Source: Escherichia phage VEc33
Sequence record: NC_048818.1
Direction: 5' to 3' (one strand)
Length of the DNA stretch: 64,000 nt
In this document: one piece after another, positions 1 through 64,000 of the stretch
Layout: each line of letters starts with the position of its first letter
How positions within the stretch are numbered: the first letter of the stretch is position 1
Program-made: the position numbers and the translations under genes
Notes under the pieces: generated by a model
What the model saw: only the letters and a program-made list of their open reading frames with translations
Told to the model about the DNA's origin: nothing
Databases searched by the model: none

Positions 1-551
1 AGAGCCTTATAACTGTATCCAGCTTGCATCCAGAGATTACGAAGAGATCGAACATTACCCAAATTCCAGAATTTCCACGGAACTACCTCTTCATTGGTTC
101 CAGCATGGAACGTGTTTGCAGAGTAGATAGTCATATCAAACTCTGGGCCATTGCCATAATACAAAGCATTTTCGCCTAGAGCCAACTCCATAATATTTTG
201 AGCCATAGAGAAGGCAGCATAGTTTGAGCCTAATTTATTAGTGCAATGATGTTTACCATTTTGGAAGGCAATCAGTTTTGGATTACGTTCCTTCATAGCT
301 TCCATAATGTGGATAGCAGACGGGCTATTTTTAGCTTGATCCATCCAGAATGCTAGAGTAGATGCTGTAACTTTGGCACCAGAATTAAGCTGATCCTGCA
401 CATCCAAAGTAACAAATACTAGATCAGGGTCTTTATCAACCCCATGCATAGCCACAAAAGCGAAAGAAGGCATTACGATATGAGTAGTACCACAATCTCC
501 TGGAGTTCCTAGAGATTCAATATCTAGCATACCAAATGGTTTTACTTTCAT
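1..551 (-). CDS. Partial DEDD-like 3'-5' exonuclease; N-terminus in window, C-terminus beyond window start
   Basis: Minus-strand ATG at 551-549; translation MKVKPFGMLDIESLG... has a D-x-E exo I-like motif. ORF runs off the window edge. Confidence 0.45.
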   Translation of the reverse strand, partial: MKVKPFGMLDIESLGTPGDCGTTHIVMPSFAFVAMHGVDKDPDLVFVTLDVQDQLNSGAKVTASTLAFWMDQAKNSPSAIHIMEAMKERNPKLIAFQNGKHHCTNKLGSNYAAFSMAQNIMELALGENALYYGNGPEFDMTIYSANTFHAGTNEEVVPWKFWNLGNVRSLRNLWMQAGYSYKA

Positions 552-579
552 AACTTATCCTTTATTGTGTAGAAAACTA

Positions 580-816
580 TTAAAGAGCTGTCTCTTTAAT
601 AGACTCCCACTTCTTGGGGTCTTTAAAACCAGGAAGCATATCCTCACTGACATCCCAGTTCTCCTCCATAGAGAGGTCGGGCCATTCATTCCAGCTACCT
701 TCCAGCTCTTCATAACAGGTATCCATTACCTCATGACTAGAAAGTCGTGTATAATCCCTAGCTGACTTATGGGTGCTAGCACGGTTAAAATCATTCTTTG
801 CTACAAAATTACGCAT
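580..816 (-). CDS. Hypothetical small protein (78 aa)
   Basis: ORF track; GGAG-type SD upstream of ATG at 816. Confidence 0.5.
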   Translation of the reverse strand: MRNFVAKNDFNRASTHKSARDYTRLSSHEVMDTCYEELEGSWNEWPDLSMEENWDVSEDMLPGFKDPKKWESIKETAL

Positions 817-831
817 AGTTTCTCCAAATAA

Positions 832-850
832 GAGGGGCTTTCGCCCCCTG
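832..850 (-). terminator. Short GC hairpin followed by T-rich tract on minus strand
   Basis: GGGGC-GAAA-GCCCC then TCTTATTT read on minus strand, between two minus-strand ORFs. Confidence 0.35.
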
Positions 851-857
851 ATTTAAA

Positions 858-1073
858 TCACTTGCCCAGCAGTTTAAGGATATTTTCCATAATAGTTTGG
901 GCAGATTTTTCACTCTTGTTGGTTTCAGCCAACTTTAAAGCGAGTTCTTCCTGCTGTTTCTGAATATCCGCAGCAATTTTTTGATCAGCCTCAATACGAG
1001 CTTGAAGCTCATCAGTGATAGTGGTAAAGGAAGCAACGATTTCAGTAACAGAACGTGGTTTCTTAGAGAACAT
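858..1073 (-). CDS. Hypothetical small coiled-coil protein (71 aa)
   Basis: ORF track; charged heptad-like composition. Confidence 0.5.
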   Translation of the reverse strand: MFSKKPRSVTEIVASFTTITDELQARIEADQKIAADIQKQQEELALKLAETNKSEKSAQTIMENILKLLGK

Positions 1074-1136
1074 AAAAATATCCTTGATTAGTTAGAGAAT
1101 TAGTAGATTGTAGGGGCAGAAGCCCCTATTTATCTA

Positions 1137-1652
1137 TTACTTCGCTTTACGCTTGCGAGCTGGTTTAGCAGATTTACGAGCAGAATCACCAGTGAACTTA
1201 ATGCCTACACCGTAACACAGAGCACGAACATTATCTTTACTATACTCTACGCCAAAGATATTTGGCTTAACAGAACCAAACTGTCCACGAGTATCACGCA
1301 ATACATCTGCTGTTGGTTTACGCTTCTGGTTAACTGCTTTCTCGTAATCTTTCATGGCCATGCCATTACGAGGGAACAATTCTGCTCCAGCATTGAAACT
1401 CAGTACTACTGGAACAGATTTGTGACCGTAACCCTGTACATAGGTCACAAGGTGGGCTACAGAACGAGTAGCGTTCTTAGCCTTCGGCTTTTGACGAATC
1501 GGAGCCGGATTATTTAGTGCTTGCGCAGCCTGAGTATCGGTAGGATGCTTACGCAGGTGGCGTTCCAGACGAGCTTTACGGTTAGCCTCAGTCTGAGGGA
1601 AAGTTTTAACTGTAGTAGCTGCTTGAGTTTTTGCGTTTTTCTGCTTAGCCAT
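1137..1652 (-). CDS. Hypothetical basic protein (171 aa), Lys/Arg-rich termini
   Basis: ORF track; promoter-like element and AGGAAAAC SD upstream. Confidence 0.55.
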   Translation of the reverse strand: MAKQKNAKTQAATTVKTFPQTEANRKARLERHLRKHPTDTQAAQALNNPAPIRQKPKAKNATRSVAHLVTYVQGYGHKSVPVVLSFNAGAELFPRNGMAMKDYEKAVNQKRKPTADVLRDTRGQFGSVKPNIFGVEYSKDNVRALCYGVGIKFTGDSARKSAKPARKRKAK

Positions 1653-1690
1653 TATTTGTTTTCCTTTTTGTTTATCAATTTATGAAGTAT

Positions 1691-1719
1691 ATTATACGGT
1701 AATTTGAAGCGTTTAGCAA
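1691..1719 (-). promoter_or_regulatory. Sigma70-type promoter, minus strand (-35 TTGCTA, 17 bp spacer, -10 TATAAT)
   Basis: Plus-strand attata at 1691-1696 and tagcaa at 1714-1719; reverse complement gives TTGCTA-N17-TATAAT upstream of the 1137-1652 gene. Confidence 0.6.
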
Positions 1720-1735
1720 ATGAATTTTTTAAAAA

Positions 1736-2014
1736 TTATCTACCAACCATCTTGGCTTGTTCTGCATCGGAAACATATTGATACGCTCCTTTATTATACG
1801 CTGGAGCAGTACACATTTTCTTACGCTCAATCTCTTCTTGGGCTTTTCTTTCGCGTTCAGCTAATTCTTCATCCAGATAAACTAAACGTTGTTCTGGAGG
1901 AGGTGGAAGACGTGTTTCTGGCTCACCAATATTAGCCTTTCTTATTTGACGAGGTGATTGTGCACGTTTTCTCAACGGTTTAAATCCTAATGAATTTGAG
2001 TTATAAATTCGCAT
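1736..2014 (-). CDS. Hypothetical protein (92 aa)
   Basis: ORF track; preceded on minus strand by promoter and GAGGAGG SD. Confidence 0.5.
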   Translation of the reverse strand: MRIYNSNSLGFKPLRKRAQSPRQIRKANIGEPETRLPPPPEQRLVYLDEELAERERKAQEEIERKKMCTAPAYNKGAYQYVSDAEQAKMVGR

Positions 2015-2041
2015 AAAGCCCTCCTCACTTTCAATACGAAT

Positions 2042-2070
2042 ATTATACTAAATTAGAGGGCTTTAAGCAA
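2042..2070 (-). promoter_or_regulatory. Sigma70-type promoter, minus strand (-35 TTGCTT, 17 bp, -10 TATAAT)
   Basis: Plus attata 2042-2047 and aagcaa 2065-2070. Confidence 0.6.
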
Positions 2071-2090
2071 GAAGATTTTTAATTTATTTA

Positions 2091-2567
2091 TTACATCTCA
2101 GCCATTTCAGCTTCAGTAATAACTGTGTTACACAATGCATCTACAGCTTCATTACCACTAATACCAGAATGTCCTTTAACCTTAATAAAGGTAGGATTAG
2201 TATTGTGAAAGTTGATATACTGCTGTGTTAATTTAAATGCTTCCTGCCAAAGTTCTAGATTAAGAGGGACTTCACCATCTGCTTTCTTCCAGCCTTTCCT
2301 TTGCCAAGAAAACATCCAACTTTCCATACCATTTTTGCAATAAGCAGAGTCAGTATAGATAGCAATTGGTCTATTATCTTTTTTAACAGACCAACGTAGG
2401 GCTTCTACGATAGCTGTGAGTTCCATCTCATTATTTGTAGTTTTAGGATTATAACCAGATTTAGAACCTAAACGATCGTCGTTATCATCATAGACAATAA
2501 AACCCCAAGCACCTGGACCTGGATTAGACTTACAAGCACCATCTGTGTAAATGTGGAAAACCGACAT
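2091..2567 (-). CDS. rnh: Ribonuclease H
   Basis: Motifs TDGAC, ELTA, YTDS, KGHSG..NE..D. ATG at 2567 with GGGAGG SD; overlaps upstream stop as TAATG. The ORF-track start at 2579 is a TTG. Confidence 0.85.
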   Translation of the reverse strand: MSVFHIYTDGACKSNPGPGAWGFIVYDDNDDRLGSKSGYNPKTTNNEMELTAIVEALRWSVKKDNRPIAIYTDSAYCKNGMESWMFSWQRKGWKKADGEVPLNLELWQEAFKLTQQYINFHNTNPTFIKVKGHSGISGNEAVDALCNTVITEAEMAEM

Positions 2568-2848
2568 TATACCTCCCAACTAATTTTAAGACCCATGTCT
2601 ACAAAGGTGGCTTCTCGGTAGTATTGTGAGAGATGATACCCCTTATCCGATAAGGTTTTTAGTACCGATTTAGCTGCTCCTGGCATTTCTCTAGGATTAT
2701 ATAGCCACCTAGCGTAAGGATTATCTCGAATAATTACTTCTGTATTTCCAGACTTAGCAGCTTCTACAATCTTTTCTTCTATAAACTTTAGAAATGCGGG
2801 TACTTCTGTTAATCCTGCAAGTTCTTGGGCTTCTTTGGCTGAAATCAT
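2567..2848 (-). CDS. Hypothetical protein (93 aa)
   Basis: ORF track; TGGAGG SD and promoter upstream. Confidence 0.55.
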   Translation of the reverse strand: MISAKEAQELAGLTEVPAFLKFIEEKIVEAAKSGNTEVIIRDNPYARWLYNPREMPGAAKSVLKTLSDKGYHLSQYYREATFVDMGLKISWEV

Positions 2849-2873
2849 TGTATACCTCCAATTTATAAAATAT

Positions 2874-2902
2874 ATTATATTTAAATTTCACTAAATAAGC
2901 AA
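2874..2902 (-). promoter_or_regulatory. Sigma70-type promoter, minus strand (-35 TTGCTT, 17 bp, -10 TATAAT)
   Basis: Plus attata 2874-2879 and aagcaa 2897-2902; downstream region ATAAATTGGAGG resembles the family consensus. Confidence 0.6.
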
Positions 2903-2941
2903 ATGAAATTTAAATATAATAGCCCCGAAGGGCTATTTAAG

Positions 2942-3781
2942 TTAAGAGGACATTTTAGCTTTAAGAGCCGGATGCGGATCATATCCTTCAAGCTGGAAAG
3001 ACCAAGCTGCCGTATTATTTTCTAATAAATCGTAAAGATCTACAAACTCTGGCATTACTAGAGTAGGTAAAGCACGAGGTTTACGTTTTACCTGTTCTTC
3101 TACCTGTTCCATGTGGTCATTATAGATATGAGTATCACCACCACTAAAGATAAGATAACGAGGTTTTAATCCTGTCAGTTTTGCTAATATATGCGTTAAT
3201 AAAGCATAGCTAGCAATATTGAAAGGTAAACCGAGGAAACAATCCACCGAGCGTTGTGTCCATTTAAGATCTAGGTATCCATCGTTACTTACATAGCACT
3301 GGAAGCCATAGTGACAGGGTGGTAATGCCATTTTATCAAGTTCAGCTACATTCCATGCAGATACTAGGTGTCTACGACCATGTGGATTATTCTTGAGACC
3401 CTCAATGAGTTCTAGGATCTGATCTCGTCCACCAAAGTTGCGCCATTGTTTACCATATACTGGCCCTAGATTACCATTGTCATATCCCATACTTATGGCT
3501 TGGTCTTCATAATTTGGAGTCCAGATGGTCCACTGTCCTTCGTCACGCCCAAATGTGAATACTCGCAGATCATGGAGATTTGTAGATCCAGATAAAAACC
3601 ATAAGAGTTCTCCAACTACCGACTTCCAAGCTAGACGTTTAGTGGTTACAGCTGGGAATCCCTCACGTAGATCGAACTTAGCATAGGAATCAAAAATTGA
3701 AACTGTGCCTGTTCCTGTACGATCGTTACGTGGTTCACCTAGTAGAATTACATCTGTTAGAATTTTTAAATATTGTTGCAT
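2942..3781 (-). CDS. thyA: Thymidylate synthase
   Basis: Translated motifs RTGTGT, LPPCH (active-site Cys), DTHIY; 279 aa. Confidence 0.95.
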   Translation of the reverse strand: MQQYLKILTDVILLGEPRNDRTGTGTVSIFDSYAKFDLREGFPAVTTKRLAWKSVVGELLWFLSGSTNLHDLRVFTFGRDEGQWTIWTPNYEDQAISMGYDNGNLGPVYGKQWRNFGGRDQILELIEGLKNNPHGRRHLVSAWNVAELDKMALPPCHYGFQCYVSNDGYLDLKWTQRSVDCFLGLPFNIASYALLTHILAKLTGLKPRYLIFSGGDTHIYNDHMEQVEEQVKRKPRALPTLVMPEFVDLYDLLENNTAAWSFQLEGYDPHPALKAKMSS

Positions 3782-4314
3782 TAATAAGTAACCAATTCCT
3801 GTACAAATCGCAGGCTGTTATCACTGTTTGCGCCAACTGCATAGACTAATCGAGTGGATTCATAGTTATAATCCAGTATCATACTATCTAGGTGTATATC
3901 TGCCTCTAGCTTCTGCTCGCTAAAGATTGTAGATACAAAAGCACTTTCAATATGCCCATGTTGGTACATTTCTAGAAGAAGATTAGCTCCACCTAGAACT
4001 ACTGTTTGCTGATCTTTTAGAAAAGTAGGTAATGTATCACCTATCATTGATATGGGAGTGTAAATATCGTGTGTAATATCATCTGGCAGTGGACGATCAG
4101 CACGAATAAATAGGTCAGAAGCTCCAATCATACGTTCCCTAACGGCGTATGGAAGAGCTAAATAAGTACCTGCCCCAATAATAATATTATCAGGATTTAG
4201 TACATCTAATTGTGAATAAAAAGCATCTAGTTCTTCTTTAAAAGAACCCCAGGGAAGCTTACCTCGGAGGCCGAACTCCCCATTCGGCCCAACTGCATAC
4301 ATTGCTGTAATCAT
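3781..4314 (-). CDS. frd: Dihydrofolate reductase
   Basis: DHFR-like N-terminus (VGPNGEFGLRGKLPW), about 177 aa; translationally coupled to thyA and nrdB. Confidence 0.85.
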   Translation of the reverse strand: MITAMYAVGPNGEFGLRGKLPWGSFKEELDAFYSQLDVLNPDNIIIGAGTYLALPYAVRERMIGASDLFIRADRPLPDDITHDIYTPISMIGDTLPTFLKDQQTVVLGGANLLLEMYQHGHIESAFVSTIFSEQKLEADIHLDSMILDYNYESTRLVYAVGANSDNSLRFVQELVTY

Positions 4315-5456
4315 AGGAAATCTCCAAATTCATTGCCCAGATCTTTCAGAGTATCAGTAGAGGTCTCAGTTACCTGACCTACACGGTAAGCTGCACCAAT
4401 CTGGATTTCTTGTGGAGCAGGCTGTAGAGAAGTAGTATCCAACCAGTTCATGATCCACGGAATAGGGTTTTTGGTGATTACTGGTAAGTGACTAGGCCAT
4501 TCTACACCAATGTGTATAAATGCGTTACGTCCCACAAAGTACAAGTATTCTTCTAGAAGTTCTGCATTCAAACCAATCAGACTACGACCTTTGAAGATGA
4601 AATGACCCCATTCAATTTCAGTTTTCAGAGTTTTCAGGAGCTGTGCTGGTGCTTTAGCCACTGCTTCATCTACCAGATCTTTGTCAAACTGCTGGAACAT
4701 AATCTGGATGATTGTTTTAGACATCTGAGTATGTAGGGCTTCATCTTTAGCAATCAATTGCAGATTTTTAGCAATACCTTGCAGAATATCGTTCTCTGCT
4801 AACGCAAAGGTACATGCAAAGGATGCGTAGAACTGCATTGCTTCCAGACCGTAGATTGCAAAATAAGCATCTAACAGTTTAGCCTGAGTTTCACGCTTAA
4901 CTTCAGGGAACTCAGTTTCTGGATATGTATTGTCACCACGATGATCACGTACTGCAATGAAATACTGACCTAACTGGTACAGTTCATCAAACAGTTCAAC
5001 AGAATCTGCGATACGTGCAAATGCTTCTTGGTTTTTAGTTACAGAATCAATAAATTCTGCCGGATCAGTCAGCACATTACGGATAATGTTGCTATACGCA
5101 CGGCTATGCAGGTCTTCGAAGTAGCTCCACTGTTTTAGCATTCCTTCCAGTTCAGGGCGGCTTACAAGTGGCATAATAGCTGCTTCAGGCGCTCGACTGA
5201 TAAAGGAATCAGTTTGGGTCTGCCATGCTAAGTTCAGGAGTGTAATTTCCTGAATTTCACGTGGGAGGTTGGGCCATTGTTTCTTATCTGCTTCCAGACT
5301 GATTTCAGTTTCAGTCCAAAATTGAGAGCGTTGCAGAAGTGCCAGACGCTCTAATTCTGGATGGGCTACACGCACATAGTCTGCGATACCAAGAGAGTCT
5401 CCCAGGAAAAGATCAGCGTTAGTATGATCCCAGTTCAGGTTTAGTAAAGTAGTCAT
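4311..5456 (-). CDS. nrdB: Ribonucleotide reductase class Ia small (beta) subunit
   Basis: Ferritin-like di-iron/tyrosyl-radical signature regions (e.g. KDEALH), 381 aa, adjacent to nrdA. Confidence 0.9.
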   Translation of the reverse strand: MTTLLNLNWDHTNADLFLGDSLGIADYVRVAHPELERLALLQRSQFWTETEISLEADKKQWPNLPREIQEITLLNLAWQTQTDSFISRAPEAAIMPLVSRPELEGMLKQWSYFEDLHSRAYSNIIRNVLTDPAEFIDSVTKNQEAFARIADSVELFDELYQLGQYFIAVRDHRGDNTYPETEFPEVKRETQAKLLDAYFAIYGLEAMQFYASFACTFALAENDILQGIAKNLQLIAKDEALHTQMSKTIIQIMFQQFDKDLVDEAVAKAPAQLLKTLKTEIEWGHFIFKGRSLIGLNAELLEEYLYFVGRNAFIHIGVEWPSHLPVITKNPIPWIMNWLDTTSLQPAPQEIQIGAAYRVGQVTETSTDTLKDLGNEFGDFL

Positions 5457-5534
5457 TGATTTTCCTCTTTCTCACTATTTCAGGAATATTATAGCAAATC
5501 AGGTAGCGATTAGCAAGTAAAATTTCAAAGAAAA

Positions 5535-5554
5535 AGGAGACCCGAAGATCTCCT
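5535..5554 (-). terminator. Hairpin plus T-tract (minus strand) between nrdA and nrdB
   Basis: AGGAGA-loop-TCTCCT stem; on minus strand followed by TTTTTCTTTG. Confidence 0.45.
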
Positions 5555-5562
5555 TGTTTTTA

Positions 5563-7893
5563 TTATAACTGGCAACCACCAGAAGCACAACCCGCTGCTT
5601 CTTCTCCAGCCCCACCACCATTTGCAGTGTTGAAGTTTGCGTAGTACCAAGTTTTTATACCGTACTTAACAGCAGTCATGAAATCACGAACTACTACTGG
5701 GCCAGGGATGATTTCATTCTCGAATTTAGAGTAATCATAATACATCTGGAAACTTGATGACTGATTCAAGAATTTTTGGTAAACGGCGTTCCACTTGATC
5801 CACTCAGTGCGATCAATATCATAGGCCAGTTTATAGCTCATGAGAGTATCCCAATCGGTTGCACCTGGAGCAATTGCAATTACTTTATTCACTGCACTAC
5901 CTTTGATAGATACAATCTTACGAGGTGGCTCAATTGAGTTGGTAACACCCAATAGTACAGAAGAGCTTTCTCCCGGCATCTGCGCAGTCAGAACAGAGTT
6001 ACGCATACCGTATTTCAGAATATCTGCACGCAGAGATTCCCAGTCCATTTCTAGACCTACGGATACCAGTTCATCAACAGTTTTCTTGTACGTGTCGATT
6101 ACCAGAGTTCCTTTAGATGGTTTAGTACGATCGAACCATTCACATGCACCTTGCTCTTTGGCTAGACGTACAGAGGCTTTATGCAGGAAGTAAGACAGTT
6201 TTTCAGCCTCACGATGAATCCAGTTACGTGCTTCAACACCTTCGTAGGCCAAACCTTCCGCCGCCATTGCACCTGCTGCGTTCATCAGACCAATACCAAC
6301 ATTACGACGTTTCTTAGCCGTATATTCCATAGTTGGGAACGGATAATCCTGAATTTCAATGATGGTATCAACGAATTTCAGAAGAATATAGCAAGTCTTT
6401 TCCCACTCAGCCAGAGATTCCATGCGTCCTAGTACAACACCACCTAAGTTACACAGAGATACTTCCCCAATATCCTCCGGCTTCATTTGATCAAGTTGTT
6501 CTTTTGTTTTATACAGTTCCGTGATATGATGGAACGGGCGTGTAGGCTGAGTAATTTCAACACAAAGGTTTGTCATACGGATTGGATCAAGGAAGTTACC
6601 GTGACGATTAGATTCCCCGATGTGGTGTGCATACATACGTCCTGTTTCCATTCGGATACGTAGCCAAGTATCTAGGATTTCTTTTGCTGAGACTTTAGGA
6701 GCTGCTGGAACTGTTTTTCCTTCGTGGTCGATCTTTGTAAGAGATGCCACACGTTTCTCCGCTGCCACATAGATTTCTTCAAATTTAGCCTCGTCATCAC
6801 TATAAAACGCTTCATGAACTTCTGGAGCATAGAAGTATGACATTAGCGTAATATCTTCATTTTTCAGATAACGTTTTAACAAAAGATTGTTGAAGCTCAG
6901 AGAATAATCCATCTTATCGATTTTATTCTCATCTGTAGCACGTTGTTGCTTAACCTGCATCAATTGAATGATTTCAGGGTCAAAGTATGGATAAGACACT
7001 GTAGCAGAACCACCACGAGTTTGCTGAGTATTGGCCTTTACTGAGCGGTCAATGTGTCGATAATATGGCAGTTTTCCGGAATGCGGGAATGCCCCATTTC
7101 GCACCGGATCAGCAATTGATCGGCTTTCAAGATGATACCCGATTCCAGCTCTGGCTGCGACCATTTTGAAGACGATGTGCTCGGCTGTGTCGATTGAATC
7201 CAACGTGTCAGTGGAATCCACGAGGCAGCAACTAGCAAATCCACGGTCACTAGAACGCAAACCAACCAGTGGCGGCGTAGGAACGTTGATTTTGTGGAGC
7301 GACATTGCATTGTAGAGATCGATTGCATCTAGAATTGTCCAGTTGGGTTGAGATAACATCGCCATTGCCATGCCCATATAGGCAAATTGCGGGGTTTCGT
7401 AAATTTCGCCAGTTGCGATATTACGACGAGAATACTTATCAAAGAATTGTTTCAATCCTCCGCTAGTGAAAAGACGGTCGCGATCATGGTCGATAACCTG
7501 ATTCAGAGCTTCAAATTGCTCATCGGTAATCCATGCACTCATGTCTTCCCATGCACCTACACTAACCATATGATCGTGGAAAAAGCGCAGAGAAGGTGGT
7601 TCGAAGGAATCATAAAGGCGTTTACGCATTTGCGCAAGACGTAATTCCTTTGCTGGCACGTCGTATGCTGGATTATCTTTGATAAGACTTTCAGCAGCCT
7701 TAATTAAAGCATCCATCAGAGTGTCGGAATCTACAATCCCCTTAGGTAGAGTTTTTTGAGCAGCCATAGTAATGGCTGACCAACTTACATCAACTGTTTT
7801 GCAACCATACTCTGCCCAACCATTGAGTTTTTCAGGAGCAAAGTCTTCTACAGTACCGTCACGTTTAATTACTTTTTCGATGCGATGGCTCAT
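5563..7893 (-). CDS. nrdA: Ribonucleotide reductase class Ia large (alpha) subunit
   Basis: N-terminal ATP cone (RIEKVIKRDGTVEDF), C-terminal CASGGCQL Cys pair. Start set at ATG 7893 with AGGAAAAC SD; the ORF-track start at 7998 adds an unlikely 35 aa extension. Confidence 0.93.
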   Translation of the reverse strand: MSHRIEKVIKRDGTVEDFAPEKLNGWAEYGCKTVDVSWSAITMAAQKTLPKGIVDSDTLMDALIKAAESLIKDNPAYDVPAKELRLAQMRKRLYDSFEPPSLRFFHDHMVSVGAWEDMSAWITDEQFEALNQVIDHDRDRLFTSGGLKQFFDKYSRRNIATGEIYETPQFAYMGMAMAMLSQPNWTILDAIDLYNAMSLHKINVPTPPLVGLRSSDRGFASCCLVDSTDTLDSIDTAEHIVFKMVAARAGIGYHLESRSIADPVRNGAFPHSGKLPYYRHIDRSVKANTQQTRGGSATVSYPYFDPEIIQLMQVKQQRATDENKIDKMDYSLSFNNLLLKRYLKNEDITLMSYFYAPEVHEAFYSDDEAKFEEIYVAAEKRVASLTKIDHEGKTVPAAPKVSAKEILDTWLRIRMETGRMYAHHIGESNRHGNFLDPIRMTNLCVEITQPTRPFHHITELYKTKEQLDQMKPEDIGEVSLCNLGGVVLGRMESLAEWEKTCYILLKFVDTIIEIQDYPFPTMEYTAKKRRNVGIGLMNAAGAMAAEGLAYEGVEARNWIHREAEKLSYFLHKASVRLAKEQGACEWFDRTKPSKGTLVIDTYKKTVDELVSVGLEMDWESLRADILKYGMRNSVLTAQMPGESSSVLLGVTNSIEPPRKIVSIKGSAVNKVIAIAPGATDWDTLMSYKLAYDIDRTEWIKWNAVYQKFLNQSSSFQMYYDYSKFENEIIPGPVVVRDFMTAVKYGIKTWYYANFNTANGGGAGEEAAGCASGGCQL

Positions 7894-8236
7894 TTGGTTT
7901 TCCTTTTTATAGTTATCAGGATTTAGGAAATAGTTTACTTTATTCTCAGTCATTTGGCAAATAAAATTTTCTGATAGAAAAGGCCCGAGTATTTTCATAC
8001 CCAGGCCTTCTGTGTTGTCAGTCTAGTTTTTGGCCACTTAAGTTCTCAGCAGAATATCTATTGAGGTACTTAGTTCATTATAATTGAAGGGCCGATTTGG
8101 ATTTGAGGTTACAATTTTCCACGCTAGGGTAGTCTTAGGACTATCTTCCCCTTCCTTACGTGTAATCATATTAGCAGCACTCAGTGAAGTACGATGTATT
8201 TTTGTTTTACGGTGTAGATGTACGACGTTTCCCATA

Positions 8237-8998
8237 TTACACCTTCCCCATGTCTTTAAAAATATCGTAGAATGCTTTAGACTCAGCAGAACGAACGTTA
8301 TCAATCAATTCGATCATTGAGAATGGAGCATTTTCATATTTCTCATAAACTTCCATAAGAAGAGCTAGACCTGAGTCACCTTTAATATCTTTCTGAGCTA
8401 TATCTCCGCAGATAATTAAACGGCAGTCTTGTCCTACACGAGTTAGGAGACAAACCATTGCCTCAACGGAAATATTCTGAGCTTCATCGACAATTACATA
8501 GGAGTTGTTGAAAGTTCTGCCACGAGCATGTTCTATAGCCAAAAATTTAATTTTCTGACGTTCGACATATCCCTTATAGGCATGATCACCGATGGCCCAT
8601 TTCATACCATCAGCTATTGGCTCCAACCAAGGCTCTAGCTTTTCTGCTAGATCACCAGGAAGCATACCAAGAGACTTACCTAGAGGTTCATTAGGACGTA
8701 CGAGGATCACTTGCTCAATATCTGAGTGAATGTCTACGAGTTCCTGAGCTGCAAGAACAGACGGGATAAAGGTTTTACCTGTACCTGGCTCACCGATACC
8801 CACAGTCACTGTGTTGTTCTTGATCATATTGATATATGATTTTTGCTCTCGGTTTTTACCTACTAGGGATTTAGCAACTGGGTTAGCGTAATCATTAGAA
8901 AAATCAGCCTGAATTACGTTATTCTCATATTTGTTGCCACGCTTTCTTGAACCATTGCGGTTCTCTCTTTTTTGACGTGCTTTTCCCATAAATAACAC
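8237..8998 (-). CDS. phoH: PhoH-like ATPase
   Basis: Walker A GEPGTGKT, Walker B VIVDEAQN, typical PhoH length (253 aa). Confidence 0.88.
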   Translation of the reverse strand: MLFMGKARQKRENRNGSRKRGNKYENNVIQADFSNDYANPVAKSLVGKNREQKSYINMIKNNTVTVGIGEPGTGKTFIPSVLAAQELVDIHSDIEQVILVRPNEPLGKSLGMLPGDLAEKLEPWLEPIADGMKWAIGDHAYKGYVERQKIKFLAIEHARGRTFNNSYVIVDEAQNISVEAMVCLLTRVGQDCRLIICGDIAQKDIKGDSGLALLMEVYEKYENAPFSMIELIDNVRSAESKAFYDIFKDMGKV

Positions 8999-9062
8999 TC
9001 CTATAGTGTACTTCGCTAACAGAGGATCAACAAAAAGATCTTGTTTATCAACTTACAAATAT

Positions 9063-9091
9063 ATTATACCAGTATATGCAGTAAAAAGCAA
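9063..9091 (-). promoter_or_regulatory. Sigma70-type promoter, minus strand, for phoH (-35 TTGCTT, 17 bp, -10 TATAAT)
   Basis: Plus attata 9063-9068 and aagcaa 9086-9091; divergent from the nrdD promoter. Confidence 0.6.
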
Positions 9092-9301
9092 CTACAATTT
9101 TAAATAAGCCTATGATATTGCATTTAAATAAAAAATTTGCTTGCTTTTAACTGGAAATGTATGGTATTAGATAATCATTTTATACCGCGTACATAGGCGC
9201 GTGATTATACTATTTTAAGTACAAAATAGCAAATAAATTTTTTAACAATTTGCTAACTTTTTAGCACAGATCAAAATACAATATCTAAGAGAAAAATTAT
9301 A

Positions 9302-9330
9302 TTGACATTTGCCCTTGAATAAGCTATAAT
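9302..9330 (+). promoter_or_regulatory. Consensus sigma70 promoter (TTGACA, 17 bp, TATAAT) for nrdD
   Basis: TTGACA 9302-9307, TATAAT 9325-9330, then AAAAGGAGGG SD and ATG at 9360. Confidence 0.75.
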
Positions 9331-9359
9331 AGTAGTCTTAGTTAGAAAAGGAGGGTATA

Positions 9360-11234
9360 ATGAATCGCAATGATGAACTAAAATACAAGGAAATGCAGTC
9401 CTTGATTAGAAACTGCAAAGAAATTATTGAGGGTTCTGCTGATGAAGAGCTTCTCTTTAATAATGCGAATAAACCCTCTGAGCGTTTCCCTACACAAAGG
9501 GATATGCTCGCAGGGGAATTGAGTAAATATCTGATTCTAGAAGAAATGCCAGTTCAGATTCGAAATGCTCATATGATTGGAGATATTCATTTCCATGATG
9601 CTGATTACGCTGCTTTAGGCATGACTAACTGTTGCCTAGTAGCCCTGGAAGATATGTTGAAAAATGGTATGAAAGTTGGTAATGCTGAAATTAGCACTCC
9701 AAACTCTATCACTACTGCGGCTGCTATTACAGCTCAGATTATCACACAGGTTAGCTCCCATCAGTATGGGGGTACTTCTGTAGACCGATTAGATGAAGTA
9801 TTGGCTCCTTATGTTCGTAAGTCTTATGATAAGAATCATGCGTTTGCAAAACGTTGGACTAAGGATGAAGCCAAAGCATCAGTAATGGCTACGGAGATGA
9901 CTGAAAAAGAAGTCTATGATGCTTGTCAGGGTCTAGAGTATGAAATCAATACGATGTTCAACTCTAATGGTCAGAGTCCATTTATTACCTTTGGTTTTGG
10001 TCTAGGAACTTCTTGGGAAGCACGTCTAGTACAGAAAGCAATACTGAAAGTACGTATGGATGGCTTAGGTATCAATAAACGTACAGCTATCTTTCCGAAA
10101 CTGGTGTTTGTTCTGCGTGATGGCGTAAATATGAAGCCAGGGGATGTTAATTATGACATCAAGAAGTTAGCTATGAAATGTACTGCTGAACGTATGTATC
10201 CAGACTATATCAGCTATGATAAGGTTGTGGAAGTTACTGGTGACTATAAAGTTTCTATGGGCTGCCGTTCATTCCTAGCTGCTGCAGAAGATGGTGAAAC
10301 TGCCGGTCGTAATAACTTAGGTGTTGTTTCTGTAAACTTGCCTAGAATTGCTATCGAAGCTGAAGGGAATATTGATCTATTCTTTGATTTGCTTGAGCTA
10401 CGTGTTGATACAGCGTTAAAAGCGTTGGAGTGGAGAGTTGATCGCTTAAAATACATTCAAGCTAAAGCCGCGCCCATCCTCTATATGTCAGGAGCCTTTG
10501 GGTTACGCTTAGGGCCTGATGAATATGTATTCGATCATTTCTATAACCGTGCTTCTGTATCTCTGGGGTATATTGGTTGCCATGAAATGCTACAGTTCAT
10601 GTTTGGCAAAGATGTAGACACAATGTCCGAGACTTGCATCAAGTTTGTTCAGCGTGTATTGCAGTACATGCGAGATAGAGTCGATCAGAAGAAGGAAGAG
10701 ACTAAGTTAGGTTATAGCCTGTATGCTACACCGTCAGAGTCCCTATGCGATCGGTTTTGTCGTCTAGACCGTGAATATTTCCCGGAGCATGAAGATATTC
10801 TGTCTAAAGGATACTACACTAACTCGCACCACCTTGATGTAGAACGCAAAGTTGCTCCCAATGTGAAATTTGATTATGAATCTAATTTTACTCCGATTGC
10901 TTCTGGTGGGTGCATTTCCTATGTAGAACTACCAGATATGAAACGATTCCCAGATGCACTGGAATGGGTTATTAATTATGCTGCTAGTAAAGTTCATTAC
11001 TTCGGTATTAATACTCCAGTGGATTCTTGTAGTAAATGTGGATTCTTAGGTGAAACAATAGCATCTGAAGATGGATTTAAGTGCCCTATCTGTGGTAATC
11101 ATGACCCCGAAACTCTTGAAGTAACTCGTCGAGTTTGTGGGTATCTTGGAAATCCGGGTGCTCGTCCATTTAACCCCGGCAAACAGCACGAGGTGATGGG
11201 CAGAGTGAAACATCAGGATATTCGAGCTAAATAA
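9360..11234 (+). CDS. nrdD: Anaerobic ribonucleotide reductase (class III), glycyl-radical enzyme
   Basis: C-terminal glycyl radical motif RVCGYLG, Cys cluster CSKCG...CPICG; 624 aa. Confidence 0.9.
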   Translation: MNRNDELKYKEMQSLIRNCKEIIEGSADEELLFNNANKPSERFPTQRDMLAGELSKYLILEEMPVQIRNAHMIGDIHFHDADYAALGMTNCCLVALEDMLKNGMKVGNAEISTPNSITTAAAITAQIITQVSSHQYGGTSVDRLDEVLAPYVRKSYDKNHAFAKRWTKDEAKASVMATEMTEKEVYDACQGLEYEINTMFNSNGQSPFITFGFGLGTSWEARLVQKAILKVRMDGLGINKRTAIFPKLVFVLRDGVNMKPGDVNYDIKKLAMKCTAERMYPDYISYDKVVEVTGDYKVSMGCRSFLAAAEDGETAGRNNLGVVSVNLPRIAIEAEGNIDLFFDLLELRVDTALKALEWRVDRLKYIQAKAAPILYMSGAFGLRLGPDEYVFDHFYNRASVSLGYIGCHEMLQFMFGKDVDTMSETCIKFVQRVLQYMRDRVDQKKEETKLGYSLYATPSESLCDRFCRLDREYFPEHEDILSKGYYTNSHHLDVERKVAPNVKFDYESNFTPIASGGCISYVELPDMKRFPDALEWVINYAASKVHYFGINTPVDSCSKCGFLGETIASEDGFKCPICGNHDPETLEVTRRVCGYLGNPGARPFNPGKQHEVMGRVKHQDIRAK

Positions 11235-11241
11235 GCTAATC

Positions 11242-11275
11242 AGCCGGGTTGCTAGTCGACCTGGCTTTTATTTTA
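11242..11275 (+). terminator. Rho-independent terminator after nrdD
   Basis: 8 bp stem AGCCGGGT/ACCTGGCT (one G-U) followed by TTTTATTTTATTT. Confidence 0.6.
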
Positions 11276-11276
11276 T

Positions 11277-11305
11277 TTGCTTTCAGCCAAAAATTTATAT
11301 ATAAT
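11277..11305 (+). promoter_or_regulatory. T5-type early promoter (TTGCTT, 17 bp, TATAAT, downstream AGATTTATAAATTTGAGAGGAG)
   Basis: TTGCTT 11277-11282, TATAAT 11300-11305; SD then ATG 11334. Confidence 0.7.
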
Positions 11306-11333
11306 AGATTTATAAATTTGAGAGGAGAAAGCT

Positions 11334-11624
11334 ATGAGCGAGTTGCTTCCTAAAGTAGATGTCTCCCATCTTGGGGAGCCTAGTGAAGAACGTAAGGCTC
11401 TAGATTGGTTGGGTGGATTTGATTATCGTCGTGTTGTTGCAACATGGAATGATAAGAATGATAAGAAAGTTAAGAAGTTTCGGGTACATTATGTAGGTAA
11501 AGACAAGTGGCTCTGGATTGATTATGAAGAATCAAAGGGGTCTACTAAGGCTGTGAAAATTTATTGTATGTATGGGTATTATTATGCTCACTGTGATAAG
11601 AATGAATTTACAGTACAGAACTAA
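11334..11624 (+). CDS. Hypothetical protein (96 aa)
   Basis: ORF track; strong promoter and SD GAGAGGAGA upstream. Confidence 0.6.
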   Translation: MSELLPKVDVSHLGEPSEERKALDWLGGFDYRRVVATWNDKNDKKVKKFRVHYVGKDKWLWIDYEESKGSTKAVKIYCMYGYYYAHCDKNEFTVQN

Positions 11625-11633
11625 GGAACAAGA

Positions 11634-11837
11634 ATGAAAAACGTAAAACATCTTAAATATCGCTTAATTTACAACGGACGTATGGAAACAGAAGATCTGG
11701 CCCAATTAGCTATTACTTCTAATGAGGTTACGGTGCGTGCTCTGGCAATTGAAAAGTTGCGTGCCTCTTATGAAAATCGTGTTATGGAACTGGAGGAGAA
11801 ACTTTATGGACTTCTTGAATCAGAATCTAAAAAGTAA
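11634..11837 (+). CDS. Hypothetical protein (67 aa)
   Basis: ORF track; AGGAACAAGA upstream. Confidence 0.5.
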   Translation: MKNVKHLKYRLIYNGRMETEDLAQLAITSNEVTVRALAIEKLRASYENRVMELEEKLYGLLESESKK

Positions 11838-12000
11838 TCCAGAAAACATGCTTATTGAGCAATGGAACTTTGGTTATAATGCTGGTGTAGCTACTTGTAT
11901 TGCTAGATTGGATACGCTTATTAAGCAAGAAAAGGTACGCCCTGAGGAAGCAATTTTACTCCGAAATATTATCGAAGGATTTAAGCAAGGAATCGTATAG
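11806..12000 (+). CDS. Hypothetical small protein (64 aa); internal start of ORF-track 11722..12000
   Basis: ATG at 11806 preceded by GGAGGAGA SD; overlaps the end of the upstream ORF. Confidence 0.4.
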   Translation: MDFLNQNLKSNPENMLIEQWNFGYNAGVATCIARLDTLIKQEKVRPEEAILLRNIIEGFKQGIV

Positions 12001-12836
12001 TGCGTAGATTAATTATTATTAGCGGTGCAGGTTTGAGTGTTGAAAGTGGTGTACGAGCTTTTCGTACTGATACTGCTAGTGGTAAAGCATTGTGGGATGA
12101 TTATGATCTAGAAGAAGTATGTAATATTCATGCCTTTCGTGGTAATTTTTATCATAAAACCCATATGTTTTACAACAAACGTCGTGAAGAGCTAAAAACT
12201 GTTGAACCCAATCTTGCACATTTGCGTATTGGTGAATGGTATAAACAATATCCAGGTCAAGTAGTAAACTTGACTACCAACGTTGATGACCTTATTGAGC
12301 GTGCTGGCGTTCCACATAGTGACATTCTGCACATTCACGGATATTTAAAAGAGGTTGTTGTAGCTGATAGCTACAATAGTAGCAATAAACGGATTATTGA
12401 TGTAGGGTATAATTCTATTGATCCAGATGATTATAAATGGGTTAAACCTAATGTAATCTTCTTTGGAGAACATGCTCCTGCATACGCAGAAATGTATAAT
12501 GTTTTTGATGGTATTACCAGTCAAGATATGATCATTGTGGTTGGTTGCTCTAATCAAGTAATTAACTTCTACTGGGAATTATTTCCTGTTCTTAATTTGA
12601 CTGCTGCCAAACTAATGGTAGTTAACTACTATGATAGTGCCATAGCAGCAGAGCCAGGCTATCAAGGTATGACTCGTAGTGAGATGTACCAACTGGAAGA
12701 TCGTGGTATTCCTTACTGGAGTAATGGTGCGGTAGATGCTTTTAGTGACCCTGATTTTATTGCTCGTGTGGAAGCCCATTTAGAGGGTAGACCTTATGTG
12801 CCGGAGAGAAGGGGAAACAGATATGTCCATAGTTAA
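12000..12836 (+). CDS. Sir2-family (sirtuin-like) NAD-dependent enzyme, no zinc-ribbon cysteines
   Basis: GTG start overlapping upstream stop. Motifs GAGLSVESGVRAFR, NLTTNVDDLIERAG, HIHG, VIFFGE, VVGCSNQV match the Sir2 catalytic core; the CxxC...CxxC Zn module is absent. Confidence 0.75.
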   Translation: MRRLIIISGAGLSVESGVRAFRTDTASGKALWDDYDLEEVCNIHAFRGNFYHKTHMFYNKRREELKTVEPNLAHLRIGEWYKQYPGQVVNLTTNVDDLIERAGVPHSDILHIHGYLKEVVVADSYNSSNKRIIDVGYNSIDPDDYKWVKPNVIFFGEHAPAYAEMYNVFDGITSQDMIIVVGCSNQVINFYWELFPVLNLTAAKLMVVNYYDSAIAAEPGYQGMTRSEMYQLEDRGIPYWSNGAVDAFSDPDFIARVEAHLEGRPYVPERRGNRYVHS

Positions 12837-13005
12837 ATCTGTTTATACACATCCCGATGATATATTTGTATGGGCGGACGGTAGTTGGTGCTATCGCTGT
12901 GAGCTATGGGAAATGGACTATAAATCCGATGATTATGGTGTCATATATGTTGATACGGTTGAGTATGATACGTTCTTAGAAAGGGACAAAAATGGAAATA
13001 AGTAA
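12823..13005 (+). CDS. Hypothetical small protein (60 aa)
   Basis: ATG 12823 with GGGGAAAC SD; in frame with ORF-track start 12796. Confidence 0.4.
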   Translation: MSIVKSVYTHPDDIFVWADGSWCYRCELWEMDYKSDDYGVIYVDTVEYDTFLERDKNGNK

Positions 13006-13498
13006 TACTCCAATTATTTTTCTAGATATTGATGGGGTGCTCAACTCGAGCATCTCCCATCACCATGCACCTGATGATGAAAAGATTTTCTTTGGAAGTG
13101 ACTGGGTTTTTAAACCGCTTCTCAAGGCTTTTCAGGATTTTATTCGTCCTTCTCCAATAATGATTGTTGGGGTATCTTCATGGTTCTCTGTCAGGAATGA
13201 GATGGAGAACGTTCAGATTATGACCGGATTAGATCTTATCGATCGTTTTCTTGGTACAACGGATTTTACTGGTGGTGGATTATCTAGGGGTAATTCTGTT
13301 CTTCGCTTCGTTGAAAAGCATAAGCTCAAACATTGGTGTGTGCTGGATGATGCTGGTGCTATGATGTATCAGTATCCAACGGTTATAGTCAATGGTAGAA
13401 CTGGAATAAATCTTCAAGATTTAAGAGCTGTTAGCTATATGTTAGAATTTAGTCCAGATCTTGAAATGTGTAAAGCCCTGCAACAATTTAAGGTGTAA
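12992..13498 (+). CDS. HAD-superfamily-like hydrolase (putative phosphatase/nucleotidase)
   Basis: N-terminal motif I IIFLDIDGVLNS (hhhhDxDGV) and later WCVLDDAG (hhhDD). Confidence 0.5.
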   Translation: MEISNTPIIFLDIDGVLNSSISHHHAPDDEKIFFGSDWVFKPLLKAFQDFIRPSPIMIVGVSSWFSVRNEMENVQIMTGLDLIDRFLGTTDFTGGGLSRGNSVLRFVEKHKLKHWCVLDDAGAMMYQYPTVIVNGRTGINLQDLRAVSYMLEFSPDLEMCKALQQFKV

Positions 13499-13500
13499 AT

Positions 13501-13929
13501 ATGTTCAATAATGTATTCTCTAAAGAGGCTAACCCGATATTGGTTAATTTTTGGCGTACTCTTCCAGCCAACCTGTACAATGAGGCTATTAATGCTTTGA
13601 AAATATGGTGTGAGAATAATGAAATCTCCTTTGCTTTTAAAGGTGAGATTGAAGAGGCTCCCTGTATTGGTTTAATTGTGCAGGTGGAGGATGGTCTTGA
13701 AGAGATTGTCGGCTGGAAAGAGTTGGATGAAATGGGCTTGGTTTTTGCGTTAAACTATAAGCTGTTTATGCCCAATAAACACCGTATTGTTGTTAACTAT
13801 AAAACCAATGAATCTCCTGGTTTTCAAGTTAATGAACGGTATGGTTGGTCTTACTCACCAGAAGAAGTAAATGATGGTATCCAAAAACTTCGTCGTTTTG
13901 GTTATCAAATTCCGGGTTTAACCGCCTAA
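13501..13929 (+). CDS. Hypothetical protein, paralog A of a tandem pair
   Basis: Shares PCIG, E(L/M)xxMGLxxALN(Y/F)xLF and C-terminal (Q/Y)(I/V)PGL with the next ORF. Confidence 0.6.
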   Translation: MFNNVFSKEANPILVNFWRTLPANLYNEAINALKIWCENNEISFAFKGEIEEAPCIGLIVQVEDGLEEIVGWKELDEMGLVFALNYKLFMPNKHRIVVNYKTNESPGFQVNERYGWSYSPEEVNDGIQKLRRFGYQIPGLTA

Positions 13930-13938
13930 GGGGGCACA

Positions 13939-14331
13939 ATGGAACAAGTATATTGGCGTCAGATCGACCCTAGTTTGGTGAAGCGTGCAGAGAAGCTGCT
14001 ACAACGTTGGTTGGGGGTAAGACAAGCCTCCTTCACTTTTCCGGAGCAGCAAATAGACGATCCCTGTATTGGTGTTTTCCTATCAGGCTACGCTAGGGAA
14101 TGGGAATTGGATTGGAATGAGTTGTCTGCTATGGGTTTAATTGTTGCCCTAAATTTCTCTTTGTTCCATACACGTGGTTTGGCTATATGTCGTGTGCCTG
14201 ATGACGGTTGTTCGCCCCATCTTTTACAGGTGGAAGATGATATTTGGGAGTACACTCCAGATATTCTCAAAGAAGCTAAAGAACAATTAAATCGTGCTGG
14301 GATTTATGTTCCAGGCCTGAACGATGAATGA
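13939..14331 (+). CDS. Hypothetical protein, paralog B of a tandem pair
   Basis: See paralog A; SD GGGGGCACA upstream of ATG. Confidence 0.6.
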   Translation: MEQVYWRQIDPSLVKRAEKLLQRWLGVRQASFTFPEQQIDDPCIGVFLSGYAREWELDWNELSAMGLIVALNFSLFHTRGLAICRVPDDGCSPHLLQVEDDIWEYTPDILKEAKEQLNRAGIYVPGLNDE

Positions 14332-14422
14332 GTTTTATTAGCTGAACTCTGATTACCGAGCCATTTTGACTCGGTTTTCTCTATGTTCAAAGACACTGGT
14401 AGCAGCTCCTGGAAAAATCTAC

Positions 14423-14451
14423 TTGCAGGATGCCCAAAATCTTGATATAAT
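14423..14451 (+). promoter_or_regulatory. Sigma70-type promoter (TTGCAG, 17 bp, TATAAT) opening into a ~500 bp ORF-free region
   Basis: TTGCAG 14423-14428, TATAAT 14446-14451; no SD-supported ORF until GTG 14951. Confidence 0.55.
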
Positions 14452-14950
14452 ATTTATATTGAATTGAGAGACATTAGTAAAAATTGATTTTGCTAATTTT
14501 TCTTGTTTACAATCCGCGATACGGAACAGTTAGGCTGCCCCATTAAGGGTTGTTTTAACTGTTACGTGTTAGTTTTTAAACAAATAGTTAATAGAATACT
14601 TAGCGATCTGCGTCCCGTAGGAACCCTGGTAAGGCCTCGAAGCAACCTAGATAGAGGTGGTTGTGAAGTGAGACGGGAGGAGTGAAAAACTCCGAGACGT
14701 GATTCTGTAAGTTATATTGCATCTAGTATGAGCTAGTATATGAAGCATTAGGTGAGCAAATCTGGCTTAGCGGCCATCCTCAAGGATTTGTGCGGTATAG
14801 CAAAGCAGCAGCGCAGCGTGAAAGTGGAAGTTGCCACCCCACTTCAGTATTTGCGATTAATTTGTTGAGAAATTGACAGTAACAGTTGTTCTATTCTTTC
14901 TGAATAGTCCTAAAGAAAACTTATTTCATTTCCAACACAGGAGTATTGTT

Positions 14951-17740
14951 GTGTTTTCAATCCTACAAGGTCATGCAGGATTTCATCGCGATTTAGCCAC
15001 AGGCAATTGGCGAGAAGTTAAAGCAGAAGATTATCTTTTTGCTAAAAGATTTTCCTCAAAGCATCCTGAAGGTAAACCAGCTTCAATGCCCTTCAAGTTT
15101 GATGTAATTGACGAAGTTGATCCTCAAACCCTAGTAGAAATGCTTCCCATTATGAGACGTTTAACGTCTGACCCTCATATCGTTGCGGTACGAGGTCGAT
15201 GTCTTGCACCTAAAAATAATGTGCGGCGTAAGAAGGGCAACTTTAATGTATCTAACCCAAGTCATATAATCGCAATGGATGTGGATGGTATTGTAGATAC
15301 AGGTGGTTGTAACAAGTTTGATCTTGTTGGCATGGCTCGACATATTATTAGAATGTTAAATAGTATTAGTGAGGATATGTTCCCTCTTGATGCAGGGTTT
15401 ATCGCTCATGCATCATCTTCGGCTGGGCTAAAACCAGGTATCCGAATGCACTTAATACTAGAATCTAATGTTAAAGTAACTCAGGGTCAAATCAAATTCT
15501 TATTTACATCTATCAACGAAAGTAGTAGACAAAAGTATGGCTTTGATATTGCCGACCTAGCTTATTACTCTTCCGTACAGCTTCATTATTTTGCAGATCC
15601 GTTATTTATCGATGGTATAGTAGATCCGTTTAAAGCGGAGGGTGCTTCACGTCTGGTATTTGTTAAGGGTTCTAAAGTAAATTTACCCAATAATCTGGTT
15701 GACTATGAAACAACTAGAGGAGAGTTTAAAGAGGAGTTCTACTCCTTACTCGATCAAATTAAAGGTAAAAAGGCTGCCTCTGATAAAGTAGAAGAAACCA
15801 TCAGCGAGTTAGAAGAAGCCGAGGATGGAGTGTATCTACGTATTATTCCTAAACTCTATCACAGAGCTTTAGAGGATGGTGTTGATTTTGCATGGCTAGA
15901 AAAAGAAATCCGCCCAGCCTTATCAGAATATATTGCAACTAAAGATAATAGTCGTAATATTCAAGACTACTTTAATAACGGTCGTAAACAGGCTCTGAAA
16001 GCGTTTGTTAATAATTCTAAACGCGATATACCTGATGTTTTAAAAGGTATTCCACTTAAAAAGCTAGAAACTAATTCTCTAGAAACTGATAACTTCTTGA
16101 AATTAAACACTGTACCACCAGAAGGTTATATGACTTTTGTAAAAGCAAGTCTAGGTACAGGTAAAACCACGGCAGTTGTGCGTTGGTTAGATTCAGGGGT
16201 TATTAAAGGTAATTTCTTAGCAATTACCAATACTAGAGCACTGGTATCTTCAAATGCTAAGAAATTTAGTGCAGGACAGTATGATAAGTCTGTAGATATG
16301 CTTAATTTTAAGCGTGGTGCTATTGACCGTATGTCCACAACTATTCACTCTTTGCATAAATTCAAGAGTTTTATTGGTCAAATTGACGCAATCTTTATCG
16401 ATGAATGTGATGCAGTAATGAATGACCTATTATTCGCCCCGGTTGTTAAGCAACGTCGAGAGTGTATTCAGGTTCTTCGGGATATTCTTGCAACTGCAAA
16501 AATCATTATATTATCTGATGGGGATATTAGTGCAGAAACAATTGAAGCATATGGTTCTTTGATTGAGTTTGATAAACCGGTTGCATTTTATAATCATCAC
16601 CGTAAAATGCTATCAAAAGCTCATGCTTATGAGTTTCCTGATGAATCCAGTATTTGGGTTGCACTTCAGACTTCCCTGGAGATGGGTGAGAAATCTATCC
16701 TAGTATCTGACTGTGGGCCAGATGAACTGAATGAGAAGGGCATGGCGTTGCGTCGTAATACGGGTGCGTTAGTTAAGGAAATCCATTCAAATTCTACGTC
16801 TGATGTGGATATTAGACGTATCCTGGATTACACAACTAATGAGTTAATTGACCAACAAATTGATTGCTTATTATGTAGTCCATCCGTAACGAGTGGTGTT
16901 GACTTCAACTATTTTGATAACGTATTCGTTATTACTAGAACCTCAAACCAAGCGCCAAACATGCGTTTCCAAGCAATCAGGCGCGACCGTGGTGCTCAGA
17001 ATATCTATTATTTTATTGATAAATCCACTAGTGGATTCTCCGCAGGTTCTGAACAATATAATATTGATGAAGGTTGGCTGGAGTTAGCACAGCAATTATA
17101 TGCACGTCGCAGAGAGCTGGAATCTAGGAACTATACTAGTACTTTACGTTATTACTTGCTTGATCAGGGTGCAACTATTGATATTTTCAGCGAAAGCTGG
17201 GGAACTATTGAAGGTGCTGGTAAAGAGTACACAGAAGAGCGAATCAAAGCTATACTGTATTCAACTCCTGATTATTGTGCTCCACGCCATGCAGATGCGT
17301 ATGAAGCTAAACTACTTCTTGTTCGCTATTATCATCTTGAGTCTATTAAAGATGTAACAGTTGAGCATGTTGAACAATATATCAAGGATAAACCTAATGA
17401 TCGAGCGGCATTCTTCCATAAAATGCACGAGATGTTTTGGGAAGATATTAAGAAGTGTTCAAATGTCACTATCAAACCATTCATAGAAGCTCTGAAAGGT
17501 AAGAAGAAAGATTTCTTCCTTAAAACAGGTCAGAGTGCTAACCCAAAATATGCGAGAATGTATCTTGGTATGATGGGTATTGGTAAGGATATGAACACTG
17601 AAAATATTGTAGACTGGTACAGAACCTATTGTAAAATCGAGTGTATGCCAATCCCGTATAAGTTTATGACTGATGAGGAGAAACATATGCATGATGAAGC
17701 AATGGCAGAGCTAGGTGCTAGAAATGACAGTGAAGAATAA
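14951..17740 (+). CDS. Large replication-associated protein with P-loop NTPase/helicase-like domain
   Basis: GTG start 14951 with AGGAG SD 7 nt upstream (ORF-track TTG at 14873 lacks SD). Walker A ASLGTGKTT, Walker B IFIDECD; ~400 aa N-terminal region unassigned. Confidence 0.7.
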   Translation: MFSILQGHAGFHRDLATGNWREVKAEDYLFAKRFSSKHPEGKPASMPFKFDVIDEVDPQTLVEMLPIMRRLTSDPHIVAVRGRCLAPKNNVRRKKGNFNVSNPSHIIAMDVDGIVDTGGCNKFDLVGMARHIIRMLNSISEDMFPLDAGFIAHASSSAGLKPGIRMHLILESNVKVTQGQIKFLFTSINESSRQKYGFDIADLAYYSSVQLHYFADPLFIDGIVDPFKAEGASRLVFVKGSKVNLPNNLVDYETTRGEFKEEFYSLLDQIKGKKAASDKVEETISELEEAEDGVYLRIIPKLYHRALEDGVDFAWLEKEIRPALSEYIATKDNSRNIQDYFNNGRKQALKAFVNNSKRDIPDVLKGIPLKKLETNSLETDNFLKLNTVPPEGYMTFVKASLGTGKTTAVVRWLDSGVIKGNFLAITNTRALVSSNAKKFSAGQYDKSVDMLNFKRGAIDRMSTTIHSLHKFKSFIGQIDAIFIDECDAVMNDLLFAPVVKQRRECIQVLRDILATAKIIILSDGDISAETIEAYGSLIEFDKPVAFYNHHRKMLSKAHAYEFPDESSIWVALQTSLEMGEKSILVSDCGPDELNEKGMALRRNTGALVKEIHSNSTSDVDIRRILDYTTNELIDQQIDCLLCSPSVTSGVDFNYFDNVFVITRTSNQAPNMRFQAIRRDRGAQNIYYFIDKSTSGFSAGSEQYNIDEGWLELAQQLYARRRELESRNYTSTLRYYLLDQGATIDIFSESWGTIEGAGKEYTEERIKAILYSTPDYCAPRHADAYEAKLLLVRYYHLESIKDVTVEHVEQYIKDKPNDRAAFFHKMHEMFWEDIKKCSNVTIKPFIEALKGKKKDFFLKTGQSANPKYARMYLGMMGIGKDMNTENIVDWYRTYCKIECMPIPYKFMTDEEKHMHDEAMAELGARNDSEE

Positions 17741-17957
17741 AAAATGGGAAACAAGGAAGTTCCCAGTAAAAGAGCGTAAAGTTCCTGTTTACGATACTTC
17801 GGAAAAGCTATGTAGGGTGGTACCGCACAGACTAGCTGGCATCCCTAACATATCCGAGTGGTTACTTAAACAACGGAGGACTAACGTATCTCTTCGCATA
17901 GGGTTTGAATTAGATAAAGTATATGCTGAACTTTCTTCTTTGCTCAAGGAATCGTAA
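17724..17957 (+). CDS. Hypothetical small protein overlapping 3' end of upstream gene
   Basis: ATG 17724 (or GTG 17715) in a different frame from the large gene; weak support. Confidence 0.3.
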   Translation: MTVKNKKWETRKFPVKERKVPVYDTSEKLCRVVPHRLAGIPNISEWLLKQRRTNVSLRIGFELDKVYAELSSLLKES

Positions 17958-17965
17958 AAATTTAT

Positions 17966-17994
17966 TTGCTTTCAGGAAAATTTTTCTGTATAAT
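17966..17994 (+). promoter_or_regulatory. T5 early promoter, PN25-like (TTGCTT, 17 bp, TATAAT, AGATTCATAAATTTGAGAGAGAGGAG)
   Basis: TTGCTT 17966-17971, TATAAT 17989-17994; sequence matches from memory the classical T5 PN25 promoter. Confidence 0.8.
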
Positions 17995-18027
17995 AGATTC
18001 ATAAATTTGAGAGAGAGGAGTTTAAAT

Positions 18028-18732
18028 ATGGCTGGTTCTCGCAGAAAGAAACATATCCATGAAATCCCGGATGAAGTCTTTAAAAAAGTTATAGAGCATC
18101 TGGAGAACGGTGGTACTAAGAAAGCAGCATGTGAAATGCTTGGCGTATCATCCAACCCAACTATGGAAAGGATGATAGAAGAGTGGCAAGATCGCCAAAT
18201 TCAAGTTGCCGAGATGAAGAAAAAGAAACGTGGCACACTCATTGAAGGCATTGAGTTAGCTAACGTTATTGAGCAGTATTTATCTGGTGATTCTTTTGAA
18301 GAAATTGCCGATCGTAATTACCGCTCTGTAGCAATGGTTAAATCTGTTCTGGAACGATATGGTGCTCTACTTCGTTTGAACGATATTGTAGATCCATTGA
18401 ATCCTCCAATTATTCCTGATGATGCTGTAGCAGAAGAATTTGCAGTTGGTGAGCTTGTTTGGGTTCCTGGGTACCAGTGTATCGGTGAAATCAAAAAAGC
18501 AATGGATAACCCTGTTGGTTGTTACCGTGTATGGCTTCTATCAGAAGGCAAACAACAGAACGTTCATTATATGAATTATGAGTTGGCTTCTGTAAAGCAT
18601 TTGGAAAAGCTAGGAGTAGACGTAAAATCTCTGGGGTATAAATGGACTCGGGAAGAAGTCATTACGTTGATTAACGAAGCTGTTAAGGCCGCCTTGAAAC
18701 TTGATAAAGAAAAAGGAAAACGCCGTGAGTAG
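18028..18732 (+). CDS. Putative HTH DNA-binding/regulatory protein
   Basis: ATG 18028 right after the promoter and SD; HTH-like segment GGTKKAACEMLGVSSNPTMERMIEEW. ORF-track start 17923 lies upstream of the promoter. Confidence 0.6.
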   Translation: MAGSRRKKHIHEIPDEVFKKVIEHLENGGTKKAACEMLGVSSNPTMERMIEEWQDRQIQVAEMKKKKRGTLIEGIELANVIEQYLSGDSFEEIADRNYRSVAMVKSVLERYGALLRLNDIVDPLNPPIIPDDAVAEEFAVGELVWVPGYQCIGEIKKAMDNPVGCYRVWLLSEGKQQNVHYMNYELASVKHLEKLGVDVKSLGYKWTREEVITLINEAVKAALKLDKEKGKRRE

Positions 18733-18976
18733 ACTAACTGATTTACTTAAAGATGGGGAAGTAAAAACACTATATCGTAGAAGCTGGGATAACGATAATA
18801 ACGGCTTAGTGTTACTAACTTTAGATGCTGACTCGGATGTAGCTACTCAGCATACCTGGGTAGCCGGTAACTATCCATACAGCGAGGTTGTTTCATTAAC
18901 GGTATGCGAAGCTATTGCTGATGATTGGGAGATTGCCAGCATTGATGATATGCTCGCTGTTGGCCTGGTGGAGTAA
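18701..18976 (+). CDS. Hypothetical protein (about 85-91 aa)
   Basis: ORF track; alternative in-frame GTG near 18725. Confidence 0.45.
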   Translation: MIKKKENAVSRLTDLLKDGEVKTLYRRSWDNDNNGLVLLTLDADSDVATQHTWVAGNYPYSEVVSLTVCEAIADDWEIASIDDMLAVGLVE

Positions 18977-18993
18977 CTACTTAAAAATTTCAG

Positions 18994-19022
18994 TTGCTTA
19001 ATCCTACAATTCTTGATATAAT
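18994..19022 (+). promoter_or_regulatory. Sigma70-type promoter (TTGCTT, 17 bp, TATAAT)
   Basis: TTGCTT 18994-18999, TATAAT 19017-19022; AAGGAAA SD before ATG 19080. Confidence 0.6.
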
Positions 19023-19079
19023 ATTCTCATAGTTTGAAAGAACTATTCTGTTTAATTCTTAATTAAGGAAATATAAAAT

Positions 19080-19490
19080 ATGACTACTCCAACTCAGTGG
19101 ACTGATGAACTGTTTGAAAAAATGTCTTCCGAATATGTTGCTCGTATGGAGCAATTCCCAGAGGATGAACGTCCGGGCGTTAGCATGGAAATTGTTAGTG
19201 AAATTGCCCAGGAAAATGGTGTAACTCCGAACGGTTTTCGTATGAAGCTGACTAAAGCAGGTTTGTATATCAAGAAAGCTGCTGGTTCTACTTCTAAATC
19301 TAGTGCATCTACTGGAGAAAAAGCTTCCGGTGGTTCTCGTACCTCCAAAGCCCAAGCTCATGCTGATCTTCGTTCAGCGTTCTCTGATGCTGGCTTAGCA
19401 CCAGATTTTCTGGATGATGCAATTATCGACAAACTGACCGGTAAAGCGGCTGCTCATCTGGCCGAAGCAATCCGAGCTATCACTAAGTAA
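19080..19490 (+). CDS. Hypothetical protein (136 aa), Ser/Ala/Lys-rich linker
   Basis: ORF track; promoter and SD upstream; GC-rich codon choice. Confidence 0.6.
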   Translation: MTTPTQWTDELFEKMSSEYVARMEQFPEDERPGVSMEIVSEIAQENGVTPNGFRMKLTKAGLYIKKAAGSTSKSSASTGEKASGGSRTSKAQAHADLRSAFSDAGLAPDFLDDAIIDKLTGKAAAHLAEAIRAITK

Positions 19491-19527
19491 TATTTAGATA
19501 AATCCACCAACAAAAGGAACTACAGTT

Positions 19528-19824
19528 ATGACCAAAGCTGAAATTATCGCACAGTGTGAAAAATTTGGTGAGTTTTATCTTCATTACGAGAAACTTCGTC
19601 AGAAAGGAACCACATACCTTCAGGGTACAATGGAATTTGATCCAGCCCAGGATAAATATCTGGCTGAGCGTATTAAACGTGAACGTATTCGTAAAGCGAA
19701 AGATGATGAAATCCTTGTCTTCTCTCGTACTAATGATAGCTTCCGTTTTATTCCTGTCGAGAAAGTTCGTCGTGTGACTAGCCTTCAATCAGAGTTAGAT
19801 CGTGCTTCTCCAGTAGGCCGATAA
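19528..19824 (+). CDS. Hypothetical protein (98 aa)
   Basis: ORF track; AAAGGAACTACAGTT upstream. Confidence 0.55.
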   Translation: MTKAEIIAQCEKFGEFYLHYEKLRQKGTTYLQGTMEFDPAQDKYLAERIKRERIRKAKDDEILVFSRTNDSFRFIPVEKVRRVTSLQSELDRASPVGR

Positions 19825-19834
19825 GAAAACAATT

Positions 19835-19856
19835 AGCCCCTATATGGGGCTTTTTG
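19835..19856 (+). terminator. Rho-independent terminator
   Basis: AGCCCC-TATAT-GGGGCT then TTTTTGTGTATTT. Confidence 0.7.
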
Positions 19857-19874
19857 TGTATTTGGGATACGTAA

Positions 19875-20183
19875 ATGAGCGAACAGGTAAATCAAAACTA
19901 TGAAGGACACGTTGATGACCAGTCCATCATACTTTGGGAGAAGGAGGGAGAACAAGTAAGATTAACAGTATCTGAATTTCGTGGGAATCTATACATGGGT
20001 ATTCGTTACTGGCTTCTTGATATTAATGATGAATGGTTTCCAACGAAATCTGGCTTCTCTTTTCCTTACACCCTAGAAACAACATCACAGCTTTTCTATG
20101 CGTTTACACAGATTCTTAGCGAATCTGAGGTTTTACATGAAGTACAGAAACGAGCTGAAGAACTCAAAGCCAAGAATGCCTAG
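19875..20183 (+). CDS. PC4-like single-stranded DNA-binding protein
   Basis: About 100 aa with RLTVSEFRGNLYMGIRYW...FPTKSGFSF pattern characteristic of the PC4/YdbC ssDNA-binding fold. Confidence 0.6.
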   Translation: MSEQVNQNYEGHVDDQSIILWEKEGEQVRLTVSEFRGNLYMGIRYWLLDINDEWFPTKSGFSFPYTLETTSQLFYAFTQILSESEVLHEVQKRAEELKAKNA

Positions 20184-20200
20184 TTCTTGGCTTTTTCTTT
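20168..20200 (+). terminator. Rho-independent terminator, stop codon inside the loop
   Basis: AGCCAAGAA-TGCCTAG-TTCTTGGCT then TTTTTCTTT. Confidence 0.75.
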
Positions 20201-20210
20201 ATAAATGTAT

Positions 20211-20239
20211 TTGCTTTCAACTCAGTTTTGTTATATAAT
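20211..20239 (+). promoter_or_regulatory. T5-type early promoter (TTGCTT, 17 bp, TATAAT)
   Basis: TTGCTT 20211-20216, TATAAT 20234-20239; downstream ATTTATATAAATTAATGAGAGGA. Confidence 0.7.
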
Positions 20240-20268
20240 ATTTATATAAATTAATGAGAGGATTAATC

Positions 20269-20469
20269 ATGGCAATGACAGTAACACTTCCCAAGATTCA
20301 AGCAAAACTTAATCTACTTTCCACAGCACGCATTAATTATCAGGATAACATAGGCACAGTAAATCAAAAGGTGTACAAAGATGCGTTTCTGAAAGAATCT
20401 GCTGATTTGATGGATATGGTTACACAATATAATAAAGAACTCAAGATGGAAATCGCCGATGATGAATAA
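20269..20469 (+). CDS. Hypothetical small protein (66 aa)
   Basis: ATG 20269 with GAGAGGA SD; ORF-track start 20254 is in frame but lies inside the SD. Confidence 0.5.
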   Translation: MAMTVTLPKIQAKLNLLSTARINYQDNIGTVNQKVYKDAFLKESADLMDMVTQYNKELKMEIADDE

Positions 20470-21433
20470 TATAAAAGACTTTATTAAGCGTTGTCAAGAA
20501 GCATATTATCAAGGCATGTCTTTAATCTCTGACGAAGAATATGATCGTCTGATTAAAAGATTTCCACTAGAAGAAGAGATCGGGCCTAAGGGTGATATTC
20601 CACACCTGTATCGTATGTATTCTTTACAGAAAGTTTATTATAATCGTGGAGATAAACCTCCGTTTAACCCATTAGGTCAGGTAGAAACTGATAAGTTAGA
20701 TGGTTGTGCGATTTCTCTGCTATATATTAATGGCGATTTTGTTCAAGCACTAACTCGTGGTAGCGGTATTTTAGGAAATGATGTCACAAGCAACGTAAGA
20801 TTGCTGAACATCCCCAAAAAGATTTCCCAAAAAGTACCTACTCAAATCACTGGTGAAGTTCTAATTACAAAAGAAGTAGAAAATAAACGTAACTTTGCCT
20901 CTGGTGCTATTAACCTCAAAGATAGCGATGATTTCGTACAACGTATCGGGGAAGGTGGTTTAATCTTCGTTGCATATGGTATCCAGTGTTCTGCTGAATC
21001 TGTAGGTATTACAGAAGCGTATTTAAAAGATATGCTTTGGCTGGAGAATGAGAACTTCTTAACAGTTGTTAATGTGCGTTCCTTCTTTAAATGGATTCCG
21101 ACTGATGGTAAAGTTGTTCGTATTAATGACAACAACAAATTCTTCCGAGAAGGCTGGACTAATAAATTCCCTCGCGGGGCATTCGCTATTAAAGAGGATG
21201 AAGAAGGCGAGATTACAACTCTTACTAAAGTTGAATGGCAGGTAGGGGCTTCTGGTAAAGTAACTCCAGTTGGTTATTTCGAACCGGTAATTATTGATGA
21301 TGCTACAATTGTTAAGGCGACTCTTAATAACGTTGATTATATTAACTCTCTTGATCTAGAGATCGGTTGCCAGATTCGAGTGATTCGTGCTGGTGGTGTA
21401 ATCCCGTGCATAGTAGAGCGAGTATACGATTAA
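20459..21433 (+). CDS. ligA: NAD-dependent DNA ligase, adenylation/OB part (subunit A of a split ligase)
   Basis: KxDG motif (TDKLDGCAISLLY), TRGSG, ligase OB region; C-terminal Zn finger, HhH and BRCT are missing from this ORF. Confidence 0.8.
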   Translation: MMNNIKDFIKRCQEAYYQGMSLISDEEYDRLIKRFPLEEEIGPKGDIPHLYRMYSLQKVYYNRGDKPPFNPLGQVETDKLDGCAISLLYINGDFVQALTRGSGILGNDVTSNVRLLNIPKKISQKVPTQITGEVLITKEVENKRNFASGAINLKDSDDFVQRIGEGGLIFVAYGIQCSAESVGITEAYLKDMLWLENENFLTVVNVRSFFKWIPTDGKVVRINDNNKFFREGWTNKFPRGAFAIKEDEEGEITTLTKVEWQVGASGKVTPVGYFEPVIIDDATIVKATLNNVDYINSLDLEIGCQIRVIRAGGVIPCIVERVYD

Positions 21434-21483
21434 TACATAACCCTTTGCTACCCATCTACCATATCGGAATTATAAAGTGGTTA

Positions 21484-21512
21484 TTGACATTTTCGCCGCT
21501 TAGGTATATACT
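21484..21512 (+). promoter_or_regulatory. Sigma70-type promoter (TTGACA, 17 bp, TATACT) inside the ligA/ligB spacer
   Basis: TTGACA 21484-21489, TATACT 21507-21512. Confidence 0.55.
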
Positions 21513-21576
21513 ATTATCATTCAGTTGAGGGATAGAAAGTTATGGCGAGGGTAAGCAAAGTTAGTTAAAATTGTAG

Positions 21577-21605
21577 TTGCTAAATGCTTAAATACTTGCT
21601 ATAAT
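21577..21605 (+). promoter_or_regulatory. T5-type promoter (TTGCTA, 17 bp, TATAAT) upstream of ligB
   Basis: TTGCTA 21577-21582, TATAAT 21600-21605, then ATTTATATAAATTGATAAGGAAG and ATG 21636. Confidence 0.65.
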
Positions 21606-21635
21606 ATTTATATAAATTGATAAGGAAGAAATTTG

Positions 21636-22415
21636 ATGAAAATCGAAATTCCAACACAATGTCCCTCTTGTGGTTCTAAGCTAGATCTTGTCAACGGACA
21701 ATTATTCTGTCGGAATAAGTCCAACTGCCCAGCGCAATCAAGTAAGTTAATTGAGAACTTCTGTACAAAAATGAAGTTAAAGGGCTTTGGCCCAAAAACT
21801 ATTGAGAAGCTGGAGCTGACGAAGATTTCAGAACTATTTTACCTAACCGAAGAAGATTTGGTTAGAGCCGTGGGTAGCAAGGTTGCCGCTAAGTTAATTA
21901 GCGAATTAAATACTAAAGTTCGCGGAGACATTGACTTTGGTTCAGTTCTCGGTTCTTTAGGAATCCCTCTAATTGGAGAGGTTGCAGCAAAGAAATTATC
22001 CCAAAATTGCACTAGCTTCCATGATGTGAAGGCTGACGGCAAAGCTGGAGAAAATTATAAAGCCTGGCTAAATTCCCCACAAGGCAAGGATGTTATCGAA
22101 TTACCGTGGAAATTCACAACGGGTATTAAAGGTGCTAAAGCTGAGGTCATCATCACTGATGGTCTAGTAGCCCAACCAAACGGAATAACGGTATGTATTA
22201 CCGGATCTTTGCAAGATTTTGCAAATAGAACGGATGCAACAAACTATTTAGAAGGTCTAGGATATACGGTTAAGAAATCCGTTACCAAAGACGTCAAATA
22301 CCTAATCTGTGAGGATGAATCGAAGCGTTCTTCCTCATCTTATAAGAAAGCCGAAACGAATGGGATAGAAATCCTGTCGATTAAAGAACTATTGGAGAAA
22401 AATAATAATGTCTAA
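21636..22415 (+). CDS. ligB: NAD-dependent DNA ligase, Zn-finger/HhH/BRCT part (subunit B of a split ligase)
   Basis: Cys4 cluster CPSCGSKL...CRNKSNC at the N-terminus, C-terminal BRCT-like region (VCITGSL...). ATG 21636 with AAGGAAG SD. Confidence 0.78.
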   Translation: MKIEIPTQCPSCGSKLDLVNGQLFCRNKSNCPAQSSKLIENFCTKMKLKGFGPKTIEKLELTKISELFYLTEEDLVRAVGSKVAAKLISELNTKVRGDIDFGSVLGSLGIPLIGEVAAKKLSQNCTSFHDVKADGKAGENYKAWLNSPQGKDVIELPWKFTTGIKGAKAEVIITDGLVAQPNGITVCITGSLQDFANRTDATNYLEGLGYTVKKSVTKDVKYLICEDESKRSSSSYKKAETNGIEILSIKELLEKNNNV

Positions 22416-23175
22416 ACTGAACTGGAACGTAGAAGGTGTAACCGAGTCTCTGAAAGCAAAAGCCACTGCCCTGGGTGTTGCTGTAATCTCTCAAGAACAA
22501 GTAGCTGCTATTGCTGCTGAACTGGCTGCTGAAACTGGCAAAGACGTTACCGCTCGCTCTGTTGGCTCTAAGCTGCGTAAAGAAGGTTTTGAAGTACAGA
22601 AAGCTAACGAAGTACAGAAATCCCCGTGGACTCCTGAGCAGGAAGCTGAACTGGTTGATTTCCTGAACGCTCATGCTGGTCAGTATACCTATGCTGAAAT
22701 CGCTGCTGCTGTAGCTGGTGGTCAGTTCGGTGCTAAGCAGGTACAGGGTAAGATTCTGAGTCTGGAAATGACCGCTTCTGTTAAACCAACCGAAAAAGCT
22801 GCTGCTGTTCGTTCCTTCACTCCGGATGAAGAAACTGATTTTGTTAATCAGGTTGTTGCTGGTGCTACTATTGAAGCTATCGCTGCTCACTTCGGTCGTA
22901 ATATCAAGCAGATCCGCGGTAAAGCTCTGAGCCTGCTTCGTGAAGGTCGTATCGCCGCTATGCCGGTACAGGAAACCTCAAGTGCTAAAACTCGTGAAGA
23001 TCTGTTAGAAGGTCTGGATCTGGTTAACATGACTGTTGCTGAGATCGCTGAGAAAACTGGTAAATCTGAGCGCGGTGTTAAATCTATGCTGTCTCGTCGT
23101 GGTCTGGTTGCTAAGGACTATGATGGTGCCGCTAAGCGTGCTAAACTGGATGCAAAAGCTGCGGCTGCTGAATAA
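22408..23175 (+). CDS. Putative DNA-binding protein with four internal HTH-like repeats (T5 D5-like by position and size)
   Basis: 255 aa, Ala-rich, repeated (T/S)xAEIAxxxG...K(S/A)(M/L)LS motif; strongly biased GC-rich codons. Confidence 0.5.
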   Translation: MSKLNWNVEGVTESLKAKATALGVAVISQEQVAAIAAELAAETGKDVTARSVGSKLRKEGFEVQKANEVQKSPWTPEQEAELVDFLNAHAGQYTYAEIAAAVAGGQFGAKQVQGKILSLEMTASVKPTEKAAAVRSFTPDEETDFVNQVVAGATIEAIAAHFGRNIKQIRGKALSLLREGRIAAMPVQETSSAKTREDLLEGLDLVNMTVAEIAEKTGKSERGVKSMLSRRGLVAKDYDGAAKRAKLDAKAAAAE

Positions 23176-23192
23176 TCTGGTAAATTAAACCT

Positions 23193-23228
23193 AAGGGGAG
23201 GGGGCTATGCTCCTTCCCCTTTTTGCAT
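23193..23228 (+). terminator. Rho-independent terminator
   Basis: AAGGGGAGGGG-CTATG-CTCCTTCCCCTT then TTTTGCATTT. Confidence 0.6.
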
Positions 23229-23257
23229 TTAGAAGGCACGAAAGCGTGCAAAGGAGA

Positions 23258-24730
23258 ATGACCTTGTTTAACGTGCAAGCTGTAGTGTTGAAGATGCTTC
23301 TAGCTTCCGAACAGAAGCAAATAGCATTGGAAACATTCTCAAAACTGCATAAAGATCATTTTAATGACGCTTTCTCCTCAATTTACCAAGCCGTCCAGAA
23401 TTATTATAAAAAATATAACACAATGCCGTCCATTGACGCACTTATGCTTGAAGCTAATAGGAACGCCCGCCTTTCTCAAGCTCTAGTCGTCTTAGCTAAC
23501 ACTCAAATTCCAGAAGTGAGCATGGAACAGGCACTTGAAGTCCTAGAAGCCGAATATACACAGGATTTATTCCTGAAGCTTCTAGAAACAGACGTGCTTC
23601 AAGATTTAACAATGCTGGATCAGGGAGAAATTCTCAACCGAGTTGCCTCCCTTCACTTAAAATTAGAAGAGAAAGTAACGAATACTGGAAAAGTATTCAA
23701 CGCAGATAACATGCGTATTTTCCAGAGAGAAGAAGATACCAAACTGAACTTAATCGCTCTTGGTATTTGTAATGAGTTCGACGCTCAAATCGGTTTAGCT
23801 CGCACAGAAACGTTACTGCTTGGTGGTTGGCGTGGTACTGGTAAATCCATTATCTGTTCAAACATACAGGTTCAGCAATATTTGAATGGGGATATTGCTC
23901 CATACTTCTCAATTGAGATGAAAGAACATGAAGTATTTAGACGTAATCTAGCCATGTTAGCTGGTGTATCGGCATTAGCAATGCGTAATAATACTCTAGA
24001 AGGTGCAGCTCTGTTGAGATTAGCCAGAACTAGAGCTAGAATGTTTAATGGTGGTGAAGAGCTTTTCGACAACTTCGTTAAACAGTACACAATGGCTAAG
24101 ATGAGTGATTTCTACGATATGGAGAGTAAGCTAATAGAGGGATATGAACTACATACTCCTATGATTATCGTTTATGACCCTGAACTGTCCATTACAACAG
24201 TTGACGTAGAATTAAATAAATTAGTTGCTAGATATGGGGATAAAGTTACAGTAGCTTTACTGGACTATATTAACCAAACCCGACTTCCAGACTCTAAAAC
24301 CATTGATATGTATGACTGGAAAGAACAGATGGTTGTTAGCTCGTCTTTCAAATCTATCTGCCAGAAACATAACGTGGCTGGTGTAGCTCCTTACCAGATT
24401 GATCAAGATGGTAGAACACGTATGTCAAAGGGGATTCTTGATTCCGCAGACATGGCTGCTAATCTTAATGCTGCAAAAGCTGATAATGGTCAAGGTGCTA
24501 TTATGTTTGACTTCGTTAAGACTCGTTCTTCTGATAGCGTGAAGTTTATGCCTAAAATGAACTGGGAAACCCTGCGGATGGATAACACTACCAACCTAGC
24601 AATGGAAGATATATCTCAAATGGAAGCTGAGTTCGTTATCCCTATTGAGAAGGATAAGCCGGCTCAATCTAAACGTGCTAAGAAAGACAAAGCTGAAAAT
24701 TCAACAGGTGAACAGGCCAGCGATATATGA
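23258..24730 (+). CDS. DnaB-like replicative helicase
   Basis: ATG 23258 with AAAGGAGA SD (ORF-track start 23207 is inside the terminator loop). RecA-fold motifs GGWRGTGKS and FSIEM. Confidence 0.75.
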   Translation: MTLFNVQAVVLKMLLASEQKQIALETFSKLHKDHFNDAFSSIYQAVQNYYKKYNTMPSIDALMLEANRNARLSQALVVLANTQIPEVSMEQALEVLEAEYTQDLFLKLLETDVLQDLTMLDQGEILNRVASLHLKLEEKVTNTGKVFNADNMRIFQREEDTKLNLIALGICNEFDAQIGLARTETLLLGGWRGTGKSIICSNIQVQQYLNGDIAPYFSIEMKEHEVFRRNLAMLAGVSALAMRNNTLEGAALLRLARTRARMFNGGEELFDNFVKQYTMAKMSDFYDMESKLIEGYELHTPMIIVYDPELSITTVDVELNKLVARYGDKVTVALLDYINQTRLPDSKTIDMYDWKEQMVVSSSFKSICQKHNVAGVAPYQIDQDGRTRMSKGILDSADMAANLNAAKADNGQGAIMFDFVKTRSSDSVKFMPKMNWETLRMDNTTNLAMEDISQMEAEFVIPIEKDKPAQSKRAKKDKAENSTGEQASDI

Positions 24731-25260
24731 TAACACAGGAAAGGCTAAAAGAGTTATTTGATTACTCCCCAGAAACTGGGGAGTTTACTAGAAAAGTATC
24801 TAGAGGTAATCAGAAAGCTGGTAGTATAATAACCAGAAAAGACTCTAACGGTTATATAATTATTGGTATAGATGGCAAGGATTACAAAGCCCATCGGATG
24901 GCTTTTCTATTTATGGAAAATACATTGCCGAAAAAAGTAGACCATGTAAACAGAATACCTTTTGATAATAGGTGGTGTAATCTAAGAGACGCCACAGCTC
25001 AGGAAAATAGTAGAAATAAAACCGCATGTAGTAAGTCTGGATATTTGGGAGTTGCTTGGGATATCGAAAAACAAAGATGGAGAGTTCAAGTAAGAGACTC
25101 TAATAGCACTCTTAAAAATGGTGGCAGATTTAAGCATGAAGAGCTAGAGCTAGCTGTAAATTCAGCAAATATATTAAGGACTAAGTTACATGGAGAACGT
25201 GCTGTTATAGAAATTTTTGATACATCTAATTATCCTTCACTGGAGGAGTTAAATTCATGA
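24727..25260 (+). CDS. HNH-family homing endonuclease-like protein with AP2-like DNA-binding region
   Basis: HNH-like region KAHRMAFLFMENTLPKKVDHVNRIPFDNRWCNLRDATAQEN, AP2-like YLGVAWDIEKQRWRVQV; paralog of 63453-63950. Confidence 0.7.
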   Translation: MITQERLKELFDYSPETGEFTRKVSRGNQKAGSIITRKDSNGYIIIGIDGKDYKAHRMAFLFMENTLPKKVDHVNRIPFDNRWCNLRDATAQENSRNKTACSKSGYLGVAWDIEKQRWRVQVRDSNSTLKNGGRFKHEELELAVNSANILRTKLHGERAVIEIFDTSNYPSLEELNS

Positions 25261-26147
25261 GTCGAATAACAGAATTACTTGATCTTAAGGGAATTGAGTA
25301 TAAAGATACTGGTGGAGATATTTTAATCTGTTGTCTCAATCCAGATCATGACGATAAACACCCGAGTTTGCGTATTGACCCTGAAACAGGTATTATGCAC
25401 TGCTTGAGTTGTGGCTTCGGTAAAGGTATACCGAGCATTTACCATTATTTTAATGAGACCCAGTACCGACAGTCCCCAAGGCTATCACAAGTACGTAAAA
25501 AAATTTCTGAGATTAGAAATGGATCTACGAATCTTGCAATCCCAGAATCTGCCTTTCTTTTTGAAGGTGATTTCCGAGGTATCAGTTCTAAGACCTTGAA
25601 GAAATATTTTGCTTTCCAACATCAAGAGAACTGGGAAGGCAGAATTGTATTCCCAATCACAGATGCTGTTGGACGCAATATCCTATTTTTGGGTCGTTCT
25701 ATAAACAGTTCTGCCCCTCCTAAATACTTAGTAAAACCAAAACAAGTTTCACCACCGATTTTCCCTGTACGATATAATACTCCAGTTCTTGTTCTAGTTG
25801 AAGGTATCTTTGATATGCTGAACCTAGAGGATAATGGTATAGACTATGCTTCTTGCTGCTTTGGTACACATCAGTTTACCTCGGATAACATTGCAGATAA
25901 GTTCAGTCCTTATATTATTGCTGGTGTTAAAGTTGTTGTTATCTTACTAGATAATGATGCTTCTGGTAATAAGGCCGCACAAGCATTGGCCAAGTTAATT
26001 CGTACAAAAACGCGTTTAACACCTGTAGTTGCTAATTTTCTTCTGCCTGAAGGTAAAGACCCGGGTGACTTAAATAAAGAAGAGATCGATATGTTAGCAA
26101 AACGTATTGAAATTTTAGTTGCTGAATCGCTTAAAGATTTGGTATAA
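25257..26147 (+). CDS. DNA primase (DnaG-like zinc finger plus TOPRIM)
   Basis: Zn-binding CCLNPDHDDKHPS...HCLSCG, TOPRIM-like VLVEGIFD and LLDNDASG. Confidence 0.8.
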   Translation: MSRITELLDLKGIEYKDTGGDILICCLNPDHDDKHPSLRIDPETGIMHCLSCGFGKGIPSIYHYFNETQYRQSPRLSQVRKKISEIRNGSTNLAIPESAFLFEGDFRGISSKTLKKYFAFQHQENWEGRIVFPITDAVGRNILFLGRSINSSAPPKYLVKPKQVSPPIFPVRYNTPVLVLVEGIFDMLNLEDNGIDYASCCFGTHQFTSDNIADKFSPYIIAGVKVVVILLDNDASGNKAAQALAKLIRTKTRLTPVVANFLLPEGKDPGDLNKEEIDMLAKRIEILVAESLKDLV

Positions 26148-26148
26148 T
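26119..26148 (+). promoter_or_regulatory. Sigma70-type promoter with extended -10 (TTGCTG, 18 bp, TGgTATAAT)
   Basis: Lies in the last codons of the primase gene, upstream of the polymerase SD AGAGGAGA. Confidence 0.5.
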
Positions 26149-26209
26149 ATATTGGTAAGTTAGAGAAGAAACACTGAAGTTATACTTACTTACCAAGAGG
26201 AGATTAAAT

Positions 26210-28777
26210 TTGAAAATCGCAGTAGTTGATAAAGCCCTAAATAACACTCGTTATGATAAACATTTCCAGCTATATGGCGAGGAAGTTGATGTATTCCATA
26301 TGTGTAACGAGAAGTTGTCCGGTCGTTTGCTCAAAAAGCATATTACTATCGGGACTCCGGAAAACCCATTTGACCCGAATGATTATGATTTTGTTATACT
26401 GGTAGGTGCCGAACCTTTTCTGTACTTTGCAGGTAAGAAAGGTATTGGTGATTATACCGGTAAACGTGTAGAGTATAATGGATATGCTAACTGGATTGCG
26501 AGTATCAGCCCAGCCCAGCTACACTTTAAACCTGAAATGAAACCAGTTTTTGATGCAACAGTAGAGAATATCCACGATATTATCAATGGTCGTGAGAAGA
26601 TTGCAAAAGCTGGTGATTACCGTCCTATTACTGACCCTGACGAGGCGGAAGAATATATCAAGATGGTGTATAATATGGTTATCGGACCTGTCGCATTCGA
26701 CTCCGAAACCTCAGCACTATACTGTCGAGATGGTTATCTGCTTGGTGTTTCTATATCTCACCAAGAGTATCAGGGTGTGTATATTGATTCTGATTGTCTC
26801 ACAGAGGTTGCAGTATATTATCTCCAGAAAATTCTGGATAGTGAAAACCACACTATTGTTTTTCACAACTTGAAGTTTGATATGCACTTTTATAAGTACC
26901 ATCTGGGACTTACCTTTGATAAAGCACATAAAGAACGCAGGCTCCATGATACCATGTTGCAGCATTATGTTCTAGATGAGCGTCGTGGTACTCATGGCTT
27001 GAAATCTCTAGCAATGAAGTACACCGATATGGGTGACTATGACTTTGAACTAGATAAGTTCAAGGATGATTACTGCAAAGCACATAAAATCAAGAAAGAA
27101 GATTTCACCTATGATTTAATTCCGTTTGATATTATGTGGCCTTACGCTGCAAAAGATACCGATGCAACCATACGTTTGCACAACTTCTTCTTACCAAAAA
27201 TTGAGAAGAATGAAAAACTTTGCAGTCTATACTACGATGTTTTGATGCCTGGTTGTGTGTTCCTGCAACGTGTTGAAGATCGTGGTGTACCAATTTCTAT
27301 TGATCGCTTGAAAGAAGCACAGTACCAGTTAACCCATAACCTGAATAAGGCTCGTGAGAAACTGTATACTTATCCAGAAGTCGTTCAGCTAGAAAAAGAC
27401 CAGAACGAGGCGTTTAACCCAAACTCTGTTAAGCAGCTGCGTGTTCTTCTGTTTGATTATGTTGGCTTAACTCCAACAGGTAAATTGACAGATACGGGAG
27501 CGGACTCTACAGATGCAGAAGCTCTGAACGAACTGTCTACGCAGCATCCAATTGCTAAAACTCTGCTAGAGATTCGTAAGCTGACTAAGCTGATCTCTAC
27601 TTACGTTGAGAAGATTCTTCTGAGCATTGATGCTGATGGTTGCATTCGTACTGGCTTCCACGAACACATGACTACTTCTGGTCGTCTGAGTTCTTCTGGT
27701 AAACTGAACCTTCAACAGTTACCGCGTGATGAATCTATTATCAAGGGTTGTGTAGTAGCTCCTCCCGGGTATCGTGTAATCGCGTGGGACTTAACAACTG
27801 CGGAAGTTTATTATGCTGCTGTTCTATCTGGTGATAGAAATATGCAACAAGTATTTATCAACATGAGAAATGAACCTGATAAATACCCTGACTTCCACTC
27901 TAACATCGCACACATGGTATTTAAGCTCCAATGCGAACCTCGTGATGTTAAAAAGTTATTCCCAGCTCTGCGTCAAGCAGCTAAAGCAATTACCTTTGGT
28001 ATTTTGTACGGTTCTGGCCCAGCTAAAGTAGCTCATTCTGTTAACGAAGCTCTTCTGGAGCAGGCTACTAAGACAGGCGAACCGTTTGTAGAGTGTACTG
28101 TTGCAGATGCTAAAGAGTACATTGAAACTTACTTCGGTCAGTTCCCACAGCTTAAGCGTTGGATTGATAAGTGCCACGATCAGATCAAGAATCATGGATT
28201 TATCTACAGTCACTTTGGTCGTAAACGTCGTCTACATAATATCCACTCCGAAGATCGTGGTGTTCAGGGTGAAGAAATCCGTTCTGGATTTAACGCAATC
28301 ATTCAGTCTGCTTCTTCTGATAGTCTCCTTTTAGGTGCTGTAGATGCAGATAATGAGATCATTTCTCTTGGCCTAGAACAAGAGATGAAGATTGTTATGC
28401 TGGTTCATGACTCCGTAGTTGCTATTGTTCGTGAAGACTTGATCGACCAATACAATGAAATCCTGATTCGTAATATTCAGAAAGACCGTGGTATCAGTAT
28501 TCCTGGTTGTCCGATTGGTATTGATTCTGATTCTGAAGCTGGAGGTTCTCGTGACTACTCTTGTGGTAAGATGAAGAAGCAGCATCCATCAATCGCTTGT
28601 ATTGATGATGATGAATATACTCGTTATGTCAAAGGTGTGTTACTTGACGCAGATTTCGAGTATAAGAAACTAGCTGCAATGGATAAAGAGCATCCAGATC
28701 ATAGCAAATACAAGGATGATAAGTTTATTGCTGTATGTAAAGATTTGGATAACGTGAGAAGGATTCTCGGTGCTTGA
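26210..28777 (+). CDS. DNA polymerase, family A, with 3'-5' exonuclease domain
   Basis: Exo I motif VAFDSETSALY, motif B-like RQAAKAITFGILYGSG, LVHDS; 855 aa. Apparent TTG start with AGAGGAGA SD. Confidence 0.93.
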   Translation: MKIAVVDKALNNTRYDKHFQLYGEEVDVFHMCNEKLSGRLLKKHITIGTPENPFDPNDYDFVILVGAEPFLYFAGKKGIGDYTGKRVEYNGYANWIASISPAQLHFKPEMKPVFDATVENIHDIINGREKIAKAGDYRPITDPDEAEEYIKMVYNMVIGPVAFDSETSALYCRDGYLLGVSISHQEYQGVYIDSDCLTEVAVYYLQKILDSENHTIVFHNLKFDMHFYKYHLGLTFDKAHKERRLHDTMLQHYVLDERRGTHGLKSLAMKYTDMGDYDFELDKFKDDYCKAHKIKKEDFTYDLIPFDIMWPYAAKDTDATIRLHNFFLPKIEKNEKLCSLYYDVLMPGCVFLQRVEDRGVPISIDRLKEAQYQLTHNLNKAREKLYTYPEVVQLEKDQNEAFNPNSVKQLRVLLFDYVGLTPTGKLTDTGADSTDAEALNELSTQHPIAKTLLEIRKLTKLISTYVEKILLSIDADGCIRTGFHEHMTTSGRLSSSGKLNLQQLPRDESIIKGCVVAPPGYRVIAWDLTTAEVYYAAVLSGDRNMQQVFINMRNEPDKYPDFHSNIAHMVFKLQCEPRDVKKLFPALRQAAKAITFGILYGSGPAKVAHSVNEALLEQATKTGEPFVECTVADAKEYIETYFGQFPQLKRWIDKCHDQIKNHGFIYSHFGRKRRLHNIHSEDRGVQGEEIRSGFNAIIQSASSDSLLLGAVDADNEIISLGLEQEMKIVMLVHDSVVAIVREDLIDQYNEILIRNIQKDRGISIPGCPIGIDSDSEAGGSRDYSCGKMKKQHPSIACIDDDEYTRYVKGVLLDADFEYKKLAAMDKEHPDHSKYKDDKFIAVCKDLDNVRRILGA

Positions 28778-29267
28778 TTTCAAATTGCCCGTATATGCTT
28801 TACGGGCGTTTGTATCAATTGAGCAAGAAGGTGATTATTCCGTAATTACAACAAGGTATAATAAATATGTGCTAGATAACAGGAAGTTGCCTGGCACTTT
28901 TTCTCAACGTAGGCTTATTCTATTTGAGAAACGGAAAGAATTACCATACAAGCTCTATCCTATTAGGGGTAGAATATCAATGTTGTCTCAATTAGTTGGG
29001 TCAAAGCGTAACCAATTTATAGATTCTGATGGAAATCTTATTAATTGGAAGAAAACTACGTTCTATGATGTTGTCACCTCTAAAGTTTTGCATTCAGCTA
29101 GAATTTATAATGGAAAATACCAATGCTATGTGGCTAAAGTCCCTTATCCATTTGTATTATCCTATGTTCCAGCATATATAAGCTATATTCTGGTAAATAA
29201 TAGCCCTGTTATTTACCAAGTCCATCAAGAGGAGCCTGAAATTCCTAGACTTAGAATAAAATTATGA
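28770..29267 (+). CDS. Hypothetical protein (165 aa)
   Basis: ORF track; apparent GTG start overlapping the polymerase stop; start uncertain. Confidence 0.45.
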   Translation: MLDFKLPVYALRAFVSIEQEGDYSVITTRYNKYVLDNRKLPGTFSQRRLILFEKRKELPYKLYPIRGRISMLSQLVGSKRNQFIDSDGNLINWKKTTFYDVVTSKVLHSARIYNGKYQCYVAKVPYPFVLSYVPAYISYILVNNSPVIYQVHQEEPEIPRLRIKL

Positions 29268-30616
29268 AGGTTGTTATATCTAATAAAGCCTATTTCAAGC
29301 CCGATGATGAACTTTGGGATTATTGTAGTAAGCAAACCACTTATCACATAGAGACAATGACTAGTAAATACCCTATTATGTATAAGAATAGTGGTGTTGT
29401 TGCCAAAGAGATTAAGTGGATTCCTATTACGCGTCTGGACTTACTGGATGCCAAAGGAGTAAAATACGAATTAGTCGATAAACGCACATTAGCACCGGTA
29501 GATATACCAAAACCGTCGTTTAAACTGCGTGAAGAAGATCAGCTTCCAATATACGAAGAATGCGATGATACCTGTATTATTAATGGTAAGCCTGGATTTG
29601 GTAAAACTATCCTAGCTCTTGCACTTGCGTATAAATTTGGCCAGAAAACTTTGGTAATCTGTACGAATACATCCATCCGTGAAATGTGGGCGGCAGAAGT
29701 TCGTAAATGGTTTGGGTTTGAACCAGGTATCATAGGTTCTGGAAAGTACAATATTGATCCACCAATTGTAGTCAGTAATATTCAAACAGTGAATAAACAT
29801 GCGAATAATCTTTCTAAAGTATTCGGTACTGTTATAGTTGATGAAGTTCACCATTGTGTGGCTACAACTTTCACTAATTTCCTAGAAATATCATGTGCTC
29901 GCTATAAAATTGGACTATCCGGTACACTAAAACGAAAAGATGGTCTACAAGTTATGTTCAAAGACTTCTTTGGATATAAGATCTTTAGCCCACCGGTTAA
30001 TAATACTGTTGCACCTACAATCCATAGGTACTCCGTGCCTGTTGAGCTATCAGGAAACCAAAACGTACCGTGGGCATTACGTGCTAACGATGTGTATAAC
30101 CATCCTGAATATCGAGAGACTATTATAAACCTAGCACATTTATATGTGAATATGGGGCATAAAGTACTCATTGTAAGTGATAGAACAGAGTTAATCCAAA
30201 CAGTACTAGAAGCTCTTGCACAGCGTGGTGTTACAACATATGAAATTATAGGGGCGACCCACTTAGATGACCGATTAAAAATTCAGGAAGATATAGCAAA
30301 AGGTGGACCTTGTGTACTTGCAGCAGCTCAAAGTATATTCTCTGAAGGTATTTCTCTTAATGAGTTGTCTTGTTTAATAATGGGAAGCCTCATTAATAAT
30401 GAATCTCTCATTGAACAGCTTGCAGGACGTGTTCAACGTATTGTCGATGGTAAACTCGATCCTATTGTTGTAGATCTAATTATGAAAGGTGGCACTGGAC
30501 TAAGACAGGCTTCTGGACGTATGGCAGTATATCGTAACAATGGGTGGAAAACTATTACCATGACTCCGGAGAAAGCAGTTCAATTAGCTAAAATTGCATT
30601 TGGCAACAGCTCATAA
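29264..30616 (+). CDS. Superfamily 2 DNA helicase (T5 D10-like)
   Basis: Walker A GKPGFGKT, DEVH box VIVDEVHH, C-terminal helicase motifs; 450 aa. Confidence 0.85.
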   Translation: MKVVISNKAYFKPDDELWDYCSKQTTYHIETMTSKYPIMYKNSGVVAKEIKWIPITRLDLLDAKGVKYELVDKRTLAPVDIPKPSFKLREEDQLPIYEECDDTCIINGKPGFGKTILALALAYKFGQKTLVICTNTSIREMWAAEVRKWFGFEPGIIGSGKYNIDPPIVVSNIQTVNKHANNLSKVFGTVIVDEVHHCVATTFTNFLEISCARYKIGLSGTLKRKDGLQVMFKDFFGYKIFSPPVNNTVAPTIHRYSVPVELSGNQNVPWALRANDVYNHPEYRETIINLAHLYVNMGHKVLIVSDRTELIQTVLEALAQRGVTTYEIIGATHLDDRLKIQEDIAKGGPCVLAAAQSIFSEGISLNELSCLIMGSLINNESLIEQLAGRVQRIVDGKLDPIVVDLIMKGGTGLRQASGRMAVYRNNGWKTITMTPEKAVQLAKIAFGNSS

Positions 30617-30628
30617 ATGATGTATAAT
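30600..30628 (+). promoter_or_regulatory. Sigma70-type promoter (TTGGCA, 17 bp, TATAAT), first of a tandem pair
   Basis: TTGGCA 30600-30605, TATAAT 30623-30628, downstream ATATACATAAATTTGAGAGAG. Confidence 0.6.
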
Positions 30629-30699
30629 ATATACATAAATTTGAGAGAGAAAGTTTCGGATTGATAAGGAAGTCCGAAGCAGAAAAATAAAAATTTTAG

Positions 30700-30729
30700 T
30701 TGCTAAATTCTCTCGAAATCTAGTATAAT
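30700..30729 (+). promoter_or_regulatory. Sigma70-type promoter (TTGCTA, 18 bp, TATAAT), second of a tandem pair
   Basis: TTGCTA 30700-30705, TATAAT 30724-30729, downstream ATATACATAAATTCGAGGAG. Confidence 0.6.
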
Positions 30730-30836
30730 ATATACATAAATTCGAGGAGAAAACAAAAATTAAATTCTTCGATTATGAAAAGCTATACTTACTAGCTAGA
30801 GGAAATTCCGACCTAATTATTAAGCTATTCAAAAGA

Positions 30837-31121
30837 ATGATTGCAGAGCCTGATGCTCACCAATTATTGGTCGGTTCCTCATTCATTTTGAATGAATCAA
30901 CAATAGTTGATAATCCAAATAAATTGTCTAATAGACAACTGGCAGAATATCTAGGAATTTTAAGTCTACGAAATTATGCCGAATACAAGTTTACAAACGA
31001 TCCTAGTTTGGACATACAATATGTTCCAGTATGGATACCACGTTTAGTAATCGACACTAACCCACTAATCGCAATTAACAAATCGAAATTAATCTTTAAA
31101 GAGGAAATAAAATATGGCTAA
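30837..31121 (+). CDS. Hypothetical protein (94 aa)
   Basis: ORF track; weak SD. Confidence 0.4.
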   Translation: MIAEPDAHQLLVGSSFILNESTIVDNPNKLSNRQLAEYLGILSLRNYAEYKFTNDPSLDIQYVPVWIPRLVIDTNPLIAINKSKLIFKEEIKYG

Positions 31122-31887
31122 GTCTTGGGGCGAAACTACTGGCGGTTCTAACGATAAAATCGAATTCCTGAAGTTCAACAACGGTATCACTCGTGTTCGT
31201 ATCGTTTCTGGTGTTCTTCCACGTTATGTCTATTGGCTGACTAATAAAGAGGGTAGCGTAGCTCCTTTCGAATGTCTTCGTTTCAACCGTGACAAAGAGA
31301 GCTTTGTTCGTGGTAAAGCTGATCCGGTTCATGAGATGGGCTTCTTTGAGAAAGAGCTGGATAAAGATGGTAATCGCGTTCCGCTGAAACCGAAGAAAAA
31401 CTATATCGCTTTTGTTATCGACCGTTCTGATAACAAACTGAAAGTAATGGAAGTCAAAGCTACTATTCTGAAAGGCATCCAATCTATTATGAAGCAGTTG
31501 AATCTGGCAACTCCATTTGATATTGATATTTCTATCGAGAAAAAAGGCAAAGGTTTCGATACTGAGTATGATGTACAGCAGATTGCTGCTATGCAGTTCC
31601 AGATTAAGCTGCAAGATCCTAACAGTGCAGAATCTAAGCAATATGCTGCGGATGTAGATCTGATTGGTGAAGCTATGTGTGATGAAGATGGCGACATCAT
31701 TAAGTTCGAAAAAGTTCCTTCTCTGGAACAAACCTATCCGGTTCCTACCTATGAAGAGCAGAAAGAAGCAATTCTAGCCTTCATGGAAGGTCGTGAGAAT
31801 AAAGATGATGATGCCAAATCTGGTAATAGCAATGCAGGTTCCCAGAAAGGTATTGACTCAGAAGCTGCAAGCGATCTGGACGACTAA
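31114..31887 (+). CDS. Hypothetical protein with strongly acidic C-terminal tail (T5 D11-like by position)
   Basis: 257 aa; C-terminus NKDDDAKSGNSNAGSQKGIDSEAASDLDD; GC-rich codon choice; SD AAAGAGGAAATAAAAT. Confidence 0.5.
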   Translation: MAKSWGETTGGSNDKIEFLKFNNGITRVRIVSGVLPRYVYWLTNKEGSVAPFECLRFNRDKESFVRGKADPVHEMGFFEKELDKDGNRVPLKPKKNYIAFVIDRSDNKLKVMEVKATILKGIQSIMKQLNLATPFDIDISIEKKGKGFDTEYDVQQIAAMQFQIKLQDPNSAESKQYAADVDLIGEAMCDEDGDIIKFEKVPSLEQTYPVPTYEEQKEAILAFMEGRENKDDDAKSGNSNAGSQKGIDSEAASDLDD

Positions 31888-31893
31888 TAAATA

Positions 31894-31918
31894 GAGGGGC
31901 TTCGGCCCCTTTCTTTTT
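31894..31918 (+). terminator. Rho-independent terminator
   Basis: AGGGGC-TTCG-GCCCCT then TTCTTTTT. Confidence 0.75.
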
Positions 31919-31923
31919 AACCA

Positions 31924-32901
31924 ATGAGAATATTATTTAGTGCTGATCATCATATCAAACTAGGACAAGATAAAGTTCCAAAGGAATGGCAGAAGCGTCG
32001 TTTCCTGATGCTAGGAGAACGGTTAAATGATATATTCCATAATCATAACTGTGATCTTCATATTGCTGGTGGTGATATTCTTGATGTTGCCGACCCGTCG
32101 TCAGAAGAAATAGAACTGCTTGAACAGTTCATGTCAAGACTTGACCACCCAGGTAAAATCTTTACTGGAAATCATGAAATGTTAACTAAAACGATTTCAT
32201 GTCTATATCATTATGCAGGAGTTATTAATAAGGTAACGAGTGGTAAGTGGGAAGTAATTACCAAACCATATCGTTCCCCTGAATTTGATATTGTTCCGTA
32301 TGATGAGATCCATAAATCCAAATGGAAACCGTCTGAATCAAAACTATGTTTCACGCATGTTCGTGGTGAAATCCCTCCACATGTAAAACCAGAAATTGAT
32401 CTAACTAAGTATAACTGTTATGATACTGTAATTGCTGGCGATTTACATTCTTATACTAATAGCCAGACTATCGGATCTACTAGACTTCTCTACCCAGGGT
32501 CTCCATTAACTACATCGTTCCATAGAGAACGCACAAAAGGTACAAATGGTTGCTTTATCGTTGATACCGACACATTAAAAGTAGAATGGATTGAACTAGG
32601 TGATTTACCACAACTGATTCGTAAAACAATCGGAGCCGGTGAAGAGATGGAACCTAGTGATTATGATCGTGTAGTCTATGAAGTTACTGGTGACGTTGTT
32701 CAATTAAAGTCTATCAAAGACTCTGATTTATTAGATAAGAAGATTAACCATCGAGTTACTAAAGACGCTAAGTTAAATCTTGTTGATCTTGATATGTTAG
32801 GTGAACTTGAACTTTACTTCCGTGAAGTCGAGAAGCTATCTCAAGGCGACATTGATAGAATCTTGGCTAGAGCTGCGAAATATGTCAAAGATTACAATTA
32901 A
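31924..32901 (+). CDS. SbcD/Mre11-like nuclease (T5 D12-like)
   Basis: Calcineurin-like phosphoesterase motifs ADHH, GGDILD, GNHE. Confidence 0.85.
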   Translation: MRILFSADHHIKLGQDKVPKEWQKRRFLMLGERLNDIFHNHNCDLHIAGGDILDVADPSSEEIELLEQFMSRLDHPGKIFTGNHEMLTKTISCLYHYAGVINKVTSGKWEVITKPYRSPEFDIVPYDEIHKSKWKPSESKLCFTHVRGEIPPHVKPEIDLTKYNCYDTVIAGDLHSYTNSQTIGSTRLLYPGSPLTTSFHRERTKGTNGCFIVDTDTLKVEWIELGDLPQLIRKTIGAGEEMEPSDYDRVVYEVTGDVVQLKSIKDSDLLDKKINHRVTKDAKLNLVDLDMLGELELYFREVEKLSQGDIDRILARAAKYVKDYN

Positions 32902-34720
32902 GACACTAAAATTTAGTAACGTTATGTCTTACGGTAAGGACATCGTAATTCATTTCGATAAGAATCCAGTTACTCAACTAATTGGTGGCAATGGGCTAGG
33001 GAAATCCACCATCGCTACGGTTATCGAGGAATTGTTTTATAACAAGAACTCACGTGGTATTAAGAAGGATGCTCTGTTCTCCTGGTCTACTCCGAAAAAA
33101 GAGTATGATATGCACGCTTACTTCTCAAAAGATGAAGATGAGTATGAATTGCATAAAGTAGTTAAATCCACTGCTAAAGTAACCCTTATTAAGAATGGAG
33201 AGGATATTAGTGGACACACGGCAACCCAAACATACAAGATGATTGAAGAGATTATGGGTGGTGACTTCCAAACATTCACCAAACTGATCTATCAATCGGT
33301 GGGTTCCAATCTAGATTTTCTAAAGGCAACGGATGCAACACGTAAGGCTTTTCTTGTTAACTTGTTCAATCAAGAACAGTACAAAGAAATGTCAGAAACT
33401 ATTAAGGCTGATCGTAAAGAAATAGCAAATACCTTAAATAATTTGCAGGGCCAAATGGCTGTAATTACGAAAATTCTTAATGGAAAGAATAATCTGGGAA
33501 CTTTGCAGGAACCTGTAGAAGTACCGGAGTTTGATGAAGAGCCATTAGCACAAGAACTTACTGAATCGAAAATTAAGGCGGCATTAGCCAAGTCTCAAGA
33601 GGCTAATATTACTAAATTGCGTAATTTGGACAAAGCTGTACAAGTTGCCGAACAATCTTTCGAACCTTTCAAAAATTTACCCGCGCCCACCGACCAAAAT
33701 GAAGAGATCTCGAGTGTTACGCGTGACCTAACGATTGTGACCTCACGTGCGGGCGAAGTTAAGAAACGTTATCAGAAGTTCAAGCAAGAGGCTTCAAATA
33801 CTGAATGTCCTACTTGTGGTACTCATCTGGATACAACTGCTGCTCAAAAAGCAATGGATATGGCTAGAGTAGAATATGATCCTCTGTTCAAAGAGAAGCA
33901 ATCTCTTGAAGCTAAGCTAGAACAGTTGAAGAAAGAACAACTTGAGTACGTTGCGTATACTAGAGCAAAGGATGCTTTGGATAAAGCAGTGGTAGCTAGA
34001 GACGAGTTCAAAAATTCAATGAGTGATGCTTCTTTTGAAGAACTCAATGTGCAAATCCTACAGGTGCAAATCCGACAATTAGAACAGGAAATCGCTGATG
34101 GCCGTTCTAAGGTTGCAATTGCCAAAGAGCATAATGCAAATGTCGAATTAGCCAATGCAAAATATAAAGCAAAGCTAGAACAGATTGAGAAAGCAGAAGC
34201 AGAAATGACTGAGATTACTTCCAAACTGGATGGAGTATCAGAAGCTGTTGCTGATCTCGATATTCTAATTGCTGCATTGAAAAATCTGGTTGGATATAAA
34301 CTAGAGCATAGTGTGAAAGTATTTGAAGAGCTAATTAATAAATATCTTTCTATTATGACTGGTGGTAAATTCGCACTTGGATTTGAACTAGATGAAACTA
34401 AATTACAAGTAGTAATCTTCAATGATGGAAACCGTACCAGTATGGAAAACTGCTCTACTGGTCAGCAAAGTCGAATTAATCTAGCAACCCTGTTAGCTAT
34501 TCGGATGCTGTTAACATCTATTAGTAAAGTTAATATTAATCTTCTATTCCTTGATGAAGTAATTAGCTTTATTGATACGAAGGGACTTGATACTCTCGTT
34601 GAGCTATTAAATGAGGAAGAAAGTCTAAATTCTATCATTGTTTCTCATGGGCATACGCATCCATTAGCTCATAAGATTACTGTCAAAAAAGATGCAGAAG
34701 GATTTTCCTACTTAGAATAA
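32882..34720 (+). CDS. SbcC/Rad50-like ATPase with coiled coil (T5 D13-like)
   Basis: N-terminal Walker A GGNGLGKST, long coiled-coil middle, C-terminal LFLDEVISFID (Walker B/D-loop); start at 32882 is tentative. Confidence 0.82.
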   Translation: MSKITIKTLKFSNVMSYGKDIVIHFDKNPVTQLIGGNGLGKSTIATVIEELFYNKNSRGIKKDALFSWSTPKKEYDMHAYFSKDEDEYELHKVVKSTAKVTLIKNGEDISGHTATQTYKMIEEIMGGDFQTFTKLIYQSVGSNLDFLKATDATRKAFLVNLFNQEQYKEMSETIKADRKEIANTLNNLQGQMAVITKILNGKNNLGTLQEPVEVPEFDEEPLAQELTESKIKAALAKSQEANITKLRNLDKAVQVAEQSFEPFKNLPAPTDQNEEISSVTRDLTIVTSRAGEVKKRYQKFKQEASNTECPTCGTHLDTTAAQKAMDMARVEYDPLFKEKQSLEAKLEQLKKEQLEYVAYTRAKDALDKAVVARDEFKNSMSDASFEELNVQILQVQIRQLEQEIADGRSKVAIAKEHNANVELANAKYKAKLEQIEKAEAEMTEITSKLDGVSEAVADLDILIAALKNLVGYKLEHSVKVFEELINKYLSIMTGGKFALGFELDETKLQVVIFNDGNRTSMENCSTGQQSRINLATLLAIRMLLTSISKVNINLLFLDEVISFIDTKGLDTLVELLNEEESLNSIIVSHGHTHPLAHKITVKKDAEGFSYLE

Positions 34721-34723
34721 AAC

Positions 34724-35206
34724 ATGGCTGTAGATAGTAGAGAGAAAGGTAAACGTGGTGAATATCAGGTAAGAGATATTCTACGTGAGCGTACAGGTCT
34801 TGAGTGGGAACGTGTTCCAGGCTCTGGTGCTTTTGGCCAGAGTCATGGACTAAAGGGTGATATCTACCTTCCCCCACAAAGTGGACATATTAGTAAATAC
34901 TGCTTCGAAGTTAAGTGGTATAAAGATGATAATATTTCAAGCAATTTATTTAATGTTGGTGAATCCACTCTAGAGAAATGGTGGCAGCAATGCTCGCGTG
35001 AAGGTGAGCAAATGAACTCTAAACCAGCATTAATATTCAAAAAAGACAGAGGACAGTGGCTAATTGCTTTAGATAGTTCTGACCCAATGGTGGATAACCT
35101 AATGAGTCGTACACATATGGTGTTAAATAAGAAAGATATGGAAATTGTAATAGGGTTGTTTGAGCCGTGGCTACATCATGCATCTGTTGAGGACTTAATT
35201 AAATAA
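34724..35206 (+). CDS. Putative nuclease-fold protein (T5 D14-like by position)
   Basis: 160 aa; possible PD-(D/E)xK-like pattern GDIYLP...FEVKW; weak. Confidence 0.45.
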   Translation: MAVDSREKGKRGEYQVRDILRERTGLEWERVPGSGAFGQSHGLKGDIYLPPQSGHISKYCFEVKWYKDDNISSNLFNVGESTLEKWWQQCSREGEQMNSKPALIFKKDRGQWLIALDSSDPMVDNLMSRTHMVLNKKDMEIVIGLFEPWLHHASVEDLIK

Positions 35207-36081
35207 TGAGCAAATCCTGGGGAAAATTTATTGAAGAGGAAGAGGCTGAAATGGCCTCTCGTCGTAATCTAATGATCGTTGACGGAACTAACTTAGGTTT
35301 TCGATTCAAACATAATAATAGTAAGAAACCCTTTGCCTCAAGTTATGTTTCAACTATTCAATCTCTGGCAAAATCCTACTCCGCAAGAACTACGATTGTT
35401 TTAGGCGATAAAGGTAAATCTGTATTTCGTCTAGAACATCTACCAGAGTATAAAGGTAATCGTGATGAAAAATACTCACAACGTACAGAGGAAGAGAAAG
35501 CACTGGATGGACAGTTCTTTGAGTACCTGCGTGATGCTTTCGAGTTGTGTGAAACTACATTCCCAACTTTCACTATTCGTGGTGTAGAAGCAGATGATAT
35601 GGCGGCTTATATTGTTAAACTCATTGGGCATCTATATGATCATGTTTGGTTAATCTCTACAGATGGTGACTGGGATACTTTATTAACAGATAAAGTTTCT
35701 CGTTTTTCTTTCACAACACGTCGTGAATACCATCTTCGTGATATGTATGAGCATCATAATGTTGACGATGTAGAGCAGTTTATCTCTCTAAAAGCAATTA
35801 TGGGTGATTTAGGGGATAATATCCGTGGTGTTGAAGGTATTGGGGCAAAACGCGGGTATAACATTATTCGTGAATTCGGTAACGTTCTGGATATTATTGA
35901 TCAGCTTCCACTACCTGGAAAACAGAAATATATACAGAATTTAAATGCTTCGGAAGAATTGCTTTACCGAAACCTAATTCTGGTTGATTTACCTACCTAC
36001 TGTGTAGACGCTATTGCTGCGGTAGGTCAAGACGTATTAGATAAGTTTACAAAAGATATTTTGGAGATTGCAGAACAATGA
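35206..36081 (+). CDS. Flap endonuclease / 5'-3' exonuclease (T5 D15 type)
   Basis: 291 aa; N-terminal NLMIVDGTNLGFRF, FEN-family acidic clusters (ISTDGDWDTLL, GDLGDNIRGVEGIGAKRG). Confidence 0.93.
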   Translation: MSKSWGKFIEEEEAEMASRRNLMIVDGTNLGFRFKHNNSKKPFASSYVSTIQSLAKSYSARTTIVLGDKGKSVFRLEHLPEYKGNRDEKYSQRTEEEKALDGQFFEYLRDAFELCETTFPTFTIRGVEADDMAAYIVKLIGHLYDHVWLISTDGDWDTLLTDKVSRFSFTTRREYHLRDMYEHHNVDDVEQFISLKAIMGDLGDNIRGVEGIGAKRGYNIIREFGNVLDIIDQLPLPGKQKYIQNLNASEELLYRNLILVDLPTYCVDAIAAVGQDVLDKFTKDILEIAEQ

Positions 36082-36524
36082 TTAAAATTAAATTAACTCA
36101 TCCAGATTGTATGCCTAAGATTGGTTCCGAAGATGCCGCAGGTATGGATCTACGAGCATTCTTTGGTACTAATCCTGCCGCAGACTTACGCGCTATTGCA
36201 CCAGGCAAATCCCTAATGATTGACACCGGTGTCGCGGTAGAAATTCCGCGAGGTTGGTTTGGTTTGGTGGTTCCTCGTAGTTCTTTAGGAAAGCGTCATC
36301 TGATGATTGCAAACACCGCAGGAGTGATCGACTCAGATTATCGTGGCACTATTAAGATGAACCTCTATAATTACGGTTCTGAAATGCAAACTCTGGAGAA
36401 TTTCGAGAGACTTTGTCAACTAGTGGTACTCCCACATTATTCAACCCATAACTTTAAAATCGTTGACGAACTAGAGGAGACTATTCGTGGAGAAGGTGGA
36501 TTTGGAAGCTCAGGAAGCAAGTAA
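36078..36524 (+). CDS. dut: dUTPase
   Basis: Motifs AGMDLRA, PRSSL, GVIDSDYRG, RGEGGFGSSG. Confidence 0.93.
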   Translation: MIKIKLTHPDCMPKIGSEDAAGMDLRAFFGTNPAADLRAIAPGKSLMIDTGVAVEIPRGWFGLVVPRSSLGKRHLMIANTAGVIDSDYRGTIKMNLYNYGSEMQTLENFERLCQLVVLPHYSTHNFKIVDELEETIRGEGGFGSSGSK

Positions 36525-36744
36525 TTTTGTTCATCATAATATGGTAGGTATTGATACTAATATGTCAACTTATCAGATTAAAACTACTGAACCAGAAAAG
36601 ATTGTATTAAAAATAGATAAAGAAGGTAACGTTATTTTCTGGGATCCTGAAGGTTTTGTAGAGCTTTGTACTAATACAGATAATGAGCAGTTAAAATTAC
36701 TATTAATTATTTATAATCTTGGTATTATAGAAGGCAGTAAATAA
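36487..36744 (+). CDS. Hypothetical small protein (about 68-85 aa)
   Basis: ORF track; start uncertain (GTG 36487 or ATG 36541). Confidence 0.4.
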   Translation: MEKVDLEAQEASNFVHHNMVGIDTNMSTYQIKTTEPEKIVLKIDKEGNVIFWDPEGFVELCTNTDNEQLKLLLIIYNLGIIEGSK

Positions 36745-36753
36745 ATAGTAAAA

Positions 36754-36786
36754 CCCCAGTGGATTTTGTCCACTGGGGTTTCTTTT
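36754..36786. terminator. Bidirectional rho-independent terminator at the convergence of early (+) and late (-) units
   Basis: 10 bp perfect stem CCCCAGTGGA/TCCACTGGGG, A-tract upstream and T-tract downstream. Confidence 0.75.
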
Positions 36787-36799
36787 TACTATGTATACA

Positions 36800-39622
36800 T
36801 TATGAGTTATTTGGCTTAATGAGCTCGCTCACAAGTTTTTTCAGTTCAGTTAATTCTTGCTCAAGTTTGTTAACTTTGTCAGCTTGATAACGAAATGCAC
36901 AAGCTAAATCAGCCATAATTACGTTATTATCAAGAGCTAATGTATCGTCCGCTTTATCAACAACAATTTGACGGTCTACATATTCTTCACCTTCTTCATT
37001 AACACCTATAACGTCTGCAAAGATGTCCCCGCCAGGAATTAATTTTACATATTCCGGGTCTATTTTTAGTAGGTCTTGGGCTATTAAACCAAATCGCTGG
37101 ATGTTGCTTCCATTGTACTTAAACATTGTAGGCAGCCACTGCATAACGCGATCATAGCTTTCTTTTCCATCTGTATAGATGATATCGTGCTTTAAATCTC
37201 TGTCAGAGTTAGCGGCCTTTTGAAAAATGAAATTTCCACTTGATGACCATGTAGTTATATCATTTGATGCTGGCTGGAACTGGAAGTTACAGAAAAAATT
37301 ACCATCACCACGAAGCCTTAACGAGCAAAAAGGCCATGCATTATTTCCCTGTGGAATAAGACCCCAAGTTGCGCGAATAGGATAGCCACCGGTGGACTGG
37401 GTTCCCCATGAAAGACCCGGTGCCCAACCACCGTCATTGTTAGCAATAATCTCACCCCAAACAAGAGCATTACCCCAATAGTTAGGATCGTCCCAGCCCA
37501 TCTGTTGTGTCTTCCCTGTGTATTGGGCAGAATGCGTTCTGCCGTCCGGGTAAAACTTGTGCATATAGGCCTGTATCCCTGCTTGATACAATTCTATTCC
37601 AAAAGATTCAACGTGTGTATCGCCTCTTCTGATTAAACCAGCGATAGCGTAATCGTCATACCAGTTGTAACGACTTACACCAGTCCATGTGTTGATTGGT
37701 GGATTCATAATTGAAAACAATTGCGACGCATTTCGCTCATTTCCGTCTACATAAATACCAGCCCCAGGAGCTAAGGAAATACTTTTCGCTCCTGAAAAAG
37801 TACCATTTTCATTAAACTGATAATAGTGAGACAAGTTATTATGAAATACACCTATAGTATGTTTTCCTACGCCAAGTTGAGTTTCAAAGTAAGACTGAGA
37901 AGAACCAATATCCTCGCCTTGTGTATTCTTTAATTTTGAATGGTATATACCTGCGTTTGCAGTAGTTGCATTTTCAGTTTCATTTTCAACAGTAAGACTT
38001 AGGAACTTTGGCGCATGTTTTTCCCCGAGTCCTATATTATTTCTAATACCATTCGCATCCTTAGCACCCGTACCACCAAATTGAATACCTAGGGGTAGCC
38101 ATTGCTCGGTTGTAGCATCATAAACGCCCCAATGATCCCCACCATCTGGAATGGTTAGATACTTGTTTTTATTTGGGGAATATAAAACTGTTTCACCAGA
38201 ATTCTGAAACAGCCTATCAACTCCTAAATTATATCTAGCACCTTCAAGTGTATCCGCTCCAGTACCACCAGCAATAATTGATAATGGAAGAGATTCCCAT
38301 GAGATACCATCACCATTTATGTTTTTCTGGAGTACAATAAGCCCATCATCTCTCATAACAAATCTATATAATCTATTATGCGAGTATAAAAAAGTATGAG
38401 CCCCATCCTGCACAAGTGAGTCTATAAGGAGCGTCTGACGAGAAGCATTAATATCCGACAGATCTGAAAGATTATTTTCTTTTAGTAACGATTTACCAAT
38501 AATACCTTCAGCTTTTCCAGCAGCCACTTCTGCACGTCCAGCGTCGGTAGATGCGCTTTGTGCGCTACTAGCAGCATTACTAGCTTGTTGCCCAGCCTCA
38601 ACAGCACTGTTACCCGCTTGTGTAGCGGAAATAGCAGCGGCGTCTTTTAGCACGGTAGTTTCGGACACAGCGGCATCCTTAATTGCTTGCGTCTCGCTTA
38701 CTGCACTATCCTTAATAGTCTGTGTATCAGACTTTAATTTTTCAACATCTGCTTTTAAAGCTGTTGTTTCACCTACAGCGCTATCTTTAATTAGTTGAGT
38801 ATCTGATTTTAGTTGCTCAACATCTGATTTTAAGCCTTGAATAGTGGTTACTGACTGACTAGCTGAGGTTGCAGAACTAGCTGCGTTAGTCTCACTATCT
38901 TTGGCTTTAGTCTCACTAGTTTTAGCATTTGTTTCACTAGTTTTAGCATTTGTTTCACTAGTTTTAGCATTTGTTTCAGAGGTTTTTGCAGCAGACGCTG
39001 ATGTAGCAGCTTGTGTAGAGAATGTTTCCGCCTCATTCCTAAAACCACTGGAATCCGCAGCGGAAGCGGCAGCATTAGTCTCACTGATTTTTGCTTTATC
39101 TTCACTAATTTTTGCAGCAGCAGCAGATGCAGCAGCATTAGTCTCACTGATTTTTGCTTTATCTTCACTAGCCTTTGCATTAATTTCGCTAGTTTTAGCT
39201 TTATCTTCACTAGCCTTTGCATTAATTTCGCTAGTTTTAGCTTTATCTTCACTAGTCTTTGCATTAGTTTCGGATATTTTAGCTGCTGCAGCGGATTCTG
39301 CAGATCTATCCGCTGATGCAGCAGATTGAGTAGCAGATGTAGCGGACTGAGCGGCAGAGGCTTCAGAAGCTCCAGCAGAAATAGCAGCTTCCTGTTCAGA
39401 GTTCTTAGCGTTAAGTTCTGAAGTCTTAGCAGCTATTTCAGAATCTTTTGCAGCCGCAGCAGATTTAGCAGCGGCCTCTATAGAAGATACTAACTCATTA
39501 GCAGTAATAGAGCTAATAGAATTTCCAAGAGTTACTGTGTATCTAGGAAATTTACTAGCAGTAGCTTTAGTATCATCAATATTTAATATTTGTTGTACAA
39601 TAATCTTAGTAGTTATTGCCAT
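36800..39622 (-). CDS. ltf: L-shaped tail fibre protein (pb1-like) with C-terminal intramolecular chaperone-like domain
   Basis: 940 aa; N-terminal collar-attachment region, long Ala/Ser/Thr/Lys heptad-repeat shaft, Gly-rich distal domain, coiled-coil C-terminus; last gene of the late operon as in T5. Confidence 0.75.
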   Translation of the reverse strand: MAITTKIIVQQILNIDDTKATASKFPRYTVTLGNSISSITANELVSSIEAAAKSAAAAKDSEIAAKTSELNAKNSEQEAAISAGASEASAAQSATSATQSAASADRSAESAAAAKISETNAKTSEDKAKTSEINAKASEDKAKTSEINAKASEDKAKISETNAAASAAAAKISEDKAKISETNAAASAADSSGFRNEAETFSTQAATSASAAKTSETNAKTSETNAKTSETNAKTSETKAKDSETNAASSATSASQSVTTIQGLKSDVEQLKSDTQLIKDSAVGETTALKADVEKLKSDTQTIKDSAVSETQAIKDAAVSETTVLKDAAAISATQAGNSAVEAGQQASNAASSAQSASTDAGRAEVAAGKAEGIIGKSLLKENNLSDLSDINASRQTLLIDSLVQDGAHTFLYSHNRLYRFVMRDDGLIVLQKNINGDGISWESLPLSIIAGGTGADTLEGARYNLGVDRLFQNSGETVLYSPNKNKYLTIPDGGDHWGVYDATTEQWLPLGIQFGGTGAKDANGIRNNIGLGEKHAPKFLSLTVENETENATTANAGIYHSKLKNTQGEDIGSSQSYFETQLGVGKHTIGVFHNNLSHYYQFNENGTFSGAKSISLAPGAGIYVDGNERNASQLFSIMNPPINTWTGVSRYNWYDDYAIAGLIRRGDTHVESFGIELYQAGIQAYMHKFYPDGRTHSAQYTGKTQQMGWDDPNYWGNALVWGEIIANNDGGWAPGLSWGTQSTGGYPIRATWGLIPQGNNAWPFCSLRLRGDGNFFCNFQFQPASNDITTWSSSGNFIFQKAANSDRDLKHDIIYTDGKESYDRVMQWLPTMFKYNGSNIQRFGLIAQDLLKIDPEYVKLIPGGDIFADVIGVNEEGEEYVDRQIVVDKADDTLALDNNVIMADLACAFRYQADKVNKLEQELTELKKLVSELIKPNNS
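38890..39300 (-). repeat. Tandem 21 bp (heptad-coding) repeats inside the tail fibre gene
   Basis: Near-identical 21 bp units (e.g. 38920-38940, 38941-38961, 38962-38982) and 42 bp units further on, encoding (A/S)KTSE(T/I)N-type heptads. Confidence 0.85.
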
Positions 39623-40044
39623 TATCTAGTTACCCCATCACTGATAAATACTTTACCCTCCATTATACGAAAAGAACTAATAGCTGATCCTATGACGTCT
39701 CGTGTCATAATTATATCATAGTATCCTGCAAAACGTTGGCGAGGGTTATACTTATCTCTCTCTTTGGTAGCTTTTTCGCCAATATTATCTACTGCCTCTA
39801 CAGGTAAACTTATAGCTATAGCACCTTGAGCAGCATCAATAATTTTAGTAGTAAAAGATGCCAAAGTTTCCGCATTCTCATCAAGCCCGGCCTTTATAGT
39901 ACCCCTTAGGGAATACCCTGTTAAGTTAACAGGGGTATTTGTAGGTGGATAAGTACTATCATCAACATCTAAGAATTGCATCATTAGACCATAAGGTACT
40001 TTCTCATCTATCACTAAGTCTATAACTCTATTTTCAGTACTCAT
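39622..40044 (-). CDS. Tail collar protein (T5 p132-like)
   Basis: 140 aa, between pb4-like and tail fibre genes, same size and position as T5 p132; Ig-like composition. Confidence 0.55.
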
Positions 40045-40050
40045 TATTTA

Positions 40051-42123
40051 TTACCTTATATGGATATACCCACTATTTAGGTCTATCTTCATCTTGTAGT
40101 ATGCCTCAGGATTTCCTGATAACGCAGCGTTCCTATCATAAATGATGTTAACACCGATCTGAGATAAGAAAGCATTTCCTGCTACAATTTTATCTGCCGT
40201 CACCGTCCCGTTAACAATCATGTTTCCGTGGAGAACCATTGCAGGGTTAACCCAACCAGACCCGTTCCATTGCCTTGTAAATGCTGATTGTGGGGCATTA
40301 CTGTTAAATTCAGTTAATACATCATATTTAACTGGGGGAGAACCGAAGTTACTTTGAAAGAAGGAATTAGCTTGTCCATCATCCCAATCACCTAAACCTG
40401 CTATACCTACAGAGTACATCCCAGGACCACGTTGTCCATCATGCCCTATAGTACCTTCAGTACCACTCCACTGAACCACATCTGACCAGCTAGTACCCTC
40501 TAATAACCTATTAGTAACTGGATCAAGTGTACCCGTAGTCGCATAGATATTTTGTGTCATATCTGTACGGTTAGGTGGAGTTTTTGACCAACCAGGAGGT
40601 GGATAATCTTGTTCTAGTGGTTTAGCAGGTAGAGATGTTGCTAACTTATAAACAAATACTGTCTGTTTACCTTGTAAACCAGTTTCAATATCTACGTCAC
40701 CATTTGGTGTCCCAATTACTACACCACTAGAGATACGCAAGGTAGTACCATCATAACGTATCCATTGTGTAGCGTTACCAATGTCTAATTTAGCTTTGGC
40801 AGAGGTATTATCCATACCCATCCAAATACCGGAGTTATTATCCCCCCAAGATTTACCTTGAGTGTAAATTGCTGGGTTATCCTTACCAGATAAGTTAGTC
40901 ATGATAAAGTTCGCAGCATTAATATCTCTAGTAATTACTTTACCATCAACGTTAACAACACGGTTTATAGGGTCGAAAGAAATAGGTGCTTTTCCTTCTT
41001 CATCCAGTAGACCAATGTTAATAGCACCAGTAGCTGCGTCGATTAAGAATGTCTGTCTCCAGATTTCTCCATCTTTCATGCTACCCTTAATAAAGGCATA
41101 ATTAACGTCAATACCTGTCTCATTGACAAAGCTATTGTCTAGAGGAGTATCTTCATTCAATATAAATGTTACAGGAGCTGATTCTGTTATATCTTGCTTA
41201 TTTGGTCCCCAGGCAATTGATGATACCTTAAAAGTATGCTCAACTTTCCATGGGAATGATATAATCGTTGCAGCTCTAGCAGCCCCAACGTTTATCTTTT
41301 GAGCTTTATCCCAGCCAGTCTTAGCGTATTCTTCAGAGTTTATATAAGTAACCAGAAATTCACGGACATTAGCACCCGCACCACGTTCCCAGTCCCACTC
41401 TATTCTGACATCATATCGTTCCTTACCATCTGCAATTCGTGCAGCTTTAAAGGCAATGTTAGTAGGTGCAGTAGGTGGTACAAAATTATAAGCTACAGTG
41501 AAAACGCTAGGATATTCATAATAACCAGATGAGTCAACTGTAACACCATCTGGCATCGTAACTTGACCAGATATTCTGATCTTATAGTCGCCAACGGGAA
41601 CACCACCAAATTTGATAGTAGGTCCCAGCGCGCCTATATAGTATTTAACCCATTCACTATCTTCTGATGCAGTACTTTTTAATTCAATAGTGCAGTAACT
41701 AGCTTCACCAGTAGTCTCTACAACAACTATTGGAGCACCAACACCAACGTCAACGGGTTCTGATTCAGATCTTGCTGCAGTAATTATTGGCTTTTCCTTT
41801 GTTCTAAAGTTAGTTTCATTAGAGAGGTTTATACCAATTTTTGCATTTAAAAGTTCTGAGTCGATAATTGAATCATAGAAAGCCCCCTGAACCTGGTAGG
41901 TGGTTGAGGGGGTTAAATTATTAATCATTACGAAGAAAGTATCTATACCGGTATAATCACGTCTATCTATACTTTCTCCTATTTTTAACCAAAAAGATCT
42001 ACCAATAACATCATAATCAGTATAAATGGAGTGCTGGACATAAGCCAAAGTATATCCAGTCATTATACTATTTAAGACCATTTTGGCTGGTGCATTATTT
42101 GAAATCATTAAATGGATGCCCAC
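40051..42123 (-). CDS. Tail tip/baseplate protein (T5 pb4-like)
   Basis: 690 aa, position and size match T5 pb4. Confidence 0.65.
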   Translation of the reverse strand: MGIHLMISNNAPAKMVLNSIMTGYTLAYVQHSIYTDYDVIGRSFWLKIGESIDRRDYTGIDTFFVMINNLTPSTTYQVQGAFYDSIIDSELLNAKIGINLSNETNFRTKEKPIITAARSESEPVDVGVGAPIVVVETTGEASYCTIELKSTASEDSEWVKYYIGALGPTIKFGGVPVGDYKIRISGQVTMPDGVTVDSSGYYEYPSVFTVAYNFVPPTAPTNIAFKAARIADGKERYDVRIEWDWERGAGANVREFLVTYINSEEYAKTGWDKAQKINVGAARAATIISFPWKVEHTFKVSSIAWGPNKQDITESAPVTFILNEDTPLDNSFVNETGIDVNYAFIKGSMKDGEIWRQTFLIDAATGAINIGLLDEEGKAPISFDPINRVVNVDGKVITRDINAANFIMTNLSGKDNPAIYTQGKSWGDNNSGIWMGMDNTSAKAKLDIGNATQWIRYDGTTLRISSGVVIGTPNGDVDIETGLQGKQTVFVYKLATSLPAKPLEQDYPPPGWSKTPPNRTDMTQNIYATTGTLDPVTNRLLEGTSWSDVVQWSGTEGTIGHDGQRGPGMYSVGIAGLGDWDDGQANSFFQSNFGSPPVKYDVLTEFNSNAPQSAFTRQWNGSGWVNPAMVLHGNMIVNGTVTADKIVAGNAFLSQIGVNIIYDRNAALSGNPEAYYKMKIDLNSGYIHIR

Positions 42124-44957
42124 TCCACAGACTGTTCTCCATCATCCCCTTCTGCCCTAATACGAAAATACAATTTTCTATTTATACCTAGAGCACCGCT
42201 GTTCTGGAGAGCAAAGTCTGCCTTATTATATGTTAATAAATAGTCATAAGTATACTGATTTTCAATACGTACACTTCTTAACATCCTATTTTGCGAATCG
42301 TGTATTTCAAGTGTATAAAATATACTCTCTATTATATCTTCTTCAGGTATTCTATCCCAAGCTAGTTTTACATCTGGGCCAACAAACTCAGTTACATCTC
42401 CAGAAGCAGTATTAGTTACCCTAAAATTAGATACTACACTAAGGTTTTTAGCAGAGTTAAGTTCTATAGACAGAGTCACCGGGGAACTTCTTCTACCATT
42501 AATATCTACTGCTCTTATCTCAAATATAGCCAGACCTGCTGGTTCCCCAATTATTTCTTGGATCATACGTTCGTTAGGATTGGTCTCTAACTGTTGTACT
42601 ATGTAAGGTTCGGCATGGCCTGAGTGCACAATAGAGTAATAAACTACATTATTGGTTAGACTCGGAAGCCAGGATAACTCACCATTTTTACCTATAGAGC
42701 CTACTAAACCGCCAGGAGTAGGGGTATACTTAAAGTCCCTAGGAGGAAGGACATTATTACTAATATCGGGAATATCATTACCGCTATTATCAACCTGCTC
42801 AGAGTTGATGAATACATCTTCTCCATACTCCTGTAAGGTAACATTTATCTTACCCTCTCTAGAGTTTTCAACCTCATCAACTAGGAAATACTTTTTGTTC
42901 CACCCGTAACGGTCATACGTGAATGCAATAGCATCATTGGGTTCAATCCCTATGAACTGGTATGGTAATGAGAATGAAAGTGTTCTTGAGTATCTGGATT
43001 TCTTAAGTTCTCTATCCGCAAAACTTCTTGCAGTATAGTAGTTAGTAATATTAGCAAAAGATAGTTGTAATTTTTTATCTAGGTTCTTGTCCTGTTCCTT
43101 ATACTTGGAATTATAGAATGTAATAGAATTAGTTTTCCAGCTAAGGGCGGGATCTACGATAGATGCTTGAACTGAGTTGAATTTATTTCTACCAGTAGTA
43201 TCTGATAGCTCCAAATCACCGTAAGTATCTAGAAAATTAATCTCTAAGGGAGTATTAGAGTATTTTTCTACAGTAACCCTATACTGGCCAGATAAATTGT
43301 TAATAGCCCCACCATAGGACTCTAACAAACCTTGCACATTTTTAAATACTGATTCAGATGTATCCAAAATAGTATTCATTTGTACTATTTGTCTATTTTC
43401 TGCTAGTGGATCAGTCCACCCAACGTATCTCCAATATGGCTGCCAAGATACCTGATAGGATTCATCTATAATATCTAAAATAGCTGCCTCCTGTATTAAT
43501 TGCTGAAGAGGGAACTGATCAATGGTAATATTAGCGCCATATCTATCAGAGGTTAAGTAATCAAGTGTTTGCCAAATACCATTTAAACTAGTACTATTAG
43601 CAGTTACTCTACCATCAGAATGATAGACTTTTACTTTTTTACCTTGAATTTCAGCACTAACTTCTGGAATCTCAGTCCTATTTTCATTAATAGTGAAGCG
43701 CACCACTGCGTATGCAGTATCTAGTAGCTTATATCTAGCATCCCAGTACTCCGGCCCATTGCCATTCATATTCTGAAGGTAGAATCCACGTTCTTTAGCT
43801 ATATCTACTAGTACTTCAGAGGCTGTTTGATCAGATTTTCCGTGATAAGTCCAAATCCTTATGTCACCATTTCCATCATTATACTTATACTCTTGACCAT
43901 GGACGGATGGACTACTAGAAGAGGTTCCAGATGCTATCCTCTGCATTGTATCTCCTGCTATTTTTTTAGTACCAAAGCAGGTTCTAGCGGAGCTGTCATT
44001 AGCATCTACGCAGATCATAGGGTTATCACCAAAGGAGAAATCAAGAAAACCATCAATCTCCCCCTCAGCAAAGGCGTATACGACATAAACTATGTTGGGA
44101 TTGTGTAGTTCTGTATCAGCAAAAATGGGTATTCCAGGAATTTTTTGAACTCCATAAACCACCGGTATGTATTTAGCAGCAAGGTTAAAATCTATATCCA
44201 CTTCCTTAGTGACAGTTTCATAGTATTTTTTAAGGCTGTAGCTTCTAGATAAACCAAATAATTTTTTCTTTGATTTTAGCTTGTATCTTTCTTCTTGAAC
44301 CTGATATTTTGCTAGGATAGAGATACTTTTATTAGAGTGGAAGAACCCATAGTCTTCTTGGTACTCAGGTCTTTTAGCCCCGTTAGATGGAACTAATTGT
44401 CCTGCTACAACTTCAAGCCCCCTATGGGAAGCGTCATCAGTATATCTACCATTAACTCTATCAAAGTCATAGAATTGGTTAGAACAATTCCAGGTAATTG
44501 TAGAGGTTCCTACTCCAGAGGTACTAATGTTATCTTTAATACCCCCTCCAGTAATCCTCCCCCTAAAGTATAGTAAAGGACCATTTGTATCTGGGTCTAC
44601 TGGCAGAATAGAACCATCTTCAGTAATAATTGCTTGATGAATTGATACGGTTCTATCTAAGAAGGATACACCATTTTGTACTAGTTTTAGTACTTCATCC
44701 TGTGCTGTACCAGTAATAGTAAAAGATAGACTACCAATAGATAAATCTCTATTTTGTTTATGTGAGCTAATAGACTTAACTTTACCCGCCTGGTATAAGA
44801 TGCCATTATATAGTACATCTCTAAAATAATCAGTTAAATAGATAAAAGCAGTACTAGTACCAGTAGAGCCAGGTAATTCTAGGGAAATTAGACTAGCAGT
44901 TTTTATTCTGCTATTATTTTTTAAGTAGTTTCTAGCACTATCTAGTATTTTCTTCAT
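42108..44957 (-). CDS. Baseplate hub protein (T5 pb3-like)
   Basis: 949 aa, position and size as T5 pb3. Confidence 0.7.
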   Translation of the reverse strand: MKKILDSARNYLKNNSRIKTASLISLELPGSTGTSTAFIYLTDYFRDVLYNGILYQAGKVKSISSHKQNRDLSIGSLSFTITGTAQDEVLKLVQNGVSFLDRTVSIHQAIITEDGSILPVDPDTNGPLLYFRGRITGGGIKDNISTSGVGTSTITWNCSNQFYDFDRVNGRYTDDASHRGLEVVAGQLVPSNGAKRPEYQEDYGFFHSNKSISILAKYQVQEERYKLKSKKKLFGLSRSYSLKKYYETVTKEVDIDFNLAAKYIPVVYGVQKIPGIPIFADTELHNPNIVYVVYAFAEGEIDGFLDFSFGDNPMICVDANDSSARTCFGTKKIAGDTMQRIASGTSSSSPSVHGQEYKYNDGNGDIRIWTYHGKSDQTASEVLVDIAKERGFYLQNMNGNGPEYWDARYKLLDTAYAVVRFTINENRTEIPEVSAEIQGKKVKVYHSDGRVTANSTSLNGIWQTLDYLTSDRYGANITIDQFPLQQLIQEAAILDIIDESYQVSWQPYWRYVGWTDPLAENRQIVQMNTILDTSESVFKNVQGLLESYGGAINNLSGQYRVTVEKYSNTPLEINFLDTYGDLELSDTTGRNKFNSVQASIVDPALSWKTNSITFYNSKYKEQDKNLDKKLQLSFANITNYYTARSFADRELKKSRYSRTLSFSLPYQFIGIEPNDAIAFTYDRYGWNKKYFLVDEVENSREGKINVTLQEYGEDVFINSEQVDNSGNDIPDISNNVLPPRDFKYTPTPGGLVGSIGKNGELSWLPSLTNNVVYYSIVHSGHAEPYIVQQLETNPNERMIQEIIGEPAGLAIFEIRAVDINGRRSSPVTLSIELNSAKNLSVVSNFRVTNTASGDVTEFVGPDVKLAWDRIPEEDIIESIFYTLEIHDSQNRMLRSVRIENQYTYDYLLTYNKADFALQNSGALGINRKLYFRIRAEGDDGEQSVEWASI

Positions 44958-45568
44958 AAACTTTCCCGTAAATTTAATGAGATGCCGGAATATGTTCCGT
45001 TATTATTTAGTGTAGATCCGAAAGCATCACCATTCATGAGTTTTGTTCTAAATAGTATTCCGTTAAACACTGGTTTCTCAGCCCCAGTAGTAGTTATAAA
45101 TAAATCAGGATATAAGTTTATAGACCACGTATTGCCTGATTTATTGAATGATGTTATTTTATATACTTTTGGGTGGTTAGATAGCTTAAATAGATCCCCA
45201 GGTTTTGGAGTACCTGTTAGGAGCCCTTTTGTATCCATAGTTATAGTAGAACCCTTCTGCCCCGCAGGTATGTTTACTAGACTAGTATTACCTCTAACCC
45301 TGAAGGCCTCATATTGTGGTAGTATAACATCTATATAACCACCGGTCCTTTTGTACTCTAGAATAAAAGCATCTAGAACACTATATTCATCTGGAAATAA
45401 TTCTGGGTAGGAAATATTTATACCCCAGTACTGAGCAGATACCTTAACTTCGTTAACTTTACCATTAGGTAACTCATCACGAATTACTGGGTCATTATCA
45501 ATCAGGTTAACACTTTCGAATCCTAATCCTGAAAGTTCTGGATTCGTGTATGGGTCTGGTAGTCTCAT
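44954..45568 (-). CDS. Distal tail protein (T5 pb9-like)
   Basis: 204 aa, directly downstream of the tape measure gene; strong SD AAGAGGAGAAATTAACT. Confidence 0.7.
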   Translation of the reverse strand: MRLPDPYTNPELSGLGFESVNLIDNDPVIRDELPNGKVNEVKVSAQYWGINISYPELFPDEYSVLDAFILEYKRTGGYIDVILPQYEAFRVRGNTSLVNIPAGQKGSTITMDTKGLLTGTPKPGDLFKLSNHPKVYKITSFNKSGNTWSINLYPDLFITTTGAEKPVFNGILFRTKLMNGDAFGSTLNNNGTYSGISLNLRESL

Positions 45569-45595
45569 AGTTAATTTCTCCTCTTAGATACAATT

Positions 45596-45624
45596 ATTAT
45601 AATAGTATTAGAAAATTTTATCAA
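45596..45624 (-). promoter_or_regulatory. Sigma70-type promoter, minus strand (TTGATA, 17 bp, TATAAT), upstream of pb9-like gene
   Basis: Reverse complement of 45596-45624 reads TTGATA-N17-TATAAT. Confidence 0.55.
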
Positions 45625-45644
45625 GAAATTTTTATTTTTCCATA

Positions 45645-45671
45645 AAGAAAAGGAGGACTCAAAGTCCTCCT
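45645..45671 (-). terminator. Rho-independent terminator (minus strand) after tape measure gene
   Basis: GGAGGAC-loop-GTCCTCC; on minus strand followed by TTTTCTTTATGG. Confidence 0.6.
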
Positions 45672-45677
45672 CCAGTT

Positions 45678-48600
45678 TTAAGAATTTCCTAGTGTTTTTA
45701 GGCTAGCACCATTCTCATTCAGAGCTAATTCTACTGCATCCCTCAGAGCACCGCTATTACTAGAGGCGAACTCTCTAAAACTAGCAGCATCCATAGCACT
45801 AATATTCAGGATGATAGGTCTTCCTGAGGTTGAATTAGAGGAATTTTTTAACTCATCATTAGGTGTAGCTTTCATAGGAATCATAGGTGTAATTACTTCT
45901 GTACCATGTTCTCCCATCTGATAGCTAACCCCTGGGTACATATTACCACCTTCGGCACGCGGCACAAATGAATTAGCATTACCAATACCTTGATCACCAC
46001 GTACATAGGATAGTTCCCCAGCATTAGCAGACATAGATACATCAATGTTCTTCTGACGCTCTCCAAGAGTTAAATAACTAGTAGTATCCGCTCCAGAATC
46101 TGCAATACTTGACATACTAGAGGCAGAGGATGCCTGCGCTAATGCCAGAGCACCTGCTAATCCTGCCGCTACCATCAGAGGGATAGAGAACGGGTATGGT
46201 ACAGCTGTTGCTGCCTGCATAACTGCTACTGCAGTTTGGATGATAATCTGCTTCTTAGCTGCATCTTGTTGAATCTTCAGCTTTTCAGCTTCTAGCTTCT
46301 TCAATTTAGCTTTAGATGCTTCTGATTTACCATCACGTTTCTGCTCCGCTGCGATAGCTGCATCAATAGCACTAACCTGTTGACTAGTACTATACTGAAT
46401 CATAGAAGATACAGTTTGCATGCCAGAAGCAATCAAGGAGGTAGTATCTAGGGATCCCTGAGAGAACTGAATCATGGCGTTAGTTAAGTTACCCATACTT
46501 TGAGCCACAGCGGTTGCTTCAGAATTTAATTCAGATAGCTTAGAGATTGCCTGATCATAAGAAGCCATTCTATTTTGCATATCTGCAAAATCTTTGTCTT
46601 CCCCAGATAGTCCAGTTGTAGGAGTGTACACAGCACCCACAGAAGACCCTACCTGTTGCTGCATTTGGCCTTCTCTTTGCTTTCTAAGTTGCTCTAGAGC
46701 AGCAGCAGTTTTATAGATCTCATTACGATATTTGATCTCTTCTTCGGTATTGCCCTTAGATAGTTCTAGCTGTTCTTGCAAAACAGATAATCTTTCTGTA
46801 AGAATCTGGGCTTGGCCAGTAACATTTCTTTGTGTTTGGCTGACTTCTAATGCATCCATAAGAGCTGATACATGTGATGCAGTTGCCTGCTTCTCAGCCT
46901 CCCATAACTCCCGGCTTATTTGTGCTTGCGCACGTCTAGACTGTTCCGCCTCTTTCTGTTTGTCCGCTTGTTTTGTATACCATTCGTACTTCTCTTTCTC
47001 TACAGTTAGTTCTAGTTTTAGCTGAGCTAATCTATATTGAGTAGTAGTCATAGTACGGTCATTCAGAAGAGCTATCTCACGATCTACACCAAGAATTTTA
47101 TCTGTGTAATCCTTGACCTTCTTCTGAGCTTCCATACCCTGATTGGTAAGTTTAAGTTTCTCCAGCTGAATTTTTTCAATTTCTTTTTCAACAGCTTTAT
47201 TCCCCTGGTTTGTTTGAAGAACACGGCGTAAAGCAGCTTCTTGCTCTTCTAACTGTTGCAACTCTAAACGTCTACCAGCTTCCTGAGCCTTTTCCTTATC
47301 CTTAGTTTGATTATACACATCAGCTATTTTCTGTTGAACTGCTAATTGATTTTTAGTTTCATTACCAGTTAGTTTAACATACTCAGATAGAGCCTGAGAT
47401 GCAGTTTTCATTTCAGACAGGGTGTTATAGCCCAGGTTAAGGTTTTTAACATACTCATCGGCACTCTTACCAGTGCCTAAGGATAGAGATTCTATGTTTT
47501 TTATAGCATCTGCTAAAGTAGCACTAGTTTTAGCAGCAGTATCTGTATTCTGAGCAACGTTCTGTATATCATTAGCTAAGTCACTAGCAGTTTTCTTAGT
47601 TTGATTATATGCTTTCTGTTGTTCAGTTAGTCCTTTTAATACTGTGGAGTTAAAGTCATATACAGCACCAGGATCAGTAGTATCCCTCTGTAGATTAATC
47701 TGTTTTTGGAATTCTGGATTAGCTTTTGCAGCAGCAGCACCCGCAGCTTGATAGGCTGACTTCCAAGCATTAAGGTTTTCAGTAGAATCTTCTACTTCCT
47801 TACCTAGTCTGGTTACTTGTAGACCCATAGCCGCAGTTTCTTCTACGAACTTTTTATTAGCTTCGGAAGCACCAGCAGCAGCAAGACCAACAGGAATACC
47901 TTCACCAACTTGACGTATGGCTAATCTTGTATAGAAATCCGCTTGCTCCATTCGTTTATCGAATTCGGATTTTAGCTTATTACGCTTATCAAGAGATTCC
48001 TTATACATATCTAGAGCTTTATTATAACCTTCTTCAGAAGCGGCCAAACTTAAAGCAACAGCACCAACGTTGGTAGGATCTATCTGTCTATTGGTTTTTT
48101 CTTGAGCTCTAGCTGCTTCAGCAGATACAGAAGCCTGAGAAGTATAAAATACTGTGTTGATAGCATCAATTACCGGCCCTAAATACTTAGCAGCAGCCTG
48201 CTGAATCTTTCTCAGCGCGGCATCAGCATTAGCGGCAAATTGCTCCCATGGAGTAGCACGTAAAACTTCATCTAAGTAACCAAAACGTTTAGTAGACTCT
48301 GCTATAACAGCATTAGCATACGCTTGCTGTTTCTGGAAGGTAGTAAGGCTATTAATATTATACGTTATACCTGTGTTTGCAGCATTTAACTGTTTAACGT
48401 AATCAGCATAAGCATCATTAAGACGAATAGTAACACCAAGTTCATCCAGAAGTTCGATTTCCTGTTTAGATACACCCTTAATTACACGGTTAAGTGCATC
48501 AGTCATATCAACGCCAAGAACAGCAGCAGCACGACGAGCTACTAGACCAAATTTATTAAGTTGTTCAGCATCAAAACCGTATGCAGAAGCAGAGGATGCT

Positions 48601-49358
48601 TGTCTCATAGCTTCTTCAAAGGAAATAGCGTACCCGGCTGCTTCTTGTAGGGATCTAGCAAGGGACTGAACAGGAGTACCTGTCTGAGTACCTACTATAA
48701 CACCAAATTTTTCTAGACGATTTAGCTGATCACCTAACTTAAGTTGTTCGAATGCAGATTGCAAAACGAAGATGTTGGAAGCAAGAGCTGCATACATAAT
48801 AGGTAAACTACCACCTATCTTAGCCATTGCCGCAAAATCACGAGTTGCACCACGTGCTGAACCAGAAGTATTACCAATAGCTCTAGAAGCTCTGCCAGCA
48901 GCACCAGTAGTATCATTAAAGCCCTTAGTTGTACCACCTAAAGCTCTATTAGTATCGTATAACCTATCTTGAACTTTCTCTGTTGCAGCTGCAACATCAT
49001 TGCCCATTGTTTTAACAGATCTAGAAACTCCATCAAATCCAACTTCTAGTTTATCTGCTACTTCAATCATTGTAATAGCTAGGTCATCCAGCTTAGTCCC
49101 TATATCATTAATAGATTTAGTAATACCAAGCATGCCCCTACTAGCCTGCATTTTAGTAAGACTTTTTGCTGCTCTATCTGCTGCCCTCTCAATGGAGTAT
49201 AGAGTTTTGGGCATTTTACCTAACTGTTCATTCGTTAGCTCAGAAGCCGCAGCAGCATTCTCTAATGCATCAGATACGTTTTCAATAGACTTTGCAGTAC
49301 GAGTTGCCCCCTTCTGTTTAACGTCTATCAGTAATTCTCGTATTAGCTTATCAGTCAT
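45678..49358 (-). CDS. Tail tape measure protein (T5 pb2-like)
   Basis: 1226 aa, long coiled-coil, Ala/Gln-rich, hydrophobic segments near C-terminus; position between assembly chaperones and distal tail protein. Confidence 0.9.
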   Translation of the reverse strand: MTDKLIRELLIDVKQKGATRTAKSIENVSDALENAAAASELTNEQLGKMPKTLYSIERAADRAAKSLTKMQASRGMLGITKSINDIGTKLDDLAITMIEVADKLEVGFDGVSRSVKTMGNDVAAATEKVQDRLYDTNRALGGTTKGFNDTTGAAGRASRAIGNTSGSARGATRDFAAMAKIGGSLPIMYAALASNIFVLQSAFEQLKLGDQLNRLEKFGVIVGTQTGTPVQSLARSLQEAAGYAISFEEAMRQASSASAYGFDAEQLNKFGLVARRAAAVLGVDMTDALNRVIKGVSKQEIELLDELGVTIRLNDAYADYVKQLNAANTGITYNINSLTTFQKQQAYANAVIAESTKRFGYLDEVLRATPWEQFAANADAALRKIQQAAAKYLGPVIDAINTVFYTSQASVSAEAARAQEKTNRQIDPTNVGAVALSLAASEEGYNKALDMYKESLDKRNKLKSEFDKRMEQADFYTRLAIRQVGEGIPVGLAAAGASEANKKFVEETAAMGLQVTRLGKEVEDSTENLNAWKSAYQAAGAAAAKANPEFQKQINLQRDTTDPGAVYDFNSTVLKGLTEQQKAYNQTKKTASDLANDIQNVAQNTDTAAKTSATLADAIKNIESLSLGTGKSADEYVKNLNLGYNTLSEMKTASQALSEYVKLTGNETKNQLAVQQKIADVYNQTKDKEKAQEAGRRLELQQLEEQEAALRRVLQTNQGNKAVEKEIEKIQLEKLKLTNQGMEAQKKVKDYTDKILGVDREIALLNDRTMTTTQYRLAQLKLELTVEKEKYEWYTKQADKQKEAEQSRRAQAQISRELWEAEKQATASHVSALMDALEVSQTQRNVTGQAQILTERLSVLQEQLELSKGNTEEEIKYRNEIYKTAAALEQLRKQREGQMQQQVGSSVGAVYTPTTGLSGEDKDFADMQNRMASYDQAISKLSELNSEATAVAQSMGNLTNAMIQFSQGSLDTTSLIASGMQTVSSMIQYSTSQQVSAIDAAIAAEQKRDGKSEASKAKLKKLEAEKLKIQQDAAKKQIIIQTAVAVMQAATAVPYPFSIPLMVAAGLAGALALAQASSASSMSSIADSGADTTSYLTLGERQKNIDVSMSANAGELSYVRGDQGIGNANSFVPRAEGGNMYPGVSYQMGEHGTEVITPMIPMKATPNDELKNSSNSTSGRPIILNISAMDAASFREFASSNSGALRDAVELALNENGASLKTLGNS

Positions 49359-49381
49359 ATTTTATTTTTCCCAATAAAAAA

Positions 49382-49406
49382 GGCTCTGGGCAAATCACCC
49401 AGAGCC
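49382..49406 (-). terminator. Hairpin plus T-tract immediately upstream of the tape measure start codon
   Basis: GGCTCTGGG-loop-CCCAGAGCC; on minus strand followed by TTTTTTATTGGGAAAAATAAAATATG. Confidence 0.55.
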
Positions 49407-49441
49407 AAGCCTCATCGTGGAACGCCCATTGGAGGAAACTT

Positions 49442-49810
49442 TTATCGTGCACGAGATCTAGCATGTGGCTTAACGTTAGGAATCCTTCCGTTTTGCGGTT
49501 TATGCTTCTCAGCACGTTTACGTGCAGCATCTACAGCTTTAGCATCAAATATATTGATAATGTGTAGAACAAATTCTTTCTCTATAGGATCAGTAATCCC
49601 ATAAATATCAAATAAAACACCTAGAGCAGCCTTATCTTTACCTATAAAGATAGGAAAGTCACCTGGTATGAAGCAGTCAATTAGACTGTTATAAATATTC
49701 ATACTAATAGATACAATAGGTGGAAAATCTTCGAGTTCAACAGGCATAGCCTTAGGATCAGGTTCTATACCCATTGACTCACAAAGTATTAAATATTGTT
49801 GTTTGGTCAT
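49442..49810 (-). CDS. Putative tail assembly chaperone (downstream ORF of a possible chaperone pair)
   Basis: 122 aa, directly upstream of tape measure; its frame stays open upstream into the 3' end of the preceding ORF. Confidence 0.4.
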   Translation of the reverse strand: MTKQQYLILCESMGIEPDPKAMPVELEDFPPIVSISMNIYNSLIDCFIPGDFPIFIGKDKAALGVLFDIYGITDPIEKEFVLHIINIFDAKAVDAARKRAEKHKPQNGRIPNVKPHARSRAR

Positions 49811-49871
49811 TTTAGATGCTGAGCTTTTAATACATTTATCTGCAAAATCAGCAACAGCATCTAGGAGTTCT

Positions 49872-50276
49872 TTACGCTTTTGGGCTACGAAAAGTGTCTA
49901 AGTGGAACACTGTCTGGTTGATCCAAGAATCAAACGCAGCAGAGTTCTGCATGAGCATTACAGCATTATCGCGGCTAAAAGGAACTTCAGTAGCAGGATC
50001 AGCATCTGTTTCAATCAGCATCAGTTTTTCAACGTCACCTACAGTCAAACCGGTCCAACCTTTAATAGCTGCGTCAACGAAGGCTTCAATGAACTTATCA
50101 TCATCCTGTACCTGAATCAAAGTACCATTAACCCATTCATCGCGTTTAGCAGAAGAAATAACACGTTTAGAGGTAGCACGAGACATATAGTTAAGTTCTA
50201 GTTTAAAGTTCGGCATACCCGGGTAGGAAAGAGTAATAGTACGAGTATCGAGAGTAATATCTTTTAAATTAATCAT
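49872..50276 (-). CDS. Putative tail assembly chaperone (upstream ORF)
   Basis: 134 aa, between a tail structural gene and the tape measure gene; acidic. Confidence 0.4.
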   Translation of the reverse strand: MINLKDITLDTRTITLSYPGMPNFKLELNYMSRATSKRVISSAKRDEWVNGTLIQVQDDDKFIEAFVDAAIKGWTGLTVGDVEKLMLIETDADPATEVPFSRDNAVMLMQNSAAFDSWINQTVFHLDTFRSPKA

Positions 50277-51172
50277 TTTTTAATTTCTCCAAAGAAATCT
50301 ATTCTCACTGGGTCTGAAGAAGCAGTAGGTATAATATCCCACTCAACTCTATACACATCTGAGAAATCTAGGCGTTTTGTAATACGTGCTGAAGGAAAAT
50401 CTATAGAAATATTATTATTTCTTATCATTAAAGGTACATCTGTCTCCGGTTCTATATTATAAACCATATCTCCTGCAAAACGTTTTAAGTAGTATAGAGA
50501 AATGGTTGCCGAAGCATTCATTTCAGTTACATAGGCTCTTTTATTATTATAAATTTTATTTATATCAAAAACACTCTTATCTTCTCTCCAAGAGCACTGC
50601 TGCTGGAAGGATAAAGAGGCAGAAATAAGACCAGGTAAGATACTACCATTAGTAGAAGCTATTACTGGGCTATAAGACATAACTTCACCCTGTATAATAG
50701 AAGCTGCTTCTCTATATGTAGATACTTCGGAGAATTTCCCTGACTCAATACCAACGTTAAGAATTGGTATATTCTTATCTAAAGAAAAATCTACCGTAGA
50801 TACATAACAGTTTTCAAAATATACACAGTTGTTATCTTTATTTACTATATAGATATTAAACATAGTAGGTTCAATATTGTTACTATATAGTGGTAGTAAG
50901 AAAGTATTACCTTTTCTGTCAAAACCTAGCCATTCAAAAAAGTTAGCTTCAGTAAGTGTATTACTAAAATTTATTGCTAATGATATAGAAGAAGGGGTTT
51001 GAGCATTTATAATAGAGTCTGCATAGTTAGTTCTACGATGAATAGTCCTACGAAGGGTCTTAAATTCTTCGTAGGAGGTTTGTACATCATAGTTTGATAG
51101 GGCATCAAAATGAAATGCCCTACCATCATACTCAACTATAACTTTTGACTCTCGCATTAGAGAGTAGTACAT
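50273..51172 (-). CDS. Tail-associated structural protein (T5 p140-like by position)
   Basis: 299 aa, downstream of the tail tube gene. Confidence 0.45.
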   Translation of the reverse strand: MYYSLMRESKVIVEYDGRAFHFDALSNYDVQTSYEEFKTLRRTIHRRTNYADSIINAQTPSSISLAINFSNTLTEANFFEWLGFDRKGNTFLLPLYSNNIEPTMFNIYIVNKDNNCVYFENCYVSTVDFSLDKNIPILNVGIESGKFSEVSTYREAASIIQGEVMSYSPVIASTNGSILPGLISASLSFQQQCSWREDKSVFDINKIYNNKRAYVTEMNASATISLYYLKRFAGDMVYNIEPETDVPLMIRNNNISIDFPSARITKRLDFSDVYRVEWDIIPTASSDPVRIDFFGEIKK

Positions 51173-51176
51173 TTAT

Positions 51177-52583
51177 TTAACCACCAGCACTAACTGTGAT
51201 AGTTTTAGTACCTTCTACACCAGAACCGTCTTTAGCTACAGCCTTCACAGTAACTGCACCAGTTTTAGAAGCATCAGCTGTTAATAACCCAGATTCTGCA
51301 TCAATCGTAGCTGCGTTACCACTAGAAATAGACCAAGTTACAGCCTTATTAGTAGCTTCTGGAGGTGTTACCTCAACAGACATCTGTAAAGTATTACTAT
51401 TTGTTACAGAAACAGCCTCACCTGCCGATTTAACTGTAATGGATTTAACGGGAACTGGAGGAGTTTTAGCACCATCTCCGGTAGCAATTAGATTCGCTAT
51501 TGTAGTTTTGGTATACTTGTTAGAGAAGCCTAAGTATCCTTCGTCACCAGTATCCAAATCAGTAGGAATAGCTTTAAACTCTACTGAAGTACCAAGTACA
51601 TCATCAGTCTCAATAGTAGGGATGTTAACATGCGCCTGTTTAGCAACTAACACAGCTGCCGGTCGCTCATCATCGTATTCACCACCCAAAATAAGTGCAA
51701 TTTCAAAACGGTTAACTACCTTAAGGGTTTTGACAAGATCTTTGTACAGTTCCATAGAACCAAGAGACTTATCATTAAGGTATGCTGTCAAAGAACCCGT
51801 TAACTCAAACGCACCAGTAAATGAACCGATAGGAATATTTACACGTGACATAATATTCGGGGTTAGGTACGTGATGTTGTTATTAATGGTAAAAGTACCA
51901 CCAGTAATAGGAATATCATATGCCTTATCAGAATCCATATCCTTAATTTTTAGGATAGTTAACTTGTTCTTTATATAAGAACTCTGAATAGTCATATAGG
52001 TTTCATCATCAATACCTAATGCATCTGGATCAAATGGTTGGCTATCTAACGGGATGAGCTGATTACCATTACCAGACCAAGTTACACGACCAATATCCTC
52101 AATATCAACGTTAACTTCTGCCTGGTTGATCTGGCAAGAGTCAATATAGCTCCATGCTTTGTCAGTAAGAATGTAGATGTGCAGCATAGCCAACTCATGA
52201 TAAGAGTTATCTTTAAAGTTAACCATGAAATTAGCTTCATTATTATGCGCACCTGTGTCTCCCTCAAGGTTTAACGCTTTACCACTAGAAAGAGCATGCC
52301 ATAACATGTAGTCGGGAACAATCTGTTTATTAGAGGTTTTATCCTTGTATGGCAGGATATAAGTAGAAAAACTCCACTCAGCCGCATTCAAGGAATCGTT
52401 AAAACGTTTAGAACCACGAGTAGGACGCGGACCAGCTTCGTTAACAGTAATATCTGTTGAGTTACTGTCCTGACCCCAAGAAATATCATCCTGAACTAGA
52501 ATCTCTTGCGTGTTGGTCTTATCGTGACCAGTCTTAACCGTAGACACGAAGATTCGAGTATTACGTAATAGTTGTAAAGACAT
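51177..52583 (-). CDS. Major tail tube protein (T5 pb6-like) with C-terminal Ig-like domain
   Basis: 468 aa; C-terminal Big_2-like segment (KAVTWSISSGNAATIDAESGLLTA...VTVKAVAKDGSG). Confidence 0.75.
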   Translation of the reverse strand: MSLQLLRNTRIFVSTVKTGHDKTNTQEILVQDDISWGQDSNSTDITVNEAGPRPTRGSKRFNDSLNAAEWSFSTYILPYKDKTSNKQIVPDYMLWHALSSGKALNLEGDTGAHNNEANFMVNFKDNSYHELAMLHIYILTDKAWSYIDSCQINQAEVNVDIEDIGRVTWSGNGNQLIPLDSQPFDPDALGIDDETYMTIQSSYIKNKLTILKIKDMDSDKAYDIPITGGTFTINNNITYLTPNIMSRVNIPIGSFTGAFELTGSLTAYLNDKSLGSMELYKDLVKTLKVVNRFEIALILGGEYDDERPAAVLVAKQAHVNIPTIETDDVLGTSVEFKAIPTDLDTGDEGYLGFSNKYTKTTIANLIATGDGAKTPPVPVKSITVKSAGEAVSVTNSNTLQMSVEVTPPEATNKAVTWSISSGNAATIDAESGLLTADASKTGAVTVKAVAKDGSGVEGTKTITVSAGG

Positions 52584-52609
52584 TTAATTATTTTCTCCTA
52601 ATCTGTAAC

Positions 52610-53095
52610 TTATCTGCGAAGTGACCTACGTGGAGGCTGATACCTCACTGTTACATTTATTTCTGCTAAACCATATGGGGCCAGTAGACCCTCATCTGTA
52701 CTAACTGATGTAATGCTCATATCAGTCGCCTCACATGGGAAGGTCGATCCATTAGGTTTACTAACAGTATATTCTAAATTTCCACCCGTGTCAATAACGG
52801 TTTTTATATCCGCTACGAGTTTTTCAAGTTGCTCTTGAATGTCTGTTTTCTCTTTATCGTACACCAGGATTGGAAGTTCTAAAAACATCCACTGTTGGCC
52901 TGAAGGAAGATACTGCCCAGTTTCAGTTCCGATATGAACTGCAACATAAGGAAACTCTCGTATCTCCTCAAACTTATAAGTTTGACGTGAGACGTTTCCG
53001 TACAAGTTATTAAAATATTCATCTGGTTGAGAGCCATCCATTTGTTTGGCTATTCGGTCAACCAGAGCTTGTGCTATACTTGTTCTGTGATCCAT
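52610..53095 (-). CDS. Putative tail terminator protein
   Basis: 161 aa, position between head completion genes and the tail tube gene. Confidence 0.45.
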   Translation of the reverse strand: MDHRTSIAQALVDRIAKQMDGSQPDEYFNNLYGNVSRQTYKFEEIREFPYVAVHIGTETGQYLPSGQQWMFLELPILVYDKEKTDIQEQLEKLVADIKTVIDTGGNLEYTVSKPNGSTFPCEATDMSITSVSTDEGLLAPYGLAEINVTVRYQPPRRSLRR

Positions 53096-53098
53096 TTA

Positions 53099-53866
53099 TT
53101 AGGTTCCTTGATTAACCTTAATTTTGTATCTGGAGTGAATTAAGTCTCTTGCAGCTTTAGCTATCGCCTCTCCAATTAATCTTTGAGGGTTTCTAGCACC
53201 TGGGTAGGGTCGTAATGACAATCTTCGATATGTAGATACTGCAGGGTTAAATACGGAATATGGACGTACCATATAATTATATGTAACATTTAATTCAGGA
53301 GCACCTTTGCTAGTTCCAGCATCTCTAAGCATAACATCTTTAACTTTTAGGGAATTTGCAAAACGACCTGTTCTAAATTTAAGTGGAGCTCCTGCTTTTT
53401 TCATATCCTTTATTAAGTATTCTTTGGCAACCAACTCCAGAATAACCTTCATATTACTATTTGATACAAAACGACCAGAAGCACCTGTTACTGCACCAGA
53501 ATATCCATCTTCTACGTCTCTAGGATCACCAAAGTTTACCTGTACCCTACCAGTAGAACGTTTTTTACCTACGGAGGATTTTTTACCGGCAGTTGCCTGT
53601 ATGAGACTTTCTAAAGCCCCTAAATCTCCAGAAAGATCCAAGCTAGAGGATACAGCTTTTAGAATAGAGGCTGTCCTAACACTAAGGAGATCCTGTGATA
53701 CCGGTTTTGAGAATTTAAAAGATACTTGAGCAACAGTACCATCTCTAGTGGGATCTTTTAATCCTGTTTCAACAGAATATACAACAGTATTCTTATTATT
53801 CTCGGAACGCCCAACATTATCTAGCTGCTCCTTAATAATTTGTGTAGCTAAATCAGAAAGAGACAT
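53099..53866 (-). CDS. Hypothetical structural protein (head or tail completion)
   Basis: 255 aa, in the late operon between capsid and tail genes. Confidence 0.45.
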   Translation of the reverse strand: MSLSDLATQIIKEQLDNVGRSENNKNTVVYSVETGLKDPTRDGTVAQVSFKFSKPVSQDLLSVRTASILKAVSSSLDLSGDLGALESLIQATAGKKSSVGKKRSTGRVQVNFGDPRDVEDGYSGAVTGASGRFVSNSNMKVILELVAKEYLIKDMKKAGAPLKFRTGRFANSLKVKDVMLRDAGTSKGAPELNVTYNYMVRPYSVFNPAVSTYRRLSLRPYPGARNPQRLIGEAIAKAARDLIHSRYKIKVNQGT

Positions 53867-54378
53867 TATACTCTCCTGTAAACTTCAATAATAGTACGAA
53901 TATGCTCTGGAATACCAGACTTAGTATTATTAAAAGTAACTGTTTCTCCGCCAATTGTTTTAGCTTGACGGTAATCCTGTTTATGCCAATGATCTACTAG
54001 CATACATGCTGCAAGTTTGAGATCTTCAGGAATTGGGTTAAATCCACCTTGTGTGTACTCTACATCCATATAACCTTCTGGAGGATTAAATTTAAGAAGT
54101 ATAACCCCATCAGAGTACAACTTATACTGTTCGGGATCTATCTCCTTATCATTAATAGTCATTTTGGTTACTGAAGTAGCTGAGGGAGAACTTAAAAAGT
54201 ATTTTTTACGAGTAGGTTTTGTATTGATTAACTGGTCTACCGCATCAGCATCATCCATACCTAAAAGGCTAGTAATCAGCGCATTGGCAGCAGTAATCAT
54301 CATCTCTACTCCAGATTCTAGTTCCGGTCGTTTTAACCCGCCGTATAATCTATAGTCTTCAGCTGTGATTATTTGCAT
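53866..54378 (-). CDS. Putative head completion / head-tail adaptor protein
   Basis: 170 aa, immediately downstream of the major capsid gene. Confidence 0.45.
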   Translation of the reverse strand: MQIITAEDYRLYGGLKRPELESGVEMMITAANALITSLLGMDDADAVDQLINTKPTRKKYFLSSPSATSVTKMTINDKEIDPEQYKLYSDGVILLKFNPPEGYMDVEYTQGGFNPIPEDLKLAACMLVDHWHKQDYRQAKTIGGETVTFNNTKSGIPEHIRTIIEVYRRV

Positions 54379-54396
54379 TTATTTTTCCCAATAAAA

Positions 54397-54418
54397 AAGG
54401 AGAGCCGAAGCTCTCCTT
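54397..54418 (-). terminator. Hairpin plus T-tract just downstream of the major capsid gene
   Basis: AAGGAGAGC-TTCG-GCTCTCCTT; on minus strand followed by TTTTTTATTGGGAAAAATAAATG. Confidence 0.6.
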
Positions 54419-54437
54419 ATCGGCTGAAAAGCCTGTA

Positions 54438-55814
54438 TTAAGCGGTAGCGTAAGCACCGGATACAACACCATTACTAAAGTAACGTTGCAGGTTAACACG
54501 CTGAGTAACGTAGTATGCATCACGCTGTTTACCAGCTTGGCGCTCACGTTCAACAGTAACAGCACGCTGGCGTGGCATTACGAAGTTATCTTTATAAACA
54601 ATAACTGCGAACTCTTTCTCAGCTGCTTTAGCTGGGAAGTACTCAGAAACTACAACCGGCAGACCATAAATACGACCAACCTGACCTTGCAGTTTAACAG
54701 CATCGTTACCAACCTGTGCAACATCCTGCCATTCTTCATCTTCCAGAAGATCATAGTAAGCATCCATAGATACGATAAGTACCAGTTTGCTCAGTTTCAG
54801 ACCATGACGGCCCAGTTTACGACGCAGTTTAGAGATAGTTTTAGCAGTTACCAGAACAGAACCATCAGCTTTAGCTTCAGTAGTAACTTTAGCACCATCA
54901 TCTTCAGCCAGTTTCAACAGACCTTTCGGCTTACCAGTACCATCACCAGTCATAAAAGCTTCTTCGATAGAAACAGCGTGTGCTTCAATCAGACGCTTAC
55001 GCAGCAGCGGTAGCAGGGAGAAGATTGCATCTTCTTCAGTTTCATCAGTAATGAAGGACTTAGCAGCTAGTTTGTAGGTTTTAAAACTAATTTCAGTTAA
55101 TGTACCTTTAACTTCGTTACCAACAGTAGCATCAGTACCGTAGGAACCAGCATCTACCCAAGTAGCTTTTCCAGCTTCAGGCTCAACCAGCATAGTAAGA
55201 ATTTTGCTGGACATCGGCAGTTCATCAAACAGTGCACCAACTACTAACTCTTTCTGCAGGTCACGAAGGATACGGGTAGAGAAAATAGTTTCGTAGTTTT
55301 CACTGGAAACCTGTACAGAGGAAGAAGTATTAACAGCTTTAACGTGGGCTTTACCATGTTCAGTTTCAAATACATCCTTCTCCATCATATAAGACAGGAG
55401 AACTAGTTTTTCAACTTCATCTTCAAAAGCTTCCTGAGTACCATACAGTGCTTTAGCTACGCTATCACCGACGAAGGAACGACCTTCACGAGCTGCTAGC
55501 AGAGATTTAATTTCATCCTGAAGACCAACAATGGTTTCCTGCTGCTTTTCTACAGTCTGTGCGAACAGTTCTGCGCTCTTTTTAGATTTTTCATCCAGGG
55601 ACTTAACCAGTTCCAGAGCTTGTTCCAGTTTCTGACGATCTTCGCCAACTGCTTTAGAAACCAGGTCATTCATACGAGCCAGTTCTTTTTCTTCCTGCTC
55701 TTTACGCATACGTTCAGCTTCCTGAGCTTTCTGAGCAGCGGTCAGACCTTCCAGAGATTTAGCCAGATCACCCAGACCAAGTTCTTCTTTCAGCTTATTA
55801 ATATCAATAGTCAT
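54438..55814 (-). CDS. Major capsid protein, HK97 fold, with N-terminal scaffolding (delta) domain
   Basis: 458 aa; N-terminal ~150 aa charged coiled coil, then HK97-like body; follows the prohead protease gene. Confidence 0.88.
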   Translation of the reverse strand: MTIDINKLKEELGLGDLAKSLEGLTAAQKAQEAERMRKEQEEKELARMNDLVSKAVGEDRQKLEQALELVKSLDEKSKKSAELFAQTVEKQQETIVGLQDEIKSLLAAREGRSFVGDSVAKALYGTQEAFEDEVEKLVLLSYMMEKDVFETEHGKAHVKAVNTSSSVQVSSENYETIFSTRILRDLQKELVVGALFDELPMSSKILTMLVEPEAGKATWVDAGSYGTDATVGNEVKGTLTEISFKTYKLAAKSFITDETEEDAIFSLLPLLRKRLIEAHAVSIEEAFMTGDGTGKPKGLLKLAEDDGAKVTTEAKADGSVLVTAKTISKLRRKLGRHGLKLSKLVLIVSMDAYYDLLEDEEWQDVAQVGNDAVKLQGQVGRIYGLPVVVSEYFPAKAAEKEFAVIVYKDNFVMPRQRAVTVERERQAGKQRDAYYVTQRVNLQRYFSNGVVSGAYATA

Positions 55815-55831
55815 TTTTAAATAATTCTCCG

Positions 55832-56464
55832 TTATTCTTTAACGTAGCCTAAAGCTATCGCAAGTTTTTCTAGTTCAGAAAGATTACGTTCTTGAGCTGG
55901 GACAGCTTTAGAACTTATTGCAGTAAAAGATTTACGCCATTCAGTATAATCATGACCATTCATGCTCTTAGCGAGATTGAATGTTGAGTCCTGATTACAA
56001 GGTACAGAAACTACCGAGACTTCGTATAGTTCTAAATCTTTAATAATAAATATATCAGTAGCTTCATCCCACTCTGCATCTAGGCAGCGGAATCCGATAC
56101 TAAAAGTTTTCAGTACACCGTTTTTAATTAGTGAAAAGATAGCCGGGTCAGAACTTTCATAGATCTCACATTCGATTTCGAGACCCATTTCAGTAGGGTT
56201 AAGATCAATACACTTACCGATTGGACGACGATGATCGTGTCCGAAAAGAATAATCGGGTTTTTCATATAGTTAGTAAGTGCATTAGATGTTTTCCACGCA
56301 GAAGCAGGAATTACATCACCAGCGCGATCTTTACTAATTGTATTAGCGAATCCACGGATTTTTACAACGCCCTCTTTGGATTCGCTATCAATAGATTTAA
56401 TATAAGCATCTAAATGAACGGGTGCTGATTTTAACTTGTTATAGTCAATAGCAGCTTGTGTCAT
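55832..56464 (-). CDS. Prohead protease
   Basis: 210 aa; HK97-type protease features (GHDH..., EVSVVSVPCN), between decoration and capsid genes. Confidence 0.75.
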   Translation of the reverse strand: MTQAAIDYNKLKSAPVHLDAYIKSIDSESKEGVVKIRGFANTISKDRAGDVIPASAWKTSNALTNYMKNPIILFGHDHRRPIGKCIDLNPTEMGLEIECEIYESSDPAIFSLIKNGVLKTFSIGFRCLDAEWDEATDIFIIKDLELYEVSVVSVPCNQDSTFNLAKSMNGHDYTEWRKSFTAISSKAVPAQERNLSELEKLAIALGYVKE

Positions 56465-56467
56465 TTA

Positions 56468-56962
56468 TTAGCCTCCAGGAACAGTAGGATTAACTGTCAC
56501 AGCACATGCAGTAGAATCCTTACTTACTTGCTTACTATCTGTTACAGTTACTTTATAAGAGCCGGCATCCTCCGTAGCTGCTGCAGGCTTAGTATAGGTA
56601 GCTCCTGAAGCACCAGGAATAGGAGAACCATCTTTAGTCCATGCATAAGTATATGGACCAGTACCACCAGTTGCAGTAACAGAAAGTGTTAATGCTGCTC
56701 CCTCTTCAACTGACATGCTAGCAGTTAAATCTCTAGAAAGAGTTAATGGTGGAGCCGGTGGAGCAGGAGGAACTGCTTTACCATAGGCCTCTACAAATTT
56801 CTTCCATACTTTACGGTTAGTATGCGCAGATGAAAGCCCTAGTTCTCTACGCAGAAAAGCATAGCTAGGAACATATTTATGCGCAGCAACCGTAGCAAAG
56901 AAGATATGAGATTCTGGCAGTTTTTCACCAAAAATGGTCTTTAGACCATTATAATCAATCAT
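56468..56962 (-). CDS. Capsid decoration protein with C-terminal Ig-like domain (T5 pb10-like)
   Basis: 164 aa; Pro-rich linker PPAPPAPP and Ig-like segment GGTGPYTYAWTKDGSPIPGASGATY. Confidence 0.65.
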   Translation of the reverse strand: MIDYNGLKTIFGEKLPESHIFFATVAAHKYVPSYAFLRRELGLSSAHTNRKVWKKFVEAYGKAVPPAPPAPPLTLSRDLTASMSVEEGAALTLSVTATGGTGPYTYAWTKDGSPIPGASGATYTKPAAATEDAGSYKVTVTDSKQVSKDSTACAVTVNPTVPGG

Positions 56963-58176
56963 TCTTTATCTCCCTCGGTGGAACCTTGAGGTCTACCACC
57001 TTCTTGACCAGATACACCTGTTGCAGAACCAGCAACGTTAGCAGGAATACGAATCCTATCCATCTGCTCATCATCTAAAGGTTCAAGGTTCAGCTCTAAA
57101 CGAGCTTCGTTACCAGTCATAATACCATTATTAACCAATGAGGTTAAATGTTTAGCCTCAGCTTCTTTATCTGGTGTTAATGCAGCTACTTCCTTAGTAT
57201 TAGGAGTAATCTTATAACCAAAAAAGAAAGTAAGAGAACTAGTCAGTTTGTTCAGCATAGGAATGATAGTCATATAATAGAACAATTCGATGTTTGGTCG
57301 AATATTCGCATTATTACCACCATCAAGCAGTACTTGCGGAACTCCAAAGGCTAGACAAATAGATTTATTAAATCCTTCGATGTCTTCCTTAAAGTCTAGA
57401 TCTTTAAAAGAGGATATTTGGGAGTACGGTTTAGCTTTCATACCACCATCTAGAATCAGGACAGAAGACTGACCAGTACTAGGATTATAATCGAGTTGTA
57501 ATTCTTCTTGTTTACGCTCACGCAATTTCTTGTTCAGGATTTCATCCGTCTCAAGAATAAGACCAATCACGGTTCCGTTATCTAGGAATTTCTCTTTAAA
57601 GTTAAGCATTTTAGAACGCTTTTCAAGAGAGTCAATAACAGTAGCAACACGAGATTGTCCAGAAATTTGAGAATTTGTGCCACACACGTAACTGTTATCC
57701 TTTATAAAGATAATCTCATCTACGCGATAGTTTATCTGATTATTAAATATAAATTTTTTGATAAACTTATTGGCATCTGCCTCGACCTGCATAAGAGCAG
57801 CCGGGACATGGTAAAGCGATGTGCCATCCCAATAGATGTATGCACAACCTTCAAAAAGTAGGTCAGTGACTACAAGCCTACGGAATGTGCTTATATCCAT
57901 GAATGGATTAGGTCGTACATTTAAGAGAGTGTCTAGAGTCTTTGTTTTGACGCCATTAGCGTACGTAACAATATTATATTTATCTCCGACAGTATAAGAA
58001 CACTCCGCCGCACTATCTATAACCATATTGGCAGTTCGATTGAGAATCTCAATCTTGCTATAGGCTTGTCCAGTGGTAAAAGGCTTACGGTTAGTGCGAT
58101 GACTAACTGGTTCCATGTCTCTTATAATACGTTGACCCGGATTTAGCTTTTCAGTAATCCAGCTTTTAAAACCCAT
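56959..58176 (-). CDS. Portal protein
   Basis: 405 aa, between terminase-side genes and protease, matching T5 portal size and order. Confidence 0.75.
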   Translation of the reverse strand: MGFKSWITEKLNPGQRIIRDMEPVSHRTNRKPFTTGQAYSKIEILNRTANMVIDSAAECSYTVGDKYNIVTYANGVKTKTLDTLLNVRPNPFMDISTFRRLVVTDLLFEGCAYIYWDGTSLYHVPAALMQVEADANKFIKKFIFNNQINYRVDEIIFIKDNSYVCGTNSQISGQSRVATVIDSLEKRSKMLNFKEKFLDNGTVIGLILETDEILNKKLRERKQEELQLDYNPSTGQSSVLILDGGMKAKPYSQISSFKDLDFKEDIEGFNKSICLAFGVPQVLLDGGNNANIRPNIELFYYMTIIPMLNKLTSSLTFFFGYKITPNTKEVAALTPDKEAEAKHLTSLVNNGIMTGNEARLELNLEPLDDEQMDRIRIPANVAGSATGVSGQEGGRPQGSTEGDKE

Positions 58177-58613
58177 TATAAGAACCTTGCGAATCCTGAT
58201 TTTATTTCAGTCTTGACTTGTGTCTTTTCTTGAGGATTCTGTAATTTGTCTTTCTGCTTTTGAACCCACACTTTTTGCTTATTAGCAGAAAATAAAGGAG
58301 GTTCTTTTGTGTAAACCTTATGTAATAGTTGGTGATGGTGTACACAAAGGGTAACAGTGTCTTCTACTAGCTCATACCTATATCGATCATAGAATGCCGT
58401 CCTATTTGAAAGGACTGTTTCTTCGTCAGTGAAATCCAATTGGAGTTCTTTAGCAAATTTTTTAACTAGTAGAGACACCGTATGGTAATGATGAAGCTCT
58501 AATTCTTCAGCACAACCGCAGATAGCACATTGAGAGTCTTTTTTATATTGACTTTTTATTCCGTCTCTCATAAGGGATATAGCATCGCGTCTATATTTTA
58601 TATTGCTTGCCAT
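58176..58613 (-). CDS. HNH endonuclease next to the terminase genes
   Basis: ATG 58613 with GGAGAA SD; His/Cys cluster CAICGC...LHHYH...CVHHH typical of HNH. Confidence 0.65.
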   Translation of the reverse strand: MASNIKYRRDAISLMRDGIKSQYKKDSQCAICGCAEELELHHYHTVSLLVKKFAKELQLDFTDEETVLSNRTAFYDRYRYELVEDTVTLCVHHHQLLHKVYTKEPPLFSANKQKVWVQKQKDKLQNPQEKTQVKTEIKSGFARFL

Positions 58614-58727
58614 AGTGTTCTCCTCAACTGTATGAATATAGTATACATAATCGTATCGAATTTGTAAAGGGGATTTTAAAATGCAGGAATGGGATACCAA
58701 CTGAGTAGTATCCCATCCTATACTTAT

Positions 58728-60044
58728 TTATTTACCACGGGAAATAGAGTAAATTCCATAGCGCAGAGCATCACAGAGGTGAGAGTTAGCATCATGACGT
58801 GGTTTTTCACGCGATAATTTCTCTTCGCCTTCTTGGAAGTCCCACTTATAGTTCTGCAATGCATGAATTAAGGAGGAACATGAGGCATCTACAATAATCT
58901 TACCCTGTTGGAATAGTGCCTGCAAACATGCTAGGCCATCTAGGACAGATTTTTTAGCTGGAGCTGATGCAATTTCATGCTCGTAAGCTAAATCCTGGCG
59001 GAACTGAGCGGCGGCAGAGTCAACAAAAATACGATCAACTTTATAACGATCTATACAATGCTGAATATAAGCAGCGTGCTGGGCTGTAGTTTTTTCAGCC
59101 TGCTGGTACTCTTCTAATACATAGTAAGTATCCGTATCGTAATGATATTTAATAGTAAGAACTGCTGTAGGATCACGATAACCAACGTCAATGCCAAGCA
59201 ACGTTTCGAATGCTTCATCATCTTTAAAGAAGTGACGCATACCTTTGAGGTCTTTAACATGATCTATAGCATTGAAGGTATCAAATATCTGGCCTTCGAA
59301 TACAGAGAAGTCAGCCTCATATTCTTGGCGGAAATAGTTTTTACTAACTGTACGACGTGCTTCCTCAATATCATTCAAGTCGGCACGTGGGTTATCACGA
59401 TATGTACCATGAATAGATACCCAGTTAGGCAACGTATCATCAAATCCGTAGGCGTAAAACTCTTTAAACCAGTTACCCCCACGAGGGGTGGAAATAAATA
59501 GAGCCTTAGAATTAGGCTTATCTAGAGTAGGACGCAGCTGAACCCTGAAGGCATCACCACCCACATCGGAAATTGCCGCCTCATCAAAGATGATAAAATC
59601 ATATGAACGTCCAACTGCGGAGTCAGCCTGAGCCGCGGAAGCTAGTTTAAATAGAGAACCATTAGCTAACTCAATCTCTTTATCTTTAGCGTTTTCACGT
59701 TCGGTTTGTAGGCCATACTTCTTAATAAGACCACGAATCTGAGACCATCCAATATTAGCCAGTGAATAGTTAGGTGCAACAACAAGCACTTTTACATTGG
59801 GTTCTAGCAACTTTAGGAACCCAAGTGTATATGCTATAAAGGACTTGCCTACACGGCGTGATACACACGCCGTTACAAAACGATGTCTAGGGTCTTCTAG
59901 GGCATTGATAATTGCTATTTGAGGGCCGTTAGGTGTAATACCCTCTTGTGCTAATATTCCAGAAACAGGTAGACGGAAGAAACGTTTGTCTATTCCGAAA
60001 TCAATAACATCTACTGTGTTAACATAGGGTCTTGACACTTCCAT
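58728..60044 (-). CDS. Terminase large subunit
   Basis: 438 aa; Walker A-like RRVGKS, Walker B DFIIFDEAA, C-terminal nuclease-like acidic residues. Confidence 0.88.
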   Translation of the reverse strand: MEVSRPYVNTVDVIDFGIDKRFFRLPVSGILAQEGITPNGPQIAIINALEDPRHRFVTACVSRRVGKSFIAYTLGFLKLLEPNVKVLVVAPNYSLANIGWSQIRGLIKKYGLQTERENAKDKEIELANGSLFKLASAAQADSAVGRSYDFIIFDEAAISDVGGDAFRVQLRPTLDKPNSKALFISTPRGGNWFKEFYAYGFDDTLPNWVSIHGTYRDNPRADLNDIEEARRTVSKNYFRQEYEADFSVFEGQIFDTFNAIDHVKDLKGMRHFFKDDEAFETLLGIDVGYRDPTAVLTIKYHYDTDTYYVLEEYQQAEKTTAQHAAYIQHCIDRYKVDRIFVDSAAAQFRQDLAYEHEIASAPAKKSVLDGLACLQALFQQGKIIVDASCSSLIHALQNYKWDFQEGEEKLSREKPRHDANSHLCDALRYGIYSISRGK

Positions 60045-60526
60045 TACTTCTTACCTCCAGTAGCTAGAGAAGTAATTAAATCCATGTAGTTTTGATCCCC
60101 AGCTCCAGCAATAATGTTATTCTGGATATTAGTCTGATTAGCAGGAGCTCGAACGGCAGCTTTAGCTTTTTCTAACTCCACCATCATTTTCATCTCTTCC
60201 ATCTTCATCTTATGTGCTTTCCAGAGAATATCCATAATATCCTGGTCAGAGCCCATGCCAGTTTCTTCTAGCTCTTCTAGCTTACGTTTAATAACTTCGT
60301 CTAGAACACCAAATAAACGATCTCTATTACGGAATCCACTCTCCATAAAAATATCATTTAAGTAGTTCTTAACTTCACTACGATTCATAATATCTCGGAA
60401 AGCAATTTCAGACATTCCAAGACTACGTGCTGCGGCAGGGACATCACTACCGCATTGCAGATACGCTTCAATCACATCCATCCCTTCAGGGGACATAAGA
60501 TCTGGTACTAGTACATCATTTGCCAT
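60044..60526 (-). CDS. Putative terminase small subunit
   Basis: 160 aa, HTH-like N-terminus, directly upstream of and overlapping terL. Confidence 0.55.
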
Positions 60527-60536
60527 ATTTCCTCCT

Positions 60537-62294
60537 TTAGGTAAGGCGTTGAACTGTTACTCTTAATCTAGGTAGGAAAACTGCGCTACCCAAACTCACG
60601 TGCATAACTACTCCTAACTCTACGTTTCCGTTTCCTAGATTTTTAACAGTATATATAAAACTGTTTCTACTTAGAGCATTGTTAGGTGTATATCTAAAAG
60701 CAGATGTAGTATGAAAAGGTACTAGATAGCCCACAGGTAGCGTTAAAATCTGGTGGAATATTGCATCCCCGCCGCTATAGCTATATGCTCTTCTTCCTTG
60801 AACTTGGAACACACCATTATTCCATGTATTAGCGGGAACACCCGCACAATTAAGATTACCTGATATAACTTCAGTAGTAAGAATTACTGTAGCATTTCCG
60901 CCTGGTATACCTAGCCCAATAGTTGATAGACCAACGTATCTATCACCCGTTCCTGGGTAGCTGGGAGTAATATCATCCCCCATATAAGAACTACCTACAT
61001 TTCCACCAAAAAGTCGCAGTGGAACTGCTGATGGTCCCCAAACAACCCCATGCTCGTTACCAATAGTATTATCATTAGAGTTTACATACCACTGTTTACC
61101 TACTCCGAACCTATAAATGCTAATCTGTGATTTAGCCCCCCCATAATCTACAGGAGACCATAATCCTCCATTACTAGACCCTACAAGTTCACACCTTGCC
61201 GTGGTATCACCAAAAACTCCGGTATACGCTGCGTTATTCCCTATATACTCCATATCAGGACGGTAACCTAGGTTACCAAAAGCATTCTGATTTATAAATT
61301 TATACCCGGTATTAGGGAGACTTACCCCTTTAATTATGAAGTTAGAAGGAGATATAAGAATATCAGAACCAGTAAAGGGGTTGCCTGAAATACTCATTCC
61401 ACCATTCGAGTACCTTAAATTAAGAACATACCAAATAACCTTAGTAGGAGTTATATTATACCAGTCCTGTAGTATTGTAGAGTCACCCGACTGGTTGGCC
61501 AGATTAGTAGTAGATCCCCTACAAACAAATCTATTACCGCCGTCGTGGTACATAGTATTTACATTACCTGGGAGCCCTTGTCTAACTCCACCATATCCAC
61601 GTATATTAGAATTACAAACATAAAACCAATCATGCCCTCTATGTGCTGCTCCTAGGGGCGACATCCATCCAGGATCCCAATAGTACGGGTTATTGCCATC
61701 TACAGGTACTGTGCTACTATTAGTAGGAAAACCTAATTGTGCAAAGGCTTCTGCAACAGTAACACCTACAGGAGCTCCCGCACCGGGCCTAACTATCCCA
61801 TGATAGGTACTATGTAACGTAGTACCCCCTGTACCACTCCTAGAGATAGATTCTTCATGCCCTAGAGAGGGATTATAATTATAAGTGCCAGATGCTAGAC
61901 TATTACCAAATGCAAATCCACTGGTTTGAGAAACACTAGCAAAAGATCTAAAGGGATCAGCTTGAGTGGCAACTATAGTTTGACCAACTTGAGATTGAGT
62001 ACCATTAAGAAAAGCCCTATGAGTACCATTAATTTCAACAGCAGTTAGTATAACTCTACCGGGATCGTTAGATTTAATATTTATTATGTCAGAGGGCATC
62101 TGACATACAAAAAACCCATTTCCGGCATTACCTAACCCAGCCTCGTAAGTACCATCAACTAGGACAAATGGCATATCACTATGAAAAATACTATTATTAT
62201 TTGGACTATAGTGACGATTAATGTCACCCCCAGATTCAGTATTTAAAGATAGTACGGTCTTACCATCGCTATACTTTCCAGCGAAAAAACCCAT
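60537..62294 (-). CDS. Putative receptor-binding protein (pb5-like tail tip adhesin)
   Basis: 585 aa, Gly/Asn/Ser/Thr-rich; divergently paired with a lipoprotein gene as in the T5 oad-llp arrangement. Confidence 0.55.
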
Positions 62295-62319
62295 ATAATC
62301 TCCTATTATAAAAATGTAT

Positions 62320-62348
62320 TTGCTTTCATCCCTCTATTTTGCTATAAT
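62320..62348 (+). promoter_or_regulatory. T5-type early promoter (TTGCTT, 17 bp, TATAAT, AGATTCATAAATT) for the lipoprotein gene
   Basis: TTGCTT 62320-62325, TATAAT 62343-62348; near-identical to the promoter at 17966-17994; GGAGAG SD then ATG 62380. Confidence 0.75.
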
Positions 62349-62379
62349 AGATTCATAAATTAGAAATGGAGAGATAAAT

Positions 62380-62652
62380 ATGAAAAAGTTTGTGATTGCA
62401 CTAGTTGCCGCAGTTATGTTATCTGGTTGTGCACCTGCACCTGCTCCCAAACCATTTTGTACGGGATTTGTAAAATCTTTTGGGGGTGCGGGAGAAGAAC
62501 ATTACGGTCTCAAGGTTCAAAAAGTTCGTATTAAGGGAGATCGCTTTCCAGTAGTACAGCTCCGTACTAAGTTTGGATGGTGGGATCTCAGTCAGTTCGA
62601 TCTTAAATATGGTGATTGTAAATTTAAACTAGAGCAATCTAATTACCTGTAA
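62380..62652 (+). CDS. llp: Lipoprotein, likely Llp-type receptor-blocking protein
   Basis: Signal peptide with lipobox LSGC, Pro/Ala linker; expressed from an early promoter next to the RBP gene. Confidence 0.6.
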   Translation: MKKFVIALVAAVMLSGCAPAPAPKPFCTGFVKSFGGAGEEHYGLKVQKVRIKGDRFPVVQLRTKFGWWDLSQFDLKYGDCKFKLEQSNYL

Positions 62653-62828
62653 TTAGTATAAAGCAAAAAGACATCCAAGTAAACTAAATTTTTTATTTCT
62701 TGGATGGTGTACTGGCAGAAACCACTATATGAGAAAAGTTGAAGTCCTTCTAGGAGTTCACAGGCACGGTTGGTTGCGCACAAATTGTAGAATATTTTAA
62801 ATACCACACTTATAGGAGCATGAAAGAT

Positions 62829-62957
62829 ATGTCGAACAAAAGAAAGAGCAGACGTGGAGAAGTGTATGAGAGTTGGATAAATAGTTTTGGGTTCGGAACT
62901 ATCCTATTCTTTATTTTCGTAGGTTTTTGGTTAGCAGCTATGGCGGGGTGGATTTAA
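62829..62957 (+). CDS. Small membrane protein (42 aa), not in ORF track
   Basis: ATG 62829 with AGGAG SD at 10 nt; one hydrophobic helix GFGTILFFIFVGFWLAAMAGWI; stop overlaps next start (TAATG). Confidence 0.4.
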   Translation: MSNKRKSRRGEVYESWINSFGFGTILFFIFVGFWLAAMAGWI

Positions 62958-63064
62958 TGGGATGGATAATTATTGCGTTGCTAGGGATTGTGATTATCGG
63001 GCAATGTATTTTAGATAATCACTTAGCTAGAATTGAAACTTTACTAACGGAGAAACGTAAATGA
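62957..63064 (+). CDS. Small membrane protein (35 aa), not in ORF track
   Basis: ATG 62957; hydrophobic GWIIIALLGIVIIG; stop overlaps next start (ATGA). Confidence 0.4.
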   Translation: MGWIIIALLGIVIIGQCILDNHLARIETLLTEKRK

Positions 63065-63255
63065 TGGAAGTAGTAGCTACACTAATAGTAATACTAGTCT
63101 GGGCAACTTTCATTGTTTCTTATAACGCGTATATTCGCCTAAAAACCCTAGAGGCTCAGGTAAACCAGCAACAATTTGCCATAGAAAAATTAGTAGAGCT
63201 GCAACGTTGTGATAGCACTCGTATTCTGCAAATTGAGAGGGAATTAGATGTTTAG
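63061..63255 (+). CDS. Small membrane protein (64 aa) with N-terminal TM helix and coiled-coil tail
   Basis: ORF track; TM VVATLIVILVWATFIV then charged helix. Confidence 0.45.
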   Translation: MMEVVATLIVILVWATFIVSYNAYIRLKTLEAQVNQQQFAIEKLVELQRCDSTRILQIERELDV

Positions 63256-63466
63256 TATTATAATTACTTTTATTATCGGGATACTCGCGGGAGTTTTCGG
63301 GACGACTGCGGCAATCAATAAGCATCGTAAATATATTGCGGAAGTATCGCGGGAGATTGCGGAAAGGGAGCGGAAGTTTGACGAGAAACGTGCGGAGTTT
63401 GAGCGGGAGTGGAATGATGGTTCAAGAAGTTCTAGGAGGAGATTCAAGATAAATGGCAAGTCATAA
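63248..63466 (+). CDS. Small membrane protein (72 aa) with N-terminal TM helix and Arg/Glu-rich tail
   Basis: ORF track; TM IIITFIIGILAGVFGTTAAI. Confidence 0.45.
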   Translation: MFSIIITFIIGILAGVFGTTAAINKHRKYIAEVSREIAERERKFDEKRAEFEREWNDGSRSSRRRFKINGKS

Positions 63467-63950
63467 ACCTCTACTTCCCTTAGTCGAATACCAGAAGAAA
63501 TTTGATTATGATCCTGAAACCGGTATGTTTACCTGGAACTCAGGAAGTCGTAAAGGTAAGCCGGCAGGCGGTAGAGAGAAAGATGGTATAACTCTTTACA
63601 TGGGCAAACTCGGGAGATTTAAGGCACATCGTGTAGCATGGCTCTACATTACGGGAGAAGATCCAGGAGATTCTCTCATTGATCATAAAGACCAAGATCC
63701 CTTCAATAATAAGTGGGAGAATCTTCGTAAAGCTTCACACGCAGAGAATGGTAAAAACTCCTCGGGGTGGAAGAATGAGTCTACAGGGGTCAAGGGAATA
63801 ACTCTTACAAGCTCGGGAAAATATCGGGCAAGAATCAGAGTCGATGGCAATATGGTAAATATAGGAACTTTCGGAAGTCTTGAAGAAGCTATTTCAGAAC
63901 TCAGTGCAGCTCGTGAGATTCTCCACGGTGAGTTCGCTAATACCGTTTAA
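63453..63950 (+). CDS. HNH-family homing endonuclease-like protein with AP2-like domain
   Basis: KAHRVAWLYITGEDPGDSLIDHKDQDPFNNKWENLR (HNH-like) plus GVKGITLTSSGKYRARIRVDG...FGSLEEA (AP2-like); paralog of 24727-25260. Confidence 0.7.
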   Translation: MASHKPLLPLVEYQKKFDYDPETGMFTWNSGSRKGKPAGGREKDGITLYMGKLGRFKAHRVAWLYITGEDPGDSLIDHKDQDPFNNKWENLRKASHAENGKNSSGWKNESTGVKGITLTSSGKYRARIRVDGNMVNIGTFGSLEEAISELSAAREILHGEFANTV

Positions 63951-64000
63951 TAGCGCTAATTGACTTTTGCCAAATTCTTTGGATTACGTACGCGTGGGTG

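What the first reader, a model, noticed from the sequence alone, without database searches (positions are those of the whole stretch)
12000..12836. Sir2-like enzyme without zinc ribbon, embedded in a promoter-to-gap operon of small unknown genes
The catalytic-core motifs of the Sir2 family are all present (GAGLSVESGVRAFR, TNVDDL, HIHG, FFGE) but no CxxC...CxxC zinc module. The gene sits in a tightly coupled operon (11277-14331) bounded by a terminator/promoter pair after nrdD and a non-coding region, together with a HAD-like hydrolase and a tandem paralog pair. A phage Sir2-domain protein could consume NAD+ or modify host proteins during takeover, act in NAD+/ADP-ribose metabolism with the adjacent HAD-like enzyme, or take part in inter-phage conflict. 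I cannot tell which from sequence alone, and I am not certain whether a T5 homolog is already annotated.
Basis: partly seen in the sequence, partly recalled or inferred. Interest (0 to 1): 0.6.

Follow-up and report, generated by a model that had tools for sequence, protein, structure and literature searches.

The report
Known zinc-less sirtuin of T5-like phages
This is the already-annotated "Sir2-like" early gene of T5-type phages (T5.102), a CobB-related NAD+-dependent enzyme that has lost its zinc-binding cysteines. It sits next to an RNA-repair-type phosphatase, both features are already described in the literature, and its real substrate has never been tested.

Summary
Window 12000-12836 (+) encodes a 278-aa Sir2-family protein (Pfam PF02146, E 8e-25) with an intact NAD+/catalytic core and no Cys in the 39-residue HG...FGE segment. 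It is the fourth gene of an eight-gene operon with its own promoter and terminator, together with a HAD_SAK_2 phosphatase and two DUF7415 paralogs.

It is not new. The window is a Tequintavirus, and 526 phage records carry the locus. The gene is T5.102, widely annotated as Sir2. Zinc-less phage Sir2/CobB proteins were described in 2016, and the sirtuin plus Swiss-army-knife HAD neighbourhood of T5-like phages in 2022, with a predicted KptA-like RNA-repair role.

New details from this work:
- The enzyme is class III (CobB/SIRT5-like), with the Y-x-x-R anion pocket kept.
- The zinc-ribbon sheet is predicted to persist without ligands.
- The conserved Gln before the catalytic Asn is replaced by Thr across the clade.
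- The protein is neither a defence-type SIR2 nor a CobB equivalog.
- Knock-down of the T5 ortholog gave no fitness defect in a published screen.

The function is unresolved. I rate protein deacylase about 0.4 and RNA 2'-phosphate removal about 0.3.

The parts
11242..11266 (+). Rho-independent terminator after nrdD
   Evidence: A 10-bp stem with a T-run. It folds at -15.4 kcal/mol with z -3.47. A terminator is annotated at the same place in Bf23.
11277..11305 (+). T5 early-type promoter TTGCTT-N17-TATAAT
   Evidence: Exact pattern match. The window has 8 such sites against 0.13 expected by chance. An early promoter is annotated here in Bf23.
11334..11624 (+). ORF of 96 aa, function unknown (phrog_7953)
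   Evidence: Annotated as hypothetical in Bf23 and JLBYU40.
11634..11837 (+). ORF of 67 aa, function unknown (phrog_5236, the family of T5.101)
11806..12000 (+). ORF of 64 aa, function unknown (phrog_5827). Its stop overlaps the Sir2 GTG start by 1 nt (TAGTG).
   Evidence: The same start is used in JLBYU40.
12000..12836 (+). Sir2-like class III sirtuin, ortholog of T5.102. GAGLS is at 12024-12038, Y58-x-x-R61 at 12171-12182, T93-N94-V95-D96 at 12276-12287 and His113 at 12336-12338. The zinc-ribbon remnant without Cys is at 12342-12443, and FGE at 12462-12470.
   Evidence: Pfam PF02146 at E 8e-25. CobB is the best PDB hit by sequence and by fold. The AF2 model has pLDDT 91.
12823..13005 (+). 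ORF of 60 aa, function unknown (phrog_5116). T5 has two tandem copies (T5.103 and T5.104).
12992..13498 (+). HAD phosphatase of the 'Swiss army knife' RNA-repair type (the T5.105 family). Motif I is DIDGV and motif IV is LDDAG.
   Evidence: Pfam PF18143 HAD_SAK_2 at E 1.8e-20 and 74 bits against a cut-off of 27.5. Also phrog_1818. The motifs were read from the sequence.
13501..13929 (+). DUF7415 paralog a (the T5.106 family)
   Evidence: PF24187 at E 3e-32 and phrog_2502.
13939..14331 (+). DUF7415 paralog b (the T5.107 family), with a fold not found in the PDB
14355..14375 (+). Terminator-like hairpin with a T-run, closing the operon
   Evidence: It folds at -10.9 kcal/mol with z -3.5. A terminator is annotated at the equivalent place in Bf23.

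Best explanation
The ORF is the T5.102-type 'Sir2-like' early gene of a T5-like phage. I rate that identity at above 0.95. It is a catalytically intact, NAD+-dependent sirtuin of class III (CobB/SIRT5) ancestry. Its small domain keeps the zinc-ribbon sheet but has lost all four Cys ligands. It is transcribed from a T5 early-type promoter as the fourth gene of an eight-gene operon that also encodes a SAK-type HAD phosphatase. The inferred mechanism runs as follows. NAD+ binds the GAGLS / F21-R22 / S184 / N209 site. N94, D96 and H113 promote loss of nicotinamide and transfer of ADP-ribose onto an oxygen nucleophile of the substrate. The substrate's anionic part is held by the class III Tyr58/Arg61 pocket. 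I judge the most likely substrate to be acyl-lysine (acetyl- or succinyl/malonyl-type) on host or phage proteins. On that reading it is a zinc-independent CobB-like deacylase, carried as a dispensable accessory function of early infection. What is shown: family, fold, residue conservation, operon structure, distribution in phages, and dispensability of the T5 ortholog in one screen. What is inferred: enzymatic activity, the nature of the substrate, and any coupling to the HAD enzyme.
For: - Pfam SIR2 scores 88 bits.
- The top PDB hits by sequence and by predicted structure are the deacylases CobB, Sir2-Af1 and SIRT5. The model has pLDDT 91 and pTM 0.89.
- The residue map to CobB is anchored on engineered CobB mutants visible in the alignments: A76=C41, Y92=Y58, I131=V95, V187=V152. 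It follows that R95=R61, N130=N94, D132=D96, H147=H113 and F190=F155.
- These residues are invariant in the 57-sequence clade alignment.
- N94 and H113 are present in 143 of 143 aligned sequences, Y58 in 136 and F-R in 132.
- The peptide-clamping FGE loop is kept.
- The whole clade is acidic (median pI 5.2, all 120 below 7), like the CobB core and unlike typical RNA-binding phosphotransferases.
- No defence-SIR2 model matches.
- T5.102 knock-down was scored 'Not Fit', and the T5-like phage Shivani lacks the gene. Both fit an accessory role (PMC4342426).
Against: - No biochemical data exist for any member of the clade.
- Scores against the NCBIfam CobB equivalogs (44-100 bits) are far below their cut-offs of 221-395.
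- The conserved Gln before the catalytic Asn is Thr throughout the clade.
- The V-Y-P substrate strand of CobB reads V-I-N here.
- Gene context points elsewhere. The sirtuin sits next to HAD_SAK_2 in T5-like phages, and between an Rnl1 RNA ligase, cREC, a kinase and a ligase in the ~145-kb phages.
- No acetyltransferase or obvious protein target is encoded nearby.
- The CRISPRi-ART T5 screen was insensitive: nrdA, primase and obp were also 'Not Fit'.
Confidence: 0.4

Rival explanations
1. RNA-end healing, the published prediction of Iyer et al. 2022. The sirtuin would act like KptA/Tpt1, transferring ADP-ribose from NAD+ onto an RNA 2'-phosphate and releasing ADP-ribose 1'',2''-cyclic phosphate. 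The SAK-type HAD would process the 2',3'-cyclic or terminal phosphate, or the ADPr product. The pair would repair tRNAs or mRNAs cut by host anticodon nucleases or other RNA-targeting defences.
For: - The HAD neighbour belongs to PF18143, 'HAD domain in Swiss Army Knife RNA repair proteins'.
- The Sir2-HAD linkage survives a change of gene order in Erwinia phage KEY.
- In Raoultella phage Ro1 the 62%-identical sirtuin lies in the run Metallophos...Rnl1-cREC-AAA_33 kinase-SIR2-ligase.
- Among 114 neighbours from 26 dereplicated loci, RNA_lig_T4_1 matches 7, AAA_33 6, cREC 4 and HAD_SAK_2 4.
- PMC9503650 section 3.7.3 describes the same three neighbourhood types.
- The two-step sirtuin chemistry parallels that of Tpt1 (established knowledge). 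The Tyr/Arg anion pocket could hold a phosphate (inference).
- T5-like phages carry about 24 tRNA genes, consistent with pressure on tRNA.
Against: - The T5-type genome has no detectable Rnl1 ligase, cREC or PNK-like kinase (tblastn E >= 0.03). The pair therefore cannot heal and seal on its own.
- Of 56 dereplicated phage Rnl1 loci, only 7 carry the sirtuin. In the other 48 loci scanned, no KptA family appears among the 25 families listed, so the expected Sir2/KptA displacement is not seen.
- The Rnl1/kinase/phosphoesterase route does not need 2'-phosphate removal (established knowledge of T4 Pnkp/Rnl1).
- The clade is uniformly acidic, and no extra conserved basic residues beyond those shared with CobB are evident.
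- The neighbourhoods come from few independent lineages.
Confidence: 0.3
2. Small-molecule NAD+/ADP-ribose metabolism or counter-defence. The sirtuin and HAD would act on soluble NAD+-derived compounds. Examples are destroying or modifying ADPr-based immune signals or toxic ADPr-phosphates, or a phosphoribosyl-transfer plus dephosphorylation pair like the one CobB can support in cobalamin synthesis.
For: - Sirtuin neighbourhoods in other phages also hold NAD-salvage and ADPr-processing genes. PRPP synthetase and NADAR flank the Ro1 locus.
- NAPRTase, NAMPT, Pribosyltran and Macro domains recur around phage Rnl1 modules.
- T5-like phages depend on NAD+ for their DNA ligase.
- Dispensability on a defence-poor laboratory host fits a conditional counter-defence gene.
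Against: - The protein keeps the peptide-clamping FGE loop and the acyl-lysine tunnel residues of protein deacylases.
- No sponge-like or signal-binding domain is present.
- No PADLOC or anti-defence family matches.
- There is no direct evidence of any kind.
Confidence: 0.15
3. NAD+-depleting NADase used for host shut-off or for inter-phage exclusion, by analogy with defence SIR2 effectors.
For: Zinc-less SIR2 domains in ThsA, DSR and SIR2-HerA are NADases (PMC9503650). The gene is expressed from an early promoter.
Against: - There is no match to Pfam SIR2_2 or to any PADLOC SIR2 model.
- The nearest structures are deacylases, not ThsA or DSR2.
- The phage's own DNA ligase needs NAD+.
- There is no sensor or partner domain.
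- The zinc-less state is a recent ligand loss within a CobB-like lineage, not shared ancestry with defence SIR2.
Confidence: 0.05

Closest known systems
T5.102 / 'Sir2-like protein' of phage T5, Bf23 (BF23_00121) and hundreds of other Tequintavirus genomes
   Same: It is the same gene in the same operon position, downstream of nrdD. Identity is 95-97% at the protein level.
   Different: Only minor differences. The C-terminus is 6 residues longer than in T5. The window has one copy of the 60-aa ORF where T5 has two.
E. coli CobB (PDB 1S5P, 6RXJ), a class III sirtuin lysine deacetylase/desuccinylase
   Same: It is the best sequence and fold match. Shared features are GAGxS, F-R, the Y-x-x-R anion pocket, N-x-D, the catalytic His and the FGE loop. 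The HG...FGE segment has the same length.
   Different: No Cys ligands are present, whereas CobB has C...CxCC. The Gln before the Asn is Thr. V-Y-P becomes V-I-N, and A76 becomes an invariant Cys. There is an extra helical C-terminal region of about 60 residues. Scores are far below the NCBIfam CobB equivalog cut-offs. The gene is phage-encoded.
Sir2/CobB of Vibrio phages phiSt2, phiGrn1 and KVP40 (PMC5107563)
   Same: These are phage-encoded CobB-like sirtuins reported to lack the zinc site in the finger domain. That paper lists T5 as carrying a homolog.
   Different: They come from a different phage group, are linked there to NAD+ salvage genes, and keep the Pro of the I-N-P strand. They were characterised only in silico and by transcript levels.
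The 'distinct clade of viral sirtuins' linked to RNA-repair genes (Iyer, Burroughs, Anantharaman, Aravind 2022, PMC9503650)
   Same: This locus is their neighbourhood type 3, a sirtuin plus SAK-like HAD in T5-like phage SP15. I recovered their type 2 (tRNA ligase, cREC, kinase) independently.
   Different: Nothing differs in kind. Their functional claim is a prediction, and my displacement test did not add support for it.
KptA/Tpt1 RNA 2'-phosphotransferase
   Same: The resemblance is in proposed chemistry only: NAD+-dependent ADP-ribosyl transfer to an anionic oxygen, followed by attack of the ribose 2''-OH.
   Different: The fold and family are unrelated, and no sequence or structural match was found. 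Tpt1 enzymes are basic proteins (own knowledge), whereas this clade is acidic.
Defence-associated SIR2 NADases (ThsA, DSR1/2, SIR2-HerA, pAgo-SIR2)
   Same: They have a SIR2 Rossmann core without a zinc ribbon, and they consume NAD+.
   Different: There is no PADLOC or SIR2_2 match. Their ancestry is different. They carry sensor or partner domains that are absent here. They are bacterial rather than phage genes.

Membership tests
Sir2/sirtuin family (Pfam PF02146) | Profile score above the curated gathering threshold | tested here: met
   88.2 bits against a cut-off of 24, E 8.3e-25, covering profile positions 1-178 of 180.
Sir2/sirtuin family (Pfam PF02146) | Rossmann NAD+-binding motifs: GAGxS, the F-R co-substrate loop, G-x-S and a distal Asn | tested here: met
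   G9 A10 G11 S13, F21 R22, G182 S184 and N209 are invariant in the 57-sequence clade alignment. They align to the CobB motifs.
Sir2/sirtuin family (Pfam PF02146) | Catalytic His and the C-pocket Asn/Asp | tested here: met
   H113 and N94 are present in 143 of 143 sequences and D96 in 137 of 143.
Sir2/sirtuin family (Pfam PF02146) | Conserved Gln immediately before the catalytic Asn (the TQN[IV]D motif) | tested here: not met
   T93 is invariant in the clade. Gln is present in CobB and in most zinc-bearing relatives.
Sir2/sirtuin family (Pfam PF02146) | Cys4 structural zinc ribbon (CxxC...CxxC) in the small domain | tested here: not met
   There is no Cys among the 39 residues. The 120 closest homologs have 0-2 Cys and never four. 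The sheet is still modelled at pLDDT 88-97. Actual metal content cannot be tested here.
Sir2/sirtuin family (Pfam PF02146) | NAD+-dependent deacylase or ADP-ribosyltransferase activity | not testable with these tools
   This needs a biochemical assay. No published assay was found.
Class III sirtuins (CobB / SIRT5 / Sir2-Af1) | Tyr-x-x-Arg anion-binding pair and a small residue at the CobB A76 position in the acyl pocket | tested here: met
   Y58 and R61 are invariant in the clade, and C41 occupies the A76 position. The mapping is fixed by the CobB Y92A and A76G mutants visible in the alignments.
Class III sirtuins (CobB / SIRT5 / Sir2-Af1) | Closest solved structures belong to class III | tested here: met
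   Foldseek gives CobB at E 3e-18 and TM 0.85, followed by Sir2-Af1 and SIRT5.
CobB equivalog (NCBIfam NF040867, NF001752-5) | Score above the curated equivalog or subfamily cut-off | tested here: not met
   Scores are 44-100 bits against cut-offs of 221-395.
Defence-associated SIR2 NADases (ThsA, DSR, SIR2-HerA; Pfam SIR2_2, PADLOC) | Match to SIR2_2 or to PADLOC SIR2 effector models, with a linked sensor or partner | tested here: not met
   There is no PADLOC hit at E <= 0.01 for any of the 8 operon proteins. There is no SIR2_2 hit at E <= 1.
Phage 'RNA-repair' sirtuin clade of Iyer et al. 2022 | Phage-restricted sirtuin clade with a SAK-type HAD, or with tRNA ligase/cREC/kinase, in the same gene neighbourhood | tested here: met
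   HAD_SAK_2 lies 156 nt downstream in the same operon. Relatives are linked to Rnl1-cREC-AAA_33. The description is in PMC9503650.
Phage 'RNA-repair' sirtuin clade of Iyer et al. 2022 | Acts as a KptA analogue, so it should alternate with KptA in otherwise similar modules and needs a ligase partner | tested here: inconclusive
   No KptA family appears among the 25 families listed for the neighbours in 48 sirtuin-less Rnl1 loci. No Rnl1, cREC or kinase is detectable in a complete T5-type genome. This neither proves nor excludes the activity.
KptA/Tpt1 (Pfam PTS_2-RNA) | Sequence or fold homology to Tpt1 | tested here: not met
   The only Pfam hit is SIR2. All top structural matches are sirtuins.

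The most novel reading that the evidence does not exclude
The phage sirtuin clade may have been re-targeted from acyl-lysine to nucleic acid. On this reading it uses NAD+ to remove or cap RNA 2'- or terminal phosphates. Together with the SAK-type HAD it would heal tRNAs or mRNAs cut by host RNA-targeting defences. That would make it the first sirtuin shown to act on RNA, and a zinc-independent one. A weaker extension is that the essential-looking DUF7415 protein in the same operon (the T5.107 homolog) is part of this module.
Probability: 0.25. Interest if true: 0.75.

Novelty: already known. Interest (0 to 1): 0.25.

Why it matters
As a discovery, very little. The gene, its lack of zinc ligands in phage homologs and its HAD neighbourhood are all on record. 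As an open question it has some value. This sirtuin clade is conserved across several families of large virulent enterobacterial phages, yet it has never been assayed. A simple experiment would settle a published prediction that a sirtuin can stand in for KptA in RNA repair. That experiment compares NAD+ turnover with acyl-peptides against turnover with 2'-phosphate RNA. The clade also offers a natural test of whether the sirtuin zinc ribbon needs zinc at all.

Tried and rejected
- **Defence-type SIR2 NADase:** rejected. There is no PADLOC or SIR2_2 match, and the nearest structures are deacylases.
- **CobB equivalog:** rejected on the NCBIfam cut-offs.
- **Pseudoenzyme:** rejected, because all catalytic residues are invariant.
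- **KptA displacement test:** I scanned viral contigs with an Rnl1 profile, dereplicated the hits to 56 loci, and ran Pfam on 150 neighbours from the 48 loci scanned that lack the sirtuin. No KptA family was listed, so the test gave no support either way.
- **Search for a ligase or kinase partner** in a complete T5-type genome: none found.
- **HAD protein against PDB sequences:** no hit.
- **Rfam and repeat scan of the 14332-14872 gap:** nothing significant.
- **Literature on experimental characterisation or essentiality:** nothing on function. There is only a 'Not Fit' call for T5.102 in an insensitive screen.
- **Net charge/pI as a proxy for RNA binding:** the clade is acidic, which is weak evidence only.
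- **Not possible here:** I could not inspect model coordinates, so no electrostatics or docking was done.
Full report
**What is there.** Window 12000-12836 (+) is an ORF with a GTG start and a TAA stop encoding 278 aa. It matches Pfam SIR2 (PF02146) at E 8.3e-25 and 88 bits over almost the whole profile. It matches phrog_2162 'Sir2' at E 4e-121. The 39 residues between HIHG and FFGE contain no Cys or His.

**Where it comes from.** The 3.3-kb region matches 526 phage records at up to about 96% identity. Almost all are T5-like phages of Salmonella, Escherichia and Klebsiella, and most annotate this ORF as a Sir2-family deacetylase. In the curated Bf23 record the same nine elements appear in the same order: terminator, early promoter, three small ORFs, 'Sir2-like protein', a small ORF, three further ORFs and a terminator, followed by the origin-binding protein gene. 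The T5 reference contig carries a 95% identical copy (L021). In the T5 re-annotation of PMC11879866 the gene is T5.102, the HAD gene is T5.105 and the paralog pair is T5.106/T5.107.

**Operon.**
- A strong hairpin with a T-run lies at 11242-11266 (-15.4 kcal/mol, z -3.5).
- It is followed by TTGCTT-N17-TATAAT at 11277-11305. This pattern occurs 8 times in the window against 0.13 expected, and it does not occur 8 times in any of 100 shuffles. From my own memory it is the hallmark of strong T5 promoters such as PN25. The generic sigma-70 scan missed it because TTGCTT matches only 3 of 6 positions of TTGACA.
- Eight ORFs follow, with junctions ranging from a 9-nt gap to a 32-nt overlap. The Sir2 GTG overlaps the preceding stop codon (TAGTG).
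- A second hairpin with a T-run lies at about 14355-14375.
- The neighbour at 12992-13498 is PF18143, 'HAD domain in Swiss Army Knife RNA repair proteins' (E 1.8e-20). It has intact DxDGV and DD motifs.
- 13501-13929 and 13939-14331 are DUF7415 paralogs.

**What kind of sirtuin.** The best solved relatives by sequence are E. coli CobB (1.8e-17), then Sir2-Af1/Af2 and SIRT5. An AlphaFold model built on 57 homologs is confident (pLDDT 91, pTM 0.89). Its best structural matches are again CobB (E 3e-18, TM 0.85), Sir2-Af1 and SIRT5. All of these are class III sirtuins.

The engineered CobB mutants in the PDB fix the residue correspondence. The Y92A, A76G, I131C/L and V187Y substitutions are visible in the alignments and are named. 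This gives C41=A76, Y58=Y92, R61=R95, T93=Q129, N94=N130, D96=D132, H113=H147, V152=V187 and F155=F190. The class III Tyr-x-x-Arg pair makes CobB and SIRT5 desuccinylases (established knowledge). It is present here and invariant in the phage clade, as are all NAD+-binding and catalytic residues.

Two active-site positions differ from CobB across the clade. The Gln before the catalytic Asn is Thr. The V-Y-P substrate strand reads V-I-N. NCBIfam CobB models score 44-100 bits, far below their cut-offs. No PADLOC defence model matches. The protein is therefore a divergent class III-type sirtuin. It is neither a CobB equivalog nor a defence-type SIR2.

**The zinc module.** The segment is not deleted. 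It has the same length as in CobB and is modelled as three strands (114-122, 131-134, 147-152) at pLDDT 88-97. All 120 closest homologs have 0-2 Cys in this segment and never four. They carry their own conserved motif, D[VI]GY...DP.D[YF].W.KPNV.FFGE. An exhaustive search of 1.84 billion representatives found 2965 relatives at E <= 1e-3.

Among the best 141 full-length representatives, plus the query and the CobB fragment (143 sequences in all), the counts are as follows:

| Cys in the segment | Residue before the catalytic Asn | Sequences |
|---|---|---|
| 3 or more | Gln | 74 |
| 2 or fewer | Thr | 33 |
| 2 or fewer | Gln | 13 |
| 3 or more | Thr | 11 |

The remaining 12 sequences carry another residue at that position. 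Many zinc-bearing relatives share the 'DIGY' motif between the two CxxC pairs. The T5 clade is thus a derived loss of ligands within a CobB-like lineage, loosely associated with the Gln-to-Thr change. These counts are not phylogenetically independent.

**What is already published.**
- PMC5107563 (2016) modelled the Sir2/CobB of Vibrio phages phiSt2 and KVP40. It reported absence of the zinc site, proposed salt bridges as a substitute, and listed T5 among the phages with a homolog.
- PMC9503650 (2022) defined a distinct viral sirtuin clade with three neighbourhood types. [quoted passage not shown] The authors proposed that these sirtuins act like KptA to remove RNA 2'-phosphates.
- Zinc-less PF02146 sirtuins have also been noted in silico in acetic acid bacteria.
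- I found no biochemical or genetic study of function.
- In the CRISPRi-ART T5 screen, T5.100 to T5.106, including the sirtuin and the HAD gene, were 'Not Fit'. T5.107 was one of 17 'Fit' genes. The screen also scored nrdA, primase and obp as 'Not Fit', so a negative call carries little weight.
- The T5-like phage Shivani lacks the gene.

**Independent tests of context.**
- In Raoultella phage Ro1 the 62%-identical sirtuin lies in the run Metallophos...Rnl1-cREC-AAA_33 kinase-SIR2-ligase.
- In Erwinia phage KEY, which has T5-like synteny, the order is HAD_SAK_2, a 118-aa ORF, then SIR2. The pair therefore stays together despite a rearrangement.
- In a V5-like phage the neighbours are uninformative.
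- Pooled Pfam scans of 114 same-strand neighbours from 26 dereplicated viral loci gave ATP-dependent ligase 10, RNA_lig_T4_1 7, DUF7415 7, AAA_33 6, HAD_SAK_2 4 and cREC 4.

This confirms the published pattern, although it represents only a few independent phage lineages.

**Tests that could have strengthened the RNA-repair reading did not.** Starting from the Rnl1 ligase, 56 dereplicated phage loci were recovered. Only 7 carry the sirtuin within 6 kb. I scanned 150 neighbours from 48 of the 49 loci that lack it. They are mostly kinases (26) and Metallophos phosphoesterases (13), with some NAD-salvage and Macro genes. No KptA family appears among those listed. There is therefore no sign that the sirtuin and KptA substitute for each other.

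A complete T5-type genome has no detectable Rnl1, cREC or PNK-like kinase. In T5-like phages the sirtuin-HAD pair could at most heal RNA ends, not seal them. The whole clade is acidic (median pI 5.2, all below 7), like the CobB core. That is weak evidence against direct binding of an RNA polymer.

**Verdict on mechanism.** The shown facts are a catalytically competent, class III-derived, zinc-ligand-free sirtuin. It is expressed from an early promoter, is conserved in several groups of large virulent enterobacterial phages, is dispensable in at least one laboratory screen, and is linked to a SAK-type HAD phosphatase. The substrate is inferred.

| Reading | Main basis | Probability |
|---|---|---|
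| CobB-like protein lysine deacylase | Sequence and structure | about 0.4 |
| KptA-like RNA 2'-phosphate removal | Gene context | about 0.3 |
| Soluble NAD+/ADPr metabolism or counter-defence | NAD-related genes nearby | about 0.15 |
| NADase weapon | Analogy to defence SIR2 | about 0.05 |

**Novelty and interest.** The feature is already known and annotated, and its two notable properties have been described before. The remaining interest is that nobody has assayed this widespread phage sirtuin clade, and that a single biochemical experiment would decide between the readings.

Noticed in passing
window 12992-13498 (HAD gene); RefSeq records: phrog_18062 is labelled 'Sir2 (NAD-dependent deacetylase)', but it matches the C-terminal half of the HAD protein (residues 77-168, E 1.9e-58). 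It matches the real sirtuin only weakly (E 9e-7). This probably explains why many RefSeq/Pharokka annotations list 'Sir2 (x2)' at this locus. It looks like a propagated mislabel.
   Followed up: partly
[not shown]
   Followed up: partly
window 2042-2070(-), 2874-2902(-), 9063-9091(-), 11277-11305(+), 17966-17994(+), 18994-19022(+), 20211-20239(+), 62320-62348(+): There are eight exact TTGCTT-N17-TATAAT sites against 0.13 expected by chance. Several also share TTGCTTTCA. They look like a T5 early-promoter class, and a generic sigma-70 consensus scan misses them.
   Followed up: partly
window 14332-14872: This is a non-coding gap of about 540 nt between the operon terminator and the origin-binding-protein gene. 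It contains a 12-nt inverted repeat (14521-14532 / 14556-14567) and has no Rfam match. In phage JLBYU40 an HNH endonuclease gene is inserted at the equivalent place. I did not examine whether it holds a replication origin or only the obp promoter.
   Followed up: partly
window 12823-13005; T5 genes T5.103 and T5.104: The 60-aa ORF overlapping the 3' end of the sirtuin gene (phrog_5116) is single-copy here but tandemly duplicated in T5.
   Followed up: no
L002 (Raoultella phage Ro1) and the Rnl1 loci L064-L142: Phage Rnl1/kinase/phosphoesterase modules often sit beside NAD+ salvage and ADPr-processing genes (PRPP synthetase, NAPRTase, NAMPT, NADAR, Macro). This suggests a mixed 'RNA repair plus NAD/ADPr' accessory region in large enterobacterial phages.
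   Followed up: no
window 14873-17740: The mechanically listed 955-aa ORF with a TTG start is the origin-binding protein gene. Annotated orthologs are about 928 aa (the T5.108 CDS is 2787 nt), so the true start is probably about 27 codons downstream.
   Followed up: no

Follow-up and report, generated by a model that had tools for sequence, protein, structure and literature searches.

A HAD_SAK_2 phosphatase gene beside a Sir2-family gene in the T5-like phage VEc33, with ADP-ribose phosphates as candidate substrates

HAD_SAK_2 is said to be the HAD domain of the "Swiss Army Knife" (SAK) RNA-repair proteins that Burroughs and Aravind described in 2016. The pairing of Sir2 with a HAD protein in T5-like phages is already in the literature: a computational study predicted that the pair serves NAD-dependent RNA repair, described the sirtuin and SAK-like HAD neighbourhood of Escherichia phage SP15 and suggested ADPr>P as a possible substrate for the HAD protein that accompanies this clade of sirtuins (Iyer et al. 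2022, PMC9503650). The reading of HAD_SAK_2 as an RNA-repair domain comes from the Pfam name and from Iyer et al. 2022. A KptA/Tpt1-like action has been proposed in the literature for phage Sir2 proteins of the T5-like type. Also relevant here is NARP1, the NAD+-reconstitution operon Adps–Namat. The aRES defence product ADPR-1''-P is unusable by NARP1, and some NARP1 operons add a phosphatase as a remedy (10.64898/2026.01.28.702374); furthermore, ADPR-PP, the intermediate of NARP1, breaks down to ADPR-cyclic-phosphate (10.1101/2024.02.11.579819).

Here, we analyzed a HAD gene of the T5-like phage VEc33 in a window of 64,000 nt, by which we mean the whole stretch of DNA under analysis. The gene was already annotated and its pairing with Sir2 already known, so the result is mostly a clarification rather than a discovery.

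The Sir2–HAD operon

The HAD gene is a real, conserved, early and non-essential gene of T5-like phages, and its ends are exactly those given in the first-pass annotation (Table 1). It is under strong purifying selection (dN/dS 0.02–0.09 against 16 T5-like homologs), and its product is 100% identical to the counterparts in Salmonella phage S130 and the T5-like pork29. More than 430 sequenced genomes carry the gene, often under the wrong labels "Sir2", "RNA repair protein" or "hypothetical". In Shivani-like phages, a single deletion takes out Sir2 together with HAD codons 1–63; because these viable phages lost Sir2 and the catalytic N-terminus of HAD in one event, the gene is dispensable for growth.

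Sir2, a small ORF and HAD form one co-directional early transcription unit, and all three are present in VEc33 and in every intact T5-like locus examined. The upstream gene, previously called Sir2-like, encodes a true Sir2-family protein that retains GAGxS, the motif for NAD binding, and its catalytic His, the Zn-ribbon cysteines being absent; in an alignment to CobB of E. coli (1S5P; E = 2e-17), its Zn-module region is devoid of Cys. The HAD gene had been placed directly downstream of it. It does lie downstream, in the same early operon, but an ORF of 60–69 aa intervenes. This small ORF is also annotated in T5, BF23 and JLBYU40, and phmmer detects a homolog of it after Sir2 in L005, a divergent relative (E = 5e-6).

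The edges of the operon agree with existing annotation. The nrdD terminator is at the same position as an annotated terminator in T5 and BF23, and the promoter-like site, which a consensus scan missed, coincides with a promoter annotated in both phages; we infer that this site drives the Sir2–HAD operon. At the far end, the hairpin lies where T5 and BF23 have an annotated terminator, behind T5.107 and BF23_00125 respectively, and it escaped the terminator scan because its loop is 9 nt long. A 77-aa relative of the DUF7415 genes is also found in phage Aeh1, 1.8 kb from the HAD gene.

Table 1. Features of the Sir2–HAD operon in the VEc33 window, with the motifs of the HAD protein
Feature	Position	Strand	Details
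Rho-independent terminator of nrdD, upstream edge of operon	11242-11266	+	Terminator scan: 10-bp stem, then T-run
Early-promoter-like site	11277-11305	+	TTGCTT, 17 nt spacer, TATAAT; read by eye
Three small operon genes	11334-11624, 11634-11837, ~11806-12000	+	PHROGs 7953 and 5827
Sir2-family gene, T5.102 ortholog	12000-12836	+	PF02146, E=8e-25
Small ORF between Sir2 and HAD	12796 or 12823 to 13005	+	PHROG 5116; overlaps Sir2 end and HAD start
HAD gene, HAD_SAK_2 phosphatase, T5.105 ortholog	12992-13498	+	ATG start, 168 aa, first residues MEISNTPIIFLDIDGVLNS
HAD motif I, FLDIDGVLN	13019-13045	+	Residues 10-18; predicted roles: D12 nucleophile, D14 acid/base
HAD motif II, S62 and S63, with family-specific W64	13175-13183	+	End of model strand E57-60
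Gly-rich loop and HAD motif III, GGGLSRG	13271-13291	+	N-terminus of helix 97-110, ahead of motif IV strand (model)
HAD motif IV, DD of WCVLDD	13346-13351	+	D119 and D120, predicted Mg2+ ligands; end of model strand E115-119
Two tandem DUF7415 paralogs, last operon genes	13501-13929, 13939-14331	+	PF24187, E=3e-32 and 5e-31
Terminator-like hairpin, operon end	14355-14383	+	ACCGAG...CTCGGT, then TTTTCTC; read by eye

Fold and catalytic motifs of the HAD protein

The HAD protein belongs to the Pfam family HAD_SAK_2 (PF18143; E = 1.8e-20; score 74.2 bits, gathering threshold 27.5), and the match, far beyond chance, is nearly full-length, residues 8–143 covering positions 1–138 of the 139 in the profile. 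The family is large, with 8,520 representative clusters matching at E ≤ 1e-3. Fusions among its representatives, consisting of tandem HAD repeats and one Metallophos–HAD protein, do not indicate a substrate. No NCBIfam model matched the HAD protein, and sequence searches of the PDB with the single protein or a 14-sequence profile turned up nothing related, the sole match being to motif I, in AQ2171 (E = 0.13).

The AlphaFold model (pLDDT 94.5) has the Rossmannoid strand order, with a beta-hairpin flap after strand 1 (strands E8–11, the hairpin E31–34/E37–40, E57–60, E86–89 and E115–119). In a Foldseek search of the PDB with this model, the top six matches were all HAD-type, with probabilities of 0.72–0.98, weak E-values of 5e-3 to 2.5e-2 (best 5.5e-3) and TM scores of 0.37–0.45. 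The best folds are those of cap-less HADs, namely the MDP-1, KdsC-type and PNKP phosphatases.

The two motifs noticed in the first pass, motif I and a later hhhDD, correspond to FLDIDGVLN and WCVLDD. Motif I is unchanged in 14 of 14 close homologs, in which motifs II–IV are conserved as well. Across 44 diverse relatives, D12, D119 and R99, the last of which replaces the usual Lys of motif III, are invariant, and D14, S62, W64 and D120 are each at least 90% conserved. Motifs II–IV follow in the canonical HAD order, and in the model each lies where a HAD should have it, at the end of a strand or the start of a helix. The profile match, the confident model, its top PDB matches to HAD phosphatases and the conservation of the motif I Asp residues all bear out the HAD phosphatase with an Asp nucleophile that had been suggested. 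Judged by conservation and by the model, the HAD protein is a small cap-less HAD-type phosphatase with a complete conserved catalytic set (D12, D14, S62, R99, D119 and D120).

Neighbouring genes of the relatives and candidate substrates

Could the phosphatase act on ADP-ribose derivatives? In divergent Demerecviridae contigs (HAD 39–43% identical), the link with Sir2 is kept with the order reversed to HAD, a small ORF, Sir2, and at L066 and L067 nrdD is absent and Sir2 retained. The nearest HADs outside the T5 group, 36–41% identical, are found in the Vequintavirinae-type phages ChuuTotoro, Kashira and ABPH49 and in two metagenomic contigs, where the gene order is HAD, sometimes a small ORF, Adps and Namat. 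Adps and Namat lie in the HAD operon in L004, L006, L065, Kashira and ABPH49, and in ChuuTotoro the end of HAD and the beginning of Adps share 4 nt. Namat was called from its match to 9W5X/9W5W, structures of SpbetaL1 Namat, at E = 1e-115, as against 1e-48 for true Nampt. This adjacency of HAD to the NARP1 NAD+-reconstitution operon is a new observation. Among 50,697 phage records, the T5-like HADs and the NARP1-adjacent HADs are mutual closest relatives; the latter all belong to one phage clade and may therefore represent a single insertion event.

A search for a small protein shared by the Sir2 and NARP1 neighbourhoods came up empty. We also considered whether HAD had displaced a Macro-domain Adpp upstream of Adps, but in related Vequintavirinae this slot carries unrelated genes (a Laminin_G_3-like protein, a wHTH protein and a 96-aa unknown) and no Macro domain.

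The wider neighbourhood was surveyed by a census of ORFs around distant viral HAD_SAK_2 loci and, in metagenome and genome scans, by searches seeded with Sir2, Adps, Namat and RNA-ligase proteins. Within the HAD subfamily of at least 35% identity, a NAD+/ADPr neighbour is found in the Tequintavirus, divergent Demerecviridae and Vequintavirinae-type lineages examined, the exception being the P0022/L069 lineage (35% identical). Among more distant viral loci (n = 38, 260 ORFs) and metagenome loci (n = 51), there was no consistent NAD-gene neighbour and no dominant partner. The NAD link is thus mainly confined to the close subfamily; outside it, we found one NARP2-bearing contig and one Prevotellaceae MAG array, in which a distant family member lies among MoxR, vWA, Metallophos, a Zn-ribbon protein, SIR2 and ADP-ribosylglycohydrolase (ARG). 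In Aeh1, the gene next to HAD encodes DUF4326, a domain predicted to process the ribose phosphates of ADPr (PMC9503650).

The first-pass annotation had guessed at the processing of ADP-ribose products. Relatives that adjoin NARP1, SIR2/ARG and DUF4326 genes point the same way, as does a published prediction (PMC9503650), with the substrate itself a candidate. Our best reading, a tentative one that we rate as possible but somewhat short of probable, is that the HAD protein is a phosphatase on ADP-ribose phosphates and a non-homologous analog of the Macro-domain Adpp. Early in infection, one operon would yield a Mg2+-dependent HAD phosphomonoesterase along with the phage Sir2 protein. The phosphatase would remove a ribose-linked phosphate from an ADP-ribose-derived by-product of NAD+ cleavage, 2'-phospho-ADPR being another possible substrate, and would leave plain ADP-ribose. 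In T5-like phages, the ADPR phosphates might come from the adjacent NAD+-consuming Sir2 or from host NAD+-phosphorolysing defences. In the Vequintavirinae relatives, the ADPR would feed into Adps–Namat, by which NAD+ would be rebuilt, a role like that of Adpp in NARP1-AP operons with an unrelated fold.

With greater reserve, we list as candidate substrates ADPR-1''-P from RES-type defences, ADPR-cyclic-phosphate from NARP1 decay, 2'-phospho-ADPR released when NADP+ is cleaved, and by-products of the phage Sir2 if it is KptA-like. Equally doubtful is the broader proposal that phages evolved a second class of ADP-ribose-phosphate phosphatase independently, namely the T5.105/ChuuTotoro subfamily of HAD_SAK_2, an Adpp-like enzyme of HAD fold that would restore ADPR from dead-end ADPR phosphates. 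Several points speak against action on ADPR phosphates. The ORFs of the VEc33 window include no Adps or Namat homolog, and the fate of the ADPR product in T5-like phages is therefore not accounted for. A cyclic phosphate is not openable by a plain phosphatase, and we identified neither a 2H nor a cyclic phosphodiesterase gene within the Sir2–HAD operon. Furthermore, macromolecular ends are often the targets of cap-less HADs, and RNA ligases recur near members of the HAD family.

These last two points bring in RNA end-healing, which we regard as rather unlikely. Where host anticodon nucleases have cleaved tRNA or rRNA, the HAD protein would strip the 2'-, 3'- or 2',3'-cyclic phosphate from the ends, like the HAD domain of T4 Pnkp, and the 2'-phosphate would be taken off by Sir2 in an NAD-dependent step like that of KptA. 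The Pfam family is named for multi-domain RNA-repair proteins, and the SP15/T5-type Sir2–HAD pair has been filed explicitly under RNA repair (Iyer et al. 2022, PMC9503650). The cap-less architecture, the PNKP phosphatase domains among the fold matches and the ~24 tRNAs of T5-like phages are consistent with such a role. On the other hand, the PNKP phosphatase families PF08645/PF25109 gave no Pfam match at E ≤ 1, and the PDB gave no sequence relative. Tblastn at E ≤ 1 found no Rnl1/Rnl2-type RNA ligase and no PNK-like/AAA_33 kinase in the VEc33 window or in T5 1–72 kb, and none is annotated; consequently, the RNA repair pathway would be incomplete in VEc33. RNA ligases do lie ~0.6–5 kb from family members (Aeh1, L006, L029, L041, L038, L055, L062, L040, L076/L069 and L088), but this proximity is loose, at a raw proportion of ~10–15% of loci. 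Moreover, translation of the closest non-T5 HADs is coupled to that of NARP1, whose pathway handles small molecules, whereas the RNA ligase cluster is ~4 kb away on the opposite strand.

A different substrate altogether, such as a protein, a sugar phosphate or a host signalling nucleotide, appears unlikely; the neighbours would then reflect no more than the mosaic make-up of "accessory gene" regions in large phages. The lack of a dominant partner among the 38 distant viral loci would fit this explanation, as would the T4-like Proteus and Aeromonas phages in which HAD sits between primase and dda with no NAD genes nearby, one lineage with HAD beside FbP aldolase and PfkB, and the top fold match to MDP-1, a protein/sugar-phosphate phosphatase. 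Against it, the subfamily of at least 35% identity keeps its NAD+/ADPr neighbour across the examined lineages despite altered gene order, and the distant Prevotellaceae member again accompanies SIR2 and ARG.

The weakest option, and a quite improbable one, is a 5'-nucleotidase on dNMP, NMP or NMN that tunes nucleotide or pyridine-nucleotide pools, which takes in the first-pass alternative of a nucleotidase feeding dNMP pools: HAD does lie near nrdA/B, nrdD, thy and frd (in Aeh1 directly after td), and many small HADs are nucleotidases, with mitochondrial deoxyribonucleotidase at rank 33 of the Foldseek list, but T5 already has the characterised, sequence-unrelated dNMPase Dmp (T5.001), no nucleotidase family matched in Pfam or NCBIfam, HAD is co-deleted with Sir2 in viable phages, the conserved neighbours are Sir2 or NARP1 rather than nrd/thy genes, and an NMN nucleotidase would work against the NAD+ salvage in which these phages invest (PMC13464706).

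What would dephosphorylation of ADPR phosphates by the HAD protein mean? If true, it would be a new, non-Macro answer to the difficulty that RES-type NAD+ phosphorolysis creates for phage NAD+ reconstitution, and NAD+-reconstitution counter-defence would gain a new enzyme family. It would also give a first functional handle on the phage Sir2 clade and a role in the NAD+ arms race to the widespread Sir2–HAD module of T5-like phages, which are major model and therapy phages. The ChuuTotoro-type HAD–Adps–Namat operon makes the ADPR-phosphate reading testable with published NARP1-AP assays. If RNA-end healing applied instead, the pair would be a NAD-linked repair route without a phage ligase.

Comparison with known systems

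T5 Dmp, a deoxynucleoside-5'-monophosphatase, is likewise T5-encoded and has a HAD-type motif I, WDLDGT, as read from its sequence. Unlike the HAD gene, it is pre-early, lies in the terminal repeat and encodes 244 aa with a function already assigned. As a candidate paralog of HAD, Dmp was rejected (no significant similarity, BLASTP E = 0.3). The phosphatases of T4 Pnkp and mammalian PNKP (PDB 2IA5, 1YJ5, 3ZVN) share with the VEc33 protein the cap-less HAD fold and the DxDG motif I, and that of T4 is phage-encoded as well. They differ in that the VEc33 protein has no PNKP profile match, Arg instead of Lys in motif III and no fused kinase; the Foldseek matches are at E 0.09–0.36 with TM ~0.4.

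The likeness to Adpp of NARP1-AP (Osterman et al. 2026, 10.64898/2026.01.28.702374) and to yeast Poa1p lies in a small accessory phosphatase in or next to an Adps–Namat operon, as in the ChuuTotoro-type relatives, and in the proposed reaction, which by analogy would be ADPR-1''-P to ADPR and Pi. The fold is HAD rather than Macro, and the chemistry, likewise unrelated, would proceed through an Asp-phosphoenzyme with Mg2+. A NARP1-AP operon contains Adps and Namat together with a Macro-domain phosphatase; VEc33 has no NARP1 and its phosphatase is a HAD, and any equivalence would be one of analogy only.

Compared with the SAK RNA-repair proteins, the VEc33 HAD stands alone at 168 aa, with no detectable phage RNA ligase or kinase. 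VEc33 resembles the HAD_SAK_2/SP15 system in that it has a full-length family member, belongs to the T5-like group and carries the Sir2 neighbour; for this pair, the published prediction is that it uses NAD+ to process ADPr>P or the phosphorylated ends of ribose. With its sirtuin and SAK-like HAD, the VEc33 locus has the composition of the type 3 sirtuin-centred NAD+-dependent RNA-repair neighbourhood of Iyer et al. 2022.

The HAD gene and its operon

A megablast search with window positions 11300–14400 returned 442 phage records, the best of which were all T5-like (Tequintavirus, Demerecviridae), for example, Escherichia phage JLBYU40 (96.6%). The HAD open reading frame, the ortholog of T5 gene T5.105, exists as the first-pass annotation had described it, and its product is 100% identical to the counterparts in Salmonella phage S130 and the T5-like pork29. 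It is a real gene, with a dN/dS of 0.02–0.09 and no internal stops when compared with 16 T5-like homologs (dS up to 1.2). The gene upstream likewise encodes a genuine Sir2-family protein, but HAD had been placed directly downstream of it, and this needs correction, as a small ORF lies between the two. The nrdD terminator, the promoter-like site, and the terminator-like hairpin indicate that the genes at 11334–14331 form one early operon, in the order of three small ORFs, Sir2, the small ORF, HAD, and two DUF7415 paralogs. The names given to these paralogs in JLBYU40, "putative exonuclease" and "putative tail tube protein", are unsupported by the present data; Aeromonas phage Aeh1 has a related protein of 77 aa, Aeh1p318 (E = 1e-12), encoded 1.8 kb away from its HAD gene.

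Features of the HAD operon and its boundaries (window coordinates)
Feature	Position	Strand	Remarks
nrdD terminator	11242–11266		
Promoter-like site	11277–11305		read by eye; coincides with promoter annotated in T5 and BF23
Sir2-family gene, upstream of HAD	12000–12836		PF02146, E = 8e-25
Small ORF, PHROG 5116	12796 or 12823 to 13005		60–69 aa; overlaps Sir2 and HAD genes; annotated in T5, BF23, and JLBYU40
HAD ORF	12992–13498	+	ATG start, 168 aa
Tandem DUF7415 (PF24187) paralogs, two, operon end	13501–13929 and 13939–14331		
Terminator-like hairpin	about 14355–14383		read by eye; coincides with terminator annotated in T5 and BF23

The Sir2 protein aligns with E. coli CobB (E = 2e-17) and retains GAGLSVESG and the catalytic His (HIHG), whereas the Zn-ribbon cysteines are absent at the position of the CobB Zn-binding module, and TTNVD replaces TQNID. 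At the sequence level, this suggests a non-canonical sirtuin, which may not necessarily be a protein deacetylase.

Labels for the HAD gene differ across databases, and most records call it "hypothetical". RefSeq and PHROG 18062 have "Sir2 (NAD-dependent deacetylase)" (in T5, NC_005859 57588–58094), an annotation error that has spread through many T5-like genomes, and UniRef and JLBYU40 have "RNA repair protein". The gene, its family, and its partnership with Sir2 are already known computationally. Iyer, Burroughs, Anantharaman, and Aravind (Viruses 2022, PMC9503650, section 3.7.3) published the T5-like Sir2-HAD pairing and described a distinct clade of phage sirtuins; they proposed that the sirtuin is KptA/Tpt1-like, acting on RNA 2'-phosphates, and that HAD and similar enzymes either ready the RNA end or act on the ADPr>P by-product. 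We found no experimental work on the pairing in the literature.

Fold and catalytic residues

The earlier HAD identification proved correct, and neither outcome named beforehand as refuting it, a lack of HAD-fold matches or a nucleophile that varies among homologs, was observed. PF18143 (HAD_SAK_2) covers the protein end to end (E = 1.8e-20, 74 bits, cut-off 27.5), and among 1.84 billion representatives, a profile search recovered 8,520 related clusters, in which stand-alone proteins of 150–190 aa predominate. Fourteen homologs, the most distant at 36% identity, share F10–N18 (FLDIDGVLN), S62, S63, W64, R99, D119, and D120 without exception, and in 44 diverse members (20–46% identity), the nucleophile D12, R99, and D119 are invariant, with D14, S62, W64, and D120 at least 90% conserved. 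These residues correspond to HAD motifs I–IV, motif III carrying Arg where Lys is usual. AlphaFold gave a high-confidence model (pLDDT 94.5, pTM 0.91) with the Rossmannoid strand order, a beta-hairpin following strand 1, and no cap domain. Foldseek against the PDB placed cap-less HADs on top (MDP-1, 2WM8; KdsC-type, 2P9J and 2R8E; 3IB6) and PNKP phosphatase domains (1YJ5, 2IA5) further down, with weak scores (E at least 5.5e-3, TM about 0.45); against viral models, many uncharacterised phage proteins matched at TM 0.6–0.74. The PDB held no sequence relatives. The protein has the fold and catalytic residues of a HAD enzyme and, by all computational tests available, is predicted to be a HAD phosphatase.

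The family also has multi-domain members, some with HAD_SAK_2 repeated in tandem as two or three domains and one a Metallophos-HAD_SAK_2 fusion (representatives P0070, P0111, P0104, P0106, and P0041).

Gene neighbourhoods of close relatives

In divergent Demerecviridae contigs (HADs 39–43% identical), the Sir2 link is kept in reversed order, with PhoH and then, divergently, HAD, an 81–119 aa ORF, and Sir2, and it persists even without nrdD. The closest HADs outside Demerecviridae (36–41% identical) are from Serratia phages ChuuTotoro and Kashira, "Acinetobacter" phage ABPH49, and two metagenomic contigs. In the Vequintavirinae-type relatives, a PRPP-synthetase-like gene and a NAPRTase-family gene follow directly downstream of HAD. 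Because the latter matches the SpbetaL1 Namat crystal structures (9W5X/9W5W; E = 1e-115) far above true Nampt (1e-48), we infer that the pair is the NAD+-reconstitution operon NARP1 (Adps and Namat). The HAD stop and the Adps start overlap by 4 nt in ChuuTotoro, and the next-best matches of its HAD among 50,697 phage records are the T5-like HADs; therefore, both groups form one subfamily. Across the NARP1 loci of Vequintavirinae, the slot immediately 5' of Adps is hypervariable, holding HAD, a Laminin_G_3-like gene, a wHTH similar to T5.141, or a 96-aa unknown (compared in L126–L128: Salmonella phage SSBI34, Cronobacter phage CR3, and Salmonella phage PVP-SE1). Ahead of it is an ORF of 118–140 aa, whose copies in the three loci with HAD (L004, L006, and L065) are homologs, with weak, winged-helix-like Pfam matches only.

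Candidate substrates and related systems

Could the HAD protein act on phosphorylated ADP-ribose (ADPR)? The best single reading, which we advance tentatively, is an ADPR-phosphate phosphatase that would remove the ribose-linked phosphate of ADPR, as it fits both conserved contexts of the subfamily (Sir2 and NARP1) and matches one of the two alternatives in the published prediction; ADPR processing is thus the best-supported, if still doubtful, of the substrates first suggested. NARP1 operons recruit accessory enzymes that convert other ADPR derivatives to ADPR: Adpp, a Macro-domain phosphatase, does so for ADPR-1''-P produced by aRES defence (10.64898/2026.01.28.702374), and RyDEP, a glycosidase, for cyclic ADPR signals (10.64898/2026.05.28.727677). 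ADPR-PP, an intermediate of NARP1, also breaks down to ADPR-cyclic-phosphate (10.1101/2024.02.11.579819), and a KptA-like Sir2 would release the same compound class. On the other hand, several observations count against this reading: the window has no Adps or Namat, the operon has no recognised enzyme able to open a cyclic phosphate, the NARP1-adjacent cases all come from one phage clade, the Adps-upstream slot of related Vequintavirinae holds unrelated genes and no Macro domain, and no neighbour dominates among distant HAD_SAK_2 members (22–34% identical; 38 viral, 51 metagenomic, and 44 genomic loci).

A phosphatase that heals RNA ends would accord with the family name, the published assignment, and the RNA ligases near about a tenth of the loci, but we consider it unlikely, as tblastn detected no Rnl1, Rnl2, or PNK-like kinase in the window or in T5 1–72 kb, none is annotated, and a profile match to PNKP phosphatases is absent. 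A nucleotidase, the other initial suggestion, is quite improbable, since T5 has a separate dNMPase, Dmp, no nucleotidase family was matched, and Shivani-like T5 phages (L021, IMGVR_UViG_2706796320) are viable despite a single deletion of about 1.36 kb, equivalent to window 11820–13180, in which Sir2, the small ORF, and codons 1–63 of HAD are lost. The truncated HAD ORF left behind lacks the nucleophile, and the viability of these phages indicates that the Sir2-HAD module is accessory, as expected of a counter-defence or repair function. Dmp itself (T5.001, L074 124–858), a deoxynucleoside-5'-monophosphatase, has a HAD-type motif I (VMIWDLDGT) and no Pfam match and may be an unclassified HAD.

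For the ADPR-phosphate phosphatase reading, the added value lies in the NARP1 adjacency of the closest relatives, which turns a vague annotation into a specific question testable with published assays; should the protein prove to be an Adpp analog, the finding would be of greater interest. Metallophos, SLOG, and RNA-ligase genes turn up repeatedly but infrequently near distant family members. In Aeh1, the gene after HAD encodes DUF4326, for which a role in processing the ribose phosphates of ADPr has been predicted (PMC9503650), and a 171-kb viral contig (L040 73–6453, IMGVR_UViG_3300047560_002175) carries NMNAT/Nudix and Nampt (NARP2-type), an RNA ligase, and HAD_SAK_2, in that order, within 6.5 kb. 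Finally, a co-directional array in an uncultured Prevotellaceae MAG (CADCBZ010000005.1, L135 891–7611), comprising MoxR AAA+, vWA, HAD_SAK_2, Metallophos, a Zn-ribbon protein, SIR2, and ADP-ribosylglycohydrolase, is reminiscent of the ARG-phosphatase-chaperone conflict systems of Iyer et al. 2022.

Follow-up and report, generated by a model that had tools for sequence, protein, structure and literature searches.

Two small genes stand side by side at the end of a Sir2-containing operon in Escherichia phage VEc33, and the locus raises the question of what these genes are and what their products do. The window analysed here was a stretch of 64,000 nucleotides from sequence record NC_048818.1. 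A sequence-only reading of this DNA had reported two adjacent ORFs of 142 and 130 aa, and both were found: ORF-A at 13501–13929 and ORF-B at 13939–14331, on the plus strand, in the same frame and separated by 9 nt. That reading had further proposed that the genes are an old duplication retained in tandem, that they close the operon, and that they may encode specificity factors such as inhibitors of host proteins. Hundreds of T5-like phages carry the pair as a fixed feature, and the domain family to which it belongs has no publication, no solved structure and no assigned function. Several T5-like phages are used therapeutically and serve as laboratory models.

The 3.6 kb surrounding the pair was 94–97% identical to Tequintavirus genomes (T5-like, Demerecviridae); 526 phage records matched, with Escherichia phage JLBYU40 as the best match. 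ORF-A is the orthologue of T5.106 (YP_006934 in the T5 reference) and ORF-B that of T5.107 (YP_006935), and in another T5 record the two genes are named ORF098 and 'Aeh1ORF298c-like'. ORF-A is 98.6% identical to T5.106, both ORFs are 93–99% identical to the T5 proteins, and a public protein of Escherichia phage OSYSP (P0001) is 100% identical to ORF-A. Both proteins are members of the Pfam family DUF7415 (PF24187), with whole-protein HMM scores of 110.9 bits for ORF-A and 107.2 bits for ORF-B, about 4 times the curated gathering cut-off of 27 bits. Both also belong to phrog_2502, which matched ORF-A with an E value of 7.1e-62 (profile positions 2–134 of 134) and ORF-B with an E value of 4.6e-60 (positions 4–134 of 134). 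The genes, their family and their paralogy, expressed as one shared Pfam family and one PHROG, were already known to the catalogues. Literature searches with DUF7415, the T5 gene names and the T5 protein accessions returned nothing relevant. A sequence search of the PDB gave no meaningful match, nor did NCBIfam, and no defence model of PADLOC-DB matched ORF-A, ORF-B, the Sir2 protein, the HAD protein or two single-unit proteins.

Pairwise BLASTP of ORF-A against ORF-B gave an E value of 5e-18, with 31% identity across 124 residues and one gap. This similarity is far above chance and confirms that the two genes are paralogues. The ordered motifs on which the proposal of a duplication had been based, PCIG, EL..MGL(V/I).ALN(Y/F).LF and (Q/Y)(I/V)PGL, were all present in both proteins, in that order. 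The dN/dS values, obtained with JLBYU40, T5 and L062 (an Epseptimavirus-like T5-type contig from IMG/VR) as references, were 0.03–0.08 for ORF-A and 0.06–0.20 for ORF-B and resembled those of the adjoining HAD and Sir2 genes. Such strong purifying selection on both ORFs indicates that both are functional coding genes. Their products are acidic, with pI values of 4.84 for ORF-A and 4.62 for ORF-B.

The borders of the operon could be placed on both sides. The nrdD gene (9360–11234) is followed by a terminator at 11242–11266 on the plus strand, which was found by a terminator scan and forms the upstream border; the T5 annotation places both a terminator and an early promoter at the equivalent site. 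The operon then contains, in order, three small ORFs, a phage sirtuin of the Sir2 family (12000–12836, plus strand; Pfam SIR2, E = 8e-25), a small ORF, a HAD phosphatase of the 'Swiss-army-knife RNA repair' type corresponding to T5.105 (12992–13498, plus strand; Pfam HAD_SAK_2, E = 1.8e-20), ORF-A and ORF-B. The stop codon of the HAD gene lies 2 nt ahead of the ORF-A start. Inspection of the sequence revealed a Shine-Dalgarno element for ORF-A (AAGGTG, 13490–13495, plus strand) and one for ORF-B (GGGGG, 13930–13934, plus strand), the latter 1 base past the ORF-A stop codon (13927–13929). The tight spacing of the two genes is compatible with coupled translation. Downstream of ORF-B, an intrinsic terminator was found at 14355–14382 on the plus strand, in which ACCGAG, a loop and CTCGGT are followed by TTTTCTC (ΔG of –11.9 kcal/mol, z = –2.9); in phage T5, the annotated terminator behind T5.107 aligns with this hairpin. 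It is followed by the promoter of the next early unit, that of the replication origin-binding protein gene (14423–14451, plus strand), which consists of a –35 element TTGCAG (14423–14428), a 17-nt spacer and an extended –10 element TGaTATAAT (14443–14451). T5 has the identical sequence, with an annotated promoter at the same site. ORF-A and ORF-B are transcribed together as the two final genes of an early operon, and the proposal that the pair closes the Sir2-containing operon was borne out by the terminator and the conserved promoter behind it.

The copy number in related phages was considered next. By tblastn, ORF-A matched 1033 places in 522 records, which equals two per genome, and ORF-B behaved alike. 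The identity with ORF-A was 90–100% in Tequintavirus, about 73% in Epseptimavirus and about 37% in Klebsiella Sugarlandvirus. In Sugarlandvirus, where the two DUF7415 genes overlap by 4 nt, gene 1 was closest to ORF-A and gene 2 closest to ORF-B, and a bit-score matrix with a neighbour-joining tree separated an A clade from a B clade. Two copies were found in about 520 T5-like genomes and one copy in more distant Demerecviridae-like contigs, whose single genes were intermediate between A and B or B-like in the same matrix and tree. In one of these contigs (L075), PhoH, a small ORF, Sir2, one two-lobed DUF7415 gene overlapping the Sir2 stop codon and the origin-binding protein gene follow each other; in another (L078), the order is Sir2, a small ORF and one two-lobed DUF7415 gene, with the next gene cut by the contig end. 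The overlaps between A and B in Sugarlandvirus and between Sir2 and DUF7415 in L075 suggest coupled translation. Since the Sugarlandvirus genes group with ORF-A and ORF-B, respectively, the duplication is older than the split between Markadamsvirinae and Sugarlandvirus. Sequence comparison thus supports an old duplication that predates this split yet arose inside Demerecviridae, and the idea of an ancient duplication retained in tandem held up.

The AlphaFold2 models of both proteins were confident, with pLDDT of 87.7 and pTM of 0.82 for ORF-A and pLDDT of 92.9 and pTM of 0.86 for ORF-B; when compared with solved structures, neither found a match. The two models have the same order of elements: a short strand, a helix, three strands, two helices, two strands, a long C-terminal helix and an ordered tail. 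ORF-A consists of a disordered N-terminus (residues 1–11), a diverged N-lobe (∼15–70), a DUF7415 C-lobe (∼71–118), the C-terminal helix and a GYQIPGL tail. ORF-B has the same layout, with a loop of variable length in the N-lobe at ∼46–56. Only the two-lobed proteins carry this C-terminal helix with its G-x-x-(I/V)-P-G-L tail. The tail region RRFGY, together with the neighbouring nrdD gene, had prompted the idea that the proteins are glycyl-radical 'spare parts' of NrdD (GrcA/YfiD-like). This idea was rejected: BLASTP of ORF-A and ORF-B against the NrdD of the window gave best E values of 1.1 and 1.3, neither match being C-terminal. The RRFGY tail is absent from single-unit family members.

The canonical DUF7415 unit, about 55 residues long, reads W-N-x-L-S-x-x-G-L-I-x-x-I-N-x-E-I-L-H-P-x-G-L-A-x-x-R-(D/N)-P-x-x-G-x-S-...-W-E-Y, and the two paralogues differ in how much of it they keep. 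The C-lobe of ORF-B retains nearly the whole signature (W-N-x-L-S..GL..LN..F-H..GLA..R.P..G.SP...W-E-Y). In ORF-A, the N, S, H, GLA, R, P and G positions are replaced and the hydrophobic positions are retained. An HMM built from alignment A3, which is mostly made of single-unit sequences but includes the C-lobes of ORF-A and ORF-B, matched the ORF-B C-lobe with an E value of 6e-29; with the same HMM, the A-clade gene of Sugarlandvirus scored 1.7e-4 and the B-clade gene 9e-27. Alignment of the T5-like C-lobe with A3 by hhalign gave a probability of 99.9% and an E value of 1e-37, a comparison in which A3 itself contains both C-lobes. Independent support came from a tblastn search, in which a standalone protein from Klebsiella phage JY1 retrieved the T5-like genes, and from single-unit proteins, which align to the two-lobed profile at ∼56–110.

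The origin of the N-lobe was less clear-cut. The Pfam DUF7415 model scored 49.9–65.1 bits on each half of each protein when the halves were searched separately. The N-half and the C-half gave no BLASTP match with each other, and hhalign of the two gave a probability of 18% with a small alignment and of 41% with a deep one (E = 2.8e-4, collinear across 55 columns). The unit HMMs, A3 and another built from single-unit proteins only, both missed the N-half. The order of secondary structure, a helix followed by a beta-hairpin, is alike in both halves. If the N-lobe is a copy of the DUF7415 unit at all, it has diverged very far.

A search of the family profile against 1.84 billion representative proteins returned 156 matches. 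About 20 of them were two-lobed; most others were proteins of 60–110 aa that cover only profile positions ∼56–110, corresponding to the C-lobe. Compared with these standalone units, the T5-like proteins add an N-lobe, a C-terminal helix and a tail, and they come paired. The ORF-B C-lobe is homologous to the standalone proteins across the whole unit, and ORF-A less so. Acidity is a shared trait: the median pI of 166 small members is 4.85, with 89% below pI 6, which argues against nucleic-acid binding. A group of very long repeat proteins (P0054, P0065, P0088 and others) matched only ∼30 residues of the C-terminal helix region and was treated as spurious; one of them, P0054, is a perfect tandem repeat of one unit of about 53 residues.

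DUF7415 was found fused to a variety of other domains. A dATP/dGTP pyrophosphohydrolase domain (PF04447) is joined to it in two proteins (P0143, P0144) and a thymidylate-kinase-like domain in another (P0084), and DUF3850/ASCH follows it in P0188, with the reverse order, DUF7415 being C-terminal, in Orf91 of Yersinia phage L-413C. Fusion to DUF5405 of the P2 Orf83 type is represented by a cluster of 104 members from Klebsiella P2-like prophages, and several further fusions are to unknown segments. The N-terminal domain of the L068 fusion is MazG-like by eye, without confirmation by Pfam. Some fusion proteins with an N-terminal DUF7415 may carry Ea22-like tails. The family ranges over T4-like, T5-like, P2-like and lambdoid phages and prophages, and its genomic contexts vary. 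In Jiaodavirus and in Bragavirus, nrdD and nrdG enclose the gene, as they also do in Klebsiella phage JY1; the gene is located two genes past NudE in Slopekvirus and Pseudotevenvirus, and after rnlA in Aeromonas phage PX29. In Aeromonas P2-like prophages it was found after gene A, close to methylases and DUF3850, and in Pseudomonas P2-like prophages between gpL and gpX; one prophage-like contig with DUF7415 also has an integrase and a KilA-N protein. A neighbour census over 26 non-redundant IMG/VR loci, skewed towards P2-like prophages by the search pattern, counted gpA 6 times, Dam methylase 5 times, integrase 3 times and DUF3850 twice, and revealed no single conserved partner. DUF7415 thus comes across as a small, promiscuous domain found in the early and accessory regions of phages, and its tie to nucleotide-processing proteins recurs without being exclusive.

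The sirtuin upstream of the pair deserved separate attention. In section 3.7.3 of Iyer, Burroughs, Anantharaman and Aravind (2022, PMC9503650), the sirtuin and the SAK-type HAD of the T5-like phage SP15 are predicted to form an NAD-dependent RNA-end repair system, analogous to KptA, which removes 2'-phosphates, and related neighbourhoods are described that hold a tRNA ligase, cREC, a nucleotide kinase and MazG. Here, Sir2 and HAD_SAK_2 precede ORF-A and ORF-B in the same operon, and the kinase and MazG-type partners of those neighbourhoods recall the domains fused to DUF7415 elsewhere; the passages of section 3.7.3 on sirtuin repair do not mention T5.106 or T5.107. Across the T5-like lineages seen, Sir2 was the only constant upstream neighbour of the two-lobed DUF7415 gene or genes, with phage DT57C as the exception. 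HAD and NrdD were variable, HAD being absent in Sugarlandvirus, L075, L078 and DT57C. In DT57C, a 'defective' Sir2 remnant of 90 aa was found and no HAD, yet both DUF7415 genes are intact. Outside T5-like phages, Sir2 homologues occur in rV5-like phages and Justusliebigvirus (52–60% identity) and in Vibrio phage phi-ST2 (about 40%), and no DUF7415 was found within 6 kb of the rV5-like, Justusliebigvirus and Vibrio phage Sir2 loci; the rV5-like locus is composed of RNA ligase, cREC and Sir2. Among Klebsiella phage records, DUF7415 was present in 323 and this sirtuin in 131, and most T4-like and P2-like DUF7415 carriers were without a linked Sir2. The idea that the DUF7415 pair is a component of the sirtuin/HAD repair system lacked support on two counts: the neighbourhood is not shared beyond one virus family, and the pair is retained in DT57C despite the loss of Sir2 and HAD. 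The link between Sir2 and DUF7415 is a synteny within one virus family, which may be regarded as suggestive.

What the two proteins do can be approached by weighing several readings. Several GenBank records name ORF-A an exonuclease and ORF-B a tail tube or tail protein, and these product names are the sole support for such functions. As far as sequence and fold can be compared, both labels were rejected: no nuclease or tail family was matched in Pfam, PHROGs, NCBIfam or PDB sequences, the AlphaFold2 models match no such fold, two different labels are placed on proteins paralogous to each other, and the genes lie within an early operon with an annotated early promoter and terminator, distant from tail genes. 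That the labels are right is scarcely credible. The suggestion of the sequence-only reading that the proteins are specificity factors such as inhibitors of host proteins fares better. On such a view, the two paralogues would each bind and block their own host target, which might be an enzyme of defence or one that degrades nucleotides. Small acidic phage proteins without known relatives can be inhibitors, and these two are small, acidic and early and have no relatives of known function or fold; standalone members occupy accessory-gene positions of P2-like prophages (after gene A; between gpL and gpX), and the length of the ORF-B loop varies between lineages. However, purifying selection and depth of conservation match those of the neighbouring enzymes, which leans against an arms-race factor, and the pair is fixed in all of about 520 genomes rather than patchy. 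Enzymes and other domains are also joined to DUF7415 on its N- or C-terminal side, which is atypical for a dedicated inhibitor, and neither literature, database matches nor any solved inhibitor structure resembling the AlphaFold2 models speaks for this function. We regard host inhibition as an unlikely explanation.

Two further readings start from the genomic contexts and from the composition of the unit. DUF7415 might work with phage replication initiators, as the T5-like gene or genes lie immediately upstream of the origin-binding helicase gene, and in P2-like phages the domain flanks the initiator gene A, being fused to Orf83-type DUF5405 just upstream of it (IMG/VR L031–L047) or to Orf91-type DUF3850 just downstream. 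Gene A was the commonest neighbour family (6 of the 26 non-redundant viral loci), but this count comes from a census skewed to P2-like prophages by the search pattern. Moreover, in T5 a terminator and a separate promoter divide the pair from the origin-binding gene, and the gene lies far from any replication gene in T4-like phages and in Pseudomonas P2-like prophages. A role as a replication accessory appears quite unlikely. Alternatively, an oligomer of DUF7415 could act as a sponge or sensor for a small nucleotide-derived molecule; dNTPs, cyclic nucleotides and derivatives of NAD or ADP-ribose are candidates. The unit of roughly 50 residues is unusually rich in conserved polar residues, its fusion partners include PF04447, a thymidylate-kinase-like domain and ASCH/DUF3850, and its neighbours include NudE, NrdD/NrdG and Sir2. 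Known phage sponges are small and acidic, and DUF7415 may be likened to them in size and acidity. Against a sponge, the models resemble none of the solved sponges or nucleotide-binding folds, and the polar signature is missing from ORF-A and from both N-lobes, leaving at most one site per A/B pair. A sponge or sensor of this kind is improbable on the present evidence.

ORF-A and ORF-B are ancient paralogues of a two-lobed DUF7415 version specific to T5-like phages (Demerecviridae). Our preferred account of their function, which is tentative and may well prove wrong, is that they form a binding module without catalytic activity, which would assist early functions concerned with nucleotides, NAD or replication. 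T5.106 and T5.107 would assemble as an A/B heteromer, in which ORF-B would supply one canonical DUF7415 site and ORF-A, like both N-lobes, would be a degenerate structural partner. The asymmetric signature, retained by ORF-B and lost by ORF-A, was counted in favour of a heteromer with one canonical site. Neighbouring genes that encode the active subunit of a heteromer and its degenerate paralogue are a general pattern. The T5 genes are likewise tandem and tightly spaced, and one paralogue keeps the conserved polar residues and the other only the structural ones; by analogy, their products may form such a heteromer. The complex would perform no catalysis, and its ligand would be a protein or a small nucleotide-derived molecule. 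As an accessory, it might target or regulate early functions that concern nucleotides, NAD or RNA ends, with the adjacent phage sirtuin as its most likely functional neighbour. The fusions of DUF7415 to nucleotide-processing domains, and the nrdD/nrdG, NudE and RnlA neighbours in T4-like phages, were counted for this accessory-module account. Adjacency in T4-like genomes is weak evidence, given how densely small genes crowd these regions, and the conserved polar residues N, S, N, H, R, S, E and Y of the canonical unit could equally make a catalytic site in a dimer.

As a sequence finding, the pair is ordinary: a conserved unknown and not a surprising system. What is added here to the existing catalogue entries is the timing of the duplication, the asymmetry of the two copies, the two-lobed architecture as compared with single-unit proteins, the finding that no solved structure is related, the census of fusions and contexts, and the limits on the sirtuin connection. 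The asymmetric duplicate, the sirtuin upstream in T5-like phages and the fusions to nucleotide-processing enzymes offer starting points for finding the function. In its most far-reaching form, the proposal is that the T5.106/T5.107 heteromer, with a fold absent among solved structures and a single canonical site, binds a nucleotide- or NAD-derived molecule or docks the sirtuin or other early enzymes onto a target; taken as a whole, this is a speculative and rather unlikely scenario. If it were true, DUF7415 would be a new widespread adaptor or sensor domain of phages, which would account for its fusions to NTP pyrophosphohydrolase, kinase-like and ASCH-like domains.

Synonymous divergence (dS) from phage JLBYU40 was computed gene by gene for window 12000-14331. 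The values were 0.006 for Sir2 (12000-12836), 0.18 for the HAD gene, 0.55 for ORF-A (13501-13929) and 0.16 for ORF-B (13939-14331), demonstrating that synonymous divergence within the operon was strongly mosaic. This pattern indicates recent recombination, with breakpoints lying between these genes. Tequintavirus Sir2 shared 57-60% identity with the Sir2 of rV5-like phages and about 52% with most Sir2 proteins of the Epseptimavirus type, with the exception of a few T5-sized Salmonella phages, whose Sir2 reached up to 61%. By these identities, Tequintavirus Sir2 is nearer to the rV5-like Sir2 than to most of the Epseptimavirus type.

The HAD_SAK_2 phosphatase gene (T5.105; 12992-13498, plus strand), assigned by Pfam to the HAD phosphatases, carried the label 'Sir2 (NAD-dependent deacetylase)' in many GenBank phage records. 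Sir2 was thus entered twice in those records, one entry being the HAD gene. The 92-position profile phrog_18062, which is annotated as Sir2, was matched over its whole length by residues 77-168 of the HAD protein (E=2e-58), and the true Sir2 of the window matched it weakly (E=9e-7). The wrong label on T5.105 traces to phrog_18062.

In Escherichia phage DT57C (NC_027356, 46493-47598), Sir2 was reduced to a 90-aa 'defective Sir2' remnant, the HAD gene and the small ORFs were missing, and the homologues of T5.106 and T5.107 were both intact. DT57C is a natural deletion that parts the T5.106/T5.107 pair from the sirtuin/HAD module.

Close relatives differed in the intergenic region that separates ORF-B from the gene of the origin-binding protein (window 14332-14872; JLBYU40 locus 6163-6615; compared locus L002 6013-6732). 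An HNH endonuclease gene was inserted there in JLBYU40, and several mini-ORFs were annotated there in GEC_vB_N5; neither was present in window 14332-14872. The mechanical ORF of the origin-binding protein/helicase (14873-17740) encoded 955 aa from a TTG start. The T5 annotation of this gene was shorter (2787 nt, 928 aa), and the true start probably lies downstream of 14873.

DUF7415, the domain of ORF-A and ORF-B, was also found next to a replication gene in P2-like phages. It was fused either to an Orf83-type domain (DUF5405) directly upstream of replication gene A (L031-L047), or to an Orf91-type domain (DUF3850/ASCH-like) directly downstream of it, as in Yersinia phage L-413C (locus L083; gene order orf83, A, orf91). 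Across P2-like phages, the initiator gene A is bracketed by DUF7415, as fusions on either side.

Several database records were unusual. A few matching records with the organism name of a Listeria or Campylobacter phage carried near-identical T5-like or rV5-like sequence; examples are the 2.4 kb record of Listeria phage LM 4-11-1 and that of Campylobacter phage C15. Such records are probably mislabelled or contaminant contigs. Among the proteins retrieved with the family profile, P0054, P0065, P0088 and others were very long, with many repeated matches limited to ∼30 residues in the profile's C-terminal helix region. P0054 consisted of a 53-aa unit in perfect tandem repeat; the unit included WAFSVEMLQDGIKEAVRFGH, which was similar to WSYSPEEVNDGIQKLRRFGY of ORF-A. 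P0054 could be either an assembly artefact or a genuine repeat protein.

It was reported that the T5-like phage Bas30 encodes NARP3, comprising a PnuC-like transporter and a NadR-like enzyme, which restores NAD+ and thereby counters Sir2-HerA defence (PMC13464706). NAD metabolism is therefore a function to which T5-like phages devote genes.
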